Part shown: piece after piece, positions 1 through 57,236 of the stretch
Layout of the letters: each line of letters begins with the position of its first letter
How positions within the stretch are numbered: the stretch's first letter is position 1
Assembly: GCA_902386535.1 (NCBI GenBank)
Contig: CABMJK010000014.1
Span: 1-57,236, forward strand
From: Candidatus Burarchaeum australiense
GTDB taxonomy: Archaea > Micrarchaeota > Micrarchaeia > Burarchaeales > Burarchaeaceae
Length of the DNA stretch: 57,236 nucleotides
Reading direction: 5' to 3'
The notes under the pieces: generated by a model
The model's database searches: none
What the model was told of the DNA's origin: nothing
Seen by the model: the letters and a program-made list of their open reading frames with translations, nothing else
Program-made: the position numbers and the translations under genes

Positions 1-454
1 CAGACGTTCCAAACGGGCTTATCTTCAGCCGCCTATAGCCTCGTGCAAGCAGTTTATCGCGCTGCTTCTGCGAAAGCTCCTTTTCCACGTAAAGGCGATT
101 TGAAAGGCGTGCGCCCTTCCTCTTCTTCAGAACCGGTATCAATTCTGGCTTAGGCTTCTTCCGTTCTGCCTCCCGCCGCTCCATCTCCTTCTGCATTTTC
201 TCAAATTCCTTGTAAAACTCCACCGATTCCGGCCAGACTTGTGCTTCCGCCTCTTTGTCCGTCATATTTGCATTTTCCATCAGTTCACAGAATCGCAGTA
301 TCTTCTTATGCTCCTCTATTCTGACTGCCTTCTTTTCCTCCTCACTATAGCCCATCCAGTCAATCCCATCCACCGTGCTAGCTATGTGGTATTCCAGCCA
401 GTTCGGTTCATTCCGCTGGCTCCAATATTCCATCAAAAGTTCAAACTTCGTCAT
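1..454 (-). CDS. hypothetical protein, C-terminal part cut by window edge (element-borne)
   Basis: Minus-strand frame is open from the ATG at 454 to the left edge. It is absent from the ORF track because there is no stop in the window. Its start overlaps the stop of 441..980 by 14 nt (ATGACGAAGTTTGA), so it is operon-like with the integrase. Confidence 0.4.
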   Translation of the reverse strand, partial: MTKFELLMEYWSQRNEPNWLEYHIASTVDGIDWMGYSEEEKKAVRIEEHKKILRFCELMENANMTDKEAEAQVWPESVEFYKEFEKMQKEMERREAERKKPKPELIPVLKKRKGARLSNRLYVEKELSQKQRDKLLARGYRRLKISPFGTS

Positions 455-980
455 CATCCCCCTCTTTGTCAATGTCATACAGCATCAGTTCCTGCTTTAT
501 GGCAAACAGCCTAAATGAGACGTTTTCCAGTTCAACCGCCAATGCCTTGATTTCGTCGTAGGTTCCGAGCTCCCTGACGTCATACGACTCCATCGCACCC
601 TTCCCTCTTTTTCGTTCGTACCTCTCGTCATAGGGGTCCCTGTTCTTCACCTTATTTATTTCCCATGCGAACTCCTGCACTGCGTTGGATTTTCTATCCA
701 CGATTTTCATTAGCTCTGCCCTCTTCCTGAGCAGCCTCTCATATTCCAGCAGCAGTTGCCCCAGCGCATTATCATCAAGCGTTTTGTTATCGGCCTCCTC
801 TTTTTCCCTGCCTCCCAAGAACCAGTAGCGTATTTTATCAGAGAGCCACTCCGCGAACATTTTGAGCCCCACCACAACCGCAAACGGCATGGCAAACAGC
901 ACAACCAGCGCCAAACCTATTAGCACTCCCGCGCCTTTCACCACATATTCAAACAACTCCTCAACAGCCATTTCACTCAC
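441..980 (-). CDS. hypothetical membrane-anchored coiled-coil protein
   Basis: 179-aa ORF with an N-terminal hydrophobic helix (GVLIGLALVVLFAMPFAVVVGL) followed by charged helical sequence. It overlaps the integrase stop by 8 nt. Confidence 0.5.
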   Translation of the reverse strand: MSEMAVEELFEYVVKGAGVLIGLALVVLFAMPFAVVVGLKMFAEWLSDKIRYWFLGGREKEEADNKTLDDNALGQLLLEYERLLRKRAELMKIVDRKSNAVQEFAWEINKVKNRDPYDERYERKRGKGAMESYDVRELGTYDEIKALAVELENVSFRLFAIKQELMLYDIDKEGDDDEV

Positions 981-2172
981 CCAGCAATTCCTTGTCCAGC
1001 CCCATCTCCAGCATCTTTTTCACCAGCAGCTTCTTCACCTCCGCATCCTGTATGAGCAGGTTCATCAGCCCGTTTGCCTGCGTATTGGGGTCATTGATGA
1101 CGAGCCTCTCGTCAAACGGATTGCCGCACTTCCCGCAGAACGACTGCGTAGGAGAATTTCTTTCCTTGCACCTAGAGCAAATTCTCAAATCCAGCTTCGC
1201 CTCTTTCTCTTCCGGCTTCTCCTTCAGCGAGTACAATTGCAGCAAAGTGGAATCAACATCCCTCCCAGAAAGGTGCACATAAGTCGCAGCCATCTCGCTT
1301 CCCTGCGTCCAGCCAAAATACTCTTTCATTTGCGCTTCCGTAAGCTTAGACGCCAACGCCGTAGCCCTAGAGTGCCTAAATAAATGCGGATAAACCCGCT
1401 TCTTTATACCCCCGGCCTTCCTCGCTCTTTCCAGCATAACAAGCAGCGAAGGATAAGCGAAAGGCTGGGGTGAGTACCTGCCCAGCCTGGCAGGCCACAA
1501 GGGCGCATCAGGCTCGTCCTTGGCCGGATGCTCCTGCAGCCACTGGCTCAGCACCTGCACGCTTGCAATTATCCTGACTCGTCTGCTCCCAGTCTTCCCA
1601 TTCACAATAAGCACAGCGCCGTAATTGTCAAACTGGACGTTCTTCAGCTTGAGGTAAAGCAATTCACCTATCCTGCATCCAGACTCGTACAACGCCAATA
1701 TGAGCGCCCTGTCGCGCGCATTGGTGGCGGCATTTGCCAGCCTTCCAACCTCTTCAGCCGAGAGCAGCTCTTCCGGCAGCTTGTGCCCCTTGTTCTTCAT
1801 GCGAGGCTTCAGCCACTTGATCTCAGGTGGGTATTCCTCATCATTCCCCTTCAGCCACTTATAAAACAGCTTCAGGACAACCTTGAAATCATACCTCGTC
1901 GTTTCAGCATAGCCCTTCGAGTCAATGGCAGCCACAAGCCCTATAATGTCCTCCTTCTTCGCCTCTGAAAAGCCCTTCCCAAGCCATCCTGCAAGGTAGC
2001 GTATGCACCACATGCACTTTACAACGCGGAGCTTTGTCGAACCCCTGGCAAGCCGCATCCTGGCAAAATCCGCTATCTGGCGCTTACTCTCGGCAGGCAG
2101 CTTCGAGGCATTCAGCCTCTCCAGCTCCCTTTCGAAGTTCGTCTGACTTTTGTACATATTGTAGTCGCTCAT
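973..2172 (-). CDS. tyrosine recombinase/integrase (XerC/D-like) with C-terminal zinc ribbon
   Basis: ARDRALILALYESGCRIGEL (Arg box), HLFRHSRAT (HxxR) and ATYVHL (catalytic Tyr region). The C-terminal CSRCKERNSPTQSFCGKCGNPF is a 4-Cys ribbon. Confidence 0.85.
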   Translation of the reverse strand: MSDYNMYKSQTNFERELERLNASKLPAESKRQIADFARMRLARGSTKLRVVKCMWCIRYLAGWLGKGFSEAKKEDIIGLVAAIDSKGYAETTRYDFKVVLKLFYKWLKGNDEEYPPEIKWLKPRMKNKGHKLPEELLSAEEVGRLANAATNARDRALILALYESGCRIGELLYLKLKNVQFDNYGAVLIVNGKTGSRRVRIIASVQVLSQWLQEHPAKDEPDAPLWPARLGRYSPQPFAYPSLLVMLERARKAGGIKKRVYPHLFRHSRATALASKLTEAQMKEYFGWTQGSEMAATYVHLSGRDVDSTLLQLYSLKEKPEEKEAKLDLRICSRCKERNSPTQSFCGKCGNPFDERLVINDPNTQANGLMNLLIQDAEVKKLLVKKMLEMGLDKELLGE

Positions 2173-2197
2173 GGCTCCCTGTCCTGCTCAGAGGTCT

Positions 2198-2205
2198 ATT
2201 TATAG
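2198..2205 (-). promoter_or_regulatory. TATA-box candidate for integrase
   Basis: Minus-strand TATAAATA lies about 26 nt upstream of the integrase ATG at 2172. Confidence 0.35.
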
Positions 2206-2448
2206 ATTGCTGCACAATGAGGCACTTTCGTGCCTAGGCTAGCGACGAAGATGGAGTTAGGGGATTGACGAGGAAGCTACGGGTTTGGCATAAGGTCGGT
2301 TTGCAGATGGAAGGTGCTGTGGTGAATAACTCACGTCGGAGAGCGTAATTTCGGCTACGACGTATAATCACCACAGCAGATGGAAGGTGGCTCAAGGATA
2401 GTGTTAAAAGCCTGAAAAGGCATAAAGAATAGCTATTCCTGAGGTGTT

Positions 2449-4002
2449 TTGATGGAGCAGATACAAAAGCCCGTTAATCGTGCCAAAGTCGATGTTGCGA
2501 AAGAGCGGATGCGGTTTGGCGTGTATGAGGCTAGAAATGATGTCTCCAGAACCAGTCCCGAGTCGCTGGAGCGGGCATCTGCTCATTTTTCAGACCTGTC
2601 CTTCGGCCGCGGCGGCGACATGGCTTGGAAATTATCCAACGTAAGCGGCGAAGCATTTCAGAATTTTTTCCCAAGACATATTTTCACACGTGAAAAAAAA
2701 CAGGCAGCAAGGGAATTAGCTGCTGATTATGCGATTGAACATGCAAGGTCGATTTCTACTGATGAGTCATACCATCATTCAGGGTATTTTTCTTCACTGA
2801 ATCATCATTATCAAGACAGCATGTACTATCAGTCATCATACGCTGCATGTGTAATTTATGACGCCGTACAACTAACCAAAGAGGCCTATGGCATGGACCG
2901 GGCCGTTGAAGTTGCAAAAGAACTGGGCGCCAAGGACGATTTCCCAAAGCAATCGCGCAATCAGGCGACTGATGAATTCGCTGCTGATCATGCGTTTGAA
3001 CGTGCAAAGTCGATTCCTAAGGATGATCTAAACTTTGCTTCTGTAATTGATGAAGCCATACGAAAAACCAAAGAGGCCTATGGCTTAGACCGGGCTGTTG
3101 AAGTCGCAGAAGAACTGGGCAATAAGATGGCGGCCCTTGAACTTCTAGCGCGCGACTTATCATACAACTCATACGAGAATCCGCATCCAAACTATATGGG
3201 AAAACTCGAACGGCTAGATAGGTATGCTTCTGCGTTGGTCCAAGACCCTGCACTTGCGCCAGAGGATAAGTTAAGGGTTTTTGATATTAATTCTGATAAG
3301 CATGTTAGCTTTTATTGGGGGAATCCTAAGGAGCTAAAGACTAAAAATGAGTTTTTTTGGCGTTCTTTTAAGAAAGAAGATGTGCAGGCCAATATATCGG
3401 TCTATATACGGGGCATAGAGCTTCAAATTTCCAAAGCACAGTATCTGGAAACAATGGAAAGATGGAACGATGCAGCTAACGCCTGGAAGGGCGTGGCCGA
3501 TCAATTTGTCAATTTAGTAGGAGACGCGACCGAAAATAATGCGTTTAATCGCCAATTCGAAGCACTGAATAAGGGCCTAGCTGCTGTAGACAAGGCTCTT
3601 GGAGAGGTACCAGTGCATAAAGAAAAAATACTCATCCGCCTGAAGACCAACATGCTTGGACAACTAGCATTGATGGCGGTCGGGCAATTCACGCCTGCCA
3701 ATGTCCATAAATACTATGAAGCAGCGAGAGACCACATGCTGAATGTGCGTAATTACGAGGCGCTGGCCTACCTCAGCTTCAAACTGGGTACGCAGAGCAT
3801 TGGAGATAGTCCTTTCCCTGACGACGTAGCCCTCAAACTAGATGAAAAGTCCATATATTATCTGAATATGGCACGCGATGCCGCAATTGCTTCTAAAAAC
3901 ACAGTTATAGTGGAATATGCCTCCGAACTTCTAGACCAGTATACGGCATACCAGCGCCTAGAACAACGTCGTATCAATACTAGTGAAACGCGCCTATCAT
4001 GA
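2449..4002 (+). CDS. hypothetical protein with internal duplicated module (element cargo)
   Basis: 517-aa ORF with no TM segment. TKEAYG(M/L)DRAVEVA(K/E)ELG occurs twice. The underlying DNA (2876-2929 vs 3067-3120) is about 90% identical. Confidence 0.6.
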   Translation: MMEQIQKPVNRAKVDVAKERMRFGVYEARNDVSRTSPESLERASAHFSDLSFGRGGDMAWKLSNVSGEAFQNFFPRHIFTREKKQAARELAADYAIEHARSISTDESYHHSGYFSSLNHHYQDSMYYQSSYAACVIYDAVQLTKEAYGMDRAVEVAKELGAKDDFPKQSRNQATDEFAADHAFERAKSIPKDDLNFASVIDEAIRKTKEAYGLDRAVEVAEELGNKMAALELLARDLSYNSYENPHPNYMGKLERLDRYASALVQDPALAPEDKLRVFDINSDKHVSFYWGNPKELKTKNEFFWRSFKKEDVQANISVYIRGIELQISKAQYLETMERWNDAANAWKGVADQFVNLVGDATENNAFNRQFEALNKGLAAVDKALGEVPVHKEKILIRLKTNMLGQLALMAVGQFTPANVHKYYEAARDHMLNVRNYEALAYLSFKLGTQSIGDSPFPDDVALKLDEKSIYYLNMARDAAIASKNTVIVEYASELLDQYTAYQRLEQRRINTSETRLS

Positions 4003-4198
4003 GTTAGGCTTGCATTTTAGCTGGCGCCAGTTAGCGGGTCCTGTGTCTTGAATTCGCCTAGCCCCCGTCCTCGCTTTTCTTGTCCGAGATTTCGGCCTCA
4101 AGTTGCTCGTGGATCAGGTAGTGCAGTATAAATAGCTTGTTCTAGGTATTTGACGAGGCTACAGCCAGATCGCGGTACACCTATAGTATAAAGCTAGA

Positions 4199-4284
4199 TG
4201 TGGGGGGAGGGATTTGAACCCTCGAACTCACTAAGAGACAAGGTCCTGAGCCTTGCGCCTTTGACCAGACTTGGCGACCCCCAC
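4199..4284 (-). tRNA. tRNA-Leu (anticodon CAG), type II with long variable arm
   Basis: Hand-folded. Acceptor GTGGGGG/CCCCCAC, anticodon stem CAAGG/CCTTG, loop CTCAGGA, variable arm CTC-TTAGT-GAG, T arm GAGGG-TTCAAAT-CCCTC, discriminator A. Confidence 0.85.
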
Positions 4285-4285
4285 C

Positions 4286-4306
4286 AAAAGAACCTACGGT
4301 TCTTTT
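4286..4306 (-). other. hairpin AAAAGAACC-GTA-GGTTCTTTT in the tRNA-Pro/tRNA-Leu spacer, just 5' of tRNA-Leu
   Basis: Perfect 9-bp stem with a 3-nt loop. The core AACCGTAGGTT is shared with the tRNA-Ile leader and intron repeat. Confidence 0.6.
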
Positions 4307-4330
4307 GAGAACTCCCTTCTTCAATGCGAG

Positions 4331-4403
4331 TGGGGCCGCCGAGATTTGAACTCAGGTCTCTAGGTCCCGAACCTAGTAGCATACCAGGCTAGCCCACGGC
4401 CCC
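4331..4403 (-). tRNA. tRNA-Pro (anticodon CGG)
   Basis: Hand-folded. Acceptor GGGGCCG/CGGCCCC, anticodon stem CTAGG/CCTAG, loop TTCGGGA, T arm CTGAG-TTCAAAT-CTCGG, discriminator A. Confidence 0.85.
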
Positions 4404-4433
4404 CTCAGGTATCCCTTCTTTTTCCGTCGATAG

Positions 4434-4443
4434 TATTTATTAA
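4434..4443. promoter_or_regulatory. shared AT-rich TATA element between divergent tRNA-Pro and argS
   Basis: TATTTATTAA lies about 25 nt upstream of the argS ATG (4467) and about 31-40 nt upstream of the tRNA-Pro 5' end (4403) on the other strand. Confidence 0.35.
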
Positions 4444-4466
4444 GTATTTCACCTTTTAATTCCCCC

Positions 4467-6370
4467 ATGACGGCCGACCCGTATCAGCAGGTGCGCGAGG
4501 AGATAGCGAAAAGGCTAGAGGAGGCTTGCCGCTTCTCAGGCTACGCGATCCACCTCACTGACGTGCTGCGCTCGCTCGAGGATGCCAAGCCCGAGTTCGG
4601 CGAAATTGCCTCCACCATTGCATTCACGATTGCAAAAAGCGCGCGCCGCAACCCGAAGGAAATAGCGCTCGAGCTTGCGAAGCGCTTCCCCGAGCACAGG
4701 TTCATTGAAAGGTGCGAGGTGCTCGGCCCCTATCTGAACTTCAGGCTCAGCACAGAATTCCTGAAATACGCGATTGACTCTGCCGTCGACCAGAACCGCA
4801 CCTACGGTTCGCGTGAGCCCAACGGCAAGCACGTCTACGTGGAATTCCCGTCAGTCAATCCGAACAAGCCCTGGCATATCGGCCACCTGCGCAACGCTTT
4901 GCTCGGCGACTCGGTCGCGCGCCTCCTTGCATTCACGGGCTTCGACGTCAAGCGCCTGGACTACATCGATGACCTTGGCCTTCAGGTCGCGCAGAGCGTC
5001 TGGGGTTATCTCAATATGAGCAACAAGATTGACATGAAGGCAGACCAATGGCTCGGCCGCCAGTACGTCGAAGTGGCCAAGCGCATCGCCGACCCCGAAG
5101 TGGAAAAGCAGGTGCGCGAGATAGTCGAGATAATGGAAAAGGGCGACCCGCTTTCCGCCGGTGCGGAAAGGGGCCCCTTTACCGAAGGTAAAGTGGGGGG
5201 CGAGATTTCGGCGACCGCGCGCAAGCTCTGCTCCCAGTGCGTAACGGCGCAATACGAAACCGCCTTCAGGCTCGGCATCTACCATGATTTGCTGATATGG
5301 GAAAGCGACCTCGTGCAGGCGCGCCTGCTCGAGCGCGCGATGGAAAAGGCCAAGGCCCTGGGCGCGGTGCAGATGAGACCGAGGGCAAGAACGCGGGCTG
5401 CCTTGTCGCAAAGCTCGCCGGGCGCGAGGAGTTCGCGCAGATGGAAAGCCCGGACAAGGTGCTGCTGCGCTCGGACGGCACTGCCACCTATGCGGCAAAA
5501 GACCTGGCCTTCGCGCTCTGGAAGTTCGGCGTGATAGATGCGCAGCTGAAATTCTCGGAGTTCCTCAAGCAGCCCAACGGCACCGCGCTTCTAACCTCCT
5601 CGCGGCAGGGCTCAAGTTCGCGCTTCCCTCCCGCTTCCGCAGCCATCAATGTGATAGGCGTCGAGCAGCAATATCCGCAGCGCGTTCTTTCGCTTCTCAT
5701 GGAGTCCATGGGCTTTGGCGAGCAGGCGGCCAACTACGTGCACCTTTCCTACGAGCACGCGGGCCTGCCCGACAAGAAGTTCTCGGGCCGCGAAGGCTCC
5801 TGGGTCGGCTACAGCGCCGACGAGGTAATAGACGAGGCCGAGGCGCGTGCCCTTACTGAAATACGCGCGCGCTTCGCGGACATGGCCGAGGACGAGAAGG
5901 CAAAGATAGCGCGCTCGGTGGGCATAGGCGCGGTGCGCTTCGACATGCTCAGGACCACGCCCGAGAAGAAAATAACTTTCACCTGGGAGAAGGCGCTGAA
6001 CTTCGAGGGCGATTCCGCGCCCTACATCCAATACTCGCACGCGCGCTGCACCCGCATACTCGAGAAGGCCGGCGAGGTGCTCTTCGGCGATATCAGCCTT
6101 CTGTCGGAAGCCGAGGAGCGCGACCTGGCCATGCACCTGGCCCGCTTCCCCAGCAAGGTCTCGCACGCGGCCATCGACATGCGGCCCCACCTGATAGCGG
6201 AATATTTGCTCGAGCTCTCGGCGCTCTTCAGCAAATTCTACAGTGCCTGCCCGGTTTTGAAGGCCGAGCCCCGCATGATGGAGGCCAGGCTCAAGCTCGT
6301 GAAGGCAACCCAGATAGTTCTTCGCAACGGCCTGAACCTGCTCGGAGTCGATGCGCCGGAGAGGATGTGA
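4467..6370 (+). CDS. argS: arginine--tRNA ligase, interrupted by an apparent 1-nt frameshift near 5372-5376
   Basis: The N-terminal part in frame 4467 carries the HIGH-type motif PWHIGHLRN. The C-terminal part in frame 5297 reads ...ETEGKNAGCLVAKL...LRSDGTATYAAKDLAF...YIQYSHARC...VDAPERM. The two frames overlap and together give a full-length ArgRS. Confidence 0.9.
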
Positions 6371-6392
6371 TGCTGTGGCGGAAGAAAATCTC

Positions 6393-6809
6393 ATGTTAGA
6401 CCCGAGTTTGGCTGCAAACAGACCTCTGAGAAATGTCAGGATTGACGGCACGCAGCATACCGTGGAAGCCGTGTATGCTGACGACCTCTTGAGGGCCAAA
6501 TACATTTCCCACGTTTTGAAGATTGCGAAAATCCCGGGCTATAGCTCCTTGGGCAGCGGCAATAACGTAATGATGGCGGACGCGGTTCAGATGGCCTGCA
6601 TGCGGCTTGCATGCGTGGCGCTGCCGATTGACACGGAGGCCGTCAATTTCCTGAATGAGCACGTAAAAGGCAAGAACAAAACCTACTCGCGGGAGGCAAC
6701 TGCCGCACTCCAGCACATACGCGGCCGACGCGCCTCCACCACGCCCGTCCAGTTGCAAGGAACTATTCCAATAACCGGTTCAACTCCTCTGCGCGCCCTG
6801 AACAAATAG
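6393..6809 (+). CDS. hypothetical protein
   Basis: ORF 6351..6809, taking the internal Met. No recognisable motifs. Its composition is more protein-like than that of the antisense ORF. Confidence 0.3.
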   Translation: MLDPSLAANRPLRNVRIDGTQHTVEAVYADDLLRAKYISHVLKIAKIPGYSSLGSGNNVMMADAVQMACMRLACVALPIDTEAVNFLNEHVKGKNKTYSREATAALQHIRGRRASTTPVQLQGTIPITGSTPLRALNK

Positions 6810-6847
6810 CCAGTAGGCATCGAAGCGCCCTGGCCCCATAAGTCCAG

Positions 6848-7756
6848 CTACTTCTTCCCTTCGCGCGGCAAAGTGATGACGGGCGTCTTGCCATCCGCGC
6901 CGAACACGATCACGGGAGAAATGCCCTTCTCCGTAATCACGAACTTCGTATTGTTCTCAAGCGTGGCCTGCAGCACCTCATATTGCTTCAGCGTCTGCGC
7001 ATTGCCCACGAAATATTTCTGCGCCGCGGTGTTCACAGCCTCGATGGCTTTGGCCTTGGCGTCAGCCTCTATCTCCACGGCCTTCGCCGCGCCCTCGGCC
7101 ACCTTTATCGCAGCCCTTCTCTCTCCGTCGGCCTTCGTCTCGGTGGCAGTCGCCAAGTCTGTGGCCGCAATCTTCGTGTTCTCGGCCTTCACGACCTCGT
7201 TCATAGTCTGCTGCACGTCCTTGGGCGGCTCGATTTCCTTGAGCTCGGTCCTCACAATCGAAAGCCCCCAGCCCCTGCCCGTCTTGCCCTCCGCGACCCC
7301 GGTGACCTCGCTCTGCAACTCCTTCAGGAGCTGCTGGTTGATGGTGGTCCTGTCGCTGTTCGCCCTCGTGAGCGTCAGGTTTCCTATGATGTTCCTCAGC
7401 GTGGTCCTCGCCAGATTCACGATCTGCCACTCGTAATTCTGCACGTTATACTGCGATGCCTTCACGCTGTCCTCGTCGGAATTAACGCGGAAGTAAATCT
7501 GCGCGTCCACAAGCGCGTTCAAATTATCCTTGGTGATGATCTCCTGCTTCTCCGCATCCACCATGCGCTCGGTCACGTTGACCACTACCATGCGGTCTAT
7601 TAGCGGTATGATGAAGTTCAGGCCCGGGTTCGCGAAATGGTTGTATTTCCCCAGCCTCTCCACCAGCCCCCTCTGGGTCGGCCGCACTATCTTTATGCTC
7701 AGCAGCACGAGCACCAGCAGCACTAGCAGTCCCACAATAAACATAATGTCAACCAT
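6848..7756 (-). CDS. SPFH/band-7 (stomatin/prohibitin-like) membrane protein
   Basis: N-terminal TM helix, then IVRPTQRGLVERLGKY...IITKDNL...DAQIYFRV typical of the SPFH domain, with an Ala/Lys/Glu-rich coiled-coil tail. Confidence 0.85.
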   Translation of the reverse strand: MVDIMFIVGLLVLLVLVLLSIKIVRPTQRGLVERLGKYNHFANPGLNFIIPLIDRMVVVNVTERMVDAEKQEIITKDNLNALVDAQIYFRVNSDEDSVKASQYNVQNYEWQIVNLARTTLRNIIGNLTLTRANSDRTTINQQLLKELQSEVTGVAEGKTGRGWGLSIVRTELKEIEPPKDVQQTMNEVVKAENTKIAATDLATATETKADGERRAAIKVAEGAAKAVEIEADAKAKAIEAVNTAAQKYFVGNAQTLKQYEVLQATLENNTKFVITEKGISPVIVFGADGKTPVITLPREGKK

Positions 7757-7826
7757 TTTCCCACCTCTTCGCTAAACCCCTTTGGCAACGAGGTTATTAA
7801 AGCCTTATTCGTAATAATTCTTCCAC

Positions 7827-8057
7827 GGGCCCGTGGCGCAGCCTGGAGCCCTTTCTTTCTTGTAAGAAAGAAAGCCCTCCTCTTTCCGCTTCGCGGAAAG
7901 GGACACCATTCCGTGATACGGAATGCGTGTCGGGTAAAGAAAGAACTGTAGGCGGGTAAATAGCGCGGCAGCCTTCTAAGCTGATGGTCGCGAGTTCAAA
8001 AGCCTTGCTGCTTCGCAGCAAGATTTGCCAGCAAGGCTGACAATCTCGCCGGGCCCG
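7827..8057 (+). tRNA. tRNA-Arg (anticodon TCT) with two non-canonical introns: D-loop about 7847-7960 and T-loop about 8001-8043
   Basis: The exons reassemble into GGGCCCG-TG-GCGC-AGCCTGG..TA-GCGC-G-GCAGC-CTTCTAA-GCTGA-TGGTC-GCGAG-TTCAAA..T-CTCGC-CGGGCCC-G. Both inserts are rich in hairpins. Confidence 0.75.
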
Positions 8058-8064
8058 TTAAATC

Positions 8065-8069
8065 TTTTT
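8065..8069 (+). terminator. oligo-T tract downstream of tRNA-Arg
   Basis: TTTTT lies 8 nt after the tRNA 3' end. Archaeal termination commonly uses T tracts. Confidence 0.3.
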
Positions 8070-8129
8070 AAACCCTCGCATGCACTAACACAGCAATGAC
8101 TGCAGTGAATTACACCAATAGGCGATTAC

Positions 8130-8384
8130 ATGGACGAGGAAAAAATCAAACAGATTGTAAAACTTATGGAAATGCTCATGGAAGACACGAGCGTGCCCAA
8201 GAACGTGAGGAAGGCTGTTTCTGACGCCAGGGCGAAGCTGCTGACAAACGACGAGCCCGTAGTGCGGGCCAGCTCTGCGGTCTATCTTCTCAACGAGGTC
8301 AGCGAGGACATCAACATGCCCATGCACGCGCGCACCCAAATCTGGACCATAGTGAGCGCGCTCGAGCAGATAAGGAGCGAGTAA
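8130..8384 (+). CDS. UPF0147-family small conserved archaeal protein
   Basis: 84 aa. The pattern DTSVPKNVRKA...VRASSA...L.E.S.D.NMPMHARTQIW..VS.LE matches the UPF0147 family as I recall it. Confidence 0.7.
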   Translation: MDEEKIKQIVKLMEMLMEDTSVPKNVRKAVSDARAKLLTNDEPVVRASSAVYLLNEVSEDINMPMHARTQIWTIVSALEQIRSE

Positions 8385-8437
8385 CTTTTTGGCTCATCTC
8401 AGAGCATAAAGCCCAAGCAGCAGCGCAAGCCCCAGCC

Positions 8438-9262
8438 TCATCTCAGCGCATAAGGCGCAAACAAGAGCAGCAATCCGAGCGCGAGCAGAACCGCTCCGCC
8501 GAAGAGCCTCAAAATCTTCGCGCCCTTCCGTTCTCCCGCTTCCCCTGCCAGCCGCCCTTTCCCGCGCCCGAAGCCCCGCAAACTCAGCAGCCCCGCGCCA
8601 ACCGCGGCCAGGCCAGCAATCACGGCGAGCGGATGAACGTAGCCGAGCAGCACCGTTTCCCCGGGCCAGCCGCTGAAGAGTAGCAGGCCGAGTATCGCGG
8701 CAGCCAGAACAAAAGCACCCACCATTAGCGAAATTCTCCTCCTGTCGCCCAGCACCATCGCCAGCGCCACCAAATAGGCAAGCACCCACAACGCGCTCGC
8801 GAGTGGCGGCAGCGAACCTGGCCCTGCGGAAGCCACGCCGCCCTCAGCCCTCTCGACCGCAGCCTCAATCTTCGCCGCATTCTCGGCATTGAAGCCTATG
8901 AAAACGCTCCCGCCCACGAAAGTGGTGGGCGTGTAAAGCTCATCCGCCGGCATTCCTGCCTCATTCAGCCTGGCAGCGAGCAGCACCTGCTCGTTGGGCA
9001 GCGTCAAGTCATGCATTATGATTGTAAGGTTCGGGTGCCTCTCCACCAGCCCCGCGTGGAACTGCATCTGGTCATGGCAGTGCGGGCAGGTGGGCATGTA
9101 GAAGAAGTCCATCACCACCTCGCCGGGCGTGCGGTAATACTGCTGGGGCGAGGCGGGCGCCTGTACGAACAGGAGGTATGCGCCGACAAGCAGCAGCCCC
9201 AGCACCAGATAGAGGTGGAACCTGTCCGCCAGGAAACGCTTCACGTCTTTCAAACCGGGCAT
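8438..9262 (-). CDS. membrane-bound thioredoxin-fold protein (CPHC)
   Basis: N-terminal TM helix, a MPTCPHCHDQ redox motif in a thioredoxin/glutaredoxin-like segment, then several C-terminal TM helices. Confidence 0.7.
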   Translation of the reverse strand: MPGLKDVKRFLADRFHLYLVLGLLLVGAYLLFVQAPASPQQYYRTPGEVVMDFFYMPTCPHCHDQMQFHAGLVERHPNLTIIMHDLTLPNEQVLLAARLNEAGMPADELYTPTTFVGGSVFIGFNAENAAKIEAAVERAEGGVASAGPGSLPPLASALWVLAYLVALAMVLGDRRRISLMVGAFVLAAAILGLLLFSGWPGETVLLGYVHPLAVIAGLAAVGAGLLSLRGFGRGKGRLAGEAGERKGAKILRLFGGAVLLALGLLLLFAPYALR

Positions 9263-9421
9263 GCATTAGCACCGCAATCACAAGTTTAAATCTTTGCGGC
9301 CAACAATTTTGCCGGGAGCGAGGCCGAGGCAAGTTCATGGTCGACGAGGAGGTAGTGTGCGTAATCGAGAAGGCACCGTGCAGCATCGGGGAAGCACCGT
9401 GCATAATCTAGGAGGCTGGCG

Positions 9422-10936
9422 ATGGTCAATGAGGAAGTGCTGCGCATAGTCGCGGAAGCTGGCATGAGGCTCAGCGCAGAAGCTGCCCAGATGCTCGACA
9501 AGATGGACGACGCCACGAGCGTCGTGCGCAAGCTCGCGGAAGGCGAGAAGGACGAGTTCATAATCACGGCTGGGCTGCTGCATAAATACGCGGAAAGGGA
9601 AAGGCCCGCCGAGGAGACGAAAATCCCCCTGCCAGTCGAGGTCTACCGCTCGCCGGACTTCAAGCCCGAGGCAGCGGAGCACGAGTCCGACCTCCTCATC
9701 GAGTCCGCCAGCGAGGTGGTCGCCGACACGCCGCGGCCCGGCACGCTCGACAATTTCGTGGAATATTTCAACGACAGGTTCAGGCGCACGCGCTCGATTT
9801 TGCACAGCCGGCCCGGCGAGAATTCCATACAGTCAATAGCCTCGGTCATGGGCATGGTGAAGGGCTCGAAGGCCCGGGTGGCCGGCATAGTGAACGGCAA
9901 GCACATAACCAAGAACGGCAACCTGCTCATAGACATCGAGGACGACACCGGGCCGGCAAAAGTCCTGGTGACCAACCGCGACTCGAACCACGCGCTCTTC
10001 GCTGACGCGAACTGCCTCGTGCTGGACGAGGTCGTGGGCTTCGACTGCTCTGTCTCTGCACCCTTCCTTTTCGCCAACACGCTGCTCTGGCCCGACGTGC
10101 CCATCCGCAACCCGAAGATGTCCGAGCGCGACCTCTCCATCGCATTTCTCTCCGACGTGCACGTGGCCAGCCGCCATTTCCTCGAACCGCAGTTCAAGTC
10201 CATGCTGCAATGGCTCAACGGCGACGGCAAGACCCCGCGCGAGCGCGAGATGGCCGGCAGGATAAAATACCTGGTGATGTCTGGCGACCTGGTGGACGGC
10301 ATCGGCATCTACCCCTCCCAGGAGCGCGAGCTCGTGGTCAAGGACATTTACGAGCAGTACCGGCTCTTCGGCAAGTTCATGGAGGACGTGCCGGACTACA
10401 TAGAAATAGTGCTGGCGCCGGGCAACCATGACGCGGTGCGCCGGGCCGAGCCGCAGCCGGCCTTCAGCGAGGACATCCAGAAGGAAATCAACGGCCCCTC
10501 GCGGGGCAACATGCACTTCACCACCTCGCCTTCCACGATGATGATAGAGGGCCTGCGCGTAATCTCCTACCACGGCACCTCGCTCGACTCGATGATAGCC
10601 TCGATGCCCGGCATGAGCTACTCGCAGCCCGAGAAGCCGATGACCGAGCTGCTCAAGCGCCGCAACCTCTCGCCCATCTACGGCGAAAACCCCATAGTGC
10701 CCGAGAAAAAGGACTTCATGGTCATAGGCGAGGTGCCCGACATCCTGGTCATGGGCCACATACACAAGAATGGCTACACGAACTACCACGGCACTTCGGT
10801 CATAAACGCGGGCACGTGGCAGGACCGCACGGACTTCCAGCGCCAACAGGGCCACATGCCGAGCCCGTGCATAATGCCAATCTTCAACACGCGCTATGCG
10901 CGCCTTGACCTGGTGAACTTCCGCGAGGGAACGTAG
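9422..10936 (+). CDS. polB: DNA polymerase II (PolD) small subunit DP1
   Basis: Calcineurin-like phosphoesterase motifs (FLSDVHVAS, GDLVDG, GNHD, GHIHK) with an OB-like middle region. It lies directly upstream of DP2. Confidence 0.9.
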   Translation: MVNEEVLRIVAEAGMRLSAEAAQMLDKMDDATSVVRKLAEGEKDEFIITAGLLHKYAERERPAEETKIPLPVEVYRSPDFKPEAAEHESDLLIESASEVVADTPRPGTLDNFVEYFNDRFRRTRSILHSRPGENSIQSIASVMGMVKGSKARVAGIVNGKHITKNGNLLIDIEDDTGPAKVLVTNRDSNHALFADANCLVLDEVVGFDCSVSAPFLFANTLLWPDVPIRNPKMSERDLSIAFLSDVHVASRHFLEPQFKSMLQWLNGDGKTPREREMAGRIKYLVMSGDLVDGIGIYPSQERELVVKDIYEQYRLFGKFMEDVPDYIEIVLAPGNHDAVRRAEPQPAFSEDIQKEINGPSRGNMHFTTSPSTMMIEGLRVISYHGTSLDSMIASMPGMSYSQPEKPMTELLKRRNLSPIYGENPIVPEKKDFMVIGEVPDILVMGHIHKNGYTNYHGTSVINAGTWQDRTDFQRQQGHMPSPCIMPIFNTRYARLDLVNFREGT

Positions 10937-10945
10937 GCTGATAGC

Positions 10946-13900
10946 ATGACCAACGACATACCTGCATACCATGCGCTCCTTCAGAGCAATTTCGAGAAGG
11001 CCTACATCGAGGCCATCAAGGCGCGCACGCGCGGCCTCGACCCGAGCTCCGAGGTCGAAATCCTACCCGCGCGGGACGTGGCTGAGCGCGTGCAGGGAAT
11101 CGTCGGGCCGGCGGGCGTGGCGCTGGGCATACGCGCGCACGCCGACAAGCCGCCCGAAATGATAGCCTACGAGGTGGCGAAGGAAATCCTGGACGCGAAA
11201 TACGCGAAGACGGACGCGGAGCGCAGGCCCGAGAAGCTCATCGAGCAGTCCATACGCACCGCGGTCGCGATTCTCACCGAAGGCGTGCTGGTCGCGCCCA
11301 CGGAAGGCATCACAAAAGTAAAAATACGCGAGAACCCGGACGGCTCGAACTATCTGGCAATGTATTTCTCCGGCCCCATCAGGGCGGCAGGCGGCACGGT
11401 CGCGGCGCTCAGCGTCGTGATAGGCGACATCGCGCGCCGCAGGTTCAACATCAGCGACTTCAGGCCCACTGACAGCGAGGTCGAGCGCTACGTGGAGGAA
11501 ATAAACCTCTACGATGCGCGCGCCATCAGGCTCCAGTACATGCCGAGCGATGAGGAAATCCAGACAATAGTCCGCAACTGCCCAGTGATGATTACTGGCG
11601 ACCCAACGGAAAAAAGGCTCGAAGTAGCGGTGCACAAGGGTCTTGAGCGCATGGAGGGGGACCGCGTGCGCGGCGGCATGTGCCTCGTAATCAGCGAGAT
11701 GTGCCAGAAGGCGGCCAAGGTTATGAAGTTCACCAAGAAAATCAGCCTCGACTGGACCTGGCTCGAGCGCATAGTGAAGGTGGGCAAGCGCGATGGCAAG
11801 AGCGTCGGCCGCGGGGTCGAGGAAATTTATCTGGATGATGTGGCCGCGGGCAGGCCCATAATAGCCTACCCCTCGCGCAAGGGCGGCTTCAGACTGCGCT
11901 ACGGTCGGTGCCGCACGAGCGGCATAGCCGGCAAGGCGATTCATCCCGCGACCATGGAGCTTCTGGACGAATTCATAGTCATCGGCACGCAGATGAAGGT
12001 CGAAAGGCCCGGCAAGGGCTGCGTTGCGGCCTCCTGCGATTCCATTGACGGCCCGACGGTAAAGCTCAGCAACGGCTCGGTGCGGAAAATCTCGACCTAT
12101 GCCGAGGCACTCGCGGTCAGGAAGGACGTGGAGTCGATAATCGCGCTCGGCGACATCCTGATAGCCTACGGCGATTTCGCAAAAGCCAACCATCCGCTGC
12201 CGCCCAGCGCCTGGTGCGAGGAATGGTGGGCGCTCGAGCTAAAGGAAAAAGGCGCAACTCCGCCGGCGAAAATTCCGAACGCAGCGGACGCAATCAAGAT
12301 CAGCGAACGGCACGAAGTGCCGCTTCACCCTGCCTACACCTTCCGCTGGCACGACATAACGAGCACGCAGCTGCGCGAACTCGCGGACTGGTTCGCGGGC
12401 AGCGGAAAGCTCAAGTACGACTTCTTCACGCTCAAGGAAATGCGCGTGCAGGGCTCGCCCGCCAAGGCGGTGCTCGAGGACCTGTGCATTCCGCACGAGG
12501 TGCAGGAAGGCGACATAGTGCTGGATGCCGAAAATTCGCTCGCGGTTTTGCGGTGCATGGGCCTGCTGAAGGGCCGCTCCATCTCGCTCGAGGACTTCAA
12601 CGCGAAGTTTGACGAAAAGCTTTCGGCTCTCGAGCTGGTCAACCGCCTGGCCGGCATACAGGTGCGCGCCTACGCGCCCACCTACATCGGGGCGCGCATG
12701 GGCAGGCCCGAGAAGGCGAAGCAGCGCGAGATGAAGCCCGCGCCCCACGTGCTCTTCCCCATCGGCGACGCGGGCGGCAAGCTGCGCAGCATCTCGAAAG
12801 CCTACAGGGATGGCGAGCACGCGCGCAAGCCGAGCGTCGAGCTCATGCGCAGGAAGTGCGCCAAGTGCAACGAGATTACCTCCTATCTGACCTGCCCCAA
12901 GTGCAACTCGGAAACAATCGAAGAGCGCATCTGCCCCAAGTGCGGCAAGACCGGCACCTCCGAACTCTGCTCCTGCGGCACGACCACGACCAAGGCCGAC
13001 GAAAGGCCCATAGACGTGCGCGCACTCCTGAAGCAGGCAATAGAAAAGTGCGGCTTCGAGCCCACCGAGCTCAAGGGCGTGAAGGGCATGATGAGCGCCT
13101 CGAAAATTCCGGAGCGGCTCGAGAAGGGCATACTGCGCGCAAAGCACAAGATAAGCGTCTACAAGGATGGCACCGTGCGCTTCGACGCCACCAACATGGT
13201 GCTCACGCACTTCACCCCGCGCGAAGTCGGCACGCCCATCGAGAAGCTGAAGGAGCTAGGCTACACGCAGGATTACGAGGGCAAGCCGCTCACGGGCGAC
13301 GACCAGCTGCTCGAGCTCATGCCCCAGGATCTGCTGCTCAGCGAGAACGGCGGCGACTACCTCACGCGCGTGGCGCAGTTCATCGATGACCTCCTTTCCA
13401 AGGTCTACGATGTCGGGCCCTTCTACAAAATCTCCTCGCGCGCCGAGCTCGTCGGCCACCTGGTTGTCGGCCTCTCGCCCCACACTTCCTGCGGAGTGCT
13501 CTCGCGCATAGTCGGCTTCACGAAAGCGTTCGTGGGCTACGCGCATCCCTATCTGACGAGCGCCAGGAGGCGCAACTGCGACGGCGACGAGGACTCGTGC
13601 ATGCTCCTCCTGGACGCCCTCCTGAACTTCTCTCCCTCCTTCCTGCCCGCCTCGCGCGGCGGCACGATGGATGCGCCCATAGTCCTGACAGTTCTCCTGG
13701 ACCCGAAGGAAGTCGACGACGAGGTGCACGCCATGGAATGTGTCTCCGCCTTCTCGCTTCCCTTCTACCGCGCAACGCTCGAGAACAAGATGCCCGGCGA
13801 AGTCGAGGTTGAGCAGGTAAGGAGCAGGCTCGGCAAGCCGTCGCAATTCTACGACATCCGCTTCACCCACATGGAAAGCTCGATTCACGATGCGCCCCTG

Positions 13901-14335
13901 CGCTCGGCCTACGTTCTCATAGGCAGCATGGCCGACAAGGTGGAGGCGCAATTCAACCTGTGCGACAAGATTCGCGCCGTGGATGCGGCGGATGCGGCGA
14001 ACCGCGTGATTCTCACGCACTTCCTGCCGGACCTCTACGGCAACCTCAGCCGCTTCTCGCGCCAGGAGTTCAGGTGCGTGGAGTGCAACACGAAATACCG
14101 GCGCGTGCCGCTCTCGGGCAAGTGCACCCGCGAAGGCTGCGGCGGCAAGCTGCTGCTCACCATAAGCAAGGGCAGCGTGTCAAAATACCTGAAGCTCGCC
14201 AAGCACCTCATCGACCGCTACCATCTGCCCAACTACATGAGCCAGCGCATCCTTCTTTTGGAGCAGAGCATAGGCATGGTCTTCAGGCCAGAGGAGGAAA
14301 AGGAGAAGCAGTTCAACCTGGAAGCGTTTATGTAA
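10946..14335 (+). CDS. polC: DNA polymerase II (PolD) large subunit DP2
   Basis: 1129 aa. Conserved DP2 stretches (GGFRLRYGRCRTSG, IGARMGRPEKA, multiple Cys4 clusters, SPHTS...NCDGDED). No intein-sized insert. Confidence 0.95.
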   Translation: MTNDIPAYHALLQSNFEKAYIEAIKARTRGLDPSSEVEILPARDVAERVQGIVGPAGVALGIRAHADKPPEMIAYEVAKEILDAKYAKTDAERRPEKLIEQSIRTAVAILTEGVLVAPTEGITKVKIRENPDGSNYLAMYFSGPIRAAGGTVAALSVVIGDIARRRFNISDFRPTDSEVERYVEEINLYDARAIRLQYMPSDEEIQTIVRNCPVMITGDPTEKRLEVAVHKGLERMEGDRVRGGMCLVISEMCQKAAKVMKFTKKISLDWTWLERIVKVGKRDGKSVGRGVEEIYLDDVAAGRPIIAYPSRKGGFRLRYGRCRTSGIAGKAIHPATMELLDEFIVIGTQMKVERPGKGCVAASCDSIDGPTVKLSNGSVRKISTYAEALAVRKDVESIIALGDILIAYGDFAKANHPLPPSAWCEEWWALELKEKGATPPAKIPNAADAIKISERHEVPLHPAYTFRWHDITSTQLRELADWFAGSGKLKYDFFTLKEMRVQGSPAKAVLEDLCIPHEVQEGDIVLDAENSLAVLRCMGLLKGRSISLEDFNAKFDEKLSALELVNRLAGIQVRAYAPTYIGARMGRPEKAKQREMKPAPHVLFPIGDAGGKLRSISKAYRDGEHARKPSVELMRRKCAKCNEITSYLTCPKCNSETIEERICPKCGKTGTSELCSCGTTTTKADERPIDVRALLKQAIEKCGFEPTELKGVKGMMSASKIPERLEKGILRAKHKISVYKDGTVRFDATNMVLTHFTPREVGTPIEKLKELGYTQDYEGKPLTGDDQLLELMPQDLLLSENGGDYLTRVAQFIDDLLSKVYDVGPFYKISSRAELVGHLVVGLSPHTSCGVLSRIVGFTKAFVGYAHPYLTSARRRNCDGDEDSCMLLLDALLNFSPSFLPASRGGTMDAPIVLTVLLDPKEVDDEVHAMECVSAFSLPFYRATLENKMPGEVEVEQVRSRLGKPSQFYDIRFTHMESSIHDAPLRSAYVLIGSMADKVEAQFNLCDKIRAVDAADAANRVILTHFLPDLYGNLSRFSRQEFRCVECNTKYRRVPLSGKCTREGCGGKLLLTISKGSVSKYLKLAKHLIDRYHLPNYMSQRILLLEQSIGMVFRPEEEKEKQFNLEAFM

Positions 14336-14362
14336 ATTTAGCCTTTCAGTCCCCTAGTCCTC

Positions 14363-15148
14363 TCACGCACTTTTGTCAACCTTTCTTCCGAGCGCGTCCC
14401 TTGCATACATGAAAATATACTGCTGCGCATAGCCCGCGTGCCTGCCCCATCTCTTCCTCGCGTACTCGGCAATATTCTTCTCGCCCTTCACTCCATACAG
14501 TTTATGCATCGCCCTCTTCACCCACACGTCGGCGGGGAAGGCCTCGTCCTTCCCATAGGCAAACAAAAGCACGCAGTCCGCGACCTTGGGCCCCACGCCC
14601 GGCAGCCTCATGAGCTGCTCCTTGGCCTCGTCATAAGTAAGATAGTTCAGCCTGCCCAGGTGCACCTCGCCATCGCTCACCATCTTGGCGGTCTCGGTCA
14701 GATACCTTGCCCTGAAGCCGAGTGACTTCGGCAGCTCCGCGCGCGCAATTTCCTCGGGCTCCTTTATCCACCCATCCTCATTCATGAGCTTCTGCACGTC
14801 CTTCCTTATCTGGGGGATGTTCCTGTTTATCGAGCAAATGTAAGTCACGAGCGTTTCCCAGGCCTCGCTCTTGGTGAGCCTCAGCCCCGAATAGCGCCTC
14901 ACGGCCTCGGCCAGATGCCTGTCAGCTATAAGGTTCGCGTAAACCCTGCCCAAATCGTCGTCGGCCCTGAGAAGCCTGCGCGCCACCCAGCCAAAGCCCG
15001 GCGTCACCTTCACCTTGTCGCCTGCCTGCCAAATCTCGCACCGCTTGCCGTCGATGAGGCGCCAGTACTTTTCGCCCTGCTTCCTCCAGGTGAAGTGCGG
15101 AGGCTGTCCGCTCTCCATGGTCAACTTGAGGTTCACGCCGCCTTCCAT
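14363..15148 (-). CDS. ogg: HhH-GPD N-glycosylase/DNA lyase (Ogg-type)
   Basis: LPGVGPKVADCVLLFAYGKDEAFPADVWVKR is the helix-hairpin-helix GPD motif with the catalytic Lys and Asp. Confidence 0.8.
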   Translation of the reverse strand: MEGGVNLKLTMESGQPPHFTWRKQGEKYWRLIDGKRCEIWQAGDKVKVTPGFGWVARRLLRADDDLGRVYANLIADRHLAEAVRRYSGLRLTKSEAWETLVTYICSINRNIPQIRKDVQKLMNEDGWIKEPEEIARAELPKSLGFRARYLTETAKMVSDGEVHLGRLNYLTYDEAKEQLMRLPGVGPKVADCVLLFAYGKDEAFPADVWVKRAMHKLYGVKGEKNIAEYARKRWGRHAGYAQQYIFMYARDALGRKVDKSA

Positions 15149-15222
15149 GCGTTAATTTTGGCGCTTCAGGTATTTAAGCCGAATCCTGCGCGCCGGGCAC
15201 CGCAACTCCCCGTTCTGCCGTC

Positions 15223-16341
15223 CTACTGCTGCTGCCCAAACGGCCTGCAAGCACTGACGCTAGTCGCGCATCCCTGGCTGTTGGATTCCACGCCAAAGTC
15301 CATCTGCTCGGAAATGCACACGGCAGCGGCCTGCACCAGCGCATCCGAAGGCGCGGGGCACGAAGGCGCCTGCATGTCCTTCAGGCGGTTAAGCGCCCTT
15401 TGCTCGGGCAGCCAGCACTCGTACCTGGTCACGCATCCCTTGTCATCGTTCATGCCCTGGATTGTTCCATTCTGGCTTTCGCACGCCTGCGCATTGCTCG
15501 GCCATGGCACGTAGCTGCACTTCACCACGTCAAGGCACTGGCTGACGGACACGACGCCCGAGGCCTCGTGCGAGAACGATTTCATAGTCCAGCTCGGCCC
15601 GCCCTGCTCCTGGTCATAGCCGACCGCGACTACGAAAGGCAGCGGCATCTCGTTGCTCATCCCGGCCACGCATATGCTGTAGGTGCCGCTGTAGCCTGCA
15701 GCGCTCTTCTCAGCCAGCCTGAACTCCGTGCACGGCACGGGGTAGTTCGTCAGGGTCTTGCCCGTCTTCACAATGGAATAATTCGAAAGCGAACTCATGC
15801 TCTCCACGTTCTTCAATATCGTGGGCTCGCTCGAGTTCCACACCGCGTCTGTCACGAAGTTCTTCCCGCCAAGGTTGAAGATGTCGTTCAGCGTCAGGTA
15901 TATCTCGAAGTTCTGCGCTGTCGAGCGGAGGTCGTCGAAGGCGAGCTCGGACTCGGACTTCCACTCGCTCGCAGCGAACTCGCCGTTATCCAGATACACG
16001 GTGACCTTTGACCATGCGTTGTTTCCCTGCCCCTGCGAAATTTTTTGCACCCCGACCAGCGCATCCCTGCCATTGCAAGTCATCTTCTTCTCAAGCCACA
16101 ATGTCATGTCAACATTCCTGCCTGGCCCGCTCATGTCGGGAACCTGATAGTCCATCTTTATGGGCGAGAAAGTGACTGCCGGCGGCGTTGGCGTAGTCGT
16201 CACGGGCGGCTGGGTTACGGGCGGGGTCGCAGGTGGCGTTGTAGCGGGCGGAGTGCTCGGCTGCCCGCCTGAACAACCCAGAAGCAAAAGCGAAACTAAC
16301 AGAAGCGCAAAAATCTTCACGTAATTCGAATTCCCGTTCAT
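15223..16341 (-). CDS. secreted/lipobox protein with PT-rich linker, Cys-rich C-terminus
   Basis: Signal peptide ending LLLLGCSGG, followed by a TPPATTPPATPPVTQPPVTTTPTPP linker. Confidence 0.6.
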   Translation of the reverse strand: MNGNSNYVKIFALLLVSLLLLGCSGGQPSTPPATTPPATPPVTQPPVTTTPTPPAVTFSPIKMDYQVPDMSGPGRNVDMTLWLEKKMTCNGRDALVGVQKISQGQGNNAWSKVTVYLDNGEFAASEWKSESELAFDDLRSTAQNFEIYLTLNDIFNLGGKNFVTDAVWNSSEPTILKNVESMSSLSNYSIVKTGKTLTNYPVPCTEFRLAEKSAAGYSGTYSICVAGMSNEMPLPFVVAVGYDQEQGGPSWTMKSFSHEASGVVSVSQCLDVVKCSYVPWPSNAQACESQNGTIQGMNDDKGCVTRYECWLPEQRALNRLKDMQAPSCPAPSDALVQAAAVCISEQMDFGVESNSQGCATSVSACRPFGQQQ

Positions 16342-16393
16342 GCCACCACCCCGACGACAGCGTATCGTGCGCAGGTAATAAAAAGATATGGCC

Positions 16394-16876
16394 CTACTCC
16401 GCCTCTTTTACTGTAATTACGAAAAGCCCCAGCAAAGTTGCGGCAGCGGTAATTGCGGCAGACCTCACCGCGCTCATGCCAACCTGCACGCCAATATTCT
16501 GCGCCAATTCCCACGCATTGATAAACGCCCACTCAATCGGCGTGCCGAACAGGCCAAGTGCAGAGGAGGCAAGCGCCAGCCCATAATACAGCGCAGCGGC
16601 CACGAGGCCGTAAAGCCCGCCGGCCAGCGCGCCCTTCAGGACAGTCCCGCGATATGTCGAAGCCACGCGCCATCCCACGTAGAGCGGCACGACATACCAC
16701 ACCACCCAGGCCGCAGTTTTTATCTCCCCCTCATAATTCGCAAACTGCCGCAAAAGGACGGCCATGAGGAAAATCCACGCAACCGTAAGCACCACTGGCA
16801 ACCACACTGCGCCCCAATATTCCCCAAGCGTTTTCAGCCCCTTCCCGCTCATGCAATCATCCCGCAGGCGCGCCAC
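16394..16876 (-). CDS. integral membrane protein (about 4 TM)
   Basis: Hydrophobic 160-aa ORF abutting the glyS stop. It has a GTG start, or possibly an internal Met. Confidence 0.5.
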   Translation of the reverse strand: MARLRDDCMSGKGLKTLGEYWGAVWLPVVLTVAWIFLMAVLLRQFANYEGEIKTAAWVVWYVVPLYVGWRVASTYRGTVLKGALAGGLYGLVAAALYYGLALASSALGLFGTPIEWAFINAWELAQNIGVQVGMSAVRSAAITAAATLLGLFVITVKEAE

Positions 16877-18433
16877 TCACAAACTCGTCTTCGCATCCAG
16901 TATCAGCTGCCTGATCTTCTCGCCCAGCCCCTTGATGGGCACCCTTTCCTGCCTCCCGTCATTCCTATACCTGATGGTCACGCTCCCCTTTTCCATGCTC
17001 TCGTAATCGAAAGTTATGCAGTAGGGCACGCCAATCTCGTCGGCCCTCGCATACCTCTTCCCAATCGAGCCGCTCTCATCATAATAGACTGACAGCCCCT
17101 CGTGCCTGAGCTCGCGCGCAACCAATTCGGCCTTCTCTGCCAGCCCGTCCTTCTTCATGAGCGGGAAAATGCAGGCGTCGAAGGGCGCGACAATTGGCGG
17201 GAAGTCAAACCATGCCCAGTCCCTCTTCTCCGCCCCGCCGCCCTTGCGATAGCCTTGCTCCAGAATGGCCCAGAACAGCCTGTCCACTCCGAAGGAAGGC
17301 TCGACCACGTGCGGCATGATTCTTCCAACACCCTCCAAATGCACGCTCAAATCCTGCGAGCTCGCCTTCGCATGGCTGGCCAAGTCAAAGTCGGTCCTGT
17401 AAGCCAGGCCCATCAGCTCCACCACGCCATAGCCCGACTCGACCTCGACATCGAAATTGCCCTTCGAATAGTGCGGCATCTCATTCGGCAGCAGCTGCCT
17501 GAACCAGAACTTCTCGCGCTTCAGGCCCACGGCCTCATAGAACTGCGAGGTGCGGTGCATGAAATAAGCGACAATCTCGTTCGGCACAATCTTCTTCTCC
17601 ACCAGCTCGCTGCACGAAAACTCCCTTACCCCCGTCTCGCCAGAACCTACGGTTCCGGCACCTCCCTCCATTTGCTGCATCTCCGCGGTCCTCACGCGCA
17701 CCCTTTTCTCCCTCACTTCCGCGAAATGCGGGTGCTTTGCCTCTGCCGAGTTGAAGAAATACTCGAGCTCCATCTGCGTGAACTCGCGCAGCCTCATGAG
17801 CGCCTGCCTCGGCGCAATCTCATTGCGGAAGCTCTTGCCAATCTGCCCCACGCCCAGCGGCAGCTTCGCCCCGAGCGCCCTGAAGATGCGCGGGAAGTCG
17901 GTGAAAATTCCCTGCGCCGTCTCGGGCCGCAAATAGCCTTTCTCAGCCTCGCCCGCCCCGATGCTGGTCTGGAACATCAGATTGAACCACACGACCTCTC
18001 CGTACTGTCCGCCGCACTTCCCGCACTTAATCCCTTTCTCCTTTATGAGCGCATCCATCTCGGCAGGCTTCATGCCCTCCGCCTTCTGCTTCGTCACTTC
18101 CTCAATCAGCTTGTCAGCCCGCACCCTAGTCTTGCACTTCCTGCACTGCACCATGGCATCGCCGAAATTGTCGACATGCCCGCTGGCCTTGAGCACTGGC
18201 TCGGGCAGCACGCTCGCGCTCTCAATCTCGTAGAACCCTTCGCGCCAAAGGAAAAGCTCGCGCCACGCATTCTCAATCTTCCTCTTCATCGCGGCCCCGA
18301 CCACGCCGTAGTCATAGAAGCCCGCCGTGTGCCCGTATATCTCGTTCGAGGGCATGAGGAAATTCCTTTTGAGCGCGATTTCCATGAGCTCTTCTTGCAC
18401 TTCAACAACCTCGTTCTCCCTATTGCCCGCCAT
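16877..18433 (-). CDS. glyS: glycine--tRNA ligase (archaeal/eukaryotic alpha2 type)
   Basis: FRNEIAPRQALMRLREFTQMELEYF, EPSFGVDR and an anticodon-binding C-terminus, all typical of class II GlyRS. Confidence 0.95.
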   Translation of the reverse strand: MAGNRENEVVEVQEELMEIALKRNFLMPSNEIYGHTAGFYDYGVVGAAMKRKIENAWRELFLWREGFYEIESASVLPEPVLKASGHVDNFGDAMVQCRKCKTRVRADKLIEEVTKQKAEGMKPAEMDALIKEKGIKCGKCGGQYGEVVWFNLMFQTSIGAGEAEKGYLRPETAQGIFTDFPRIFRALGAKLPLGVGQIGKSFRNEIAPRQALMRLREFTQMELEYFFNSAEAKHPHFAEVREKRVRVRTAEMQQMEGGAGTVGSGETGVREFSCSELVEKKIVPNEIVAYFMHRTSQFYEAVGLKREKFWFRQLLPNEMPHYSKGNFDVEVESGYGVVELMGLAYRTDFDLASHAKASSQDLSVHLEGVGRIMPHVVEPSFGVDRLFWAILEQGYRKGGGAEKRDWAWFDFPPIVAPFDACIFPLMKKDGLAEKAELVARELRHEGLSVYYDESGSIGKRYARADEIGVPYCITFDYESMEKGSVTIRYRNDGRQERVPIKGLGEKIRQLILDAKTSL

Positions 18434-18470
18434 AAATTAAAAAGCATTCGAGGCGCACCCGGCTGGCAGC

Positions 18471-19493
18471 CTAAACCACGACTTCGCCCGGCTTTACCGC
18501 AGCCAGCACCCGCACGCCCTTGGCATTCAGGTTGCACAGCACGAGCCTGCCCGCCTTCTCGAGCGCAATAGGCTTCTCGCACGCAATTTTCGCCTTGGCA
18601 GTCTCGCCCGGCTTTATCTGGCCCTGGCACTCGAGCTTGCAGGGCTCGAACTGCAGGCCCGCACTCAAATGGTAAGCCCCGGACTCCAGCGGCGCCTTTG
18701 CAAACTTGACTGCCGAAACCTCACACTTGAAAATCTTGGCAGGCTCGACTCCTGCACCCACCCCAACTCCACCCGCGCCCGCAGCCCCACCAGCACTGCA
18801 GAATACTTCGCCCCTGCCAATCTCCTCTGCCTTCGCGCCCTTCAGCGCAATGCCCACCCTTCCCCCTGTCCCGGCCTCTTTGACATCCTGGTCGTTCATC
18901 TGTATGCTGCGCACCTCAATCTCCCTGCCCAGCGGCACGGACCTCAGCTTGTCATGCACATTCACCACGCCGCTCTTCACGATGCCGAGCGCCACCGTCC
19001 CGATGCCCTTCACCTCGAAGCAATGGTCTATCAGCACAACCGCGCCGTCAGCCTCCGCACTCCCGCCGCCCTCAGTACCACTCGCGCCCGCACCGCTCTC
19101 CTGCTCCATCAAATAATCCCTCGCCTCAGGCACGCTTGCAAAAACAGGGCTGCCCTTCAGCCCCGTATTCTCAATCAGCTTCCCAATCATCTCGTTTTCG
19201 CTGACGAAAACAGCCTTCAGCCCGAGCAAATCCAAAGCCACGATGCTCTCGCCCAGGCTCGGCGTAATCTCGTCAGCCAACACGAGCGCATGGTCCGCGA
19301 GATTAAGCGCCTGCATCATGCACGCCAGCTTCTCCGGGTAGGCGGTCGGGTCAACCGCGCTCACAATCTTGCCCTGCACCACCGTGTGATGGAAGGCCAG
19401 GTCATCCGCCGAGCCCTTCTTGCCCAGCATGGCAGCCGCAGCTGCCCTTGCCTCGGGCTTCTCGCCCAGCACCACGATGTTAAGACTTGGCAT
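18471..19493 (-). CDS. EF-Tu/SelB-like protein with degenerate G domain (EF-Tu domain-2 protein)
   Basis: A domain-II-like barrel (KGIGTVALGIVKSGVVNVHDKL...GGRVGIALKG), but the N-terminus lacks a GxxxxGK[ST] P-loop (IVVLGEKPEARAAA). It has the YPEKL motif I recall from related methanogen proteins. Confidence 0.65.
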   Translation of the reverse strand: MPSLNIVVLGEKPEARAAAAAMLGKKGSADDLAFHHTVVQGKIVSAVDPTAYPEKLACMMQALNLADHALVLADEITPSLGESIVALDLLGLKAVFVSENEMIGKLIENTGLKGSPVFASVPEARDYLMEQESGAGASGTEGGGSAEADGAVVLIDHCFEVKGIGTVALGIVKSGVVNVHDKLRSVPLGREIEVRSIQMNDQDVKEAGTGGRVGIALKGAKAEEIGRGEVFCSAGGAAGAGGVGVGAGVEPAKIFKCEVSAVKFAKAPLESGAYHLSAGLQFEPCKLECQGQIKPGETAKAKIACEKPIALEKAGRLVLCNLNAKGVRVLAAVKPGEVVV

Positions 19494-19698
19494 TTTTCAT
19501 CCCTCTGATTCAGCAGGCTACTTGCTGCACCTAACCAATATAATGTTAACCCGCGGCGGGAAAGGAAGTCACTCGCACCCTACTCTCGGTCGGTTTAAAA
19601 GCCTATCTTCAGACGTTAAGTTATGAACGAACACGCCGCATCGGTCAATACAAATGTTTATAAACTTATACCAATTAACTATCAACTAGTATCAAAAG

Positions 19699-19992
19699 GT
19701 GATTACTTTGGCATCTGCAACCCAAAACTACGAAATGGCGCATGCACCCACGCTGAAGACGATTCTGATGGTGGAGAAGGTGCTGACCAAGATGGACGAA
19801 AGCGTAATTACAATAGCACAGCTCAAGAGGCGTCTGCCCAAGCAGGTGAACCACAACACGCTGATGGTGATACTGGACTACCTGGACAAAAGCAACAAGA
19901 TAGCCTTCGGCCCGCGCGGCATAACCTGGATGTACAACCCCAAGATGGCCAGGTACGTGAAGCGCTACGGCGTGGCCCTGGAAGATTTGTAA
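19699..19992 (+). CDS. small winged-helix-like DNA-binding protein (possible antitoxin/regulator)
   Basis: 97 aa (or 85 aa from Met13). ITIAQLKRRLPKQVNHNTLMVILDYLDKSNKIAF is wHTH-like. Its stop abuts the RelE-like region. Confidence 0.55.
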   Translation: MITLASATQNYEMAHAPTLKTILMVEKVLTKMDESVITIAQLKRRLPKQVNHNTLMVILDYLDKSNKIAFGPRGITWMYNPKMARYVKRYGVALEDL

Positions 19993-20060
19993 CCGTTCGT
20001 CTCTCTCCGGAAGCAACCGAAGCCTACAGGCACCTGAAAGAGCGCGCAGTCGTTTCCAAG

Positions 20061-20330
20061 ATGGAACGGGCAATCCTGAAATCTGTAGACTACAAATGCG
20101 AACTCTTGAAGGTCAACTTTCATTACGGCAAGCCCATCGGCAAGGCCAAGATACCTGCCTCATATGTGCTGAAGAGCAATGCCACCAACCTCTTCCACGT
20201 GGAGCTCGCAAACCGCTGGCGCATGCAGTATTCAACTTTTGAGGGCGACATGGGTGAAGTGATAGTCTATATACAGGATATTTCCTCACATCCTGATTAT
20301 GACAAGAAGTTCAAATACCGCAGCAGATAA
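20061..20330 (+). CDS. RelE/ParE-superfamily toxin-like protein (similarity extends upstream to about 19990 with no start codon)
   Basis: LFHVELANRWRMQYSTFEGD..VIVYIQDISSHPDYDKKF resembles the RelE/ParE C-terminal core. 20061 is the first in-frame ATG. Confidence 0.45.
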   Translation: MERAILKSVDYKCELLKVNFHYGKPIGKAKIPASYVLKSNATNLFHVELANRWRMQYSTFEGDMGEVIVYIQDISSHPDYDKKFKYRSR

Positions 20331-20348
20331 GCCCGCCCCCCTAAAACC

Positions 20349-20356
20349 TTTATATC
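20349..20356 (+). promoter_or_regulatory. TATA-box candidate for nop5 (leaderless spacing)
   Basis: TTTATATC lies 24 nt upstream of the ATG at 20380. Confidence 0.4.
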
Positions 20357-20379
20357 TCTCACCCCTCCTAACTCACTCC

Positions 20380-21354
20380 ATGTTCAACAAAAGGCGCGAT
20401 TTCCTTGCAGACGCACGGGCGGGCATAAAGGAGGCCCACGCCTCGCGCGACATGCTGCTCTCGCACACCGTGAAGGCAATCTTCGAGGTGAACAGGGCGG
20501 CCAACCTGCTCTACGAGACGCTTACCGAATGGTACGGCCTCTACTTCCCGGAGCTCCGCGTCTCCGAGCCGGCCACGTTTGCCAAGCTGGTGCAGCTCAT
20601 CAACCGCGAGGACCTCAAGGCTTCCGACCTCTCGCCCCTGGTGGGCGACCAGAAGGCGCGGGAGCTGGAGGGCAAGGCGCGCACCTCGATGGGCGCGGCC
20701 CTCAAGACCGCGGACCTGGCCGAGCTCACCAAGCTGGCCCGCAAGCTCGAGGAGCTCTACGTCTACCGCGCCTCGCTGGAGGAATACCAGGCCGCGCTGG
20801 CCAATGAAATAGCCCCCAACCTCTCGCTTTTAGCAGGCCCGGAACTTGCAGCCAATCTGATAGCCCGTGCCGGCTCCCTGCGCAAGCTCGCGTTCATGCC
20901 CGCCTCCACTATTCAGGTTCTCGGAGCTGAGAAGGCGCTCTTCAAGCACCTGAAGAAGCACACCAAGCCGCCCAAGCACGGCCTGATTTTCCAGCACGTC
21001 TCCATCTCGATGGCCCCCATAAAGCAGCGCGGCAGGATTGCCCGTGCGCTCTCAACCAAGCTGGCCATCTGCTCCAAGGCCGATGCCTTCACAAGAAACC
21101 CGATTGGCGCGAAGCTGAAGGAAGAGTTCGATGCGAGGCTGAAGGCCATTCAGAATGCGCCGGTGAGGCCTCCCTCTTTCTGCCCGAAGCAGAAAGGGGC
21201 GCCTTTCCCTGCGGGGAAAGTGCCGTCCTCTTCTCCATCCGCTCCAACCACAACCTCAAGGCCCGCGGGCCCGAGCGGTTCGTATGGAAAGCCCGGGCCG
21301 TCTGGAACGCCGGGAAAGCCGGGGTTTTCGGGAAGGGGTGAGAGGAGAGGGTGA
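20380..21354 (+). CDS. nop5: Nop5 (Nop56/58) C/D box sRNP core protein
   Basis: NOSIC/Nop domain: LYETLTEWYGLYFPEL, QVLGAEKALFKHLKKHTKPPKHGLIFQH. Gly/Pro/Ser-rich RG tail. The ORF-track start at 20299 overlaps the upstream gene, so the Met at 20380 is preferred. Confidence 0.9.
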   Translation: MFNKRRDFLADARAGIKEAHASRDMLLSHTVKAIFEVNRAANLLYETLTEWYGLYFPELRVSEPATFAKLVQLINREDLKASDLSPLVGDQKARELEGKARTSMGAALKTADLAELTKLARKLEELYVYRASLEEYQAALANEIAPNLSLLAGPELAANLIARAGSLRKLAFMPASTIQVLGAEKALFKHLKKHTKPPKHGLIFQHVSISMAPIKQRGRIARALSTKLAICSKADAFTRNPIGAKLKEEFDARLKAIQNAPVRPPSFCPKQKGAPFPAGKVPSSSPSAPTTTSRPAGPSGSYGKPGPSGTPGKPGFSGRGERRG

Positions 21355-21376
21355 AAAGACGAGACGAGGTTGACGA

Positions 21377-21856
21377 ATGCCCACCTATACTTCAAAGGGC
21401 CATTTCGATTGGAACACTTCTGAAATAGCTAAGGCACTAAAGATAAAGGAAGCGGACGTCAAAGAATATTTTACTGATGGACGTCGGGTTTCATTCTTAT
21501 TGGAAAGACGGCTTGCATACGAAATTTTGAAAGGTTCAGTTGCCCTCAGTGAAGGTGCTGGGTTTGATATTTTGGATCCACAAGGAGGTAAATGGGAAGC
21601 AAGAAGCATCAGTAAAGATGGCGTGTATTTCTGTCCAAGCTATATGGTGGGTTCTGGGCGTCACTTCAATAAATCTGGCTTTCTGAGAAAACTTCACGAA
21701 ATTAAAGGATATGCTCTCTCAGATATCACTTCTTTTCCTTTAGTTCCATTTTGGTTCGTTACTACCTCACAAGTTCTTGCATGGTGGAAGGCACGTAAAC
21801 TAGGTTCTACTTCTAAAATATCCAGAGAAAAAGCCTTAGCACTCCTAAGTGAATAG
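21377..21856 (+). CDS. candidate type II restriction endonuclease (PD-(D/E)XK-like, PvuII-like size and motif)
   Basis: 159 aa, convergent with the methyltransferase and 3 nt from it. GFDILDPQGGKWEARS aligns by eye with my memory of the R.PvuII catalytic region NDAVDNAGQEYELKS (D..D..G...E.[KR]S). Confidence 0.45.
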   Translation: MPTYTSKGHFDWNTSEIAKALKIKEADVKEYFTDGRRVSFLLERRLAYEILKGSVALSEGAGFDILDPQGGKWEARSISKDGVYFCPSYMVGSGRHFNKSGFLRKLHEIKGYALSDITSFPLVPFWFVTTSQVLAWWKARKLGSTSKISREKALALLSE

Positions 21857-21859
21857 AAT

Positions 21860-22744
21860 TTATCCCTCTATTTCTATAGCTGTTTCTAGTGGCTGGAGCT
21901 TCATCTGATGTTTCTGACTTCTTATTCTTTCTTCAGCAATTCGAACGTAACTCTCATCAATATCCGTTCCAATATATTTTACTCCCAGTTCTGTACATGC
22001 AAGTGCCGTTGTTCCTATTCCTATAAATGGGTCGTACACGACAAGATCTTTTCTAACGCCGTGCAATTTTATGCACATGTAGGGCAATTTTTCTGGGAAC
22101 GTAGCTGGATGTGGCCTGCTCTCTTGTATTGTTTCATAAGGGATAAACCATATGTCGCCCCTGTCTCGCACATCCTTCTTTATACCCCATCTTTCTATGT
22201 TAGTTTTGTCTTGATATGGAACGCCCACAGATAACTTGTCTAGCTCGGTTTCTCCGCTCTTTGTGAAGTGGAAAATATTCTCATGACAGTTGTTCAGAAA
22301 GCGCCGGCTCTGAATTGGCTTATAGTGGCCTACCATTACATCGTTTTTCAACCCATTGCTTTTGCCTACATCATCCTTTGTAATGGCTATTGACTTTACC
22401 CAAATTATGTCGTTTTGCAATATATAGTGCTTCCTGAACCTATTTTCAACATCGTATGGAATCGCCAAATCCGAAGGTTTACCGCCTACATTGAGGAAGA
22501 ATGAACCATCTTTTTTCAAAACTCGCTTGCTTTCTATTGCAACCTGTTCCATCCAGGTCAGGTATTCTAGTCTTGTTTTATCGTCTTTATAGACGCTATA
22601 ATCTTTGCCAATATTGTACGGTGGAGACGTTACTATAATATCTATGGACTCGGCAGGCAATTCTTTCATAAACTGAACGCAGTCTTTCACGTAAAGCTTG
22701 TTCAGAAATTTGTCGTTTAACACTTTTCTACGCCCCATTGTCAT
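21860..22744 (-). CDS. DNA methyltransferase, beta class (SPPY; probably N4-cytosine, possibly N6-adenine)
   Basis: Motif [13 protein letters not shown] lies near the N-terminus and motif [13 protein letters not shown] near the C-terminus. This is the beta-class permutation. Confidence 0.9.
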
Positions 22745-22817
22745 CTATCCTCTATAGCTGAAGTATTTAAAAGTCTCCTAGGGTGGGGCGCGAGTGACTT
22801 TGCAATAAATTTACGCC

Positions 22818-23537
22818 CTATTCAGAAACTCGCTCCTCTAATCGTTTTATCATATCGAATATGTTCTGAAGTTGCATATCTTCCAGTTCTTTTCTATTTT
22901 TTACAATATGATAAAGTGAATGCGTCTTATCATTTGCATCATCTTTAAATTTATTTGTAACTGTAACTATCCTTTCAACCAATTTTCGTTCTGGCCCGAA
23001 GTCGGCAGTCCGTTTGTTAAACACTTCGAGTATTTCTGAAAAATCCCTATGTCTCCCCCGATTCTTATCAAAATATAGCTGAATACCTCTGTCCTTTTCT
23101 GTTCGATATTTTACTCTTAGAATTTCTATTAGGGCATTTTCGATTACTTTTCTACACAAAACTAGTGCTGCAGTACAGCAATTGTGCGTATAAGCGCGAT
23201 TTATTTCCTCTACGTGTGCTTTTACAAATGGATCCTCGCTGGGATATCTTATAAACTCTGTAATTTTTACAGTCGTTCTCCTCCCACGCGCTTTCTGTTT
23301 AATTATCACTTTTTCCTCTTGTAATTCGAAAGTTGACGGTAAACTTGTCCTATCCTCTTTATCGAGCATTCTTAAAACACTAAGTCCTTTGCTACGTGCA
23401 TAAATCTGTCCTACTGCATTTTTGGTACAATGTGGATGATTTTTTACGAGTAAATATATGTTCGTTCTAACCGTATTTTCTCCAATATCTAATTTTCTTG
23501 AGAGATATTTCACTATTTTGTCATCTAATTTTTTCAT
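22818..23537 (-). CDS. DUF4145-like helical-domain protein with N-terminal HTH-like segment
   Basis: NCCTAALVLCRKVIENALIEIL ... NKFKDDANDKTHS fits the pattern I recall for DUF4145 (A..R..lE..l ... GN.aaH). It is the last gene of the HTH operon. Confidence 0.5.
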   Translation of the reverse strand: MKKLDDKIVKYLSRKLDIGENTVRTNIYLLVKNHPHCTKNAVGQIYARSKGLSVLRMLDKEDRTSLPSTFELQEEKVIIKQKARGRRTTVKITEFIRYPSEDPFVKAHVEEINRAYTHNCCTAALVLCRKVIENALIEILRVKYRTEKDRGIQLYFDKNRGRHRDFSEILEVFNKRTADFGPERKLVERIVTVTNKFKDDANDKTHSLYHIVKNRKELEDMQLQNIFDMIKRLEERVSE

Positions 23538-23548
23538 TTATATGACCT

Positions 23549-23749
23549 TCATTTTTTCTTTAGCCCTTTTATGGGGAGTATAGAATATATCCTGCTCCTT
23601 TTCATTCCGATGATATCCGAAAATATTTCTGGTTTTGCACCTTCCTGTATTAGGCGACATAATAGTAGTCTATTCGTAATCCGTAATTCTTTTAGAAGAG
23701 TTCCTACTGGGTCCTCAGTTCCTTTTCCTATTTCAGTTGTTTTCGCCAT
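23549..23749 (-). CDS. small HTH protein, paralog 4 (most divergent)
   Basis: 66 aa. LLKELRITNRLL...GAKPEIFSDIIGMKRSRIYSIL. Its start codon directly abuts the stop of paralog 3 (TAGATG). Confidence 0.55.
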   Translation of the reverse strand: MAKTTEIGKGTEDPVGTLLKELRITNRLLLCRLIQEGAKPEIFSDIIGMKRSRIYSILPIKGLKKK

Positions 23750-23977
23750 CTACCCACCTCTTTTTTTATTCTTGAGCGTCTTCTTTCTACACAAATATGA
23801 TGTTATACTATTCACTGGTTTACCAAGCAAACGAGCTATCTCTGCAGGCCTAAACCCAATGTTGCTCAGGGCATGAGTCGCTTGCATCGTATTCATTTCT
23901 CTTACTTGTTGCATAGCTAGAAGTTTCAGTATGGAATCTAATTTCTCCGTTATTTCGTGAAACTGCTTTTCTTCCAT
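23750..23977 (-). CDS. small HTH protein, paralog 3
   Basis: 75 aa. KLDSILKLL...LSNIGFRPAEIARLLGKPVNSITSYL. TGAATG junction with paralog 2. Confidence 0.65.
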   Translation of the reverse strand: MEEKQFHEITEKLDSILKLLAMQQVREMNTMQATHALSNIGFRPAEIARLLGKPVNSITSYLCRKKTLKNKKRGG

Positions 23978-24190
23978 TCAATCACCTTTTTGTTTATTCT
24001 TTAATTTCGTCATAATAACGCTGATATGATTAGGTGTCTTTCCTAATATGGCTGCCATATCTCTTGGTTTTAAACCAACTGAAGATAAAATTACAACTTG
24101 CTCTCTGAGTGTTTTCTCTTTGACTACGTTTGCCGCCGTCAATCTGATCAATATATCTAACTTTTCAAGCATTTCAGAATCCAGGCTCAT
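23978..24190 (-). CDS. small HTH protein, paralog 2
   Basis: 70 aa. KLDILIRL...LSSVGLKPRDMAAILGKTPNHISVIM. TGAATG junction with paralog 1. Confidence 0.65.
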   Translation of the reverse strand: MSLDSEMLEKLDILIRLTAANVVKEKTLREQVVILSSVGLKPRDMAAILGKTPNHISVIMTKLKNKQKGD

Positions 24191-24427
24191 TCACTCACCC
24201 CCCTTTCTTATATTGTGCAGCTCACTAGCGATATATCCTCTACTTTTTCCTAGGATCTTAGCTATCTCAGCATCGCGAAGCCCAACTTTATTCAGGGCGG
24301 ATATTATCTCACGAGTTGTCACGTCTTCTCGTGCCTGCTCTTGTCTTACAAGCAAACACAAGATGGCATCAAGCCTAGTTAGTATCGCTTCACTGTCTTT
24401 ATCATTATTATCCATAATTACTCCCAA
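24191..24427 (-). CDS. small HTH protein, paralog 1
   Basis: 78 aa. RLDAILCLL...LNKVGLRDAEIAKILGKSRGYIASEL. Confidence 0.65.
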   Translation of the reverse strand: MGVIMDNNDKDSEAILTRLDAILCLLVRQEQAREDVTTREIISALNKVGLRDAEIAKILGKSRGYIASELHNIRKGGE

Positions 24428-24446
24428 GAATCTTTCAACGAGAAGA

Positions 24447-24454
24447 TATTTAAA
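24447..24454 (-). promoter_or_regulatory. TATA-box candidate for the HTH/DUF4145 operon
   Basis: Minus-strand TTTAAATA lies about 20 nt upstream of the ATG at 24427. Confidence 0.4.
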
Positions 24455-24613
24455 TCTATTGTAAGGTTTTTTGTTATTTTTCTAACTCTTACCTCGCTCA
24501 AAATCTTATCTCAAACCAAGTATTATCATCTAATTTGGCTGCTTCTCAAGACGACCTCTCCAAACCTCCTTAACACAACATCTGCCTTCCACTCCCGCCC
24601 CATACCTCGCCCC

Positions 24614-25423
24614 CTAATTCCCCTGCATCGTCCCATTCCCCGTTCCAACCATCCAATCACTCTCGTTCAGCCAATCCGCATCCACCGTCTTCGCAAAATG
24701 CACTTCCACGACCCCTTCGCGCTCGAGCTTCTGGAGCTCGGGATACTCGTAGGTGTAGAATATGCGGTCGGGCTTCGCGCCCTGCACAAAGCACCAGACT
24801 TCAACCTTCTTCCCCGTCGCCTTCTTTATCAGCTCGGCCATGTCGGCATAGCGCACGGAATAGACGCCCCAGATGGCATCTGCCTGCGCAAAGGTGACCG
24901 GGTGGGGGTCGACATAGGAAACCCCGTAAATCACGGCACCTCCGGGCGAGGCCCTTTCGTACCAGTGCTCCCTCGCGTTCATCTCGACATAGGCGGGATA
25001 TTGCAGGGAAGACTGCGCGCCCTCGTCCCATATTGCCCTCTGCGCGAAGTTGCTGAAGGAAGCGTAGGAATTGACGGAGTCCAGCAGCCTGACAAGGCTC
25101 CCGTGGTTGCCTGCGCCCGACCAGAAGCCCATGTGCACCTGCGTGCCCGACTGGTTGAGCAGGGGCTCAAAGGCAACCGCCTGGGCGAAGAGCACGTCTG
25201 TGAAGTTAGAAGAGGAAAGCTCGGCCAGCTTTACGGCCGGGTCCGTGAAGCGCGGCCCGGTTTCCTGCGCAGCACAGGTGGGACAAGCAGGCGGCGGAAG
25301 CAGGGCATAAACGAGCAGGAGCGCAACTGCCAATAAGAAAAGAACCTGACCAATCTTCTTCAGGGTTTTGGCTTCCATTGCCTTCCTATTTGATGTAAAC
25401 CTTTTTATACCTCCCAAATCCAT
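24614..25423 (-). CDS. membrane-anchored hypothetical protein
   Basis: 269-aa ORF with one N-terminal TM helix (VLFLLAVALLLVYALL). No recognised motif. Confidence 0.55.
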   Translation of the reverse strand: MDLGGIKRFTSNRKAMEAKTLKKIGQVLFLLAVALLLVYALLPPPACPTCAAQETGPRFTDPAVKLAELSSSNFTDVLFAQAVAFEPLLNQSGTQVHMGFWSGAGNHGSLVRLLDSVNSYASFSNFAQRAIWDEGAQSSLQYPAYVEMNAREHWYERASPGGAVIYGVSYVDPHPVTFAQADAIWGVYSVRYADMAELIKKATGKKVEVWCFVQGAKPDRIFYTYEYPELQKLEREGVVEVHFAKTVDADWLNESDWMVGTGNGTMQGN

Positions 25424-25431
25424 CTAAATCC

Positions 25432-25659
25432 ATGAAGTCTTTGGGCCTTACAGCCGTAATCTGGAAGGAAGGAAAGCACTATGTCTCGCTCTGTCCTCAG
25501 ATCGACGTTTCGAGCTTCGGCTTAACCAAGGCCGAGGCGATGGAGAACCTGAAAGAAGCAGCCTCCCTCTATCTTGAGGCCGCCAAGCAGCTCAAGCTGC
25601 CGCTGCCTGCCAAGGCATCTTATAAGAAACTAGTTCTGCCTCTGAAACTGGCTCAATAG
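25432..25659 (+). CDS. hicB: HicB-family antitoxin (UPF0150-like)
   Basis: 75 aa. VIWKEGKHYVSLCPQIDVSSFGLTKAEAMENLKEAASLYLE is the typical HicB N-terminal fold signature. Confidence 0.75.
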   Translation: MKSLGLTAVIWKEGKHYVSLCPQIDVSSFGLTKAEAMENLKEAASLYLEAAKQLKLPLPAKASYKKLVLPLKLAQ

Positions 25660-25669
25660 GGGCGGTCCA

Positions 25670-25905
25670 ATGCCGGGCCTGCGGAACATAACTTCGAAGC
25701 AAATAGCCGCTTTCCTCAAATCAAAAAATTTCTCCGAGTTCAGGCAGAAGGGCAGCACCTGATATTCGTTTCCGCTGACAGGAAGCGCCTTGCAGTCGTG
25801 CCCATGCACGGAGTCAATGGCGTGCCAATCGGCACTATTCTTTCAATTCTTCGCTCAGCTTGCCTATCAAGAAAGGAGCTCGAGGAATTTTTGGGAAGAA
25901 AATAG
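25670..25905 (+). pseudogene. hicA: HicA toxin, frameshifted (1-nt loss at about 25756)
   Basis: Frame 1 reads MPGLRNITSKQIAAFLKSKNFSEFRQKGST*, with the stop at 25760. The next frame continues HLIFVSADRKRLAVVPMHGVNGVPIGTILSILRSACLSRKELEEFLGRK*. Restoring one C gives the canonical GSH motif. Confidence 0.65.
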
Positions 25906-26106
25906 GCTCTTTGTGCCATAGCCTCCTCCTTGGCACTTTCCTTCCCTAAAACTTGAGGCGCCGGGCCTTCTTGCCTTCCATTTTCTGGTATTTGGTCCTG
26001 AATTTTGACTTTACCATGCACATCACCCACCGCATCCCTATTCCCTGCCAAACTTATTAAGTAGCTAACGGCTTGCTTCTTTTCGACGTCGTCACTTCCT
26101 GACCTT

Positions 26107-26616
26107 TCACTTTCTTCCGAGCTTCAGGCCAATGAGCAGCAGGAGCGCCAGCAGCACCAGTGCGCCGATGATTTCCACCGCGCCGAAGGAGAATTGGGCT
26201 GAAGGGGCGGGTGCGGGCTGCGGGGCTTGGGGCCGCACTGCAGGCTGGGACTTCTTCGCAGTCGCATTCACCACCGCGCCCTGCTCATCAACAGTCTTCC
26301 AACTGCCTTCTGCAGTGAAGTTGCCCTGCGTATTCGTGAAAGAGTAGGTTATCTTGCCGGCTGCAAGCGCCTGGTCAAAGAGCAGCCAGGTGTATTCATT
26401 GCCTGACTGCTTGCTGGGTGCGGGCACGCCCCAGGAAAAGACTGCGCCTTCGGGAAAAATCTCGGTCACTATGATGCCCGTGACGTTGGACGAGGCTTGA
26501 ATCGTGAGCATGGCCGAGGCAGATGAGCCCGACACCACGAGTTCGCGCTCGACCGACGTGGCGAGAGTTAGGGAAGCGAGAAGCACGAGCAATCCAACGA
26601 TTTTCATTCCAGTCAT
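26107..26616 (-). CDS. secreted protein with C-terminal TM anchor, coupled to the giant surface protein
   Basis: Signal peptide, PQAPQPAPAPS linker, and a C-terminal hydrophobic helix plus KLGRK. Its ATG abuts the upstream stop (TGAATG). Confidence 0.65.
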   Translation of the reverse strand: MTGMKIVGLLVLLASLTLATSVERELVVSGSSASAMLTIQASSNVTGIIVTEIFPEGAVFSWGVPAPSKQSGNEYTWLLFDQALAAGKITYSFTNTQGNFTAEGSWKTVDEQGAVVNATAKKSQPAVRPQAPQPAPAPSAQFSFGAVEIIGALVLLALLLLIGLKLGRK

Positions 26617-29600
26617 TCAACCACCTGAAGTATTGTAGGGCGGATAGTAGGGCGTTTCGTTGGCCGGCGGCGTAGCGGGCTCTTCGGGAGGCTCCTCAGG
26701 CGCAAGCGGCCCGTAATAATAATAGCCGTCAGCGCACTTCCAGTTGTTGTTCCTGTTCGTCTCATCCACCCGCTTTTCCATGTCAATCACCGCGCAGATG
26801 ATGTAGCCATTGTCAGCCAAGTCCTGCTCGGTCACCTTCTCGGGAGCGCCGCCTTTCAGATATGAATAAGACTCCCCGCCCGCTATGCCCGAGTGCGCCT
26901 GCTCCCCGTTGATCGAGCTGCCGTTCACGGAGCCAAGCCTCACGTCGAACCTGAAGTAGCCGGAGAAGTTCCTGCCGCCGTTCTTTATCACCACGCTAAT
27001 CAGGTGCTGTCCTACGCCGCCCAAATCCTTTGTGAATGAAATGGACTCGATGTAAAGGTCGATACTGGTCCGGGGCGCGCCCGGCTGGAACGAGAATATG
27101 CCTTCATTGTTGTCCTCATTGCTCTCCTCCAGCACGTGGTCGGGGTCAAGTATGAACTCGAACGCATCCCAGCCCTCGTTCACTGTTGTCAGGTGCTTGT
27201 GGTAAACCCACCATTTAACGGGTATTTTCTTGTACGATTCCGGCACAGGCGAGTACAGCTGGGACTTCATGCCGGCGCCCGGCCCTCCGATGATGCCTGC
27301 GCCAGTGCCGTTTGCGCTGCTGCCCGTAAGTGTGTCATCCACGTTGAATGAAGTATTCATTTCCGACCCACCGCGCTCCTTCATTATCTCGTCGTACAGC
27401 GTGCTTTCCCTGAAATTCGCTCCCGCGCCCGAGGCCACTCCGCCCGCCGGCGAACCAACCGGCGCTGCGCCTACGGTGCTATTTTCTCTGTCAAGGCCCG
27501 TCAGATTCAGCGTAATCCACTGCTGATAGGGCGCATCAGATGCCACTGTCCCTTCCTCCCAGCCTATTTTATTTCTGGTCCTAAAGACTCCTTTCGGCGG
27601 GGAAATGTCGCCCACCACGCGCATAACAGCATACGCGTCATACGTATCATACTGCCTTATGTCATCCGGCTTCACGGAAAGCGATTCTATGCCTGCATCC
27701 GGCCGGAAGGCCATTATCACGTACTTCTCGGCGCTCTTCTGCTTGTTCTCCGGGTGCAAGTCGAGCGCGCACACTATCTTGGCGGTTATGTTGTGCATGC
27801 CCTCCGAGTGGGGCGTCCAGTTCACATAGATGGTGCGGGAGCCGCCCCAGGACCAGCTGACGTTTGCAAACTCGGTCGCATTGTCATAGAAGCGCACGCT
27901 CGCATTCGCAGTTATCGGATATGGTGCGAGATACTCCACATCCACCCGTATCACGCCCGGCGCACCGTTCTCAACCATTTTCTCCTCCGGCAACTTGAAA
28001 TATGTAATGGCATATTGGGGGTTGTATACGTAGGCAGTCAGCGAGTCCAAATCTTTTCTTCCCACGGTATCATTCACCATTAGCGTATAGATGTACGTGC
28101 CTTCCTTGGCCTCGCTCCACTGCACCGGCTTCACTGCGCTCCAGTTGCCGATGAAATCGTACGCACCGCCGTTGAAGTTCCACGCGTACTGCGCCAGCGG
28201 ATAATCCTTTCCCACTGACTTGTTCGCATAAACGTAGAATTTCTCGCCCACCAGCACCTCAAAGGGCTTCACATAGCCCGGGCCCCATGCAGCGGCATAG
28301 GGTCCTTCCGAAGCATTCGTTTTCGCGCTCACATCCACCACATCATAATCATCCGGCTTCACGAGGTAGTAGTGGCCGGTCGCGCTCACATTGTATGCGG
28401 CCATTACCATGAAGTAGTATGTGGTGCTCGGCATCAGCCCCGTAACCGTGTAATTGGTCCGCGCAGGGTCGGTTATGAATGCCACGGGCACGCTGCACCT
28501 CGACCTTATGCCATCGTAGCTTATGTGGTTCTGCGAAACGCAGACGACATATGATTCGAAGAACTCGTTCCACACCCTATTCCACTGAAGGGGCACCGAG
28601 TCATGGTCTATCTTCTGCGGCTGCGTTATCTGCGCCCGCGTGCCCTCGAGCGTGCGCGCGTGCACGACAGTTGAGAATCTGGCAGCGCCGAATTTGTCCA
28701 CCGCCGAAACCTGATAGTAGCGGTCCACGCCCGGGTTCAGGTCTATAAATTCAGCAGTTGTCTTCGCCTTGTCCGTTATGTTGTAGAACAAAGTGCGCCC
28801 GCCGCCCGTGGCGTTTGTCCTGTAAACATGATACTCCTTGAAGTCCACGTCCTGGCACTCGTCCCACGCAACGGTGGCCTTTGTGTCGGTCACATCACTC
28901 ACCCACGTCTCGAACTCCGCGGGCGGATAGTTGCTGAAAGTCAGGGAGATATTGTACACGTTATTCTCGTTGAAGAAGTCATAGCCCGAGGAGAGCGTTG
29001 TGCCTTTCGGCCCTGTCCACGTTTGCTCTCCCGTCACTATCAGCGTGAGCGTGTATGCGCGCGGCTGGAACTTGTTGCTGTCAATCACTACAGTCAGCAC
29101 TCCGCCCGAGGGCGCGCCCGCAGGCGCGGGCAGCAGTGTCGTAGTGCTCTGCCCCAGCAAATTGCCGTTCGAATCATAGACATATGCCCGCACCTTCTTC
29201 GCCTCGCCGTGCCCGATGTTCTTCACAGGCACCTTTATCTCGAAATACCTGCCGACTATCGGGGTCGAATACTGCACCTCGCTCGGCTCCAGGCACACGT
29301 CCATCGAATATCTCACGTACATGTTGCCGAGCCTGCCCGCATCCGCCTCGCCGTAGCTCTTGAGCCCCTGCAAGACGGGCTGCATGAGGTTCTGCACGTA
29401 GGGTATTACGCACGCCGAGCCGAGCCCGAACTCCCAGTCATAGGCCTCCCACCCGCCTATCTGTATGATGCCGTCGGGCTGGTACTTGAGCAGCTCATAT
29501 TCCTTCCCAAGGCGCTTCACGAAGCTGTCCTCGCACTGCCAGCTCGCAAGCCCGTCCGAATCCGCTTTCTGCTTCATGCACGACAAGTCGTTCTTGTCCG

Positions 29601-30513
29601 CGGCCGCAAGCGCCGTCATCTCGCTCAGCGAATAGTAGCCGAACCAGCCCTGCCCCGGAGTTTCATTATAGACGTGATAATAGTGCCTGGATGCCATGAG
29701 GTTGCCGTAGCACAGGCTGATGTTCGTGACATCCTGCACATTCGCATACCATTCCATAATGCTGTCAAGCGTTTCGTGCATGAGGTACGCGGTCGCCTGC
29801 AGCACGTCGTCGAAGCTGAGCAGGAAGCCCGCGGGCGCGCCCACAATCACGAAGCCGATGCCGAACAGCTTGTTGGTGATGAGATAGTCTTTTATGACGA
29901 AATCCTTCACCGTCGGGCCGTAGACTGCTTTCACCAGGCCCATCACTACATCAAACTGGCTCTCGCCCTCCTCCACTGCCCCCAAATCATACGCAGCGTC
30001 AAAGTCCGCCTGGCCGATGAAGCTCCTCATCTCGTCCTCGACAACCTGGCCGTAGTAGCTCTTTATGTCATTCTTGTTCCCGTTGTACATCGCCACGTAT
30101 GTATGGTAATAATCCATGTACGCATTTTGGCGCGAGCCGAAGACATCGTCATAGTACTCGAAAGCGTACCCGGGTATGTGGGTTTTCAGTGTGCACACCT
30201 TCGGCTGGGCCGCGGCAGAGCGCATGTCGGGCACGGGCGGCGGCTGGCCGGGCTTCTGCGTGAGCGCGTCAATGTCCTCCAGCACAGCGATGTCGCTTAT
30301 TGCGCCCGACGTCCACTGATCGACGCTGGCCATCTGCAGGTCCTGGGCCGAGGAGGCCACTATGCCGGATGTGCTCTGCCCGCCGGATTCGCCTTCCACC
30401 GGCTCAACCTCCATGTACTGCTCTTCAAGCGTGATTTGGGCAGCCTGCAGTTGGGCAAAAGAGAGCGGGAAAGATATGAGGAGAAGCATGAATGCGCAGA
30501 GCATCCTGTTCAT
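26617..30513 (-). CDS. giant secreted surface protein (FN3-like and CARDB/PKD-like beta-sandwich repeats)
   Basis: 1298 aa with a signal peptide. Two FN3-like modules (ATVAWDECQDVDFKEYHVYR...YYQVSAVD; VPLQWNRVW...TTYYFMVMAAY), CARDB-like segments (VKNIGHGEAKKV; IKNGGRNFSG), and a Pro/Glu-rich tail. Confidence 0.8.
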   Translation of the reverse strand: MNRMLCAFMLLLISFPLSFAQLQAAQITLEEQYMEVEPVEGESGGQSTSGIVASSAQDLQMASVDQWTSGAISDIAVLEDIDALTQKPGQPPPVPDMRSAAAQPKVCTLKTHIPGYAFEYYDDVFGSRQNAYMDYYHTYVAMYNGNKNDIKSYYGQVVEDEMRSFIGQADFDAAYDLGAVEEGESQFDVVMGLVKAVYGPTVKDFVIKDYLITNKLFGIGFVIVGAPAGFLLSFDDVLQATAYLMHETLDSIMEWYANVQDVTNISLCYGNLMASRHYYHVYNETPGQGWFGYYSLSEMTALAAADKNDLSCMKQKADSDGLASWQCEDSFVKRLGKEYELLKYQPDGIIQIGGWEAYDWEFGLGSACVIPYVQNLMQPVLQGLKSYGEADAGRLGNMYVRYSMDVCLEPSEVQYSTPIVGRYFEIKVPVKNIGHGEAKKVRAYVYDSNGNLLGQSTTTLLPAPAGAPSGGVLTVVIDSNKFQPRAYTLTLIVTGEQTWTGPKGTTLSSGYDFFNENNVYNISLTFSNYPPAEFETWVSDVTDTKATVAWDECQDVDFKEYHVYRTNATGGGRTLFYNITDKAKTTAEFIDLNPGVDRYYQVSAVDKFGAARFSTVVHARTLEGTRAQITQPQKIDHDSVPLQWNRVWNEFFESYVVCVSQNHISYDGIRSRCSVPVAFITDPARTNYTVTGLMPSTTYYFMVMAAYNVSATGHYYLVKPDDYDVVDVSAKTNASEGPYAAAWGPGYVKPFEVLVGEKFYVYANKSVGKDYPLAQYAWNFNGGAYDFIGNWSAVKPVQWSEAKEGTYIYTLMVNDTVGRKDLDSLTAYVYNPQYAITYFKLPEEKMVENGAPGVIRVDVEYLAPYPITANASVRFYDNATEFANVSWSWGGSRTIYVNWTPHSEGMHNITAKIVCALDLHPENKQKSAEKYVIMAFRPDAGIESLSVKPDDIRQYDTYDAYAVMRVVGDISPPKGVFRTRNKIGWEEGTVASDAPYQQWITLNLTGLDRENSTVGAAPVGSPAGGVASGAGANFRESTLYDEIMKERGGSEMNTSFNVDDTLTGSSANGTGAGIIGGPGAGMKSQLYSPVPESYKKIPVKWWVYHKHLTTVNEGWDAFEFILDPDHVLEESNEDNNEGIFSFQPGAPRTSIDLYIESISFTKDLGGVGQHLISVVIKNGGRNFSGYFRFDVRLGSVNGSSINGEQAHSGIAGGESYSYLKGGAPEKVTEQDLADNGYIICAVIDMEKRVDETNRNNNWKCADGYYYYGPLAPEEPPEEPATPPANETPYYPPYNTSGG

Positions 30514-30594
30514 GGCTGGCTATCATGGCAATCGTTTATAAATTTTCATCCAGCCCGTGACCCCGCGGCAGCGCCATCCGGTGCCTGCGCGAGC

Positions 30595-31176
30595 CTAGCA
30601 CCGCGATGCATATGCTAGCAGGATTCCGCCCAATATGATGGTAGCACCGGGGCATCCTCCCAGTCCGGCCGTTGACGAGGGCTGGTATGTCTTGTTCTCC
30701 CCGGTTGAGGGCTTGGTGGCTGGCGGCGGCTGTGCCGTTGAAGCAGGTGTTTGGGGCGCGGGCATCTGCGGCCCGGCATCGGAGGTTGACTTCGAGCCTT
30801 TCACGCACACCGTGATGGGCCATTCACGCACGTTATCGCCCGAGCGCGCAACCATCGTGCACGTCCCTGTGGCATCCGTCTCGCTCACAGCCTGCACGCT
30901 CACGGTGGCATAATGCCTGGCGTCAATGTGAAGAAAGAACGGGTCCGAGGGAAAGCCTACGAAAGGCGAGGTGCACTCCGGCACCACTATGACGTTGCCA
31001 GAAGCCTCGCCGATGTTCTCGACCTTCACTTGGAACTCGGTCTCCTCGCCGCTCTGCAAGCACTCGGGTGCCGTGGAATATGTCACCTCCCTTATTGCGG
31101 GGTCGGGTGATTCGGAAGAATATGCAAAAACAAGGCCAGCCAGCATGCACGCAAGCAGCAAAGCAATTCCCTTCAT
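30595..31176 (-). CDS. secreted CARDB-like protein with C-terminal TM anchor
   Basis: Signal peptide MKGIALLLACMLAGLVFA, EFQVKVENIGEASGNV, a PT-rich linker and a C-terminal helix. The ORF track offers an alternative start at 31200. Confidence 0.6.
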   Translation of the reverse strand: MKGIALLLACMLAGLVFAYSSESPDPAIREVTYSTAPECLQSGEETEFQVKVENIGEASGNVIVVPECTSPFVGFPSDPFFLHIDARHYATVSVQAVSETDATGTCTMVARSGDNVREWPITVCVKGSKSTSDAGPQMPAPQTPASTAQPPPATKPSTGENKTYQPSSTAGLGGCPGATIILGGILLAYASRC

Positions 31177-31180
31177 GCAC

Positions 31181-31486
31181 TCACCTCTTCGCCGTCGCAT
31201 CTTCGCGCATGATGACTTTCACTATTGCGAAGACCACGAGCGCTATTATGGCGAAGTCTATCAAAGCGCCGACAAAATCGCCTATCAGGAACTTGACTGG
31301 TCCGAGCTGCAGGGTTGCGGTGCGCCAGTCGCCGCCCGGCGCGAGCACCCCGACTATGGGCATGATAATGTCGGTCACGAGCGAGGTCACCAATTTGGTC
31401 GAGGCAGCGCCAATGATGAACGCGACCGCCAGCCCCAGAACTTGATACTTCTTCAGGAAATCCATGAACTCGGATGCCATGCCCAC
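31181..31486 (-). CDS. mscL: large-conductance mechanosensitive channel
   Basis: 101 aa. FLKKYQVLGLAVAFIIGAA...LVTDIIMPIVG...FLIGDFVGALIDFAIIALVVF is the MscL signature. Confidence 0.85.
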   Translation of the reverse strand: MGMASEFMDFLKKYQVLGLAVAFIIGAASTKLVTSLVTDIIMPIVGVLAPGGDWRTATLQLGPVKFLIGDFVGALIDFAIIALVVFAIVKVIMREDATAKR

Positions 31487-31505
31487 GCTACCACCTCTTG
31501 TTTTT

Positions 31506-32123
31506 TCAACTGCTCGAGCAGTTTTCTTCCCACACGCGCAGGCACTTCTGCTTCTCCTCGCACCATGAATAGCCTGCCGAGCCTATGCAGCCATGCGCAT
31601 CAGTGTCGTTGCCGACCATCTGCCCTGTGCAGTTCTCCTCCCATATCCTGATGCACTTCTGGCTCGACTCGCACCACGAGTATCCTGCAGAACCAATGCA
31701 TCCGTGCTCATCCCTGTCAGAACCGGGCATCGGCGAGGCCGTTGCATTGCAAATGTCAACTTGAGCGCAGTTCGAGCCCAGAGTGAGCTGCTTGCACTCC
31801 GCGCTCATCGAGTCGGGCCCCACGACCGGGCAGCTTACCTGCGTCCCGTCGGCCTTATAGTAGGTGGTGCCGCCCCCGAGCAGCGAGCTCACGACGCCGA
31901 AGTAGTTGCCGCAAACGTAAACCATCGCAACGTTGGCCTGGCCGCAGAACGCCTGGGCCTGCTCCTCCACCGTCTTGACAGGCACGCTGGGCTGGGAAGC
32001 TGGCGGAGTGGCGGGCGCCTGGGGCTGGGATGCAGGAGGCGCCTGCTGCCCGCAACCCGCGAGAAGAACGAGCGAAAACACGAAGATAAGAACGAACCAC
32101 TTTGCACCAGCCATCGGCATCAC
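31506..32123 (-). CDS. secreted lipobox protein with duplicated Cys-rich module
   Basis: Signal peptide ending LLAGCGQQ and a PQ/PA linker. HGCIGSAGYSWCE..QKC.R.WEENC occurs twice at the C-terminus. Confidence 0.6.
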   Translation of the reverse strand: MMPMAGAKWFVLIFVFSLVLLAGCGQQAPPASQPQAPATPPASQPSVPVKTVEEQAQAFCGQANVAMVYVCGNYFGVVSSLLGGGTTYYKADGTQVSCPVVGPDSMSAECKQLTLGSNCAQVDICNATASPMPGSDRDEHGCIGSAGYSWCESSQKCIRIWEENCTGQMVGNDTDAHGCIGSAGYSWCEEKQKCLRVWEENCSSS

Positions 32124-32219
32124 CGCCTTGGAATCTGCGTGCGGCTTTATAATTATTGCGCGAATTCAACTTGGCAAAGCACTTTGCAGTGCAAAGCTTT
32201 ATATAGTTTGGCGTTCCTT

Positions 32220-32870
32220 ATGGGGGTGCGAACGCAAAAGGTGATGGGGATGCAAAACAACATCGATTTGGTTGAAATAAGGCGGAAGGCGTACATGTCC
32301 GTCTTCGAGGACGGGCTGCTCGACATCTGCCTCGGGGCATGGTTCATACTCTTCGGCCTCATGACGCTCGTGGGCGCATCAGTTTTCATGGTGTTCCTCT
32401 ACTTCCTCATCGCGCCCGCGTGGTATGCCGGCAAGCGGCTCATAACCGTGCCGCGCGCGGGGCTCGTGAAGTTCCCGCCCAAGAGCATGAGCAAGGAGCA
32501 GGCAAGGAATCGGATGCTGGCCGCCGCGGTGCTGGGCGCCGTGATAGCCGCGATGACAATGTGGCTCTTCAGCGCGCTTTCCAAGGCCTCCTCCTTCAGC
32601 GAGTTCTTCTTCGTGGGCCAGATGTTCGTGGTCCTGCTGCTGGTGGGCACGGTGGCCCTGAAGCTCTGGCGCATCCTGCTCTACGCGGCAGTCACCGAGG
32701 CCGCGGTGCTGTACCTGGAATTCGCGACCAGCCTGCCAGAAGTGCAGAAGGAGACCATATTCTTCGGCGTGATGGGCTCGGCAATCGTGCTGGGCGGCCT
32801 CTGGTTTTTAATGCGCTTCCTGCAGAAAAACCCGCTGCCCGCAGAGGGAATGAAATATGGCGAAGCTTGA
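32220..32870 (+). CDS. integral membrane protein (paired with wHTH regulator)
   Basis: Multi-TM sequence from the Met at 32220 (alternatives 32244 and 32250). The longer track ORF from 31593 is antisense to 31506..32123. Confidence 0.6.
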   Translation: MGVRTQKVMGMQNNIDLVEIRRKAYMSVFEDGLLDICLGAWFILFGLMTLVGASVFMVFLYFLIAPAWYAGKRLITVPRAGLVKFPPKSMSKEQARNRMLAAAVLGAVIAAMTMWLFSALSKASSFSEFFFVGQMFVVLLLVGTVALKLWRILLYAAVTEAAVLYLEFATSLPEVQKETIFFGVMGSAIVLGGLWFLMRFLQKNPLPAEGMKYGEA

Positions 32871-33222
32871 AAAAGGAAGGGAAGCGAATGCCGCGGCCAG
32901 GGCTGAAAAAGGCAGGAAAGAAGCCAAGGCAATAGCGAAGATAGACCGGCTCATCCACGAGCCTGCGCGCCTGAACGTGATGGCCCACCTCTTCGTGGTC
33001 GAGGGCGCGGACTTCCTCTTCCTCATGCGCCAGACCAACCTGACCTTCGGCAACCTGTCATCGCATTTGAGCAAGCTCGAGGCAGCCGGCTATTTGCAGG
33101 TGAAGAAGGAGTTCGTGGAGAAGAAGCCGCACACCATGCTCAGTCTCACGAAGAAGGGCAGGGCCGCCTTCCAGACCTACACCGGGAACATGAAAAAGGT
33201 TTTTGCCGAGCTGCCCAAGTGA
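32857..33222 (+). CDS. ArsR/winged-helix family transcriptional regulator
   Basis: IHEPARLNVMAHL...NLTFGNLSSHLSKLEAAGYLQVKKEF is a wHTH signature. It overlaps the upstream membrane gene by 14 nt. Confidence 0.8.
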   Translation: MAKLEKGREANAAARAEKGRKEAKAIAKIDRLIHEPARLNVMAHLFVVEGADFLFLMRQTNLTFGNLSSHLSKLEAAGYLQVKKEFVEKKPHTMLSLTKKGRAAFQTYTGNMKKVFAELPK

Positions 33223-33225
33223 GCG

Positions 33226-33825
33226 CTAATACTTCAAGGATGCAATCCTTTCCGCTTCCTTGCAAACCTCCCGGTCCTTAATCACGATGCTGGCCCTTTT
33301 TGCTATATTCCCTGCACGGCTTATTATCAGACTGCGCTTCAGCGACATGAATCTGCGCAGGTCTTCCAACAATATGCCTTCGAGCGCACCCACGATGAGC
33401 GCCGAGGCCTCTCTGTTCGCGGTCCAATACTCAAACTCAGGTGACTTTTTGTTTATGAGCTCCTCCAGCACGTCCATGCACTCCGCAGGATGCCTGCTCA
33501 CCTCGGCAATTATGGCCTCGCGGCTCTGGGTTTCCTCCCACTTGTAGCTGGCCAGAAATTCCTTCAGGTCAATCCTTTTCGTTTGCACTGGCGGCTTAGG
33601 TTCAAAGCCGTCAAACGCAGCCCTTATGCACTCCCTTATCACTCCCCTCTTCACGCGCGGGGAGGCAAAGGCAACGACCGTCGGCATGTGCCTGTGAAAG
33701 AACGTTCTTCCCAACCGGGTCCGCAGGAACATTTCCGTGCGCACTTCTTTTGAAATTAAATTATTCGGAATAATCGTAGTGCTTTCCATGACTCCACCTT
33801 GCCACCAGTCAAACTTGTTGCTCAT
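33226..33825 (-). CDS. hypothetical protein
   Basis: 199-aa ORF with no recognised motif. Confidence 0.45.
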   Translation of the reverse strand: MSNKFDWWQGGVMESTTIIPNNLISKEVRTEMFLRTRLGRTFFHRHMPTVVAFASPRVKRGVIRECIRAAFDGFEPKPPVQTKRIDLKEFLASYKWEETQSREAIIAEVSRHPAECMDVLEELINKKSPEFEYWTANREASALIVGALEGILLEDLRRFMSLKRSLIISRAGNIAKRASIVIKDREVCKEAERIASLKY

Positions 33826-33909
33826 TTGAGATTTTTAAACTCTGCAGCCCGCCTTGAGGCGCAAAACTATAAATATCCTGTCTTCCATCGCCTTTCCGAG
33901 GTGTTGTCC

Positions 33910-34461
33910 ATGCCCAGGAAAGCTTCATCAAAGTCCGCGGCCTTCAAGCCGACAAGCGTTTATTCAGGCCCGAGGGGCACCACTGACACCGACTATTCTT
34001 CCTATGCCGGCTCGCGCCTGGACTGGCACACGCTGAAAATCTTTATTCTGGGCGCGCTGGCCTTCACCGTGATTTCTTTCATAGTTCACATGGCGGGAGC
34101 CATGGTCGACATGGGCTATTACATGATGCCCGCGTATTTCAGCGTCTGGAGCCCGCTCATGATGCCGATTGCAGGCCCGCCTCCCATCGAGTTCACCTAC
34201 GCCTCGCTGCTCTTCGGCTTCATAACCGGCGCCATCTTCGTCTACTGCTACACGCTCGTAAGGCGCGCCATGCCCGGCAATAACTGGCTGTCAAAGGGCC
34301 TGAACTACGGCATGTTCGTCATGCTGCTTGCCGGCCTGCCAACCTATATGAGCATGACCCTGCTCATCAACCTGCCGCAGGGCCTACTGGTCTCGTGGCT
34401 TGTGCAGAGCTTCATCACCTACGAGCTGGCAGGCATGGCCGCTGCAAGGTTTGCGCGGTGA
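33910..34461 (+). CDS. integral membrane protein
   Basis: From the internal Met MPRKASSKS. Four to five hydrophobic helices. Confidence 0.55.
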   Translation: MPRKASSKSAAFKPTSVYSGPRGTTDTDYSSYAGSRLDWHTLKIFILGALAFTVISFIVHMAGAMVDMGYYMMPAYFSVWSPLMMPIAGPPPIEFTYASLLFGFITGAIFVYCYTLVRRAMPGNNWLSKGLNYGMFVMLLAGLPTYMSMTLLINLPQGLLVSWLVQSFITYELAGMAAARFAR

Positions 34462-34470
34462 TCGCAAGGC

Positions 34471-34728
34471 CTACTGACCGGCGCCCATGTAGCGCATCTT
34501 CCTGCTCATCATCCACAGGCCCACCAGGATTACGACCAGCGGTATGAAAGGCAGGTTCACGTTCCACCAGTACATGTCATTGCCCAACCACACGACGCCC
34601 AGCAGGAAGATCAGCACGCCGAAAAATATGCCGCCTCCCCCTCGCCTGTGGCACCTGCAGTCGCAATCCTTGCCCTCATGGCATTCGCACTCGCATTTCT
34701 CCCCGCTCATTTTCTCCATTCTTGCCAT
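34471..34728 (-). CDS. small membrane protein with Cys/His-rich N-terminus
   Basis: CECECHEGKDCDCRCH followed by two TM helices. Confidence 0.55.
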   Translation of the reverse strand: MARMEKMSGEKCECECHEGKDCDCRCHRRGGGGIFFGVLIFLLGVVWLGNDMYWWNVNLPFIPLVVILVGLWMMSRKMRYMGAGQ

Positions 34729-34756
34729 TTTCTCACCTCACGGAGTTTTCCCTCTT

Positions 34757-35992
34757 CTATCCTTCCTTATTGCACCCCATGTCCGCCAGCTCCAAGTAAA
34801 CGGATGAGAACTTCCCTGGCGTGGGCGGGCCCCTGATTCCTACTGCAAAGCGCGTGAAGAAAACTTTCGAGGCGCCTGCTGAAAGCGCCCCTTCAGTGCT
34901 GGACTTTACCGCAGCATCCGTGCTGGCCTCGCCATATTCCGCTTCCGTCACCCAAATCGGCCTTGAAATGCCCCGCTCGGTGAAAAGCGCCTTGAAGGGC
35001 TTGACATTCAGAGAGGCTAGGTCGCCGTTATTGATGTAATGTATGTTGGCAATGTCGAAATAGTCCGCGGCGCCGGCATCCAGCTGGCCTGCCCAATAGT
35101 CGAGCATGTATTGCTCGGTGCCCGCCGCGCCCGCCTGCACGATCTTGCACTCCGGGCAGGCCTCTTTTATGGCCTTGCTGCTCGCCTTCAGGACTTCGAG
35201 ATAGTCTGATGCAGTGCCTTTGAAGAACGTGAGCTCGCCCGACTGCATCTCGGGCTCGTTCAGCACTTCCCAGTAGCGCACGGGCAGCACCAGGCCGGGC
35301 ATGTCGTCCACGCCATCTCCGTCATACCTTTCAGCCAGCGCGCGCAGGAAAGCGGAATATTTGTCCATGTCGCAGGGCTTGCACCGCGAGTTCGGTATTT
35401 CGGAATTGTAGAACGTGTCGGCAGGCCCGACCTCGCACGCTGATGCCTGCCTGCACTTTGCCTGGTCCCAGTCCGCGAAGGGCCAGATGGTGCCGAGCAG
35501 CAGGACCCCGTTGTCCTGCGCGGCCTTCACGTATCTGTCGGCCTGCGAGAAATCAAACTCGCCATCCTTCTTCTCAATCATGCCCCACGCGAACGGGCCC
35601 GGATGCGGCCTTTCCCAGGCCACGCCAATCTGCTTCTCCATCATGGCCTCATTAGGCGAGCCTATCACGAAGCCAAGGCACCGGGGCTCGGCGGCTGCGA
35701 ACGCATTCAAATCAGCGGTCGAGATGTTTGCGGGCGGAGAAGGCGGCGTGGTTTGAGCAGGAGGCGGCGTTTGCGCCGGTGGTTGTGCGGGCGGAGTTGC
35801 GGGTTGCTGAGGCGGCGCCTGTGCGGGTGCCTGTTGTGCGGGCGTTTGAGTCTGTGAAGGCGGCTGGGTTTGCGGTGAGCTAGGCGGCTGCTGGACAGGT
35901 GTTTGCGATGGAGGCGCGGGCTGCGAAGGGCAGCCTGCGAGCAAAAGCAGGAAAATGAGCGAAAATGCGAGCAAAAGCGCGTGCAGGTGCAT
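34757..35992 (-). CDS. secreted clan GH-A glycoside hydrolase-like lipobox protein
   Basis: Signal peptide ending LLLAGCPSQ and a PQ-rich linker. YWEVLNEPE (acid/base Glu in NEP) and IWVTEAEYG (nucleophile Glu) are typical of GH5-like (beta/alpha)8 enzymes. Confidence 0.65.
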   Translation of the reverse strand: MHLHALLLAFSLIFLLLLAGCPSQPAPPSQTPVQQPPSSPQTQPPSQTQTPAQQAPAQAPPQQPATPPAQPPAQTPPPAQTTPPSPPANISTADLNAFAAAEPRCLGFVIGSPNEAMMEKQIGVAWERPHPGPFAWGMIEKKDGEFDFSQADRYVKAAQDNGVLLLGTIWPFADWDQAKCRQASACEVGPADTFYNSEIPNSRCKPCDMDKYSAFLRALAERYDGDGVDDMPGLVLPVRYWEVLNEPEMQSGELTFFKGTASDYLEVLKASSKAIKEACPECKIVQAGAAGTEQYMLDYWAGQLDAGAADYFDIANIHYINNGDLASLNVKPFKALFTERGISRPIWVTEAEYGEASTDAAVKSSTEGALSAGASKVFFTRFAVGIRGPPTPGKFSSVYLELADMGCNKEG

Positions 35993-36095
35993 GAAAGGCC
36001 ATCGCCCAGGCCCTATAAATAGCTTGCCTTTCCGGCCGAAAGCGCCCGGAACCTCGACGCTAGATATAAATACCCCCTCAGGTCAAAACTGGGCA

Positions 36096-36204
36096 GGCCC
36101 ACTTTCTCTACGGAGAAAGGGGCCCCTTTACGTCCGCTTTACGCAAAGCGTAAAGGGATCCCTTTCTGCCTCGGGGCAGAAAGAGGACGGATACGTAAAG
36201 AGGG
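36096..36204 (+). ncRNA. candidate structured RNA or 5' leader upstream of smc (four helices)
   Basis: Hand-folded. H1 spans 36096-36124. An outer helix pairs 36124-36132 with 36194-36204 and encloses H2 (36137-36155) and H3 (36160-36186). A TATA-like ATATAAATA lies at 36064-36072. Confidence 0.3.
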
Positions 36205-36211
36205 CGATCGG

Positions 36212-39200
36212 TTGGTTTTCATAAAGGAACTGTCACTTCGGAACTTCAAGTCCTTCAAGAGCGTGGACATAAAGCTCACGCCAGGCCTCGTGTGCCTCGC
36301 GGGCCCGAACGGCTCGGGCAAGTCCAACGTGACCGACGCCATCAGGTTTGCGCTGGGCGAGATGAGCCTCAAGCAGCTCAGGCCCGAGGGCAAGAAGGCG
36401 AGCGGCCTCATCAGGCGCGGGGCCAAGCACGCGCAGGTCGGCATAATTTTCGGGGGCGAGGGCGGGGTCGAGGTGAAGCGGGCCATAAGGGATGACGGCA
36501 AGATGGCCTACAAGCTGGATGACAAGCACGCAACCCGCACTTCCGTAATCGAGACGTTGCGCAAGCTGGGTGCGGACGTGGGCGAGCACAACGTCATAGC
36601 GCAGGGCGAGGTCGACCGCGTGGTCAAGATGAACGCCAAGGAAAGGCGCGAAATCATCGACCGCGTGTCCGGCGTCTACGAGTTCGAGGAAAAGAAGAAG
36701 GAGGCGCTGTCCGAGCTGGCCAAGGTCGAGAGCCGCATAGGCGAGGCCAACATCGCGATTTCCGAGCGCGAGGGCCTGCTGTCCGAGCTCGAGAAGCAGA
36801 AGGACGAGGCATTGCACTACACTGAGTTGAGCACGGAGCTCAAGCGGGCCAAGGGCACTTTGATTCATTCCGAGCTTGCGCGGCTCGAGAAGGAGTTCGA
36901 TGGCAGCGCGAAGAAAACTGCAGACCTGCAGGCCAAATACGACCAACTGCAGCATGACCTCGAGATGCTGGAGGCCAAGACGAGCGGGCTCGAGGCCGAG
37001 CGGGCCAAGGTGGCTAGCATGATAAACGAGCAGGCCGGCAAGGAGGGCCTGCGCGAGGAGCTCGAGCGCCTGCGCACCGAGATTGAGAGCAACTCGCGCC
37101 TGAAGCTCGAGAAGGCGCGGCAAGTGGACGAGCTCAAGGCGAAGAACAAGGCGGTCGAGCAGGAGCTCAGGGATGCCGAGAGCAAGATTGCGGTCTCGCG
37201 CAAGGAGATGGGCGAGGCCGAGAAGCAGGCCAAGGCGATTGCGGGCGAGGTGGGTGCGGGCGAGAAGGAAAGGGCGCGCGTGCTCTCGGGGGCCGGCGGG
37301 AAGCGCGCAGCCGAGCTGCGCAAGAGGCATGCCGAGCTCATGAGGCAGCTCGAGGAGAAGAAGGGCGCCTCGCTCGAGTCCGAATCGGCGGTCGTGCGCG
37401 ATTCCGAGATTGCCAAGCTCAAGGAAGCCGAGCTCGGGGACATACGCGAGGAGCTGGGCGAGGGGAACGGCAAGACCGAGGAACTCGAGTTGAGCCTGGC
37501 GGAGCTCAAGGCCAAGCTCTCCGGGTTTGCAAAAGAGGAGGATGACGTTTTCGAACGCGAGAAGGAGCTCAACAAGGTCCTGCCTTCCTATGACAGGAAA
37601 ATACTCGAGATAGGGAACAAGCTGCCCGAGATAAGGATGACGAGCGGCAAGAGGCCCGCGGTCGACGCGGTGCTGAGCGCCTCCAAGAGCGGCCAGCTCG
37701 AGGGCATCATCGGCACGGTGTCCGACACTTGCACTTTCGACGAGAAATATGCGCTGGCCATAGAGGCGAGCGCAGGCCCGCGCCTGCACTATATTCTGAC
37801 AGAGGACATAGATGCCGCAATGGATGCGATAGAGCACTTGAAGAAGACGAAGGCAGGCAGGTGCTCGTTCATCCCGCTCAACCGGAAGATTTCCGAGCTT
37901 CCCGCAGACGCAGTGCAGTTCGAAAAGTCCCAGGGTGCGCTGGGCTTCCTCATAAACCTGGTGCAGTTCGACAAGAGATACACGAACGCGCTCAGCTACG
38001 TCTTCGGCGACACGCTGCTCGTGAGCGATGCCGCTACGGCAAAGAGATTGGCCGGCAAAGTGCGCGCGGTCACGCTTGAGGGCGAGCTTTTCGAGCGCTC
38101 GGGCATAATCACGGGCGGGCCCTTTGGCCAGACCTCCTCGCTCAAGAGCAGGCTCGAGCTCGAGAGGCTCGAGAAGGAAATGGACGAGGTGCAGAGGGCC
38201 AAGAAGGCCGCACTCGAGGAGCTTTACTCCTCGCGCGAGCAGCTGGGCCTGAAGAGGCGGGAAAAGGCGACCCTCGAGGTGAAGGTGCGCGGCATCGAGA
38301 TTGAGCTCGAGAGCTTCAATGCTGCGCGCGAGAAGAAGAAAGGGCTGGCGCAGAGGCGCTCGGAGCTTGAGGCCGATCTCGGGAAGTTGCGCTCATCAAT
38401 AGAGTCAAATGGTAAGAAGGCGGGCGAGCTGAAGGAATCCCTCTCGCGCATAGACTCGGAGCTCGCGTCAATCTCGAAGATGCTCGAGAGCCAGGAGATG
38501 CCCCAGGAAAAGGCCGAGGAGCTCGCGCTCATTGAGGGCAAGATAAACGAGCTGTCGGAAAAGAGGCGCGAGCTCGAGGGCGTTGCCTCGTCCAAGAAGA
38601 CCGAGGTCAAGCTTCTCGAGGAAAACACAGCCAAGGACAGGCAGGAGCTCGGGGTTGCGGGCCTTTCGCTCAAGGAAATGCTCGCCGCCATTTCGCAGCT
38701 CGAGTCAGCAATCGAAACCGATTCCGACGTTCTGGAGGAGAAGGAGGTCAAGCTCAAGGAGGCGAGCAAGAAGATGACCGCGCTCTACGAGCAGCAACAG
38801 CAGATGAGCGCCGAGATAGAGAAATTCTCCAAGGAAAAGGGGAAGACGCAGGCGCTCTTCAACCGCGCCTCGAATGATTTGGGCGAGGTGAAGTCCACGC
38901 GCATGCTGGCCGAGACGCGGCTCGGGGACCTGAAGGCCGAATGGGTCGAGTACAAGGACATCGAGCCCATGAAGCTCTCGAAGGACGAGCTCGAGGACCG
39001 GATGAGGGAGGTCGAGGGTCAGCTCAGCACCCTCGGCGCGGTCAACATGCTGGCTCCCGAGCAGTACGAGCAGAAGGGCAAGGAGCTGAAGGAGAAGAAG
39101 GACATCATAGGCAAGCTCGGCGAGGAGAAGAAGGCGGTGCTCAACATGATCCAGGAAATAGACGGCAGGAAGGCGGAGATTTTCCTCCAGACTTTCAGGA

Positions 39201-39658
39201 ACGTGGACGAGAACTTCCGCAAGATATTCAACTACGCTTTCCCGGGCGAGGGCACGCTTTTGCTCGACAAGCCCGAGGAGATTTTCGACAGCGGGCTGCA
39301 GATAAAGGTCCGCGTTGACGGCAAGGACCACTACATCGAGGCGAAGTCGGGCGGCGAGCGCTCGCTGCTGGCGCTCCTCTTCGTGTTCTCCATCCACTCC
39401 ACCAAGCCCGCGTCATTCTACATGCTGGACGAGGCCGACGCGGCGCTGGACAAGGAGAACAGCAAGAAGCTGGCCGACATGCTGAAGCAGTTGTCGAAGA
39501 ATGCGCAGTTCATCGTCGTGACGCACAACGACACCGTGCTCTCCTCGGCCGACATCGCTCTCGGCGTGACGCGGCAGGACGGGGCTTCGAAGATTGTCGG
39601 CATAGAGTTCAAGAAGGTGGCGGCAGCCTCGGCTCCGGTCCAGGCTCCGCCAGCCTGA
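36212..39658 (+). CDS. smc: SMC chromosome segregation ATPase
   Basis: N-terminal Walker A GPNGSGKSN, long coiled coils, a hinge (GRCSFIPLN...VFGDTLLV), and C-terminal SGGERSLLALLF plus Walker B FYMLDEADAALD. TTG start. Confidence 0.95.
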   Translation: MVFIKELSLRNFKSFKSVDIKLTPGLVCLAGPNGSGKSNVTDAIRFALGEMSLKQLRPEGKKASGLIRRGAKHAQVGIIFGGEGGVEVKRAIRDDGKMAYKLDDKHATRTSVIETLRKLGADVGEHNVIAQGEVDRVVKMNAKERREIIDRVSGVYEFEEKKKEALSELAKVESRIGEANIAISEREGLLSELEKQKDEALHYTELSTELKRAKGTLIHSELARLEKEFDGSAKKTADLQAKYDQLQHDLEMLEAKTSGLEAERAKVASMINEQAGKEGLREELERLRTEIESNSRLKLEKARQVDELKAKNKAVEQELRDAESKIAVSRKEMGEAEKQAKAIAGEVGAGEKERARVLSGAGGKRAAELRKRHAELMRQLEEKKGASLESESAVVRDSEIAKLKEAELGDIREELGEGNGKTEELELSLAELKAKLSGFAKEEDDVFEREKELNKVLPSYDRKILEIGNKLPEIRMTSGKRPAVDAVLSASKSGQLEGIIGTVSDTCTFDEKYALAIEASAGPRLHYILTEDIDAAMDAIEHLKKTKAGRCSFIPLNRKISELPADAVQFEKSQGALGFLINLVQFDKRYTNALSYVFGDTLLVSDAATAKRLAGKVRAVTLEGELFERSGIITGGPFGQTSSLKSRLELERLEKEMDEVQRAKKAALEELYSSREQLGLKRREKATLEVKVRGIEIELESFNAAREKKKGLAQRRSELEADLGKLRSSIESNGKKAGELKESLSRIDSELASISKMLESQEMPQEKAEELALIEGKINELSEKRRELEGVASSKKTEVKLLEENTAKDRQELGVAGLSLKEMLAAISQLESAIETDSDVLEEKEVKLKEASKKMTALYEQQQQMSAEIEKFSKEKGKTQALFNRASNDLGEVKSTRMLAETRLGDLKAEWVEYKDIEPMKLSKDELEDRMREVEGQLSTLGAVNMLAPEQYEQKGKELKEKKDIIGKLGEEKKAVLNMIQEIDGRKAEIFLQTFRNVDENFRKIFNYAFPGEGTLLLDKPEEIFDSGLQIKVRVDGKDHYIEAKSGGERSLLALLFVFSIHSTKPASFYMLDEADAALDKENSKKLADMLKQLSKNAQFIVVTHNDTVLSSADIALGVTRQDGASKIVGIEFKKVAAASAPVQAPPA

Positions 39659-39666
39659 GGCAGTTG

Positions 39667-40722
39667 ATGCGCATGCCCCTTCACAAGAAAAGGCTCCAGA
39701 ACTTTTTCGCAGCCTCGAGGGCAGACTCGCTCCTGCTGCACAACGGCGATGCGGAAGGCTATTTCGACGTTAACTACTTCTACTTCACCGGCCTTGCGCT
39801 CGACAACTCGCTCCTCCTCGCTAAGAGGAACGGCGCCTCGACCCTGCTCTGCACGCCCCTGAACTACGAGGCCGCGCAAGCAAAGGCAGGCGCGGGCGTA
39901 TCGGTCGTGAAGATTGACCGGAAGGCGCTCTCGCTTGAGCTGAAGAAGCTGCTCGCAGGCTGCAAAAGAATCGGAATCAACAAGCGCTCACTCCGGCTCT
40001 CGACCTTCGACGTGCTGAAAAAGGCCGGTAATGGGAAGAAATTCATGGACGTGAGCGAGGAGCTGGGTGAGAACCGCGCGGTGAAGGATGCGGAGGAGCT
40101 TGCAATTTTGAAAAGATGCGTTGCCAAAACTCGCGCCCTGCTTGACTCGGTCGGGGCCGAAATCAGGCCCGGCATGCGCGAAGAGGAAATCCTGAAGCGC
40201 CTTCGCGCGGGCGCGCTCGAGCTCGGGGCCGAGCTTTCCTTCCCCCCGATAATTCTTAGCGGCCCGAAGGCGCGCGTGCCTCATGGAATTACGGGAGGGC
40301 GGCGGGTCGGGGCCAACGAGGCCGTGCTCATGGACTTCGGCCTGAAGATGAATGGCTATTGCTCGGACTTGACCAGATGCTACTTTACAGGCCCATGCAA
40401 AGAAGAGCGCGCGGTTTACGGCAAGCTGCAGCATGTGCAGCACGAGTTGGCCGACTATGGAAGGGCAGGCACGCGCATTTCCGAGTTCGTGAAAAAATCA
40501 GACGCGCTGATGAAGCTGGCAGGCTTGCCGAAGCTGCCGCACGCGATGGGCCATGGCATAGGCCTCTACGTGCATGAACAGCCCTCGCTGCACGCGGACT
40601 CGAAGAAGAAACTGAAGGCCGGCATGACTTTGGCCCTCGAGCCCTCCTACTACGGGAAAAAGTTCGGCCTGCGCTACGAGAATGATTTCGTGGTGGGCAA
40701 AAGGAAGCTGGAAATTCTCTAA
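39667..40722 (+). CDS. M24-family Xaa-Pro peptidase
   Basis: Pita-bread fold motifs: DFGLKMNGYCSDLTR, HGIGLYVHEQP, ALEPSYY. Confidence 0.85.
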   Translation: MRMPLHKKRLQNFFAASRADSLLLHNGDAEGYFDVNYFYFTGLALDNSLLLAKRNGASTLLCTPLNYEAAQAKAGAGVSVVKIDRKALSLELKKLLAGCKRIGINKRSLRLSTFDVLKKAGNGKKFMDVSEELGENRAVKDAEELAILKRCVAKTRALLDSVGAEIRPGMREEEILKRLRAGALELGAELSFPPIILSGPKARVPHGITGGRRVGANEAVLMDFGLKMNGYCSDLTRCYFTGPCKEERAVYGKLQHVQHELADYGRAGTRISEFVKKSDALMKLAGLPKLPHAMGHGIGLYVHEQPSLHADSKKKLKAGMTLALEPSYYGKKFGLRYENDFVVGKRKLEIL

Positions 40723-42905
40723 TCCAGGAAAGCTTCCGGCCTCGGCGGCTCCTTGGGCTCGCCCTTCCTCTCGCGGATCTGGTAAACGATCTTCTTCTGC
40801 AATTCCTTGTTAAGGGGCTCGAAGCCAGCGTACTCGGTGTACCAGATGGCGCGGCCCTGGGTCGCGCCGCGGATGCTGTTCGAGAAGCCGAACATCTCGG
40901 CCACGGGCACCTTTGAGGTGACTGACACTGCCTCGCCCTCCTGCTCGATGTTCAGCACCTGGCCGCGCCTTCCCTGCACCTGGCTGATGATGCCGCTCAT
41001 GTATTCCTGCGGCGCCTGCACGAGAAGCTTCTGCTTCGGCTCGAGCAGCTGCACGCCCGCCAAAAGCATGGCGGCATAAATCGGGTTGCGCACTGCCGGG
41101 ATTATCTGCGCAGGCCCACGGTGAACGGGGTCCTCGTGGATTTTCGCATCGACAATTTTGACCATCATGCCCGACACCCTCTCCTTTGCGAGAGGGCCCT
41201 TGGTGCACGCCTCCTGGAAAGCCTGGATGACGAGCTCCATTATCTCGTCCATGTACTGCACTCCCTTGGTGGCATCCACTAGGATGTTCATGTTGAATAC
41301 ATCTTCAATATTGCGCGCATCCTCGCGTTCCATGCCGGCCTCGATGTAGGGCTCCCAGAAGCCCTTGCCCTTCGGCTTCTTGTTCGGCACCGTGCCTTCG
41401 GTAAGCGCCTGCACCAGCTTCTCGGGCAGCGGCTCGACCGTCACCTTTATCTTGGTGTGCTTGTTCGGCGACTTGCCCTCAACCGGCCCGGCCGACCCCA
41501 TGATGGTCTCGCGGTAAACGACAATCGGAGGCGAGGTCTCAATCGCCACGCCCTTCTCTTTTGAAATCTTGTACTCTATGATTTCCAGATGCAGCTCGCC
41601 CATGCCCGACAGCAGGTGCTCGCCCGTCTCCTGGTTAATCTCGACCTTGAGCGTCGGGTCCTCTTTTGCTAACTGCCGCAGAATCTCGATTAGCTTGACC
41701 AGGTCCGAGGTGTTCTTGGCCTCGACCGACTTCGTGACCACGGGCTCGGAGTAGTGCTTTATCTGCTCGAAAGGCTCGAGCTCGCCCTCGCTGATGGTCT
41801 CGCCCACATAGAGGTCGTGAAGGCCGACAATCGCGGCAATGTTGCCCGCAGGCACTGACTCAACCAGCACCCTGTCAATACCCATGTAAATGCCGACCTG
41901 CTGCACCTTTTCGCTGGAGTGCTTTGACGCCAGCGTGAGCTCGGTGCCCTTCTTCACCGTGCCCGAGAATATGCGCGCAATGCCGACCTCGCCCGCGTGC
42001 TCGTCAATGGTGACTCCGAAAACGACCCCGCACACCTTGCCCTTCGCGTTGGTCGACGTCATGCCCTTGCCATACTCGCTCTCCAGATCGCCCTTCCAAA
42101 GGACCGGCACCCGGTATTTCTGCGCGGTCATGGGGTTCGGCAGGTGCGTAATCGCCATTTCCAAAATGACCTCGTCGATGGGCCCCTTCTCCATCAGCGA
42201 CTTGTGGTCCTGCTTCGAGCAGTAGTCGTAGATTATCTTGAAGTTCAGCCCGCTCCTCTTCATGTGGGGCACGCTCACGGCCCATTTGTTGTACGCGGAG
42301 CCGAAGCACACGTTGCCTTTCTCGGGCGAGATGAGCCACTCGTCCTTGTAATCCCCGGCATAGTTGGTTATGAGCTTGTTAACGCCGTTTATGATTTTCA
42401 TAAGCCTTTCCTGCATGGCCTCGGGGCTGAGCTTCAGCTCGTTGATGAGCCTGTCGATCTTGTTGATGAAAAGCGTGGGCTTGGATTTTTCCTTGAGCGC
42501 CTGCCTGACGACCGTCTCGGTCTGCGGCATCACGCCCTCCACCGAGTCGACCACGAGAATTATGCCGTCGACCGCGCGCATGGCGCGCGTCACGTGCCCG
42601 CCGAAGTCCACATGGCCCGGCGTGTCGATGAGGTTTATCAAGTGGGGCTTTCCATGGTAGGTGAAGCCCAAAGAAATGTTGGCTGCCTTAATCGTGATTC
42701 CGCGCGCCTGCTCCTGCTCGTCGTAGTCAAGTACGCGCTGCTCGCCCGCTAAATCCTTTGAGATGAGGCCGGCCCTCGCGACCAGGGAGTCCGACATCGT
42801 GGTCTTGCCGTGGTCCACGTGGGCAACTATGGCCATGTTGCGGACCTGCTCTAGGTTGCTCATGATAGCCTGGACTTCCTCGACCACGTATTCTTTTCGA
42901 ACCAT
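40719..42905 (-). CDS. fusA: translation elongation factor 2 (aEF-2)
   Basis: IVAHVDHGKTT, DTPGHVDF and a diphthamide-region HRG motif. The start is taken at MVRKEY (the track ORF extends 12 codons further). Confidence 0.95.
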   Translation of the reverse strand: MVRKEYVVEEVQAIMSNLEQVRNMAIVAHVDHGKTTMSDSLVARAGLISKDLAGEQRVLDYDEQEQARGITIKAANISLGFTYHGKPHLINLIDTPGHVDFGGHVTRAMRAVDGIILVVDSVEGVMPQTETVVRQALKEKSKPTLFINKIDRLINELKLSPEAMQERLMKIINGVNKLITNYAGDYKDEWLISPEKGNVCFGSAYNKWAVSVPHMKRSGLNFKIIYDYCSKQDHKSLMEKGPIDEVILEMAITHLPNPMTAQKYRVPVLWKGDLESEYGKGMTSTNAKGKVCGVVFGVTIDEHAGEVGIARIFSGTVKKGTELTLASKHSSEKVQQVGIYMGIDRVLVESVPAGNIAAIVGLHDLYVGETISEGELEPFEQIKHYSEPVVTKSVEAKNTSDLVKLIEILRQLAKEDPTLKVEINQETGEHLLSGMGELHLEIIEYKISKEKGVAIETSPPIVVYRETIMGSAGPVEGKSPNKHTKIKVTVEPLPEKLVQALTEGTVPNKKPKGKGFWEPYIEAGMEREDARNIEDVFNMNILVDATKGVQYMDEIMELVIQAFQEACTKGPLAKERVSGMMVKIVDAKIHEDPVHRGPAQIIPAVRNPIYAAMLLAGVQLLEPKQKLLVQAPQEYMSGIISQVQGRRGQVLNIEQEGEAVSVTSKVPVAEMFGFSNSIRGATQGRAIWYTEYAGFEPLNKELQKKIVYQIRERKGEPKEPPRPEAFLD

Positions 42906-42948
42906 GTCAAAACACCTAAGGGAATTTGCCGCAGGCCGCACTCACTCC

Positions 42949-43596
42949 TTATCGCGTGCTTCTCGCCATGCGCTCCGTCTCGTCCCGCTTCTTTATAGCG
43001 TAACTGTTTATGCTGTTCTGCGATGCAAGCACGATTTCGTCCGCCAGCGCCTGCCCGAGCGTCTTCGGGTTGTTGAACGCTGCCATGATGGCCGAAAGCG
43101 CCAGATTCCTGAGATCCATGTCCAGCCTTCTCTGGGGAGAAACGTCCACTGCCACCTGGTAGGAAATGCCGCCGTACTGCACGCGGGTCGTGTCCTCGCG
43201 CGGCGCCGTGTTCTTGAGCGCGAGAACGAGCACCTGCACCGGGTTCTGGTTCGTCCTCTTCGCGATGTCGGCGAACGCCTCCTCCACGGTCTTCATGGCC
43301 TTCGACTTCTTGCCCTGCAGCTTGCCGTGCGTGCGAATGACCTTTCCGCTCGTCTTCTCGCCCGTGCCTCCCCTCATCAGCTTGTTCACGAGCCGCTCGA
43401 CGATGTTCACCCGCATCTTGCCGAACTGCTTGTGCGCCTGCCTTCCGTGCGAGTGGGGCAGCGAGACCGGGGTCAGGTTTATGTAGGGCCCGAGGCTCAG
43501 GTCGTCCACCTTCACTTCGCTCATGTCGTATTTGTTGAAAATCATTTCAGCCATAAGATCACACCGCGTTGTTTCCCAATCGAGTTTCAGTTTCAA
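42949..43596 (-). CDS. rps7: 30S ribosomal protein S7 (uS7)
   Basis: Sequence and position (between S12 and EF-2) match the conserved str-like cluster. Confidence 0.95.
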   Translation of the reverse strand: MKLKLDWETTRCDLMAEMIFNKYDMSEVKVDDLSLGPYINLTPVSLPHSHGRQAHKQFGKMRVNIVERLVNKLMRGGTGEKTSGKVIRTHGKLQGKKSKAMKTVEEAFADIAKRTNQNPVQVLVLALKNTAPREDTTRVQYGGISYQVAVDVSPQRRLDMDLRNLALSAIMAAFNNPKTLGQALADEIVLASQNSINSYAIKKRDETERMARSTR

Positions 43597-43602
43597 TCAT
43601 CT

Positions 43603-44037
43603 CTATCTCTTCGGCTTCTCCTTCTTGCCCAGCCTGAGCTGGTCCAGGTTCACGCCGTTGACCGCGACCACCTTGTAGCGCACGCCGGGTATCGAGCCCA
43701 TCTGCCCTCTCTGCGAGCCGCCGAGCCCGTCCACGATTACCTCGTCGTGCTCGTCAATGAAATTGATTGCCTTGTTGCGGGGCGCAAAGGCGGTGATTAT
43801 CCTGCCGTTCTTCGAGAGCTGGACCTTCACGCACTTTATCAGGCCGGAGTGCGGTTGCTTCTGTTCCAGCGCGCGCTTCTCCAGCACAATGCCGCGCGCC
43901 TGAGGCGCGGCCTCGAGCATGTCATATTTCTCCTTGAGCCTCAGCTTCCGCCTGTACCACGTCTTCTTGAGCCCGCGCTGGCGCTTCCGCTGCCGCCGCA
44001 GATCCCGCGCTCCAAATTCTCCACGACCCATAAACAC
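43603..44037 (-). CDS. rps12: 30S ribosomal protein S12 (uS12)
   Basis: [18 protein letters not shown]...IPGVRYKVV is the archaeal S12 signature. Confidence 0.95.
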
Positions 44038-44111
44038 ACCCGCATATCATGCCGACATTTTTCATTTCCCGTCCAACAGCCTCGCATCACCGCATATCGC
44101 GCTTTCTCGCA

Positions 44112-44540
44112 TCAATCCTTCGTAGCCAGACGAAGATCAGCGTTGAAGCGGCGCCGGAGCAATGCCTTCTCCATCTTGATTCGCTCGCCGCCCTTCCCTA
44201 TTGCCGCGCCCCTGTCCCGCGCATCGACTGTAACAATAGCAGTCCGCGTATTATCTTTCTCTTGAATGTTTAAATTACTTATGGGGACCGGCTTGAGCAG
44301 GTTTACGACGAAATCCTTGATATCGTCGGCACTTTCAACGACGAAAAGCGGCTTTCCGAACGCCTTGCGCGCCCTTTCGAGCGAGCTGCCGCCCTTGCCA
44401 ATCGCCCTTCCCATCTCGCCCTCCTTTATGACGAACGCAATGCCCTCCTCGCCAATGAGGCAGTCCTTCACGATTGCCCCGGTCTGGCTCTCGAACAGTT
44501 CGATGCACTTCATCTCGTCGTTGCTTAAGGTGACCATCAA
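44112..44540 (-). CDS. nusA: archaeal NusA-like KH-domain protein
   Basis: Two KH GxxG motifs (AIGKGGSSL, AIGKGGERI). Conserved position after L30e. Confidence 0.85.
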   Translation of the reverse strand: MMVTLSNDEMKCIELFESQTGAIVKDCLIGEEGIAFVIKEGEMGRAIGKGGSSLERARKAFGKPLFVVESADDIKDFVVNLLKPVPISNLNIQEKDNTRTAIVTVDARDRGAAIGKGGERIKMEKALLRRRFNADLRLATKD

Positions 44541-44572
44541 AAAACCAACTTCATCTTTTCTCGCTCGCGCGC

Positions 44573-44938
44573 CTAGGCGGCGGCAGCCTCGCCCGCGCCT
44601 TCAGCCTCCTCCTTCTCTTCGGCAGGGGCCTCGGCCTTCGCAGCAGGCGGCTTGCCCATTTCCAGCACTCCGGACGAGCCGGCATCGAGCACGGTGAAAA
44701 TGCTAATGGGGAACGGCTTTCCGCACACTGCGCCGAGCTCCACGGAAGTGCCCTTGTAGGTCACGAGCGCAGCCCCGCTCTTCGCGCACTGCTCCTCTAC
44801 CTTCTTCCTTATGGCCGAAGGGCAGTTGGATGAAACGAGCACGAGCTTTGCCTTGGCCGCGGACCTTACGCCGCTGCGCGTCCCGAACTCGACCTTCCCG
44901 CTTTCGATTGCCATCCTCAGGTTTTTTTCAACGTCCAT
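44573..44938 (-). CDS. rpl30e: 50S ribosomal protein L30e (eL30) with Ala/Glu-rich C-terminal tail
   Basis: The L7Ae/L30e fold region (KLVLVSSNCP) and its position after rpoA2. It has an extra tail of about 25 aa, AAKAEAPAEEKEEAEGAGEAAAA. Confidence 0.85.
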   Translation of the reverse strand: MDVEKNLRMAIESGKVEFGTRSGVRSAAKAKLVLVSSNCPSAIRKKVEEQCAKSGAALVTYKGTSVELGAVCGKPFPISIFTVLDAGSSGVLEMGKPPAAKAEAPAEEKEEAEGAGEAAAA

Positions 44939-48483
<3,545 letters not shown>

Positions 48484-48548
48484 CAGTCATATTTCCCATC
48501 AAGTTCCAATCAACCAGTTCTTCCCCATCATCAACGTCATACGCAATC

Positions 48549-50444
48549 CTATGCCTTGTCCTTCAGCTTCAGCCTCGGCAGAATGCCGATGGCCTTGATT
48601 TCGTCCAGCAGCAGCTTGAATGCGTAGCTCATCTCGACCTTGTAAAGCTCGGTCGAGTCGCATAGCGGGCAGTAGTCGCGCCGCTTTATGAAATCATGGA
48701 CCGCAATCATGCCGCACTTGTTGCACACTATCTCCACCGTCTTGTCGCTCTCCTCCAGCATCCTCTCGCGCACGAGCATGCTGGCGCCGTAGCCTATCAG
48801 GCAGTCGCGTTCCATCTCTCCGAACCTGAGTCCGCCCTCGCGCGCCTTGCCCTCCGTCGGCTGGTGCGTGAGCAGCTGCACCGGTCCGCGCGAGCGCACG
48901 TGCATCTTGTTCGAAACAAGGTGGTGCAGGCGCTGGTAGTAAATCACGCCCACGAAAATCTCGCTCTCGATGCGCTGGCCGCTCAGGCCGTCATACAATA
49001 TTTCCCGGCCATAGCTCTCGAAGCCGTTGGCCTTCAGAATCGTCTTGAAATCCTCGGCATCCTGGCCGGAGAAGGCGGTGCCGTTCACGCGCTGGCCGCT
49101 GAAGCATGCAGCCTTGCCGCCCATCATCTCTATCAGGTGGCCTGCCGTCATCCGGCTGGGGATGGCGTGCGGGTTGATGATGAGGTCGGGCACGATGCCG
49201 CTCTCGGTGAACGGCATGTCCTCCTGCGGCACGAGAAGGCACACGACACCCTTCTGGCCGTGCCTGCTCGCGAACTTGTCTCCCTTCTCCGGTATCTTTA
49301 TGCTCCTGACGCGCACCTTCACGAACTTGTTGCCGGCAGGGCTCTCGGTAAGCATGACCTGGTCCACTACTCCCTCGTCCCCGCTCTTTATCACGAGCGA
49401 GTTCTCCCTCTTCTTCTCCTCGGTGAGGCCGAAGGCGCTGACCTCTTCCAGGAATCTCGGCGGCGAGGTCTTGCCCACGAGCACGTCCTTTGACTGGACC
49501 TCGCTCTCTGGCACGGCGATGCCGTCATCGCCGAGATAGCGGTACATGTACTCTTCGCGGTAGCCGCTCACGGTCGGGTTCGGAATCTCGAACTTGTCCT
49601 TCTGCCCGCCCGGATAGCGGCGCTCCTCGGTCTCGTGCACCTTGTAGAAGACCGACCTTCCAAGGCCGCGGTCAACGGCGTTCTTGTTCATGACCACGGC
49701 GTCTCCCATGTTGTAACCATAATAGCTCGTAATCGCGACCACGAAGTTCTGCCCCGCGGGCCTGCGGTGGAAGTTCATGTGCCTGTAGGGCTCGGTCTGC
49801 ACGAGCGGCTCCTGCGGGTAGTATAATATGTGGGCGCGCGAATCCATGCGGATGTTGTAGTTGCTCGCGTAGAAGCCGAGCGACTGCTTGCTCATGGCGC
49901 AGGCCATCGTGATTCTCGGCGATGAGTTGTGCTCAGGGTAGGTAAGCTGCGAGACCGTCACGCCCGTAATCGAGACCGGATCTATTTCCATGTGCGTGCT
50001 CTTCTCGGTCATGTGGGCCTCGTCTGCGGCCACGAACGCGAAGTCGTTCTCCTCTTCGGCATCCAGGTACTCGACAATGCCCATCTTGAGTATCTGGCTC
50101 CAGCTCAGGTCCCCGCTCTCTACTTTCTTCTTAATTTCCGGAGTGTAAAGCGACTTTCCGTTCTCGACCACCACGTAGGGCCTGCGCGCCCTGCCGCTGT
50201 CGGTGCTCACGTGCAGCTCGCCGGTCGCGCGGTTGAGCGCAAAATTGACTTCGGAGCTTATTTCGCCCGCCCTTCTCTTAGCGCGGAGAATTGCAATAAG
50301 CACGTCGCCGTCCTCGTGGAAGCCAATGAGCCTGCCGTTGATGTAAATCGCGGTGCGCGCAAGCCTTTCAATCTCCTGAATCTTGCCCGCAACCATGCGC
50401 TTTACTTTCCGGCTTTTTTTCTTTATGGTAGTCATGATCATCAC
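48549..50444 (-). CDS. rpoB1: DNA-directed RNA polymerase subunit B' (C-terminal half of split RpoB)
   Basis: GDKFASRHGQKG, GEMERDC and a C-terminal Zn ribbon CNKCG...CPLC. Confidence 0.95.
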   Translation of the reverse strand: MMIMTTIKKKSRKVKRMVAGKIQEIERLARTAIYINGRLIGFHEDGDVLIAILRAKRRAGEISSEVNFALNRATGELHVSTDSGRARRPYVVVENGKSLYTPEIKKKVESGDLSWSQILKMGIVEYLDAEEENDFAFVAADEAHMTEKSTHMEIDPVSITGVTVSQLTYPEHNSSPRITMACAMSKQSLGFYASNYNIRMDSRAHILYYPQEPLVQTEPYRHMNFHRRPAGQNFVVAITSYYGYNMGDAVVMNKNAVDRGLGRSVFYKVHETEERRYPGGQKDKFEIPNPTVSGYREEYMYRYLGDDGIAVPESEVQSKDVLVGKTSPPRFLEEVSAFGLTEEKKRENSLVIKSGDEGVVDQVMLTESPAGNKFVKVRVRSIKIPEKGDKFASRHGQKGVVCLLVPQEDMPFTESGIVPDLIINPHAIPSRMTAGHLIEMMGGKAACFSGQRVNGTAFSGQDAEDFKTILKANGFESYGREILYDGLSGQRIESEIFVGVIYYQRLHHLVSNKMHVRSRGPVQLLTHQPTEGKAREGGLRFGEMERDCLIGYGASMLVRERMLEESDKTVEIVCNKCGMIAVHDFIKRRDYCPLCDSTELYKVEMSYAFKLLLDEIKAIGILPRLKLKDKA

Positions 50445-50450
50445 AGTTGC

Positions 50451-52049
50451 CTAATTCTTCTTTTCCTTCTCGCCCGCGCGGCCCCTGCCCCCGCTTTCCT
50501 CCGGGAACGCCTTCACCTCTTCCATCATCGCGGCCTTCTCGCCCTCGCCGGTCGGGGAAACCGCGCCGGTGTGCATCTCCTCAATCGCAACGCCGTTGGA
50601 ACGCAGGATTTCCTCGATGGGCTTCTCGCTCTCGCCAGTCGTAATCTCGCAGAGCAGCGCCATGTTCTTCACCAGCGCGCAGCTCGGGCCTTCGGGAGAC
50701 TCGTTCGGGCACAGCTTGCCCCACTGCGAGCCGTGCAAGTCCCTGGCCTTGAAGTGCGGGTGCTTGCGCGAAAGCGGGGAAATGATGCGCCTCAAGTGCG
50801 AAACGGATGAAAGGTGGTTTGTGCGGTCGAGCAGCTGGGACACTCCCGTCTGCCCCGCAATCCAGTTGCCCGTGGCCATCGAATACCTCATCCTCTCGCT
50901 CAATGCGTCGGGCCTTACGATGGTCTGCACCACGAGCCTTCTTCCGCGCGCGAACGCGCGTTCGACCTGGTAAGCGACATCCTTGACGAGGAACTGGAAC
51001 GCATATCTGAAAAGCTCTTCCATCAGGTTGCCGGCCAGCTTGATCCTCTTGTTCCCGTAGAAGTCCTTGTCATCCTCGGGCACGATCTTGTAGGACACCT
51101 TCATGCCCTTCTCAGCCATCTTGCACAAGTAGTATGCCTTCGCGAGCCTGTCGCCGGGCTCGACTCCGAGATGGGGCAGGAGGTAGGTGTCGAGCAGCAC
51201 GTCGACGCGCTTGTTCCTGTACTCCCGCGCCTGGCCCGGAGCCACCTTCTTGCCGATGCTCTCGAGAGCCTCCTCGTGGTTCTTCGTCTCGTCAATCTCG
51301 AGGTTCAGGAGCAGGTCGTTCATTATCGGGCCCTTCTCCGCATCCTTGAAAGCGGCAATTATGTCCTCGTTCTTCTCCAGCCCGAGCGCGCGCAGGGCGG
51401 TCATTAGTCGCAGGTCCTTGGGCGCCGCCGGGAAGCTGACGTTCATCACGCCCTCCTGGCTCCTCTCGACGACGCACCGCGCCCTGAAGCCGAAGCGCAT
51501 CGAGAAGACCTTGGAGGTCGTGAGCGCGCCGTCCTTTTCGCGCGAAACCATTATGCGGTTGGGTGCCAGGTCCTCTATGGACACGAGCACGCGCTCGCTG
51601 CCGTTGATTATGAAATAGCCGCCCGGGTCCTCCGGGTCCTCGCCCTTCTCGACCAGCTGCTCGCGGCTCAGGCCCTCGAGGTGGCACAGCTTCGACTTCA
51701 CCATCACGGGCAGTTCGCCAATGAAAACTTCGGGGAAGCCGCGCCTCTCGACGCCGTTCACGATCGGGATGATCTCAAGGAAAATCGGGGCTGCATAGTT
51801 CAAATCGCGCATGCGCGCTTCCATCGGGCTGATGGGCCTGCGCGAGCCGTCGGCCTCCATCATCATGGGCTTTTCCTCGATGCGCACCTTGCCGAGCTTG
51901 AGCTTGTAGTTCTCGATGTTCGGTTCGATGATGCCCACGCGGTCGATTACCTGCTGTATGCCAAAAGTCACGAACTTATTATAGCTCTCCAGGTGCTGCC
52001 TCACGAGCGAGTTTTCCTGGAAATATGCGTCTAGAAGTTCAACGGTCAT
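50451..52049 (-). CDS. rpoB2: DNA-directed RNA polymerase subunit B'' (N-terminal half of split RpoB)
   Basis: N-terminal RpoB lobes (LVRQHLESYN, GYFIINGSERV). It lies directly upstream of B'. Confidence 0.95.
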   Translation of the reverse strand: MTVELLDAYFQENSLVRQHLESYNKFVTFGIQQVIDRVGIIEPNIENYKLKLGKVRIEEKPMMMEADGSRRPISPMEARMRDLNYAAPIFLEIIPIVNGVERRGFPEVFIGELPVMVKSKLCHLEGLSREQLVEKGEDPEDPGGYFIINGSERVLVSIEDLAPNRIMVSREKDGALTTSKVFSMRFGFRARCVVERSQEGVMNVSFPAAPKDLRLMTALRALGLEKNEDIIAAFKDAEKGPIMNDLLLNLEIDETKNHEEALESIGKKVAPGQAREYRNKRVDVLLDTYLLPHLGVEPGDRLAKAYYLCKMAEKGMKVSYKIVPEDDKDFYGNKRIKLAGNLMEELFRYAFQFLVKDVAYQVERAFARGRRLVVQTIVRPDALSERMRYSMATGNWIAGQTGVSQLLDRTNHLSSVSHLRRIISPLSRKHPHFKARDLHGSQWGKLCPNESPEGPSCALVKNMALLCEITTGESEKPIEEILRSNGVAIEEMHTGAVSPTGEGEKAAMMEEVKAFPEESGGRGRAGEKEKKN

Positions 52050-52208
52050 TCAATCATCCACATCCCGCATTTGCATCCTCGCATCCTGCCAGGCGGCCCG
52101 TCCTTCCCGCCATCCAACAACCGCCTCCTCGTCCTTCCCGGCGTCGCGGTTCGGCGCGCGCGAAAGGGAGGTCTCTCCCTCGTGTTAGCGCGCCCCTTTC
52201 CGGCCCCT

Positions 52209-52445
52209 TCACTCGACCACTAGCCTGTAATATGCCAGCTCGGTCTTCTTGTCAACGTCGCTTTTCCGCGTTATCCTGACAACGTCGCCCGCCTCGGCCT
52301 CCTTGTCCCTCAGCACCGCGTCGTTTGCATGTATCTTGGGTAGTTGCTCCGACTTAAGCCCGCTCTCGGAAAAGAACTTCTCCTTCTCCTGCTCCGACAG
52401 CACCTCGTGTTTCGGAATTAGGATATGCTCTGGGGACTCGGCCAA
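52209..52445 (-). CDS. rpoH: DNA-directed RNA polymerase subunit H (Rpb5-like)
   Basis: LIPKHEVLSEQEKE...QLPKIHANDAV...GDVVRITRKS...YYRLVV. Confidence 0.9.
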   Translation of the reverse strand: MAESPEHILIPKHEVLSEQEKEKFFSESGLKSEQLPKIHANDAVLRDKEAEAGDVVRITRKSDVDKKTELAYYRLVVE

Positions 52446-52687
52446 ATAACCACCTTACTTTAGAAGTGCAAGTTGGCTCTTAGATAAGTCAGCAAGTTAT
52501 TTAAAGCTTAAACGGGCTTTTGCAATAATTTTACCGTAGCCTTCCCGCACCCTATAGTTACAGTGCAAGTCTTTTCCTCTATTATATGACTTAGGCCAGG
52601 TCAAAACGTGAAAAGCCGGGGCCAGGACGTGAACCGCTACAGGAATCACTGAGCCGATTTAGCCCCGTCACGCCTTCGCACGTCACT

Positions 52688-54172
52688 TTACTTCTTCTTA
52701 TTCGCGTCCTCCTCTTCCAGCATGTTCCTTATCATCTTCTGCAGCTGCAGCCTCTTGGCATCGTAGGCCTTCTCCTTGAGGCTCACGTCCGACATGCTCT
52801 GCTTTATCTCGGTAATCTTCCCGCTCTTGCCGCTCACCTCGGCCGAGACTTCTAGCGCGCTCACGGACTTGGACAGCAGCCTGAGCTGCTTCACGAGCCT
52901 GTCCCGTTCCACTTCCATCTCGTCAATAGCGTCAATTATTTCGGCCACCTGCTGCCTCTTGGCCACCGCGCTCTCGTACTTCTCGACGCCCTTGTGCGCA
53001 AGCTCGACCTGGTCCTCTATCTCCTTCTTGCTCTTGTTCAGTGCACCAACCATCTCGTCGGTCAGCTCCCTTATCTGGCCCGCCTCCTGCCGGAAGCCCA
53101 TGTCCACCTTGGCCAGCTGCCCGTCGTACTCGTCCAGCGAGCCGATGAGCTTCTTCTTCGCGCTCATGAGCTCCTCGTACTTGCTCTCATGCGTTTCCAG
53201 CGCCTTGGTTATCGCGTCCGTGCGGTCTGCCAGTATGCGGCTCTGCTCGTCCACCTCGCGCTCCATCACCTCGAGGCTCTCCTTCTCCTTCCTCAGCCGC
53301 GCCAGGTTCTCGCTCACGTTCCCGCTCACAAGTATGTCCTTCATCGTGCCCAGCTTCCGGTCGATGTCCAGCACGCGGAATTGCAGCTTCTCGATGAGCG
53401 CCTCGGCATCGGCCTTGTACTGCTGCATCTCCTTGGCGCTCTCCTCGAGCTTGGCCATGGCCTCGATGGCTCCGGCAATCTCGGTCTTCTGCTCGGCGCT
53501 CCGCTTCAGCGCCTGCTGCAGCGAGGTCTTCACCTCCTCGACCGACTCGAGGCTCTTGTCCAGCTTCTTCCTCGCGTCGGCAATCTCGTTCACGCGGTCG
53601 CGCAGGCCGGGCGTCTTCTCGATTTCCTTCACGCGCTTGTTCATTTCCGCCAGCAGTTCGCGCTTGCGCTGAATCTCGCGCTCAATCGCATTCAGCTTCT
53701 CGAGCATGTCGCTGATCTTGGTCATCTTCTCCTGGAACAGCTTTTCCTTGTCCTTGTCGACCGCGTGCAGGGCGTCGAGCCTGCCCCTCAGCTTCTCGGG
53801 AAGCTGCTGGTCCATGGCGCCCGCCAGCTCGGTCAGCTCCTTCCTTATGGATTGCAGGTCGCCCTCCTTCGCCTTCGCGCGCTCAATGAGCGCCCTCAGG
53901 TCCCGCGTTATCGAGGCCTTCTGCTCGTCAATCTTCTCGATATTGACCTTCATGTCCTCCTCGGTCGGGCCCTTCCACACGAGGTAGATGCGCGTGAGCC
54001 TGTACTCCAGCTTCAGCACCTTTTCCTCCTCGAGAAGCTTGGCCCACTCCTCGGCCACCGGGGTAGAGACTCCGAGCGCCGAGGCCGCTTCGCTGAGCTC
54101 GATTTTTTGCCTGTCGTGAACTATCCGTATGAGGCCGTCTATGCCAGTTGTAATAGGGCCTTCCTGCGCCAT
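52688..54172 (-). CDS. long coiled-coil protein with N-terminal wHTH-like segment
   Basis: N-terminal IELSEAASALGVSTPVAEEWAKLLEEEKVLKLEY followed by about 400 aa of heptad-rich charged helix. The ORF track offers an alternative start at 54235. Confidence 0.6.
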   Translation of the reverse strand: MAQEGPITTGIDGLIRIVHDRQKIELSEAASALGVSTPVAEEWAKLLEEEKVLKLEYRLTRIYLVWKGPTEEDMKVNIEKIDEQKASITRDLRALIERAKAKEGDLQSIRKELTELAGAMDQQLPEKLRGRLDALHAVDKDKEKLFQEKMTKISDMLEKLNAIEREIQRKRELLAEMNKRVKEIEKTPGLRDRVNEIADARKKLDKSLESVEEVKTSLQQALKRSAEQKTEIAGAIEAMAKLEESAKEMQQYKADAEALIEKLQFRVLDIDRKLGTMKDILVSGNVSENLARLRKEKESLEVMEREVDEQSRILADRTDAITKALETHESKYEELMSAKKKLIGSLDEYDGQLAKVDMGFRQEAGQIRELTDEMVGALNKSKKEIEDQVELAHKGVEKYESAVAKRQQVAEIIDAIDEMEVERDRLVKQLRLLSKSVSALEVSAEVSGKSGKITEIKQSMSDVSLKEKAYDAKRLQLQKMIRNMLEEEDANKKK

Positions 54173-54201
54173 TCCACGACCGCATGGGCATCGCTCAGCC
54201 T

Positions 54202-54209
54202 CTATATTA
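54202..54209 (-). promoter_or_regulatory. TATA-box candidate for the coiled-coil gene
   Basis: Minus-strand TTAATATA lies about 30 nt upstream of the ATG at 54172. Confidence 0.3.
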
Positions 54210-54252
54210 AGCTTTACTTTCGCGCCCCGTCCCACGTCTGAAAATGGATAGG

Positions 54253-54260
54253 TTTAATAA
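54253..54260 (+). promoter_or_regulatory. TATA-box candidate for the PP2C-like gene
   Basis: TTTAATAA lies 23 nt upstream of the ATG at 54283. Confidence 0.35.
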
Positions 54261-54282
54261 GTTGAAACGACGTAATTATGTC

Positions 54283-55242
54283 ATGAGCGCCAATCCAGGG
54301 ACTAGTCCGATTGCCGTCATAACTAAACCGGGTGCTGCCGGCCCTGCAACGGTAACACAAAAAGCACCCCCGGGTCAGGGCCGCGAGTTCGAAACCTCGG
54401 CCCGCAGGCGCCTCACGATTGAAGACACGATCTTCCACCTTCCGTACAAAGGCTCCAAGCTCGGCGGCGACCTTCTGTGCGAGAGGAAGCACGAGAAGAA
54501 GGGCGAGAGCTGGGAGTTGCACATAATAGCCGACATAAGCGGCCACGGCTTGGAAGCGGAGAACTTCCGCTCGGACATCGATGTCGCAGTTGAAACCGCG
54601 ATAAACAAATATCTCCTCGCTCATCCCTCCGGGAACCCTCCTTCGCCTGCAGAAATCCTGAAGCTGGCCGAGGCGGAGATAAAATCCGTTTTCGAGGAAA
54701 AGCTCGCCCCGTTCAGGAGAAATGCCGAGATAGCTGCGCTCCAGAAGAAACTGTTCCCGCAGGAGAAGCTGGACAATTCAGCCGAGAAGGCGCTCGATAC
54801 CTATTCCGGGAAATTCGTGACGCTGGCCTGCGTCGTATTTGACCTCGAAAAGCACGAGCTCACGCATGCGAGCGCGGGGCAAGAGGCGATTCTCCGCTAT
54901 TCTGCCATGGACAAAAAGACCGCCCCGCTGGACTCGGAGGTTGCAATGCCTGTGTTCTTTGATGATTTCCTGTGCAACAAGAATGGCTTCACCGAAAAAA
55001 CCGTGAAACTGGCGGAGGGGGACATAGTCCTGCTGCTCACTGACGGCATCTTCGACCTGTTCAGGAAGCGGAAGCTCACCGAGGCCGTATTTTCAAACGT
55101 GATTACGCACTACGAGTCCGAGTCAACGGGCGACATAATGAAGAAGCTGGAAGGCATAATGGACGCCGCGGGCGCAGGGGGCGCGCTTTTCAACCTTCAG
55201 GAAGTCGACGATGCCACCATGCGCCTGTTCAAGGTGCAATAA
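54283..55242 (+). CDS. PPM/SpoIIE-family (PP2C-like) protein phosphatase
   Basis: IIADISGHGLEAE and GDIVLLLTDGIFD match SpoIIE/RsbU-type metal-binding motifs. Alternative start at 54244. Confidence 0.7.
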   Translation: MSANPGTSPIAVITKPGAAGPATVTQKAPPGQGREFETSARRRLTIEDTIFHLPYKGSKLGGDLLCERKHEKKGESWELHIIADISGHGLEAENFRSDIDVAVETAINKYLLAHPSGNPPSPAEILKLAEAEIKSVFEEKLAPFRRNAEIAALQKKLFPQEKLDNSAEKALDTYSGKFVTLACVVFDLEKHELTHASAGQEAILRYSAMDKKTAPLDSEVAMPVFFDDFLCNKNGFTEKTVKLAEGDIVLLLTDGIFDLFRKRKLTEAVFSNVITHYESESTGDIMKKLEGIMDAAGAGGALFNLQEVDDATMRLFKVQ

Positions 55243-55394
55243 CTTTACCCTCGTTTTCTAGCAAACTATTGGTAGGCTCAGAGAGAGAAAGATTTTTAAA
55301 CCTGCCTGCTAAACTTTTTAAAACTAACGAGAGTCGGCAGACGTGCGGGCGCAGGCATGAGCTGGCCTACTTACAATCATCAAGGGTTGCTCAA

Positions 55395-56291
55395 ATGACT
55401 GAAACTTGTCCGGAATGCAAAAGCAAGAACCTAGTGCGGGACCACGAGAAGGGCGAGGTCATCTGCAAGGAATGCGGGCTCATCGTGAGCGAGGAGCTGG
55501 ACGCCGGGCCGGAATGGCGCGCCTTCGACTCCGAGCAGCGCGACAAGCGCGCCCGCACCGGCGCACCGTCGAAATACATGAGGCCCAACAAGGGCCTCGT
55601 CACCGAGATAGACCAGTACAACCGCGACATACGCGGCGTGAAGATTTCCTCCAACAAGCAGGCGCAGCTCTACCGCATGCGCAAGTGGCACAAGCGCGCC
55701 TCGGTGGCGAGTTCCATGGAGCGCAATCTCTCCATAGCGTTGAGCGAGCTTGACCGCATCGCGAGCTACCTGGGCCTGCCCGAGGGCATGCGCGAGGCAG
55801 CCGCCCTCCTTTACAGGCGCTGCGTCGAGCGCGGCCTCATCCGCGGCAGGCTCATCGAGGCCGTGGTGGCCGGCGTGCTCTATGCCATATGCCGCGAATA
55901 CGGCGTGCCGCGCACGCTGGACGAGCTCGCGGCGCAGTCGAACATCGAGAAGAAGGAGATAGGCCGCGCCTACCGCCTCATCGCGCGCGAGATGAACCTC
56001 AAGCTTCCACTCACCGACCCGTCGCAGTACATACCGCGCCTCTGCTCGTCCCTGAAGCTGAGCGGCCGCGTGCAGGAGCGCGCCATCGAGATGACCCACA
56101 AGGCGATAAACGGCTCGCTCATAAGCGGCCGCGGCCCGAGCGGCGTCGCGGCTGCGGCAGTCTACATCGCGGCCTCGCTCGAGGGCGAGCGGCGCACGCA
56201 GAAGGAAGTCTCGGACGTCGCAGGCGTTACGGAAGTTACGATCCGCAATAGATACCGCGAGCTGAAGAAGGCGCTGAACCTGAAGGCCTGA
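55395..56291 (+). CDS. tfb: transcription initiation factor IIB (TFB)
   Basis: N-terminal Zn ribbon CPECKS...CKECG, a B-reader/linker and two cyclin-like repeats. The ORF track extends to a TTG at 55269. Confidence 0.95.
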   Translation: MTETCPECKSKNLVRDHEKGEVICKECGLIVSEELDAGPEWRAFDSEQRDKRARTGAPSKYMRPNKGLVTEIDQYNRDIRGVKISSNKQAQLYRMRKWHKRASVASSMERNLSIALSELDRIASYLGLPEGMREAAALLYRRCVERGLIRGRLIEAVVAGVLYAICREYGVPRTLDELAAQSNIEKKEIGRAYRLIAREMNLKLPLTDPSQYIPRLCSSLKLSGRVQERAIEMTHKAINGSLISGRGPSGVAAAAVYIAASLEGERRTQKEVSDVAGVTEVTIRNRYRELKKALNLKA

Positions 56292-56348
56292 GCCCCGGCA
56301 ACCGCCCGCGCGGACCGCTTAATCAGTTAAAAATATTCGCTAATGTAA

Positions 56349-56380
56349 AGGGAAGGTATCGGAAACCGTAGGTTTCTGAT
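56349..56380 (+). repeat. 32-nt direct repeat copy 1 (tRNA-Ile 5' leader)
   Basis: AGGGAAGGTATCGGAAACCGTAGGTTTCTGAT ends 4 nt before the tRNA 5' end. It contains the hairpin GAAACC-GTA-GGTTTC (56362-56376). Confidence 0.9.
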
Positions 56381-56384
56381 TTTT

Positions 56385-56509
56385 GGGCCGGTAGCTTAGC
56401 CTGGTTGGAGCGCTCGGCTGATAGAACCCTGAAGGTTTCCGAGGGAAGGTATCGGAAACCGTAGGTTTCTGATACCGAGAGGTCCTGCGTTCAAATCGCA
56501 GTCGGCCCA
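56385..56509 (+). tRNA. tRNA-Ile (anticodon GAT) with 50-nt canonical-position intron (56424-56473)
   Basis: The exons give GGGCCGG-TA-GCTT-AGCCTGGTTG-GAGC-G-CTCGG-CTGATA|A-CCGAG-AGGTC-CTGCG-TTCAAAT-CGCAG-TCGGCCC-A. The intron lies between positions 37 and 38. Confidence 0.85.
56442..56473 (+). repeat. 32-nt direct repeat copy 2 (last 32 nt of the tRNA-Ile intron)
   Basis: Identical to 56349-56380. It ends exactly at the predicted 3' splice site. Confidence 0.9.
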
Positions 56510-56513
56510 CTAA

Positions 56514-56518
56514 TTTTT
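56514..56518 (+). terminator. oligo-T tract downstream of tRNA-Ile
   Basis: TTTTT lies 5 nt after the tRNA 3' end. Confidence 0.3.
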
Positions 56519-56573
56519 CTGACCCTTGCCGATCTGTGCATATTTTTTTAAATTTTTCCGCCCATGCACTAGC

Positions 56574-57149
56574 ATGGACCTTGCCTGGGACGACGCGCGC
56601 ACGCGGAAGTTCACGAGCACGCTCGGTCTAATCACGAGCGACGGGCCGTGGGGGCCCAACATAATGTGCGCCGAGTGGAGCCGCCACATTTCCTATTCCC
56701 CGAGCATCATGCTCCTGAACCTGCACGCAGTGGACGCCACGGCGGACAATATCCTCAAGTCAAGGGAGTTCGGCATCAACCTCGCGGCGGAGAATCAGGC
56801 CCAGTTGTGCAGCGCGGCAGGCGGCAGCACGGGCAAGCAGGTGGACAAGATCGGGCTGCTGAAGGCGCTCGGGGCGGAATTCTACGCGGCGAAGAAAATC
56901 AGGGCGCCGATGCTGAAGGGCGCGTCCATGAATGCCGAATGCAAGCTCGTCAAGAGCGAGATGGTCGGCGACCACGTCATGTTTGTCGGCGAGCTGGTTG
57001 AAATAAGCGCAGACCCCAACCTCGAGTCGCTTCTCTATCATCAGGGCAAATACTGGAAATTAGGCGAGCAGATTCCCAGGCCCCCGCAGGAAATCATCGA
57101 CAAGGCAAAGGCCCTGGTGGAAAAGTATCGGAAGAAACAGCAGGCCTGA
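56574..57149 (+). CDS. flavin reductase-like (FMN-binding split-barrel) protein
   Basis: LGLITSDGPWGPNIMCAEWS...GDHVMFVGELVEI is typical of the flavin reductase-like domain. The start is taken at MDLAWDD. Confidence 0.75.
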   Translation: MDLAWDDARTRKFTSTLGLITSDGPWGPNIMCAEWSRHISYSPSIMLLNLHAVDATADNILKSREFGINLAAENQAQLCSAAGGSTGKQVDKIGLLKALGAEFYAAKKIRAPMLKGASMNAECKLVKSEMVGDHVMFVGELVEISADPNLESLLYHQGKYWKLGEQIPRPPQEIIDKAKALVEKYRKKQQA

Positions 57150-57236
57150 TTCTCGCTTGCCGCCCCGCTCATGCAACGTGCACGGTTACCGGGCCACGGG
57201 GCTGCCTGACTTGCATTTCGTTCAGCTTCGGCGGCG

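What the first reader, a model, noticed from the sequence alone, without database searches (positions are those of the whole stretch)
4285..4330. Related leader hairpin (core AACCGTAGGTT) immediately 5' of tRNA-Leu
Read on the tRNA strand, the Pro-Leu spacer is ...GAAGAAGGGAGTTCTCAAAAGAACCGTAGGTTCTTTTG followed by tRNA-Leu. The tRNA-Ile leader is ...AAGGGAAGGTATCGGAAACCGTAGGTTTCTGATTTT followed by the tRNA. Both have AAGGGA, then 11-13 nt, then a GTA-looped hairpin with the identical 11-nt core AACCGTAGGTT, then a T-rich run. Both end 1-4 nt before the mature 5' end. This looks like a conserved tRNA leader module that could act in promoter-proximal, terminator/anti-terminator or processing roles. 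I do not recognise it as a described element. tRNA-Arg and tRNA-Pro lack the hairpin.
Basis: seen in the sequence. Interest (0 to 1): 0.6.

Follow-up and report, generated by a model that had tools for sequence, protein, structure and literature searches.

The report
Dispersed hairpin cassette before tRNA-Leu
The hairpin in front of this archaeal tRNA-Leu gene is real: it is one copy of a small, mobile-looking "purine box plus hairpin" cassette that sits flush against about two thirds of the genome's tRNA genes, also fills intron ends, and recurs almost letter for letter in unrelated bacteria, so it is more likely a spreading leader element removed by RNase P than a dedicated tRNA signal.

Summary
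The Pro-Leu spacer (4285-4330, minus strand) carries a purine box and a 10-bp hairpin with a GUA loop, and the hairpin's last base touches G+1 of tRNA-Leu.

It is not a private feature. About 24 of about 36 tRNA genes in this 1.2-Mb Burarchaeum-like Micrarchaeota genome carry the same module or a CUUG-loop variant, usually 0-1 nt from +1. Stem pairs co-vary. The three other genomes searched from the same family also have it.

It is not tRNA-specific either:
- Copies lie at intron ends in both orientations.
- One is a 27-nt in-frame insertion in GlyRS.
- One lies between ribosomal-protein operon genes.
- Orthologous tRNAs carry different sub-types in sister genomes.
- Only 4 of 151 sampled genomes of the phylum have it.
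- Near-identical copies occur in CPR bacteria and in other metagenomic repeats.

RNase P RNA is present with or without the module.

Best reading: a dispersed, turnover-prone hairpin cassette that has colonised the discarded parts of pre-tRNAs. Here it is co-transcribed and removed by RNase Z and RNase P, and its role is structural or neutral.

There is no Rfam match, and the paper searches run here found no description of it. The scan noted the same cassette before, on this window and on another piece of this genome.

The parts
4285..4307 (-). Leader hairpin of tRNA-Leu: 5' arm 4307-4298, GUA loop 4297-4295, 3' arm 4294-4285. It is a 10-bp stem, and its last base abuts G+1 (4284).
   Evidence: It scores 46.1 bits with covariance model R1.
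4312..4318 (-). Purine box AAGGGAG, 4 nt upstream of the hairpin. It is the 5' part of the cassette.
   Evidence: A box (GGGAG/GGGAA, or GGAGG in the CUUG variant) precedes the aligned copies.
4285..4330 (-). The whole Pro-Leu spacer (46 nt). I see no TATA-like box in it, so tRNA-Leu is probably co-transcribed with tRNA-Pro.
   Evidence: The orthologous spacer in G002 keeps the module but not the 12 nt upstream of it.
4199..4284 (-). tRNA-Leu(CAG), no intron.
4331..4403 (-). tRNA-Pro(CGG).
4404..4423 (-). tRNA-Pro leader. It keeps a purine box (AAGGGA, 4417-4412) and a stem foot but no hairpin apex, so it is probably a deletion remnant of a cassette.
   Evidence: The G002 ortholog has a complete module flush with tRNA-Pro.
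4434..4443 (-). TATA-like box of the Pro-Leu unit (inferred promoter).
   Evidence: Read. Its position fits a transcription start a few nt before tRNA-Pro. Not tested.
56345..56380 (+). Sister copy, the tRNA-Ile leader cassette: box 56345-56356, hairpin 56358-56380, 4 nt before +1.
   Evidence: (49.2 bits).
56442..56473 (+). Sister copy at the 3' end of the tRNA-Ile intron (hairpin 56451-56473). It ends exactly at the 3' splice site.
   Evidence: (44.0 bits).
17643..17669 (-). A 27-nt in-frame insertion of box plus hairpin in the glycyl-tRNA synthetase gene (adds EGGAGTVGS).
   Evidence: (25.5 bits). It is absent from the orthologs of G001, G002, G007 and G015.

Best explanation
The element is one copy of a dispersed 35-45-nt cassette. 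The cassette is a single-stranded purine box (GUAAAGGGAG-like), then 2-4 nt, then a roughly 10-bp hairpin. The apex of the hairpin (AACC-GUA-GGUU) is almost invariant and its outer stem varies.

In the family Burarchaeaceae the cassette has accumulated in the parts of pre-tRNAs that are thrown away. These are 5' leaders, where the hairpin lies flush against nucleotide +1, and intron ends, where it lies flush against the exon.

At this locus the inferred sequence of events is as follows. The cassette is transcribed inside a Pro-Leu dicistronic precursor. It folds on its own into a 10-bp helix that abuts the acceptor stem. It is released when RNase Z cuts after tRNA-Pro and RNase P cuts before G+1 of tRNA-Leu.

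Any contribution to processing is probably structural. A self-contained helix would keep the leader from pairing with the tRNA body and would present the -1/+1 bond at a helix-helix junction. It may equally be neutral.

The family persists and changes by copy-and-paste, meaning insertion or gene conversion. It is not conserved locus by locus.

Shown: the existence of the family, the hairpin, the flush position, the turnover, the patchy and cross-domain distribution, and the presence of RNase P RNA. Inferred: co-transcription, RNase P as the cutting enzyme, and the structural or neutral role.
For: - Family and placement. There are 14 exact cores genome-wide, most directly 5' of tRNA 5' ends. 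Model R1 finds 16 strong copies in G000: 13 flush with tRNA starts, 2 at intron 3' ends and 1 after a coding-sequence stop. A CUUG-loop variant precedes 5 more tRNAs.
- Geometry. The gap to +1 is 0 nt in 10 of 18 copies and at most 4 nt in all. The stem is 10 bp in 11 of 18.
- Hairpin. 93% of cells are paired against 78% in shuffles, 5 of 10 pairs change on both sides, and 0 of 500 shuffles reach this.
- Orthologous Pro-Leu spacer in G002. The module is identical except that the closing pair is C-G in G000 and G-C in G002. The 12 nt upstream have diverged.
- Turnover. Orthologous tRNAs in G000, G001 and G002 carry different sub-types. C51 and C58 keep the 5' half of an old copy followed by a new complete copy. 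The Pro leader is a remnant.
- DNA-level insertion. There is a 27-nt in-frame insertion in GlyRS, and antisense copies lie in tRNA-Arg and tRNA-Val introns.
- Patchy spread. All 4 family genomes have it, but only 4 of 151 genomes sampled across the phylum do. A 26-nt match occurs in bacterial CPR contigs that carry DnaB and CysRS. The 21-nt hairpin occurs in 39 metagenome contigs in several unrelated contexts.
- RNase P RNA. It is present in G000 and in 28 of 31 relatives, whether or not they have the module.
Against: - The enrichment at tRNA 5' ends is extreme: 21 of about 26 copies fall in roughly 0.1% of the genome. Orientation is always sense, the position is flush and the stem length is uniform. 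These features look more like selection for a function, or a targeting mechanism, than passive tolerance. Neither has been identified.
- The apex is invariant across sub-types and genera. That fits recognition by a trans-acting factor, which this explanation does not name.
- No transcript data could be obtained, so co-transcription, the start site and the cutting enzyme are untested.
- No mobilising enzyme was found.
Confidence: 0.5

Rival explanations
1. The cassette is a recognition element for a trans-acting maturation factor. A protein or nuclease (the broad-specificity splicing endonuclease, or an unknown enzyme) binds the invariant apex. It then cuts at, or directs cutting to, the base of the 10-bp stem. 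This would give RNase-P-independent or RNase-P-assisted 5' end formation and would mark splice sites.
For: - The apex is invariant (8 invariant columns in 16 copies).
- Stem length is a uniform 10 bp, and the cleavage site lies at the foot of the stem in leaders.
- The same holds at intron 3' ends (Ile, Thr) and at intron 5' ends for antisense copies.
- A single-stranded box next to a hairpin is a common kind of protein-binding site (general knowledge).
Against: - The leader copy has no bulge-helix-bulge geometry.
- Derived leaders whose apex is disrupted by a roughly 55-nt insert keep only the basal stem.
- RNase P RNA is present.
- Many tRNAs in the same genome and nearly all relatives manage without the module.
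- The same cassette occurs in bacteria, which are not known to have the archaeal splicing endonuclease (general knowledge).
Confidence: 0.15
2. The cassette is a DNA-level operator. The perfect 5-3-5 palindrome at the apex would bind a dimeric transcription factor just downstream of the start site and co-regulate tRNA genes.
For: - The apex is a perfect interrupted palindrome between the TATA-like boxes and the tRNA in about 20 genes.
- Its sequence, not only its pairing, is conserved.
Against: - Outer stems co-vary to keep pairing, which an operator does not need.
- The distance from TATA varies (9-26 nt to the box) while the distance to +1 is fixed.
- Copies lie inside introns, in a coding sequence, in the promoter-less Pro-Leu spacer, and in bacteria.
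Confidence: 0.08
3. The cassette is a transcription terminator, insulator or anti-terminator (nut-like: a box plus a hairpin). It would shield tRNA genes from upstream read-through, or make RNA polymerase resistant to the T-runs inside intron-rich tRNA genes.
For: - In other organisms the same box plus hairpin sits 12-14 nt after stop codons, between convergent genes.
- The C22 copy of G000 follows a coding-sequence stop.
- The architecture of box, spacer and hairpin recalls BoxA/BoxB (general knowledge).
Against: - No T-run follows the stem at the Leu copy, and the terminator scan finds nothing.
- A terminator between Pro and Leu would silence a Leu gene in whose spacer I see no TATA-like box.
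- Archaeal termination needs oligo-T, not hairpins (general knowledge).
- Intron-less tRNAs also carry the cassette.
Confidence: 0.1
4. Chance resemblance, or a private duplication between two leaders in this window.
For: None beyond the small size of the motif.
Against: 0 of 100 shuffles reach the observed count. There are dozens of copies in four genomes, with covariation.
Confidence: 0.01

Closest known systems
Transposed tRNA-intron groups and leader-intron homology of disrupted archaeal tRNA genes (Fujishima, Sugahara, Kanai and co-workers; reviewed in PMC4090602, PMC2237900, PMC4033280; these papers appeared in search but were not read here, so the account of their content rests on my own knowledge)
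   Same: Near-identical short modules are shared by introns of different tRNAs and by a 5' leader. The lineage's relatives have a broad-specificity splicing endonuclease (PMC3239211). Modules are gained and lost quickly between close genomes.
   Different: Most copies here are 5' leaders of ordinary, unsplit tRNA genes and lie flush with +1. The unit has a fixed box-plus-hairpin architecture. It also occurs in a coding sequence, between protein genes, and in CPR bacteria. Leader copies form no bulge-helix-bulge.
REP/BIME-type and MITE-like dispersed palindromic repeats of bacteria (REPs are mobilised by RAYT/Y1 transposases)
   Same: It is a short imperfect palindrome present in tens of copies. 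It occurs in sub-types and is often found at gene ends between convergent genes in other organisms. It behaves as a copy-and-paste element.
   Different: No Y1 transposase was found in G000, G002, G003 or G007. The apex rather than the ends is conserved. In this family the copies are tied to RNA-processing junctions of tRNA genes.
Bulge-helix-bulge (hBHBh') splicing motif
   Same: In the tRNA-Ile intron, the 3' arm of the cassette can pair with the 5' splice junction instead. Read by hand, this gives a 4-bp helix flanked by two 3-nt bulges, with one U-U mismatch.
   Different: The leader copy is a continuous 10-bp hairpin without bulges, and it has no 5' exon.
Phage lambda nut / rRNA-operon BoxA-BoxB leader elements
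   Same: A single-stranded box a few nt from a short hairpin, located in the leader of stable-RNA transcripts.
   Different: There is no sequence similarity and no evidence of anti-termination. The resemblance is of architecture only and is recalled from general knowledge.

Membership tests
Any described RNA family (Rfam 15) | Match to a curated covariance model at or near its gathering score | tested here: not met
   In the window only the three tRNAs match. Around the CPR, Woesearchaeota and LFW copies only tRNAs match at E <= 0.1.
Bulge-helix-bulge splicing motif | Two 3-nt bulges on opposite strands separated by a 4-bp helix, flanked by helices | tested here: not met
   The Leu leader folds as an uninterrupted 10-bp stem with a 3-nt loop, flush with the acceptor stem. 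For the Ile intron copy, a bulge-helix-bulge can be drawn by hand using the 3' arm.
REP/RAYT or IS200/IS605-derived palindromic elements | Short imperfect palindrome dispersed in many copies | tested here: met
REP/RAYT or IS200/IS605-derived palindromic elements | A cognate Y1 (HUH) transposase encoded in genomes that carry the repeats | tested here: not met
   PF01797 was found in G001, G005, G017 and G029 only. It was not found in G000, G002, G003 or G007, which carry 11-25 copies each. These genomes are 77-95% complete.
Transposed intron / leader-intron homology groups of archaeal tRNA genes | The same module in introns of different tRNAs and in a 5' leader | tested here: met
   It occurs in the Ile leader, the Ile intron and the Thr(CGU) intron. 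It also occurs in the Thr(GGU) intron of G001.
Transposed intron / leader-intron homology groups of archaeal tRNA genes | Confined to tRNA genes and removed at bulge-helix-bulge sites | tested here: not met
   Copies lie in the GlyRS coding sequence, in the S19e/PDCD5-like spacer, after a coding-sequence stop and in bacterial repeats. Leader copies have no bulge-helix-bulge.
Intrinsic (hairpin plus T-run) terminator | G+C-rich stem followed by at least 5 T within 8 nt | tested here: not met
   There are 0 sites in 4100-4500 on either strand. The stem is followed directly by the tRNA.
C/D box sRNA | Box C (RUGAUGA) and box D (CUGA) brought together by terminal pairing | tested here: not met
   Read directly: the Leu copy has neither box. 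CUGA in the Ile-type copies is part of the stem.
RNase P substrate leader | Removed by RNase P at -1/+1 | not testable with these tools
   An RNase P RNA gene is present at C24:39914-40196, scoring 72 bits over the full model length. No sequencing run could be listed.

The most novel reading that the evidence does not exclude
The cassette would be a new kind of cross-domain (CPR bacteria and DPANN archaea) mobile hairpin element that homes to RNA-processing junctions. By landing next to tRNA 5' ends and inside tRNA bodies, it would supply ready-made helices from which bulge-helix-bulge introns and homologous leaders arise. That would make it a live source of archaeal tRNA gene disruption. Its invariant apex might be read by a still-unknown enzyme that measures about 10 bp to the cleavage or insertion site.
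Probability: 0.17. Interest if true: 0.85.

Novelty: new variant of a known kind. Interest (0 to 1): 0.62.

Why it matters
How archaeal tRNA genes acquire introns, and why introns and leaders of disrupted tRNA genes resemble each other, are old open questions. This family of genomes shows one small unit sitting in leaders, at both ends of introns, in a coding sequence and possibly in RNase P RNA. Sub-types have been swapped between sister genomes, and half-copies have been left behind. That makes a gain-and-loss process directly observable and testable.

The near-identity of the unit in CPR bacteria would also be a rare case of one small non-coding element shared across domains among ultra-small groundwater organisms.

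On the practical side, these flush leader hairpins and long introns may contribute to standard tRNA finders missing many tRNA genes in these genomes. ARAGORN found 25 genes and Rfam 16 above threshold, against about 36 counted here.

Tried and rejected
- Rfam gave no family for the module in the window or at foreign copies.
- Y1 transposase (PF01797) as mobiliser: not found in four module-rich genomes.
- Mimicry of 16S rRNA helix 45. The module shares CCGUAGG, and in one sub-type AAGGUAU, with the relatives' 16S 3' end. Local alignment scores are no better than shuffles, p = 0.23-0.98. The 16S gene of G000 itself is cut short by an ORF-bearing intron at a contig end.
- Pairing with RNase P RNA: the best match is 9 nt with two G-U pairs, which I estimate is about what chance would give.
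- Loss or oddity of RNase P as a reason for the hairpin: the RNA is present in 28 of 31 relatives, with or without the module.
- Bulge-helix-bulge at the leader: none.
- Terminator: none.
- Strand bias of wobble pairs as proof of RNA-level selection: 9 G-U against 3 A-C, mostly from one sub-type, so not decisive.
- Viral contigs: three patterns gave 0 hits.
- Expression: no RNA holder listed, and none of any kind was listed.
- Shared neighbour gene of the CPR repeat: none.
- Literature: no paper in the library describes such a leader element.

Full report
**What is at the coordinates**

On the minus strand the window carries tRNA-Pro(CGG) at 4403-4331, a 46-nt spacer at 4330-4285, and tRNA-Leu(CAG) at 4284-4199. 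The spacer contains:
- a purine box, AAGGGAG, at 4318-4312;
- 4 nt of spacing;
- a hairpin with a 10-bp stem and a GUA loop (5' arm 4307-4298, loop 4297-4295, 3' arm 4294-4285).

The last paired base (4285) is directly followed by G+1 of tRNA-Leu. The fold is the predicted minimum-energy structure: -12.8 kcal/mol, z = -1.95. The same 32 nt recur at the 3' end of that gene's intron.

**More than chance**

- With up to 1 mismatch the 11-nt core has 5 matches in the window against 0.33 expected, and none of 100 shuffles reaches 5.
- In the whole 1.197-Mb assembly (68 contigs, 57.6% G+C) there are 14 exact cores.
- A covariance model built from 16 copies (A2, R1) recovers those 16 at 37-54 bits plus weaker ones.
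- On A2 the 10-bp stem is 93% paired, against 78% in column shuffles. Five of its ten pairs change on both sides, and 0 of 500 shuffles reach the observed covariation. These are paralogues, so the statistic overstates independence. The outer stem clearly differs between sub-types while pairing is kept.

**How the module relates to tRNA genes in this genome**

I combined ARAGORN with introns allowed, Rfam, my own acceptor/T-arm search and the module hits. I count about 36 tRNA genes; some are known only from their 5' parts.
- 14 have the GUA-type module flush upstream.
- 5 have a variant with a CUUG loop and a GGAGG box.
- 3 have a module whose apex is interrupted by a two-hairpin insert of about 55 nt.
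- 2 have degenerate copies.
- About a dozen have none. These include both tRNA-Pro genes, both tRNA-Thr genes, tRNA-Phe and tRNA-Arg(UCU) at 7827.

In 18 measurable copies the gap to +1 is 0 nt (10 copies), 1 (3), 2 (1), 3 (2) or 4 (2). The stem is 10 bp in 11 of them. TATA-like boxes lie 9-26 nt upstream of the purine box (read by eye). So the distance to the promoter varies while the distance to the tRNA is fixed.

**Relatives**

- Contig lengths of G001 equal those of a Candidatus Burarchaeum MAG hit.
- The size, G+C content and redundancy of G000 match the published description of Ca. Burarchaeum australiense (PMC8561730). The genome is therefore a Burarchaeum-like member of the Micrarchaeota; this is an inference.
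- R1 finds 12, 25 and 20 copies in the three other genomes of the family, and 11 in one genome of another family. The other 26 relatives have 0-2 weak hits.
- In an even sample of 151 genomes of the phylum, only 4 have a hit at E <= 1e-4.
- In the family genomes the copies again lie flush with tRNA 5' ends.
- The best-scoring tRNAs of three module-free relatives have TATA-like boxes around -30, short leaders and no shared hairpin.

**The orthologous locus**

G002 has the same Pro-spacer-Leu arrangement.
- The module is identical to that of G000 except for the closing pair, which is C-G in G000 and G-C in G002. The 12 nt upstream of the box have diverged.
- In G002, tRNA-Pro also has a complete flush module. 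In G000 only a box and a stem foot remain (4423-4404).
- In G002, tRNA-Leu has a 48-nt intron that G000 lacks.

**Turnover and DNA-level insertion**

- Orthologous tRNAs carry different sub-types in G000, G001 and G002, even within one genus.
- At C58 and C51 of G000, the 5' half of an old sub-type (kept intact in G001 for C58) is followed by a new complete copy that now touches the tRNA.
- The glycyl-tRNA synthetase gene of G000 has a 27-nt in-frame insertion (17669-17643). It consists of a box plus most of a hairpin, and is absent from four orthologs, including the 88%-identical one of G001.
- Antisense copies sit at or near the 5' ends of introns in tRNA-Arg(UCG) and tRNA-Val, and in tRNA-Pro of other Micrarchaeota. 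Sense copies end at the 3' splice site of tRNA-Ile and tRNA-Thr. In the copies whose splice junction I read (Ile, Thr, Arg, and Pro of other Micrarchaeota), the hairpin end, not the box end, touches the mature sequence.
- One copy lies between the S19e and PDCD5-like genes, and one lies just after a coding-sequence stop.

**Outside the lineage**

- An exact 26-nt pattern of one sub-type occurs in other Micrarchaeota, in a Woesearchaeota MAG, and in four CPR bacterial MAGs: a Parcubacteria-group MAG, a Staskawiczbacteria MAG and a Saccharibacteria MAG.
- In the CPR MAGs it forms the apex of a nearly identical intergenic repeat of about 95 nt (A6). That repeat has no Rfam match and no shared neighbour gene.
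- The CPR contigs carry DnaB and a CysRS, so they are bacterial.
- The 21-nt hairpin of the Leu sub-type occurs in 39 metagenome contigs. Three are tRNA leaders of Burarchaeaceae type. About 14 carry the purine box in 28-57% G+C contigs, several of them 12-14 nt after a stop codon between convergent genes. About 20 belong to a low-G+C repeat with a 76-nt unit.
- In two other Micrarchaeota families the cassettes lie away from tRNA starts, and in one of them (G165) they form tandem arrays. In G007 at least one lies in a tRNA intron.

**What it most likely is and does**

All of this fits a dispersed copy-and-paste hairpin cassette. In Burarchaeaceae it has come to occupy the discarded parts of pre-tRNAs.

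RNase P RNA is encoded in G000 (72 bits over the full model length) and in 28 of 31 relatives regardless of the module. The simplest route is therefore co-transcription of Pro, spacer and Leu, followed by RNase Z after Pro and RNase P before G+1. I see no TATA-like box in the spacer.

The flush helix may serve as a structural insulator at the cleavage junction, or it may be neutral. Three things remain unexplained by passive tolerance, and they keep a recognition-element reading alive:
- the extreme enrichment at tRNA 5' ends;
- the constant orientation and stem length;
- the invariant apex.

Against that reading, leaders whose apex is broken by an insert keep only the basal stem. Leader copies have no bulge-helix-bulge. 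Most relatives do without the module.

**What I could not do**

No sequencing run could be listed, so the start site, the precursor and the chemistry of the ends are untested. No mobilising enzyme was identified; Y1 transposases do not co-occur with the module. Similarity to the 16S 3' end and pairing with RNase P RNA are at chance level.

**Novelty**

There is no Rfam family, and no paper in the searchable library describes this element. The closest known things are the transposed intron and leader-intron homology groups of archaeal tRNA genes, and bacterial REP-like repeats. It differs from both: from the first by its leader-flush placement, its occurrence outside tRNA genes and its cross-domain spread, and from the second by the lack of a Y1 transposase and by its conserved apex.

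Earlier notes of this scan already recorded the same cassette on this window (the tRNA-Ile pair) and on another piece of the genome. This report confirms and extends them. It does not reproduce the 'giant virus' copies with the three patterns tried.

Noticed in passing
window 17643-17669 (-): The glycyl-tRNA synthetase gene carries a 27-nt in-frame insertion (EGGAGTVGS) made of cassette sequence. Four orthologs lack it, including the ortholog from the same genus.
   Followed up: yes
G000 contig C24:39914-40196 (L001:1501-1783, -): The RNase P RNA of G000 is about 30-35 nt longer than that of G001 and G002. The extra stretch lies in the 5' region and contains a purine box and a GGUUCC-GAAA-GGAACC hairpin. 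It may be another cassette-like insertion.
   Followed up: partly
G000 C32 about 27055-27165 (-), C61 about 5400-5495 (+), C25 about 2258-2370 (-): Three leader hairpins are interrupted at the apex (two of them between AAC and CGUAGG) by a related two-hairpin insert of about 55 nt. The basal stem still closes the structure. No clear bulge-helix-bulge was seen.
   Followed up: partly
L080, L084-L086, L088, L090 (alignment A6): A nearly identical intergenic repeat of about 95 nt occurs in CPR bacterial MAGs, with the cassette hairpin at its apex. It has no Rfam match and no shared neighbour gene. In L084 it lies about 200-300 nt upstream of a Cas12a gene.
   Followed up: partly
L130, L133, L136, L151, L153, L165 and others: Low-G+C metagenome contigs carry the same 21-nt hairpin inside a repeat with a unit of about 76 nt. 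The rest of the unit holds a second hairpin, which also has a C-GUA-G loop.
   Followed up: no
G000 contig C54:1-1534 (-): The 16S rRNA gene is interrupted near model position 1173 by an insertion with an open reading frame, probably an intron-encoded endonuclease. The contig ends inside the insertion, so the 16S 3' end is missing from the assembly.
   Followed up: partly
L091:1420-1770 (G002) versus window 4190-4470: tRNA-Leu(CAG) has a 48-nt intron after position 37 in G002 and none in G000. tRNA-Pro has a full leader module in G002 and only a remnant in G000.
   Followed up: yes
L177, L178 (G165): Arrays of two or three box-plus-hairpin cassettes (GUA and UUG loop types mixed) lie in tandem, about 10-13 nt apart, ahead of what may be a start codon. 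The box resembles a Shine-Dalgarno sequence.
   Followed up: no
window 7847-7960: The D-loop intron of tRNA-Arg(UCU) contains a half-cassette-like stretch (GUAAAG ... AAC-UGUAGG) near its 3' end.
   Followed up: no
G000 C39:59290-59370 (-): A sense cassette with a UAC loop lies between the S19e gene and the start of a PDCD5-like gene in a ribosomal-protein cluster.
   Followed up: partly

Follow-up and report, generated by a model that had tools for sequence, protein, structure and literature searches.

Four consecutive small genes, here p1 to p4, in the window (the whole 57,236-nt stretch of Candidatus Burarchaeum australiense DNA that was analyzed) encode four-helix HTH proteins of the sigma-r4/LuxR type, all from one unannotated family, and precede a gene for a 239-aa protein, the predicted effector, which on the basis of structural modeling appears to be a divergent HEPN (DUF4145/Swt1-like) protein. 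Cassettes of this type are widespread in archaea and bacteria, where they reside in defence islands, often inside or beside restriction-modification (R-M) systems. The preferred explanation, with a probability of about 0.55, is that the array serves a HEPN abortive-infection or toxin-like cassette as its DNA-binding regulator or adaptor module, a mechanism that we infer. The features of the locus are the following:

21360-24560, unstranded: low-GC island, 3.2 kb, 30-44% GC vs ~59-68% in the surrounding chromosome
21377-21856, plus strand: type II REase, 159 aa, convergent with the MTase gene (PADLOC REase_II, 3.8e-52)
21860-22744, minus strand: type II N6/N4 DNA MTase, 294 aa (PF01555, 2.7e-49; PADLOC MTase_II, 4.6e-109)
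22764-22772, minus strand: TATA-like box of the MTase gene, TTTTAAATA, as read from the sequence
22818-23537, minus strand: 239-aa predicted effector; N-terminal helical HTH-like domain, linker, divergent HEPN domain (DUF4145/Swt1-like)
23549-23749, minus strand: p4, 66 aa, short-form HTH protein, subfamily B
23750-23977, minus strand: p3, 75 aa, long-form small HTH protein, subfamily A
23978-24190, minus strand: p2, 70 aa, long-form small HTH protein, subfamily A
24191-24415, minus strand: p1, 74 aa, long-form small HTH protein, subfamily C
24447-24454, minus strand: archaeal TATA-like box TTTAAATA, 31 nt upstream of the p1 ATG

The initial annotation described four contiguous, translationally coupled ORFs of 66-78 aa. 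The four ORFs are indeed present on the minus strand, with the junctions TGAATG, TGAATG and TAGATG, spacers of 0 nt, and SD-like motifs 4-8 nt upstream of every start codon (GGGAG, GGGGGTGA, AAGGTGAT and GAGGTGGG for p1 to p4, respectively). The reported sizes hold for p2-p4 (70, 75 and 66 aa) but not for p1: the TTG at 24427 is an alternative start that would yield 78 aa, and the most likely start is the ATG at 24415, hence 74 aa, because the SD-like GGGAG is located there and the public gene call P0001 has the same start. Compared to the long form, p4 lacks one helix-length segment; it is separated from the gene of the 239-aa protein by 11 nt. A coding signature is apparent, with the dN/dS of 0.24 for p4 vs its ortholog and 0.02-0.14 for orthologous array members in other loci. 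Given that the ORFs abut, that each has an SD-like motif and that dN/dS is in the range of 0.02-0.24, p1-p4 are real, individually maintained genes. Some arrays end, on the far side, in ORFs of 44-50 aa that appear to be spurious, with a dN/dS of 0.82.

Judging by pairwise BLASTP comparison, p1-p3 are clear paralogs, with similarity far above chance (E = 1.6e-8, 9e-12 and 6e-14). No match of p4 to p1-p3 is detectable in such comparisons (best E = 0.018); p4 appears to be a short-form relative that is seen only by profile comparison, hhalign aligning subfamily B (the short form, which includes p4) with subfamily A (the long form) with the probability of 97%. These results agree with the original description of the ORFs as tiny HTH paralogs that have diverged from one another, the fourth being the most divergent; of the motif that they were said to share, an approximate version is found in p1-p3, and p4 fits it loosely. 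There are no further copies of the family elsewhere in the 57-kb window.

The HTH fold that had been proposed for these proteins is recovered in an AlphaFold2 model of p2 (pLDDT 88.8), which consists of four helices (residues 2-25, 28-37, 42-49 and 53-69), the last three forming a core with the helix-turn-recognition-helix geometry behind the long N-terminal helix. The best local matches in a Foldseek search are LuxR-type, sigma-4, MarR and archaeal transcription factors, with TM scores of 0.55-0.58 and E-values that are not significant; among them are EsrB (LuxR-type), SigD region 4 and 8hno, an archaeal transcription factor (RMSD 1.7-2.1 Å over 44-50 residues). The Foldseek matches of p2 also include three-helix bundles, such as the N-terminal domain of PEX14. 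None of the array and effector proteins of the window reaches a curated Pfam threshold; the array proteins produce sub-threshold matches only (e.g., Sigma70_r4_2 at 17.6 bits vs the cutoff of 25.7; Sigma70_r4_2, Terminase_5 and HTH_23 for p3), and p4 produces none. When 105 array proteins are considered at E<=1e-3, 13 match Sigma70_r4_2 (best E = 4.2e-7), 13 match HTH_23 and 5 match GerE. In a sequence search of the PDB, nothing was matched except HTH repeats, generic or designed, and the PH1932 regulator.

By sequence and model, proteins of this family (55-90 aa) are predicted to comprise an N-terminal amphipathic helix, a sigma-region-4/LuxR-like tri-helical HTH domain and a basic tail, and p1-p4 are anciently diverged members. 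An exhaustive HMMER search identifies 2252 representative clusters at E<=1e-3, of which 334 remain at E<=1e-10. All the members that were looked up carry the name 'hypothetical', and the family is covered by neither a Pfam nor a PADLOC model and lacks an informative name in the source databases. A word-indexed search with a profile of the four proteins, which returned 6 foreign matches, had suggested a rare family, and was overturned by the HMMER result; the search for related loci with the narrow alignment A4 led to 2 genomes. The long multi-repeat proteins P0097 and P0100 (10-11 repeats) were set aside as a generic repeat class because the generic HTH part alone matches.

In the 239-aa protein, residues 1-65 comprise the HTH-like helical domain and residues 66-100 a basic disordered linker, followed by the C-terminal HEPN helical bundle. 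The AlphaFold2 model (pLDDT 92.3) displays the four-helix up-and-down HEPN bundle, and the top Foldseek match is 2q00 (probability 0.99, TM(target) 0.69), listed as a PaREP1-type HEPN protein (PMC3710099); the HepT toxins 7bxo and 6m6w are also among the matches. The window protein itself does not match the DUF4145 (PF13643) and HEPN_Swt1 (PF18731) profiles, and among 78 members of its family, sub-threshold matches are found to DUF4145 in 20 (best E = 2.2e-4) and to DUF5677 in 15. An hhalign comparison of the family with a genuine PF18731 HEPN_Swt1 protein yields the probability of 92%, with the alignment covering mostly the N-terminal domain and the first HEPN helix. The structural model, Foldseek, hhalign and the family profile matches are compatible with the 'DUF4145-like' label given to this gene initially. 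The possibility that the N-terminal domain of the effector is a homolog of the small HTH proteins was considered and found unconvincing (hhalign probability <=55%).

The residues invariant in the effector family are R129, K130, E133, H206 and S207. The catalytic motif Rx4-6H is not found in the effector: the position of the arginine is occupied by Ala201 (FKDDANDKTHS), and His206 is invariant. The canonical HEPN arginine is absent, and therefore the effector may not be catalytic. Lys198, 8 residues before His206, is nearly invariant, with the same spacing as between R146 and H154 in RAZR. Swt1-type relatives encoded behind homologous arrays retain RNxxAH (RNIIAH) vs ANDKTH in the effector. The closest characterized counterparts are the DUF4145/Swt1 HEPN Abi proteins (Anantharaman et al. 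2013, PMC3710099; RAZR/PD-T7-4, PMC13017515), with which the window effector shares the HEPN-like bundle, the invariant histidine, the sub-threshold DUF4145 matches of its family and the setting in an R-M or defence island. It differs from them in the ANDKTH sequence, with the arginine of Rx4-6H replaced, in an N-terminus that is a distinct helical module without a zinc finger, and in the 2-6 separate small HTH genes that precede it in the cassette. Fusions of a sigma-HTH domain to DUF4145 are on record (PMC3710099); arrays of small HTH genes are mentioned neither there nor in PMC13017515.

Genome comparison covered 43 non-redundant loci that encode a homolog of the 239-aa protein. In 39 of these, 1-6 tightly packed small ORFs are located directly upstream of the effector gene, and in the remaining 4 an immediately upstream array is absent; arrays of 0 to 6 genes occur in 4, 2, 7, 8, 11, 7 and 4 loci, respectively, these counts being approximate because the arrays were called with a simple ORF-chaining script. 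The median junction length is 2 nt (<=4 nt in 87 of 123 junctions). Thus, the functional tie of the array to the downstream gene that had been suggested is reflected in a linkage kept in about 39 of the 43 loci, and the tandem array of four, which had been considered unusual, corresponds to the modal size, arrays of 2-6 genes being the normal state of the cassette. The order of the subfamilies appears to be loosely conserved, with subfamily C in the first position in 19 of 36 arrays and the short subfamilies B or D adjoining the effector in 21 of them. Tandem arrays also recur in the genomic contexts of the small HTH family that were looked up independently, all of which include at least 3 consecutive small genes (four genes in three contexts).

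Arrays of small genes precede, in addition, HEPN_Swt1 proteins (L095, L098) or other putative effectors (L094, L097, L006). The HEPN_Swt1 effectors match component B of the PADLOC candidate system PDC-M34 (PDC-M34B, 1e-52 and 7e-43), in contrast to the window effector, which has no PADLOC match at E<=0.1; no array protein matches a PDC-M34 component among the families listed, and a literature search retrieved no paper describing this system. The flanks of the cassettes are enriched for MTases, REases, Schlafen/AlbA_2, AbiEii-like AAA_21 and DUF4062 proteins. R-M genes flank cassettes often but not always, many cassettes having no R-M neighbour; in one locus (L011), the cassette lies between hsdS and hsdR of a type I R-M operon. 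Literature searches on DUF4145, HEPN proteins with HTH arrays, wHTH arrays in archaeal dark matter and PDC-M34 did not retrieve a description of the cassette.

In the window, the low-GC island begins directly after the Nop5 gene, is sharply bounded, and was horizontally acquired; the host genes of the window encode PolD, split RpoB, RpoA, SMC, EF-2 and Nop5, of which PolD and split RpoB point to a euryarchaeon-type genome. A relative of the island occupies the same Nop5-adjacent site in another locus, L007, and a 992-nt block of DNA homology (78%) between the two spans p4 and the effector gene only, the middle array members and the R-M genes being replaced. The p4 protein is 59-61% identical to the product of the 66-aa gene of L007 and L013. 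To judge from these alignments, p4 and the effector gene are passed on as a pair.

Prokaryotic immunity repeatedly relies on HEPN RNases as executioners, and the central mechanistic question is what keeps each of them silent. According to the preferred explanation, p1-p4 and the 239-aa gene would constitute a single operon, an 'HTH array + HEPN effector' cassette. The small proteins would bind DNA, probably as homo- or hetero-oligomers formed via the common N-terminal helix, and would silence the HEPN-type effector (predicted to be an RNase toxin) through repression of the operon promoter, direct antitoxin-like sequestration, or both. Upon infection or loss of the island, the effector would be released, and the cassette could thereby act in defence, backing up the R-M system next to it by abortive infection or addiction. 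Of the array proteins, the short-form p4 might be the cognate partner of the effector, with the distal long-form members exchangeable. Precedents exist: DUF4145 and HEPN proteins function as Abi RNases with links to R-M systems (PMC3710099, PMC13017515), and in type IX retrons, DNA-bound HTH/WH proteins keep a HEPN RNase inactive (bioRxiv 10.64898/2026.07.14.737667 and 738597). Type II toxin-antitoxin operons, including omega-epsilon-zeta, similarly reside in mobile islands and have small DNA-binding-type genes upstream of, and coupled to, a putative toxin gene; the gene order and tight coupling (the 11-nt gap and the SD-like motif) fit this scheme, but the cassette contains several ordered paralogous upstream genes rather than one antitoxin, and the putative 'toxin' is a 239-aa protein with an HTH-like domain of its own.

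The result delimits a large family (the 2252 clusters) with an ordered multi-gene layout in front of HEPN or other nuclease-like effectors and also accounts for a gene set commonly seen beside R-M systems. Should the arrays indeed regulate or gate the effector, they would represent a new accessory module of abortive-infection or toxin systems that is experimentally tractable; should they be no more than layered repressors, annotation would still be gained for thousands of small genes now called 'hypothetical'.

A more elaborate scheme, possible though not likely, would extend the retron analogy. The paralogs would form a hetero-oligomeric DNA scaffold via their N-terminal helices and cage the HEPN effector, the exchangeable members would recognize different invader cues, and disturbance of the scaffold would free the RNase; the array would then be a modular sensor or gate for HEPN and other nuclease effectors, made of protein and genomic DNA only, in which the middle subunits set the sensing. 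The model is the caging of HEPN by HTH/WH-msDNA in type IX retrons, without the RT or ncRNA. Such an arrangement is compatible with the N-terminal amphipathic helix common to otherwise different HTH/wHTH array members, the conserved subfamily order, the purifying selection on every member, the swap of the middle members between the window and L007 while p4 and the effector stay, the natural two-unit fusion P0158, and the HTH-like N-terminal domain and basic linker of the effector. However, fusions of this kind are uncommon, with 1 in the top 150 matches, there is no candidate for a scaffold nucleic acid, given that the region upstream of the array has no match to known ncRNAs in an Rfam search and that the fold of its 200 nt is no more stable than those of shuffled sequences (z = -0.39), and the observations fit plain repressors equally well. 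The retron precedent itself, in which HTH/WH protein and DNA restrain HEPN until a phage nuclease disturbs the assembly (bioRxiv 10.64898/2026.07.14.737667 and 738597), is a mechanistic analogy only: type IX retrons (RT, ncRNA, HTH/WH and HEPN RNase) likewise encode HTH-type proteins together with a HEPN protein, but the window island has no RT ORF, ncRNA or msDNA, and its small proteins belong to another HTH family and are encoded in multi-gene arrays.

It is unlikely that the HTH proteins are controllers of the C-protein kind that time the expression of the MTase and REase while the R-M system establishes itself. C proteins are encoded by single Xre-type genes located upstream of the REase gene and act on C-boxes. 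They resemble the array proteins in being small HTH proteins encoded beside an R-M system; the array shares the island and the strand with the MTase gene, MTases and REases are the most common neighbours of the cassette elsewhere, and a type I R-M operon encloses the cassette of L011. Nevertheless, the conserved partner of the arrays is the HEPN-like gene rather than any R-M gene, many cassettes lack an R-M neighbour, and L007 has replaced its R-M genes while keeping p4 and the effector. Within the window, the initially suggested link to the R-M pair is a loose one: the MTase gene, with its own TATA-like box, appears to have a promoter separate from that of the array, and the convergent REase gene is on the strand opposite to the array, about 1.7 kb away. 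The R-M genes are also exchangeable. Furthermore, an array of four sigma-r4-like genes ahead of a HEPN-like gene is not the form in which C proteins occur, no protein of the window matches HTH_3 (PF01381), the classical Xre-type C-protein domain, and Xre-like-HTH (PF20432) is detected only sub-threshold in p1 (E = 0.047) and in 2 of the 105 array proteins.

Even less probably, the small genes are leftovers of a plasmid or virus, akin to the small repressors of immunity regions, with no connection to the activity of the HEPN protein. The horizontally acquired, sharply bounded low-GC island, the rows of small HTH genes that are typical of the control regions of mobile elements, and the presence of one cassette on an IMG/VR contig would fit this origin, but the 3.2-kb island contains no integrase, replication or structural genes, the linkage to the HEPN effector is kept across very divergent loci, and the 2.9 million viral contigs of IMG/VR yield a single relative of the effector and no relative of the A4 subfamily, with the best PHROG match no better than E = 2e-4; a virus or plasmid origin was rejected on these grounds. 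The least credible possibility is that the HTH-like fold serves RNA binding or protein-protein contacts, e.g., in chaperone-like partners of the effector, for which the predicted RNase nature of the effector, the failure to reach any Pfam threshold, the lack of an identified operator and the PEX14-like bundles among the Foldseek matches could be invoked, but the motif (P)xEIAxxLGK-x4-I is a classic helix-turn-recognition-helix signature, the best profile matches are consistently to DNA-binding HTH families, and the small proteins have basic C-terminal tails, with a pI of about 10 for p2-p4.

The TATA-like box TTTAAATA is a putative promoter of the array operon, as suggested by its sequence and position, and similar boxes are found upstream of arrays in other archaeal loci. 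Of the operator-like repeats that had been anticipated there is little trace: no convincing operator repeat is found upstream of the window array, and the sole candidate for an operator or C-box is an imperfect AT-rich palindrome (24443-24460) that overlaps the TATA box. In the bacterial loci L035, L046, L051, L057 and L058, an inverted repeat, AAGGTAATAG...CATTACCTT, brackets the -35 box.

The four consecutive small ORFs that the initial annotation had placed at 24427-23549 are present on the minus strand and precede the gene for a 239-aa putative effector (p1 to p4 are numbered in reading order; the effector gene together with its small-gene array is denoted the cassette):

24415..24191, minus strand: p1, 74 aa (a TTG at 24427 would make 78 aa)
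24190..23978, minus strand: p2, 70 aa
23977..23750, minus strand: p3, 75 aa
23749..23549, minus strand: p4, 66 aa
23537..22818, minus strand: effector ORF, 239 aa
24454-24447, minus strand: TATA-like box TTTAAATA, 31 nt 5' of the p1 ATG at 24415
22772-22764, minus strand: TATA-like box TTTTAAATA, ahead of the MTase gene

The junctions between p1, p2, p3 and p4 read TGAATG, TGAATG and TAGATG, with spacers of 0 nt, and the gap between p4 and the effector ORF is 11 nt. Each start is preceded, 4-8 nt 5', by an SD-like motif (GGGAG, GGGGGTGA, AAGGTGAT, GAGGTGGG and GAAGGTCA), and these motifs double as coding sequence for the Gly-rich C-termini of the preceding proteins. The 74-aa form of p1 is favoured both by the public gene call P0001 and by the GGGAG in front of the ATG at 24415. 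The TATA-like boxes before p1 and before the MTase gene suggest that p1-p4 and the effector gene form what looks like a single operon and that the MTase is transcribed from what looks like a promoter of its own. Evidence of an operator in the window is weak, consisting only of an imperfect, AT-rich palindrome that overlaps the TATA box.

The p1-p3 proteins are mutually similar (BLASTP E = 1.6e-8, 9e-12 and 6e-14), and pairwise BLASTP detects no relation of p4 to these three. When 166 small ORFs from homologous arrays were clustered, 144 fell into one BLASTP component; subfamilies A and C are long, B and D are short, E consists of ~100-aa wHTH proteins, and hhalign connects the five at 99.3% (A-C), 97.1% (A-B), 96.1% (A-D), 97.2% (B-D) and 92.3% (A-E). 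By subfamily and length, the window array reads C74-A70-A75-B66, p4 being a short form whose HTH follows almost immediately on the N-terminal helix. The array genes are clearly under purifying selection (dN/dS of 0.24 for p4 against its ortholog in locus L013, and 0.02-0.14 at each position for orthologous members of conserved arrays elsewhere); the value for the effector gene against its L013 ortholog is 0.12. The genes p1-p4 are real, coupled and individually conserved paralogs: neither the lack of an HTH fold nor the lack of a coding signature, the two refuting outcomes named at first, was seen, dN/dS being 0.02-0.24 and an HTH being predicted.

Against Pfam and NCBIfam, p1-p4 have no match at curated thresholds, and PHROGs and PADLOC yield only weak generic-HTH matches (best E = 2e-4 and 4.6e-4, respectively); the weak matches across libraries are to Sigma70_r4_2, HTH_23, HTH_Crp_2, CasR and Csa3. 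Among 105 array proteins, the top Pfam families are Sigma70_r4_2 (13, best E 4e-7), HTH_23 (13) and GerE (5). The AlphaFold2 model of p2 (10-sequence alignment, pLDDT 88.8) contains helices at residues 2-25, 28-37, 42-49 and 53-69. A Foldseek search of the PDB started with this model finds no significant match; the best local superpositions (TM 0.55-0.58, RMSD ~2 A over 44-50 residues) are with the LuxR-type EsrB, sigma region 4, MarR and an archaeal transcription factor. The small proteins are thus predicted to be HTH-folded. The family is large yet effectively invisible to routine annotation, given that an exhaustive HMMER search against 1.84 billion representatives detects 2252 proteins at E<=1e-3 (334 at E<=1e-10), nearly all of 66-120 aa, whereas a word-indexed homolog search gave only six, and that 10 of the 10 members looked up are annotated as "hypothetical". 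Three proteins with 10-16 tandem generic HTH repeats (LYNEGLSxxEIAxxLGxSxxTV...), P0097 (800 aa), P0100 (665 aa) and P0188 (1135 aa), match the HTH part of the profile, as does the designed "CAP repeat" 8vd6 in the PDB; they are probably an unrelated repeat class.

The effector has 88 homologs, none with a Pfam annotation, some from MAGs labelled as DPANN archaea and others from bins labelled as Planctomycetes or WOR-3. For the retrieved loci with an effector homolog (80 metagenomic and one from IMG/VR), upstream arrays of tightly packed small ORFs (40-140 aa) were called with an ORF-chaining script. Of the non-redundant loci, 43 have 1.2 kb or more of upstream sequence, and among these, array sizes of 0, 1, 2, 3, 4, 5 and 6 are found in 4, 2, 7, 8, 11, 7 and 4 loci, respectively, so that the tandem array, originally called unusual, is better described as a recurrent, undescribed architecture (1-6 small ORFs in 39/43 loci). 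Three of the four zero-array loci (L076, L077 and L079) have family members slightly farther 5' or immediately 3' of the effector, and L083 has them downstream only. The array junctions are tight (median 2 nt; <=4 nt or overlapping in 87/123). Array-effector synteny and order are conserved, which bears out the proposed link of the array to the downstream gene; subfamily order is loosely conserved, with subfamily C first in 19/36 arrays and a short form, B or D, adjoining the effector in 21/36. Some loci have sigma-70-type promoters and others archaeal TATA boxes; therefore, the cassette occurs in both domains. In five bacterial loci (L035, L046, L051, L057 and L058), a candidate operator, the inverted repeat AAGGTAATAG...CATTACCTT, is located ~40-110 nt ahead of the first array gene, where it brackets the -35 box of a sigma-70-like promoter (TTGACA-N17-TATTAT); it is kept in spite of nearly saturated synonymous sites among these loci.

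Arrays are also found when contexts of small-HTH family members are picked without reference to the effector, the source of the Methanomicrobiales genomes, which came from this search and not from the effector search. Long rows of small HTH or wHTH genes, every member with an N-terminal amphipathic helix, are present in Methanomicrobiales-type and other archaeal genomes: six in L001 (6106-8270), about nine in L005 (5224-9032, with a TIR-like gene just upstream) and about seven in L006 (6854-8955). There are three in L002 and four each in L095, L097 and L098. The L094 locus contains three such genes and P0158 (945-1403, 152 aa), a natural fusion of two complete units that hints, as a Rosetta-stone sign, that neighbouring array members might act together; 233-aa and 372-aa unannotated proteins are encoded 3' of this array. 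The gene after the array in L095 and L098 encodes a 260-266-aa protein with a significant match to PF18731 (HEPN_Swt1), an intact RNxxAH and similarity to the PADLOC candidate PDC-M34B (1e-52 and 7e-43, respectively). Elsewhere, the arrays end at proteins that lack annotation, and two of these (L006 and L094) look nuclease-like by eye only. Right after the L095 effector, in a methanogen genome, a 509-aa unannotated protein (7052-8581; no Pfam match on record for the called gene and no PADLOC match) could be an additional cassette component or a transposon-type gene.

In the AlphaFold2 model of the effector (78 sequences, pLDDT 92.3), residues 1-65 form an N-terminal helical domain and residues 66-100 a disordered basic linker, after which comes a C-terminal helical bundle. 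Foldseek ranks 2q00 first (probability 0.99, TM 0.69), a structure listed as a PaREP1-type HEPN (PMC3710099); HepT toxins come next. Sub-threshold matches to DUF4145 and DUF5677 are found for 20/78 and 15/78 family members, respectively, and the family profile aligns with the L095 HEPN_Swt1 protein with a probability of 92% over 146 columns that extend from the N-terminal domain common to both, through the linker, to the first HEPN helix. Residues R129, K130, E133, H206 and S207 are invariant; the canonical Arg of Rx4-6H is replaced (ANDKTH), and K198 is located 8 residues ahead of H206, the spacing of R146-H154 in RAZR, a DUF4145 protein that acts as an abortive-infection RNase (PMC13017515). 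Given these fold and profile matches and motif residues, the effector is predicted to be a divergent HEPN protein, possibly with non-canonical catalysis, and "DUF4145-like", the initial name, is a fair label. DUF4145 itself is described as a divergent HEPN with a link to R-M systems and with fusions to, inter alia, sigma-HTH (PMC3710099).

The cassette belongs to a sharply bounded island (~21360-24560, 30-44% GC) in an archaeal chromosome of euryarchaeal type (~59-68% GC) that encodes Nop5, PolD DP1/DP2, split RpoB, RpoA', SMC and EF-2. Also encoded in the island are a type II MTase (PF01555, 2.7e-49; PADLOC MTase_II, 4.6e-109) and, convergent with it, a 159-aa REase (PADLOC REase_II, 3.8e-52). 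A Pfam survey of 134 ORFs around ~60 non-redundant cassettes confirms a defence-island context: the commonest families are N6_N4_Mtase (10), N6_Mtase (4) and Eco57I (4), the REases include TdeIII, AlwI, MjaI, MutH-like and HSDR_N, and Schlafen/AlbA_2, AbiEii-like AAA_21 and DUF4062 are found three times each; in L011, the cassette lies between hsdS and hsdR. In a related archaeon (L007:1-7028, also L008, L009 and L013, against window 20431-23771), the island adjoins the orthologous Nop5, and a 992-nt block at 78% identity (window 23771-22783), comprising p4 and the effector gene, is alone conserved. The three distal HTH genes differ, as do those on the R-M side (a 318-aa MTase, a 423-aa REase_II-like protein and a 210-aa DEDDh-like exonuclease). 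By this comparison, p4 and the effector are the core of the cassette, and the distal array members and R-M genes are exchangeable; the Nop5-adjacent site resembles a hot spot where variable defence genes surround a constant core. The initial observation of the array is confirmed and its interpretation supported in part: the tie to the DUF4145-like gene is supported, and the tie to the R-M pair is only contextual and not obligatory.

The N-terminal amphipathic helix is all that the short-HTH, long-HTH and wHTH members have in common, and through it the small proteins, presumed to bind DNA, would probably oligomerize. They would silence the HEPN-type effector by operon repression, direct sequestration or both, and the cassette would serve as an abortive-infection or addiction back-up to the neighbouring R-M or other defence genes. 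A possible precedent is the type IX retron, in which an HTH/WH protein and DNA keep a HEPN RNase in an inactive state that lasts until the assembly is disturbed by a phage nuclease (bioRxiv 10.64898/2026.07.14.737667, 738597); unlike the retron, the island contains no RT or ncRNA. A role of the array as a sensor or cage is an attractive but less probable proposal. C-protein-like control of the R-M genes by the array is unlikely, given the wrong HTH class, the wrong downstream gene and the exchangeable R-M genes. It is also unlikely that the array is a mobile-element remnant, given the lack of genes for integration or replication and the rarity of viral occurrences, and a non-DNA-binding role of the small proteins is improbable. 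The components, HTH proteins and a HEPN effector within a defence island, belong to known kinds. The array-effector architecture is undescribed: no account of small-HTH arrays coupled to HEPN effectors was found in the literature or database models, and PADLOC 2.0 covers only the HEPN_Swt1 component, as the candidate PDC-M34B.

At the upstream island boundary lies a strongly G-rich stretch (24585-24640, minus strand; runs of GGG to GGGGG, plus-strand GC skew -0.65) that overlaps the 3' end of a 269-aa host ORF; its RNA fold is no better than that of shuffles, and it has no evident function. Just outside the island, a 75-aa ORF (25432-25659, plus strand) has weak HicB-like antitoxin matches (phrog_497, E 4.8e-4; Pfam HicB_lk_antitox, E 0.16), with no HicA partner noticed. 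Farther along, a 1298-aa secreted-looking protein (26617-30513, minus strand) with a signal peptide and, by eye, repeated Ig/FN3-like segments comes before a 169-aa protein that has a C-terminal TM anchor (26107-26616, minus strand); the two are possibly a surface or S-layer-type pair.

Follow-up and report, generated by a model that had tools for sequence, protein, structure and literature searches.

The window, that is, the whole stretch of 57,236 nt analysed here, carries a tRNA-Ile(GAU) gene with a 50-nt intron. The Rfam model RF00005 matches at 56385-56509 with 47.5 bits and a 51-nt insertion in the anticodon loop, and the cloverleaf pairs were verified by hand. ARAGORN, run on the window, did not detect this intron-containing tRNA. 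A 7-nt anticodon loop is restored only by an intron at 37/38 (A38) or 38/39 (G38). The intron is assigned to 37/38 because the geometry of the BHB splice motif picks that position.

An exact 32-mer, AGGGAAGGTATCGGAAACCGTAGGTTTCTGAT, occurs twice at this locus. One copy lies in the 5' leader and is separated from G1 of the tRNA by 4 nt (TTTT). The other makes up the last 32 of the 50 intron nucleotides, and its end coincides with the 3' splice site. No such pair is expected by chance, as the earlier note had rightly maintained. Both copies contain the hairpin ATCGGAAACC-GTA-GGTTTCTGAT, with a stem of 10 bp, or of 13 bp in the intron copy when the exon bases ACC are counted. The hairpin GAAACC-GTA-GGTTTC that had been described in each copy is present, but it was drawn too short. 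The repeat is called the cassette below. The features of the locus are as follows.

56323..56337, + strand: putative archaeal BRE/TATA region of the tRNA-Ile gene, AGTTAAAAATATT; block conserved in the window and in the relatives L001, L003 and L030
56349..56380, + strand: cassette copy 1, tRNA-Ile 5' leader/upstream region; head AGGGAAGGT plus hairpin ATCGGAAACC-GTA-GGTTTCTGAT; exact match
56385..56509, + strand: tRNA-Ile(GAU) gene; exon 1 56385-56423, 50-nt intron 56424-56473 (37/38), exon 2 56474-56509
56442..56473, + strand: cassette copy 2, 3'-terminal 32 nt of the tRNA-Ile intron; exact match; R1 covariance model
56413..56479, + strand: relaxed hBHBh' splice motif, hand-built model
56413-17 with 56475-79: helix h of the motif
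56418-21 with 56468-71: central helix H (C-G, U.U, G-C, A-U)
56422-24: 5' bulge UAG
56425-28 with 56464-67: helix h'
56472-74: 3' bulge AUA
56434-42 with 56452-60: inner stem of the tRNA-Ile intron

Leader, intron and splice motif of tRNA-Ile

The leader copy scores 46 bits with the covariance model R1 and is predicted to fold alone (P=0.74). Judging from the typical archaeal spacing between TATA box and start, transcription of the tRNA-Ile gene would begin around 56358-56362, where the leader hairpin has its base, and the leader copy is probably transcribed. A scan for sigma-70 promoters and intrinsic terminators, which is ill-suited to archaea, gave no matches. Folding predicts pairing between the leader copy and the intron copy with probabilities of at most 0.003. 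Since the leader copy also folds alone, leader-intron pairing and a BHB in the leader were both rejected. Of the BHB motifs that were to be sought at both sites by folding, only that of the intron could be modelled, in a relaxed form.

The model of the intron has two 3-nt bulges with a 4-bp helix between them, and the cleavage sites lie within the bulges. It represents the relaxed form of the motif, because H pairs at only three of its four positions (U33.U mismatch). The hBHBh' geometry is common to six tRNA-Ile introns and a tRNA-Arg intron, with covariation in h'. The 3' arm of cassette copy 2, GGTT-TCTG-AT, supplies h', H' and the two leading bases of the 3' bulge, and its 5' arm pairs with 56434-56442. 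On this model, the cassette copy in the tRNA-Ile intron now forms part of the BHB splice signal. The BHB conformer is not the minimum-free-energy fold but lies 12 kcal/mol above it (-44.8 vs -56.8 kcal/mol). Splicing probably uses the modelled BHB. Micrarchaeum possesses a broad-specificity epsilon2 endonuclease (EndA) that cuts relaxed BHBs, and its tRNAs contain many introns at unusual positions (PMC3239211). In the mechanism that we propose, the 3' arm of the intron copy would pair with bases 32-35 of the anticodon loop and with the start of the intron, giving the 3' strand of the relaxed BHB, and the 5' arm would pair with the upstream intron segment. With its arms forming the BHB in this way, the intron copy would be excised by the splicing endonuclease.

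Two other readings of the intron were rejected. A box C/D sRNA encoded in the intron would have its CUGA at the 3' end, but the intron contains no C box (RUGAUGA) and there is no Rfam match. A hammerhead-like core (CUGAUGA...GAAA) was found on inspection to lack the required G8 and A9.

A dispersed family of hairpin cassettes

Copies were searched for by Hamming distance and with R1. Large collections were scanned for exact matches only, and copy numbers and identity among copies are biased by this method of discovery. Within the window, the 11-mer at the apex occurs four times against 0.01 expected, and the covariance model likewise finds exactly four copies. The two copies outside the tRNA-Ile locus are variants.

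4285..4318, - strand: cassette copy 3; variant AAGGGAGTTCTCAAAAGAACC-GTA-GGTTCTTTTG; 34.9 bits with R1
17636..17671, - strand: cassette copy 4, in frame in the glycyl-tRNA synthetase (GlyRS) gene; variant AGGGAGGT-GCCGGAACC-GTA-GGTTCTGGC; 41.9 bits with R1
16877-18433, - strand: GlyRS gene

Copy 3 occupies the whole spacer between tRNA-Pro(CGG) and tRNA-Leu(CAG) and ends at the 5' end of tRNA-Leu. Copy 4 is a clean in-frame insertion of 27 nt relative to the DNA of Ca. Burarchaeum. It adds the residues MEGGAGTVG to GlyRS, and this 9-aa insert is absent in seven orthologs. Beyond the window, a query with the 26-nt core retrieved seven further metagenome loci, all with the intact 32-mer in unrelated flanks. 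The contexts of copies in relatives include the following.

L011: 2 nt ahead of tRNA-Ala, itself upstream of the 23S rRNA gene
L006 and L008: adjoining the 3' end of tRNA-Pro(UGG)
L010: antisense within the intron of tRNA-Arg(UCG), with a perfect BHB
L012: in the S14-S8 spacer
L009: in the S7-EF2 spacer, antisense

Exact 32-mers or variants also stand directly at the 5' ends of tRNA-Ala, -Met and -Pro in relatives. Scanning other tRNA loci for AACCGTAGGTT, as the earlier note had proposed, was fruitful: the hairpin is found in the tRNA-Leu leader of the window and in tRNA-Met, -Ala and -Pro leaders of relatives.

A recent private duplication at the tRNA-Ile locus, or gene conversion between leader and intron there, without any wider meaning, is highly improbable. 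It would account for two copies that are 100% identical and 93 nt apart. Local conversion is also possible in the window lineage, as the orthologous leader copy of L001 differs from the window at 9 of 32 positions, loop included, whereas the window leader equals the intron copy. However, the occurrence of the same 32-mer at no fewer than seven loci elsewhere, in unrelated surroundings, together with the two further variants in the window, refutes local duplication as a sufficient explanation. The intron copy is identical in Ca. Burarchaeum (L001 4037-4068) and is thus older than the lineage split. A neutral private duplication had been the third option of the earlier note, and the identical 32-mers in unrelated contexts of other genomes leave it unsupported. 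The identity of the two tRNA-Ile copies reflects the conserved master sequence of the family, or recent copying from that master, and not a one-off local duplication of 32 nt.

Members of the family have a purine-rich head (AAAGGGAAGG), a stem of 9-10 bp, an invariant apex AACC-GUA-GGUU and a CUGAU end, and their boundaries are sharp. In the stem, 94.7% of cells are paired and double changes are seen at 7 of the 10 pairs, a result matched by 0 of 500 shuffles. Head and apex are invariant while the stem covaries. The terminal CTGAT belongs to the element, being found in every copy and every context. It had been noticed correctly, but it is no specific mimic of the anticodon loop, because all cassette copies share it in all contexts. 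Around any cassette copy, Rfam detects tRNA and rRNA only, and no family matches the cassette. A literature search for the cassette sequence itself did not find it, and phage and plasmid collections gave matches at chance level only (E about 0.9). The resemblance of the cassette to the 3' end of SSU rRNA (AAGGTA..ACCGTAGG) is marginal, with 23-330 of 5000 shuffles scoring equally before any correction for multiple comparisons.

The archaeal contexts of the cassette are translation-apparatus genes in all cases, and in at least 10 of 13 the hairpin end lies 0-4 nt from the gene boundary. Both orientations relative to transcription occur, the antisense one in L009, in the L010 intron and at tRNA-Pro. 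Orthologous sites differ in the presence of the cassette. The S7-EF2 spacer has it in L009 and the tRNA-Pro(CGG) leader has it in L074, and both sites lack it in the window. The tRNA-Ile leader carries it in the window, L001, L003 and L030 and lacks it in L004, L005, L062 and L066. Insertion polymorphism at orthologous sites (GlyRS in frame, tRNA-Pro leader, S7-EF2 spacer) is a hallmark of Rickettsia palindromic elements (RPE), and many dispersed, sharply bounded copies of a short imperfect palindrome are likewise typical of REP and RPE repeats. Synteny between L006 and L008 breaks at the cassette through inversion of the complete promoter/tRNA-Pro/cassette module. Cassette copies are 32/32 identical across genera, while between L009 and the window identity reaches only 82-84% for S7 and EF2. 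Copies this alike imply either a strongly constrained sequence or a spread that was very recent.

An artefact of assembly or library preparation, such as a technical oligonucleotide or chimeric junctions, could produce an identical short sequence across very different genomes and the synteny break between L006 and L008, and yet it is scarcely credible here. Orthologous copies have diverged with compensated stems, the GlyRS insertion is clean and in frame, and the L006/L008 difference is the inversion of a whole module. The archaeal 32-mer and the 31-mer of giant viruses described below are lineage-specific, and the cassette is absent from phage and plasmid databases.

Several known classes of repeat were also rejected. 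The copies are not CRISPR repeats, since they stand singly and not in arrays separated by unique spacers; the sole array-like case, L073, is a 108-nt tandem repeat in which the 'spacers' recur as well. An att site or integrated element does not fit repeats that lie 93 nt apart, have just exon 1 and some of the intron between them, and are not exon sequence. As for a MITE, the flanks of 11 exact copies have no common duplication, and the hairpin supplies the sole inverted repeat. Neither a transposase nor a target-site duplication nor a terminal inverted repeat came to light beside any copy. In the few kb inspected per locus, no transposase ORF was seen beside the copies, and their head reads AGGGAAGG instead of GTAG.

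A second, unrelated hairpin family is shared by T-loop introns and tRNA flanks. Because this family behaves likewise, the sharing of hairpins between introns and tRNA flanks is general in the lineage.

Proposed spread of the cassette and history of the tRNA-Ile intron

The repeat is probably a dispersed hairpin cassette of Ca. Burarchaeum-like Micrarchaeota, a spreading and partly co-opted palindromic element rather than a neutral local duplication. Its distribution suggests that the cassette is mobile. It would have spread at the DNA level, by transposition or by copying through recombination or gene conversion, and copies would survive where extra sequence does no harm. The tolerated sites would be those abutting gene boundaries with the hairpin end toward the gene, tRNA introns, which are spliced out, and in one case a surface loop of GlyRS, in frame.

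At tRNA-Ile, relatives allow three steps to be put in order. The 37/38 intron was already present and is older than both copies. A leader cassette followed, in the ancestor shared by the window, L001, L003 and L030. In the ancestor of the window and Ca. Burarchaeum, a cassette copy finally replaced the 3' two-thirds of the intron. The leader copy predates the cassette-type intron, because L030 combines the leader element with the old intron type. Orthologous leader copies in L001, L003 and L030 have diverged, and their stems are compensated. The donor of the cassette copy in the intron would not necessarily be the leader. Derivation of the intron from the leader, or the reverse, was the first option of the earlier note. 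Its core survives, in that the leader copy came before the cassette-type intron and the 3' part of the intron was remodelled by the cassette, but the 37/38 intron is older than both copies and the leader need not be the donor.

Alternatively, the tRNA-Ile intron could be the source of the family. Its old 3' hairpin (head CTGGAATGC plus ATCGAAAACC...GGTTTTCGAT) would then be ancestral and would have given rise to the copies in leaders, further introns and spacers, for example via excised intron RNA. The old-type introns of L004, L062 and L030 have near-matching arms and a similar head, and the 3' arm of the cassette is exactly what the tRNA-Ile BHB requires. We nevertheless regard this origin as unlikely. 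The old introns score only 12-14 bits with the covariance model (E about 0.4-0.8), diverse variants occur in giant viruses with no tRNA found nearby, and the present sampling gives no direction of descent.

It is quite conceivable, if short of probable, that the cassette is mainly a selected cis-acting RNA/DNA hairpin. One protein would recognise it, and it would label the termini of transcripts of stable RNAs and translation genes, or guide their processing (5' leaders, 3' trailers, intercistronic spacers). Occasional duplicates would be kept because they work. This agrees with the strong stem covariation, the invariant head and apex, and the 32/32 identity between genera. The hairpin end constantly points toward the gene boundary, the archaeal contexts are exclusively translation genes, leader copies are retained in four lineages, and the promoter/tRNA-Pro/cassette module stays intact through inversion. 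At least nine giant-virus copies, 0-3 nt after stops, resemble 3'-end hairpins. The compensated leader stems and the strict polarity are the pattern expected of a selected cis-acting signal and not of pure selfish DNA, and they count against the spreading element that we prefer. However, a cis-acting signal sits poorly with the two orientations relative to transcription (antisense in L009, the L010 intron and tRNA-Pro), with the in-frame copy inside GlyRS, and with the divergence of the L001 leader copy, which includes its loop. The presence or absence of the cassette at orthologous sites of close relatives means that it is not strictly required at any site. Neither a candidate binding protein nor a matching Rfam family was found. 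A recognition element shared by leader and intron, as the earlier note had it in its second option, draws credit from the covarying hairpin that faces gene boundaries and loses it through the same orientations, GlyRS copy and presence/absence pattern. A spreading and partly co-opted element is still the reading that we favour.

Giant viruses and comparison with known systems

Near-identical cassettes are found in contigs of giant viruses (NCLDV), where at least nine copies lie 0-3 nt past stop codons with the hairpin in the mRNA sense. The cassette variants in giant viruses are diverse, and the viral 31-mer and the archaeal 32-mer are distinct, lineage-specific subfamilies. ARAGORN, which misses intron-containing tRNAs, found no tRNA genes beside the giant-virus copies. 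We suggest only tentatively, and with some doubt, that one cassette family of ~32 nt is common to DPANN archaea and giant viruses of eukaryotes and marks the ends of genes, with one polarity in both. In archaea, it might be a vehicle of tRNA intron remodelling, perhaps of gain, in either orientation, with the BHB rule selecting the survivors. If this is true, the cassette would be a cross-domain mobile mini-element, or its hairpin would be read by a conserved protein, and it would be the first concrete donor sequence for archaeal 'intron transposition'. The homology to giant viruses, if confirmed, would point to one mobile element, or one recognition system, common to very distant hosts.

The gain, movement and replacement of archaeal tRNA introns are an open question. 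The case for 'intron transposition' comes from introns that look alike in different tRNAs, with no donor or mechanism known. A defined 32-nt cassette that is seen outside tRNAs and in two tRNA introns, with an order of events that can be reconstructed at one locus and a direct contribution to the splice motif, makes the question testable. Very compact DPANN genomes carry tiny palindromic repeat families, which are missed by standard tRNA finders and annotators.

Archaeal tRNA 'intron transposition' has been described in Thermoproteales (Fujishima et al. 2010, as summarised in PMC4090602), and disruption of tRNA genes driven by mobile elements in Caldiarchaeum (PMC3293823). As in both systems, near-identical sequence is found here in the introns of different tRNAs (tRNA-Ile and tRNA-Arg), and the change is made at the DNA level, with tolerance set by the BHB requirement. 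In contrast to both, the shared unit is a 32-nt cassette and not the intron, it also occurs outside tRNAs (leaders, trailers, mRNA spacers, one ORF) in either orientation, and it remodelled an existing intron and created none; the host is a DPANN archaeon, and no recombinase-carrying element appears to be involved. Split and permuted tRNAs of Nanoarchaeum, Caldivirga and Thermofilum have leaders resembling introns (PMC3218864, PMC2237900), and the tRNA-Ile leader likewise resembles the 37/38 intron in sequence. However, tRNA-Ile is contiguous, its leader stands before the 5' exon and not before the 3' half, and neither leader-intron pairing nor a leader BHB is predicted.

Among dispersed repeats, the cassette is similar to RPE, bacterial REP and organellar GC-cluster palindromes. 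All are short hairpin repeats, mostly intergenic near gene ends, which occasionally insert in frame and non-destructively into protein genes, also enter RNA genes, and keep their hairpins by compensatory change. The cassette is shorter than RPE (32 nt vs about 100-150 nt). In contrast to REP, it has no GTAG/GGAG signature, and the few kb inspected per locus showed nothing like a RAYT transposase. It also differs from all three in being archaeal, in its strict polarity to gene boundaries and in forming part of a splice motif.

For Mimiviridae, a 'hairpin rule' of 3'-end signals was reportedly described by Byrne et al. 2009 and Priet et al. 2015, with palindromes that are said to be AT-rich and unrelated in sequence. 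The NCLDV cassettes are like these signals in lying 0-3 nt after stop codons with a hairpin in the mRNA sense. Unlike them, they share a conserved, GC-richer head and apex, and they appear homologous to the archaeal repeat.

The tRNA-Ile gene and its two 32-mers

The 32-mer AGGGAAGGTATCGGAAACCGTAGGTTTCTGAT has two exact copies in the window, one covering 56349-56380 and the other 56442-56473, where chance would give none. Rfam detects a tRNA at 56385-56509 whose anticodon loop carries a 51-nt insertion, and sequence reading with a check of each cloverleaf pair identifies it as tRNA-Ile with anticodon GAU. The cloverleaf check divides the gene as follows.

56385-56423: exon 1
56424-56473: intron of 50 nt between positions 37 and 38
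56474-56509: exon 2

An earlier note had described both 32-mers from the sequence alone; the exact matches and this parse of the tRNA bear it out, in its coordinates as in its description. The hairpin that it reported is also present, but its length was understated: ATCGGAAACC-GTA-GGTTTCTGAT forms 10 bp, and the intron copy can be extended to 13 bp through the exon bases ACC. ARAGORN does not call this gene. Since, as run in this analysis, it misses all the intron-containing tRNAs at the loci compared (window 56385-56509 and, on two related contigs, L010 2332-2458 and L074 ~1600-1720), standard annotation would under-count the tRNAs of the lineage. In the trailer of tRNA-Ile, positions 56512-56524 read AATTTTTCTGACC, similar to the 3' arm of the hairpin, and the resembling AATTTTTCCGCCC lies 39 nt further downstream at 56551-56563.

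A dispersed hairpin cassette

Judged by sequence, both 32-mers are best read as copies of a dispersed hairpin cassette. The repeat is real and not due to chance, as the earlier note held; a local duplication, one of the three readings that the note offered, is not supported. The leader copy occupies the usual position of the family, against a tRNA 5' end. The apex AACCGTAGGTT is found four times in the window against 0.01 expected, and a covariance model built on ten variants detects exactly four copies there (46, 41.9, 39.1 and 34.9 bits; next best 11 bits). The third copy (4285-4318, minus strand) occupies the spacer between tRNA-Pro(CGG) and tRNA-Leu(CAG), with its end at the tRNA-Leu 5' end. 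The fourth lies in frame inside the glycyl-tRNA synthetase (GlyRS) gene. In protein alignment, the window enzyme carries a 9-residue insert, MEGGAGTVG, that is missing from seven orthologs, including an 87-89% identical Burarchaeum enzyme; in DNA alignment, the cassette is a clean 27-nt insertion. This is direct evidence of the cassette arriving as inserted DNA. The S7-EF2 spacer of L009 and the tRNA-Pro(CGG) leader of L074 also contain cassettes that are absent in the window. The window's S7-EF2 spacer holds at ~42923-42955 (minus strand) an unrelated 30-nt sequence of length similar to the cassette, with the tail TTCCCTTA(A)GGTG as the sole part in common; it may be a decayed copy. Elsewhere in the window, arginyl-tRNA synthetase is found in two overlapping reading frames (4467-5534 and 5297-6370, plus strand), which could mean a frameshift or a pseudogene, or an error made in sequencing or assembly.

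A scan of metagenome contigs with a 26-nt cassette core recovered seven further loci, with the full 32-mer intact in 7/7 and unrelated flanks.

The 32-mer and its diverged variants in other archaeal loci
L011: 32-mer 2 nt upstream of tRNA-Ala, itself 5' of a 23S rRNA gene
L006, L008: 32-mer abutting the 3' end (discriminator base) of tRNA-Pro(UGG), other strand
L010: 32-mer antisense within a 53-nt tRNA-Arg(UCG) intron
L012: 32-mer in the spacer of the S14 and S8 genes
L009: 32-mer in the S7/EF-2 spacer, antisense, overlapping the S7 stop codon
L007: 32-mer downstream of LeuRS, on a 35%-GC archaeal contig
L012, ribosomal-protein operon: diverged variant, two identical copies immediately 5' of start codons
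L010: diverged variant ending 3 nt upstream of tRNA-Met
L074: diverged variant ending exactly at the tRNA-Pro(CGG) 5' end
L066: diverged variant, intergenic

The earlier note had proposed scanning other tRNA loci for the hairpin, and copies are indeed present at tRNA-Ala, -Pro, -Arg, -Met and -Leu. In the tRNA-Arg intron of L010, the 32-mer and a partial inverted copy form the h' helix of a perfect hBHBh' (bulge-helix-bulge, BHB) splice motif. Between L006 (6330-6640) and L008 (1-400), the promoter, tRNA-Pro(UGG) and its 3'-abutting cassette are inverted as a unit within homologous flanks. The L007 copy lies within a GC-rich island of several hairpins (2250-2560, minus strand) that terminates in GGTAGGGGTGGCGGGGCGGCTGGGGTG followed by TTTTT. 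The island matches no Rfam family and may be an unannotated structured RNA.

Scans of IMG/VR revealed a cassette one base shorter, AAAGGGAAGGT-TCGGAAACC-GTA-GGTTTCTGAT, on contigs of 23-33% GC. These encode RPB1 domains, an MSV199 domain, Hint, Nudix and ClpP, and are therefore giant-virus contigs. More varied viral copies, up to 8 in 14.8 kb, came from a looser pattern and from the covariance model. At least nine sit 0-3 nt 3' of a stop codon with the gene on the opposite strand, so the mRNA would read stop, hairpin, pyrimidine tract. Archaeal and viral cassettes form separate subfamilies. ARAGORN, which misses intron-containing tRNAs, found no tRNA genes in the viral loci. In the viral locus L073 (2440-2700), the cassette is the end of each unit in a 108-nt tandem repeat and provides the final codons and stop codon of an RPE65-like ORF; the eight copies that span the whole of L079 (14.8 kb) mostly directly follow stop codons. 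The cassette sequence is absent from phage and plasmid collections and was not found in searchable literature.

Proposed splice motif and order of events at tRNA-Ile

The minimum-free-energy fold of the pre-tRNA-Ile contains no BHB. A near-canonical hBHBh' can be drawn by hand at 37/38.

h: anticodon stem, 5 bp
5' bulge: U36-A37-G
central helix H: bases 32-35 (CUGA) against UCUG, 3/4 pairs, U33.U mismatch
3' bulge: A-U-A38
h' helix: AACC with GGUU
inner intron stem, 9 bp: 56434-42 with 56452-60

In this model, the intron copy supplies the entire 3' strand of the motif with its 3' arm (GGTT-TCTG-AT), and its 5' arm pairs with the upstream intron segment GGTTTCCGA, which matches the 3' arm of the cassette itself at 8/9 positions. 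The intron copy is modelled as now built into the splice motif. The BHB conformer is predicted 12 kcal/mol above the minimum-free-energy fold, with an ensemble probability of its helices near zero. Its geometry is kept in 6/6 recovered orthologous introns despite differing sequence, and h' covaries (AACC/GGUU, AGCC/GGUU, AAUU/GGUU, AUUU/AGGU). The earlier note advised folding the pre-tRNA to look for a BHB; at the intron, the hand-drawn motif is of the relaxed form and is not the minimum-free-energy fold. In Micrarchaeum, the epsilon2 splicing endonuclease is reported to cleave relaxed BHBs, and tRNAs have many introns at unusual positions (PMC3239211), which fits a relaxed splice motif in this lineage. 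The leader copy folds as its own hairpin (P=0.74), and folding predicts no pairing between leader and intron copies (P<=0.003).

The gene upstream of tRNA-Ile is TFB, whose nearest named homolog, among Micrarchaeota (DPANN) sequences, is from Candidatus Burarchaeum (93% identity). Orthologs were collected from syntenic TFB-tRNA-Ile loci and by a genome scan with the 5' exon.

Leader and 37/38 intron of orthologous tRNA-Ile loci
Window: leader, exact 32-mer; intron, cassette type
L001/L032 (Ca. Burarchaeum, TFB 93%): leader, homologous hairpin, 9/32 positions differ, stem compensated, loop TGCAC; intron, 3' 35 nt as in the window, 5' part with several changes; additional second intron in the T-loop
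L003 (TFB 87%): leader, recognisable cassette; no intron
L030 (exon 2 as in L003 over the portion available): leader, AAGGAAGGTGTCGGAAAC-GTA-GTTTCTGAC; intron, older type (…GTCGAAACC-cgctgga-GGTTTCGAC)
L004, L062 (TFB 82% for L004): no leader cassette; intron, older type
L005 (TFB 80%): no leader cassette; intron short, 38 nt
L066 (exon 2 identical to L003): no leader cassette; no intron

In the most economical order for these sequences, the intron at 37/38 would be oldest, the leader cassette would have come next, in an ancestor common to the window, L001, L003 and L030, and a cassette copy would last have replaced the 3' part of the intron, in an ancestor that the window shares with L001. 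The hairpin arms of the old-type intron, ATCGAAAACC and GGTTTTCGAT, are similar to the cassette arms, and this similarity could have guided the replacement. With arms already cassette-like, the old intron could instead be the source of the family; however, old introns score just 12-14 bits with the cassette model. The tRNA-Ile trailer of L066 (~3043-3200) has two tandem copies of the hairpin AAAGGGGGGArGTwTCCCCCCTT, with GACCTTCCC (the cassette head in antisense) after each, and a third partial copy lies ~120 nt further on.

Relatives also carry extra non-canonical T-loop introns in tRNA-Ile, tRNA-Ala and tRNA-Pro (L001 ~4090-4140; L030 ~2785 to the locus end; L011 ~2510-2555; L074 ~1625-1665). 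The window tRNA-Ile has none, and the Ca. Burarchaeum tRNA-Ile, with its two introns, goes undetected by Rfam at the gathering threshold. A second, unrelated dispersed hairpin family, GGGGGCAC..GCCCCC(TT)..AACCCC, is found at L011 2514-2548, L030 2789-2820, L074 1572-1606, L068 2997-3031 and L006 7404-7438; the window has no copy. Its members lie within T-loop introns of tRNA-Ala and tRNA-Ile, in the 3' trailer of a tRNA-Pro and directly 3' of the GlyRS stop codon in Ca. Burarchaeum, with one more copy in L006. This same dual location, in tRNA introns and gene flanks, suggests a general habit of the lineage.

Signs of selection and comparison with known elements

Pairing holds at 94.7% of stem positions across the ten variants, with both-sided changes in 7/10 pairs. 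This combination was reached in 0/500 shuffles, and shifted registers collapse. The head (GGAAGG) and apex are near-constant. In at least 10 of 13 archaeal contexts, the CTGAT hairpin end lies 0-4 nt from a gene boundary with the purine head away from it, and the boundaries faced include tRNA 5' and 3' ends, an exon junction, a stop codon and a start codon. Stem covariation, polarity and inversion as a unit suggest a useful role for some copies, as RNA or DNA hairpins. Three observations speak against one RNA-level function: copies lie in both orientations relative to transcription, one is within an ORF, and no single site is indispensable among relatives. Between the window and L009, the S7 and EF-2 proteins are just 82-84% identical; the cassettes are 32/32 identical. 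Likewise, the window and Ca. Burarchaeum agree fully over the 3' 35 nt of the intron and differ in its 5' part. The alternatives are tight constraint on the whole sequence and renewal of the copies from a conserved source, through recent spread or gene conversion.

The finding is more interesting than a local duplication and needs a different interpretation. The cassette's tie to tRNA intron evolution is unusual and testable, and its sequence also ties it to giant viruses. BHB-tolerated intron change at the DNA level likewise features in the intron transposition described for Thermoproteales (review: PMC4090602) and in models that explain the disruption of tRNA genes by mobile elements (PMC3293823), but without a tiny cassette that also resides outside tRNAs. 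Split and permuted tRNAs have intron-like leaders (PMC3218864, PMC2237900), whereas this tRNA-Ile gene is contiguous and shows no predicted leader-intron pairing. Like Rickettsia palindromic elements, REP elements and organellar GC clusters, the cassette is dispersed, keeps its hairpin and inserts in frame into genes, but its size and signature are different, and REP elements have a known transposase. The cassette is best placed with these known short dispersed palindromic elements.
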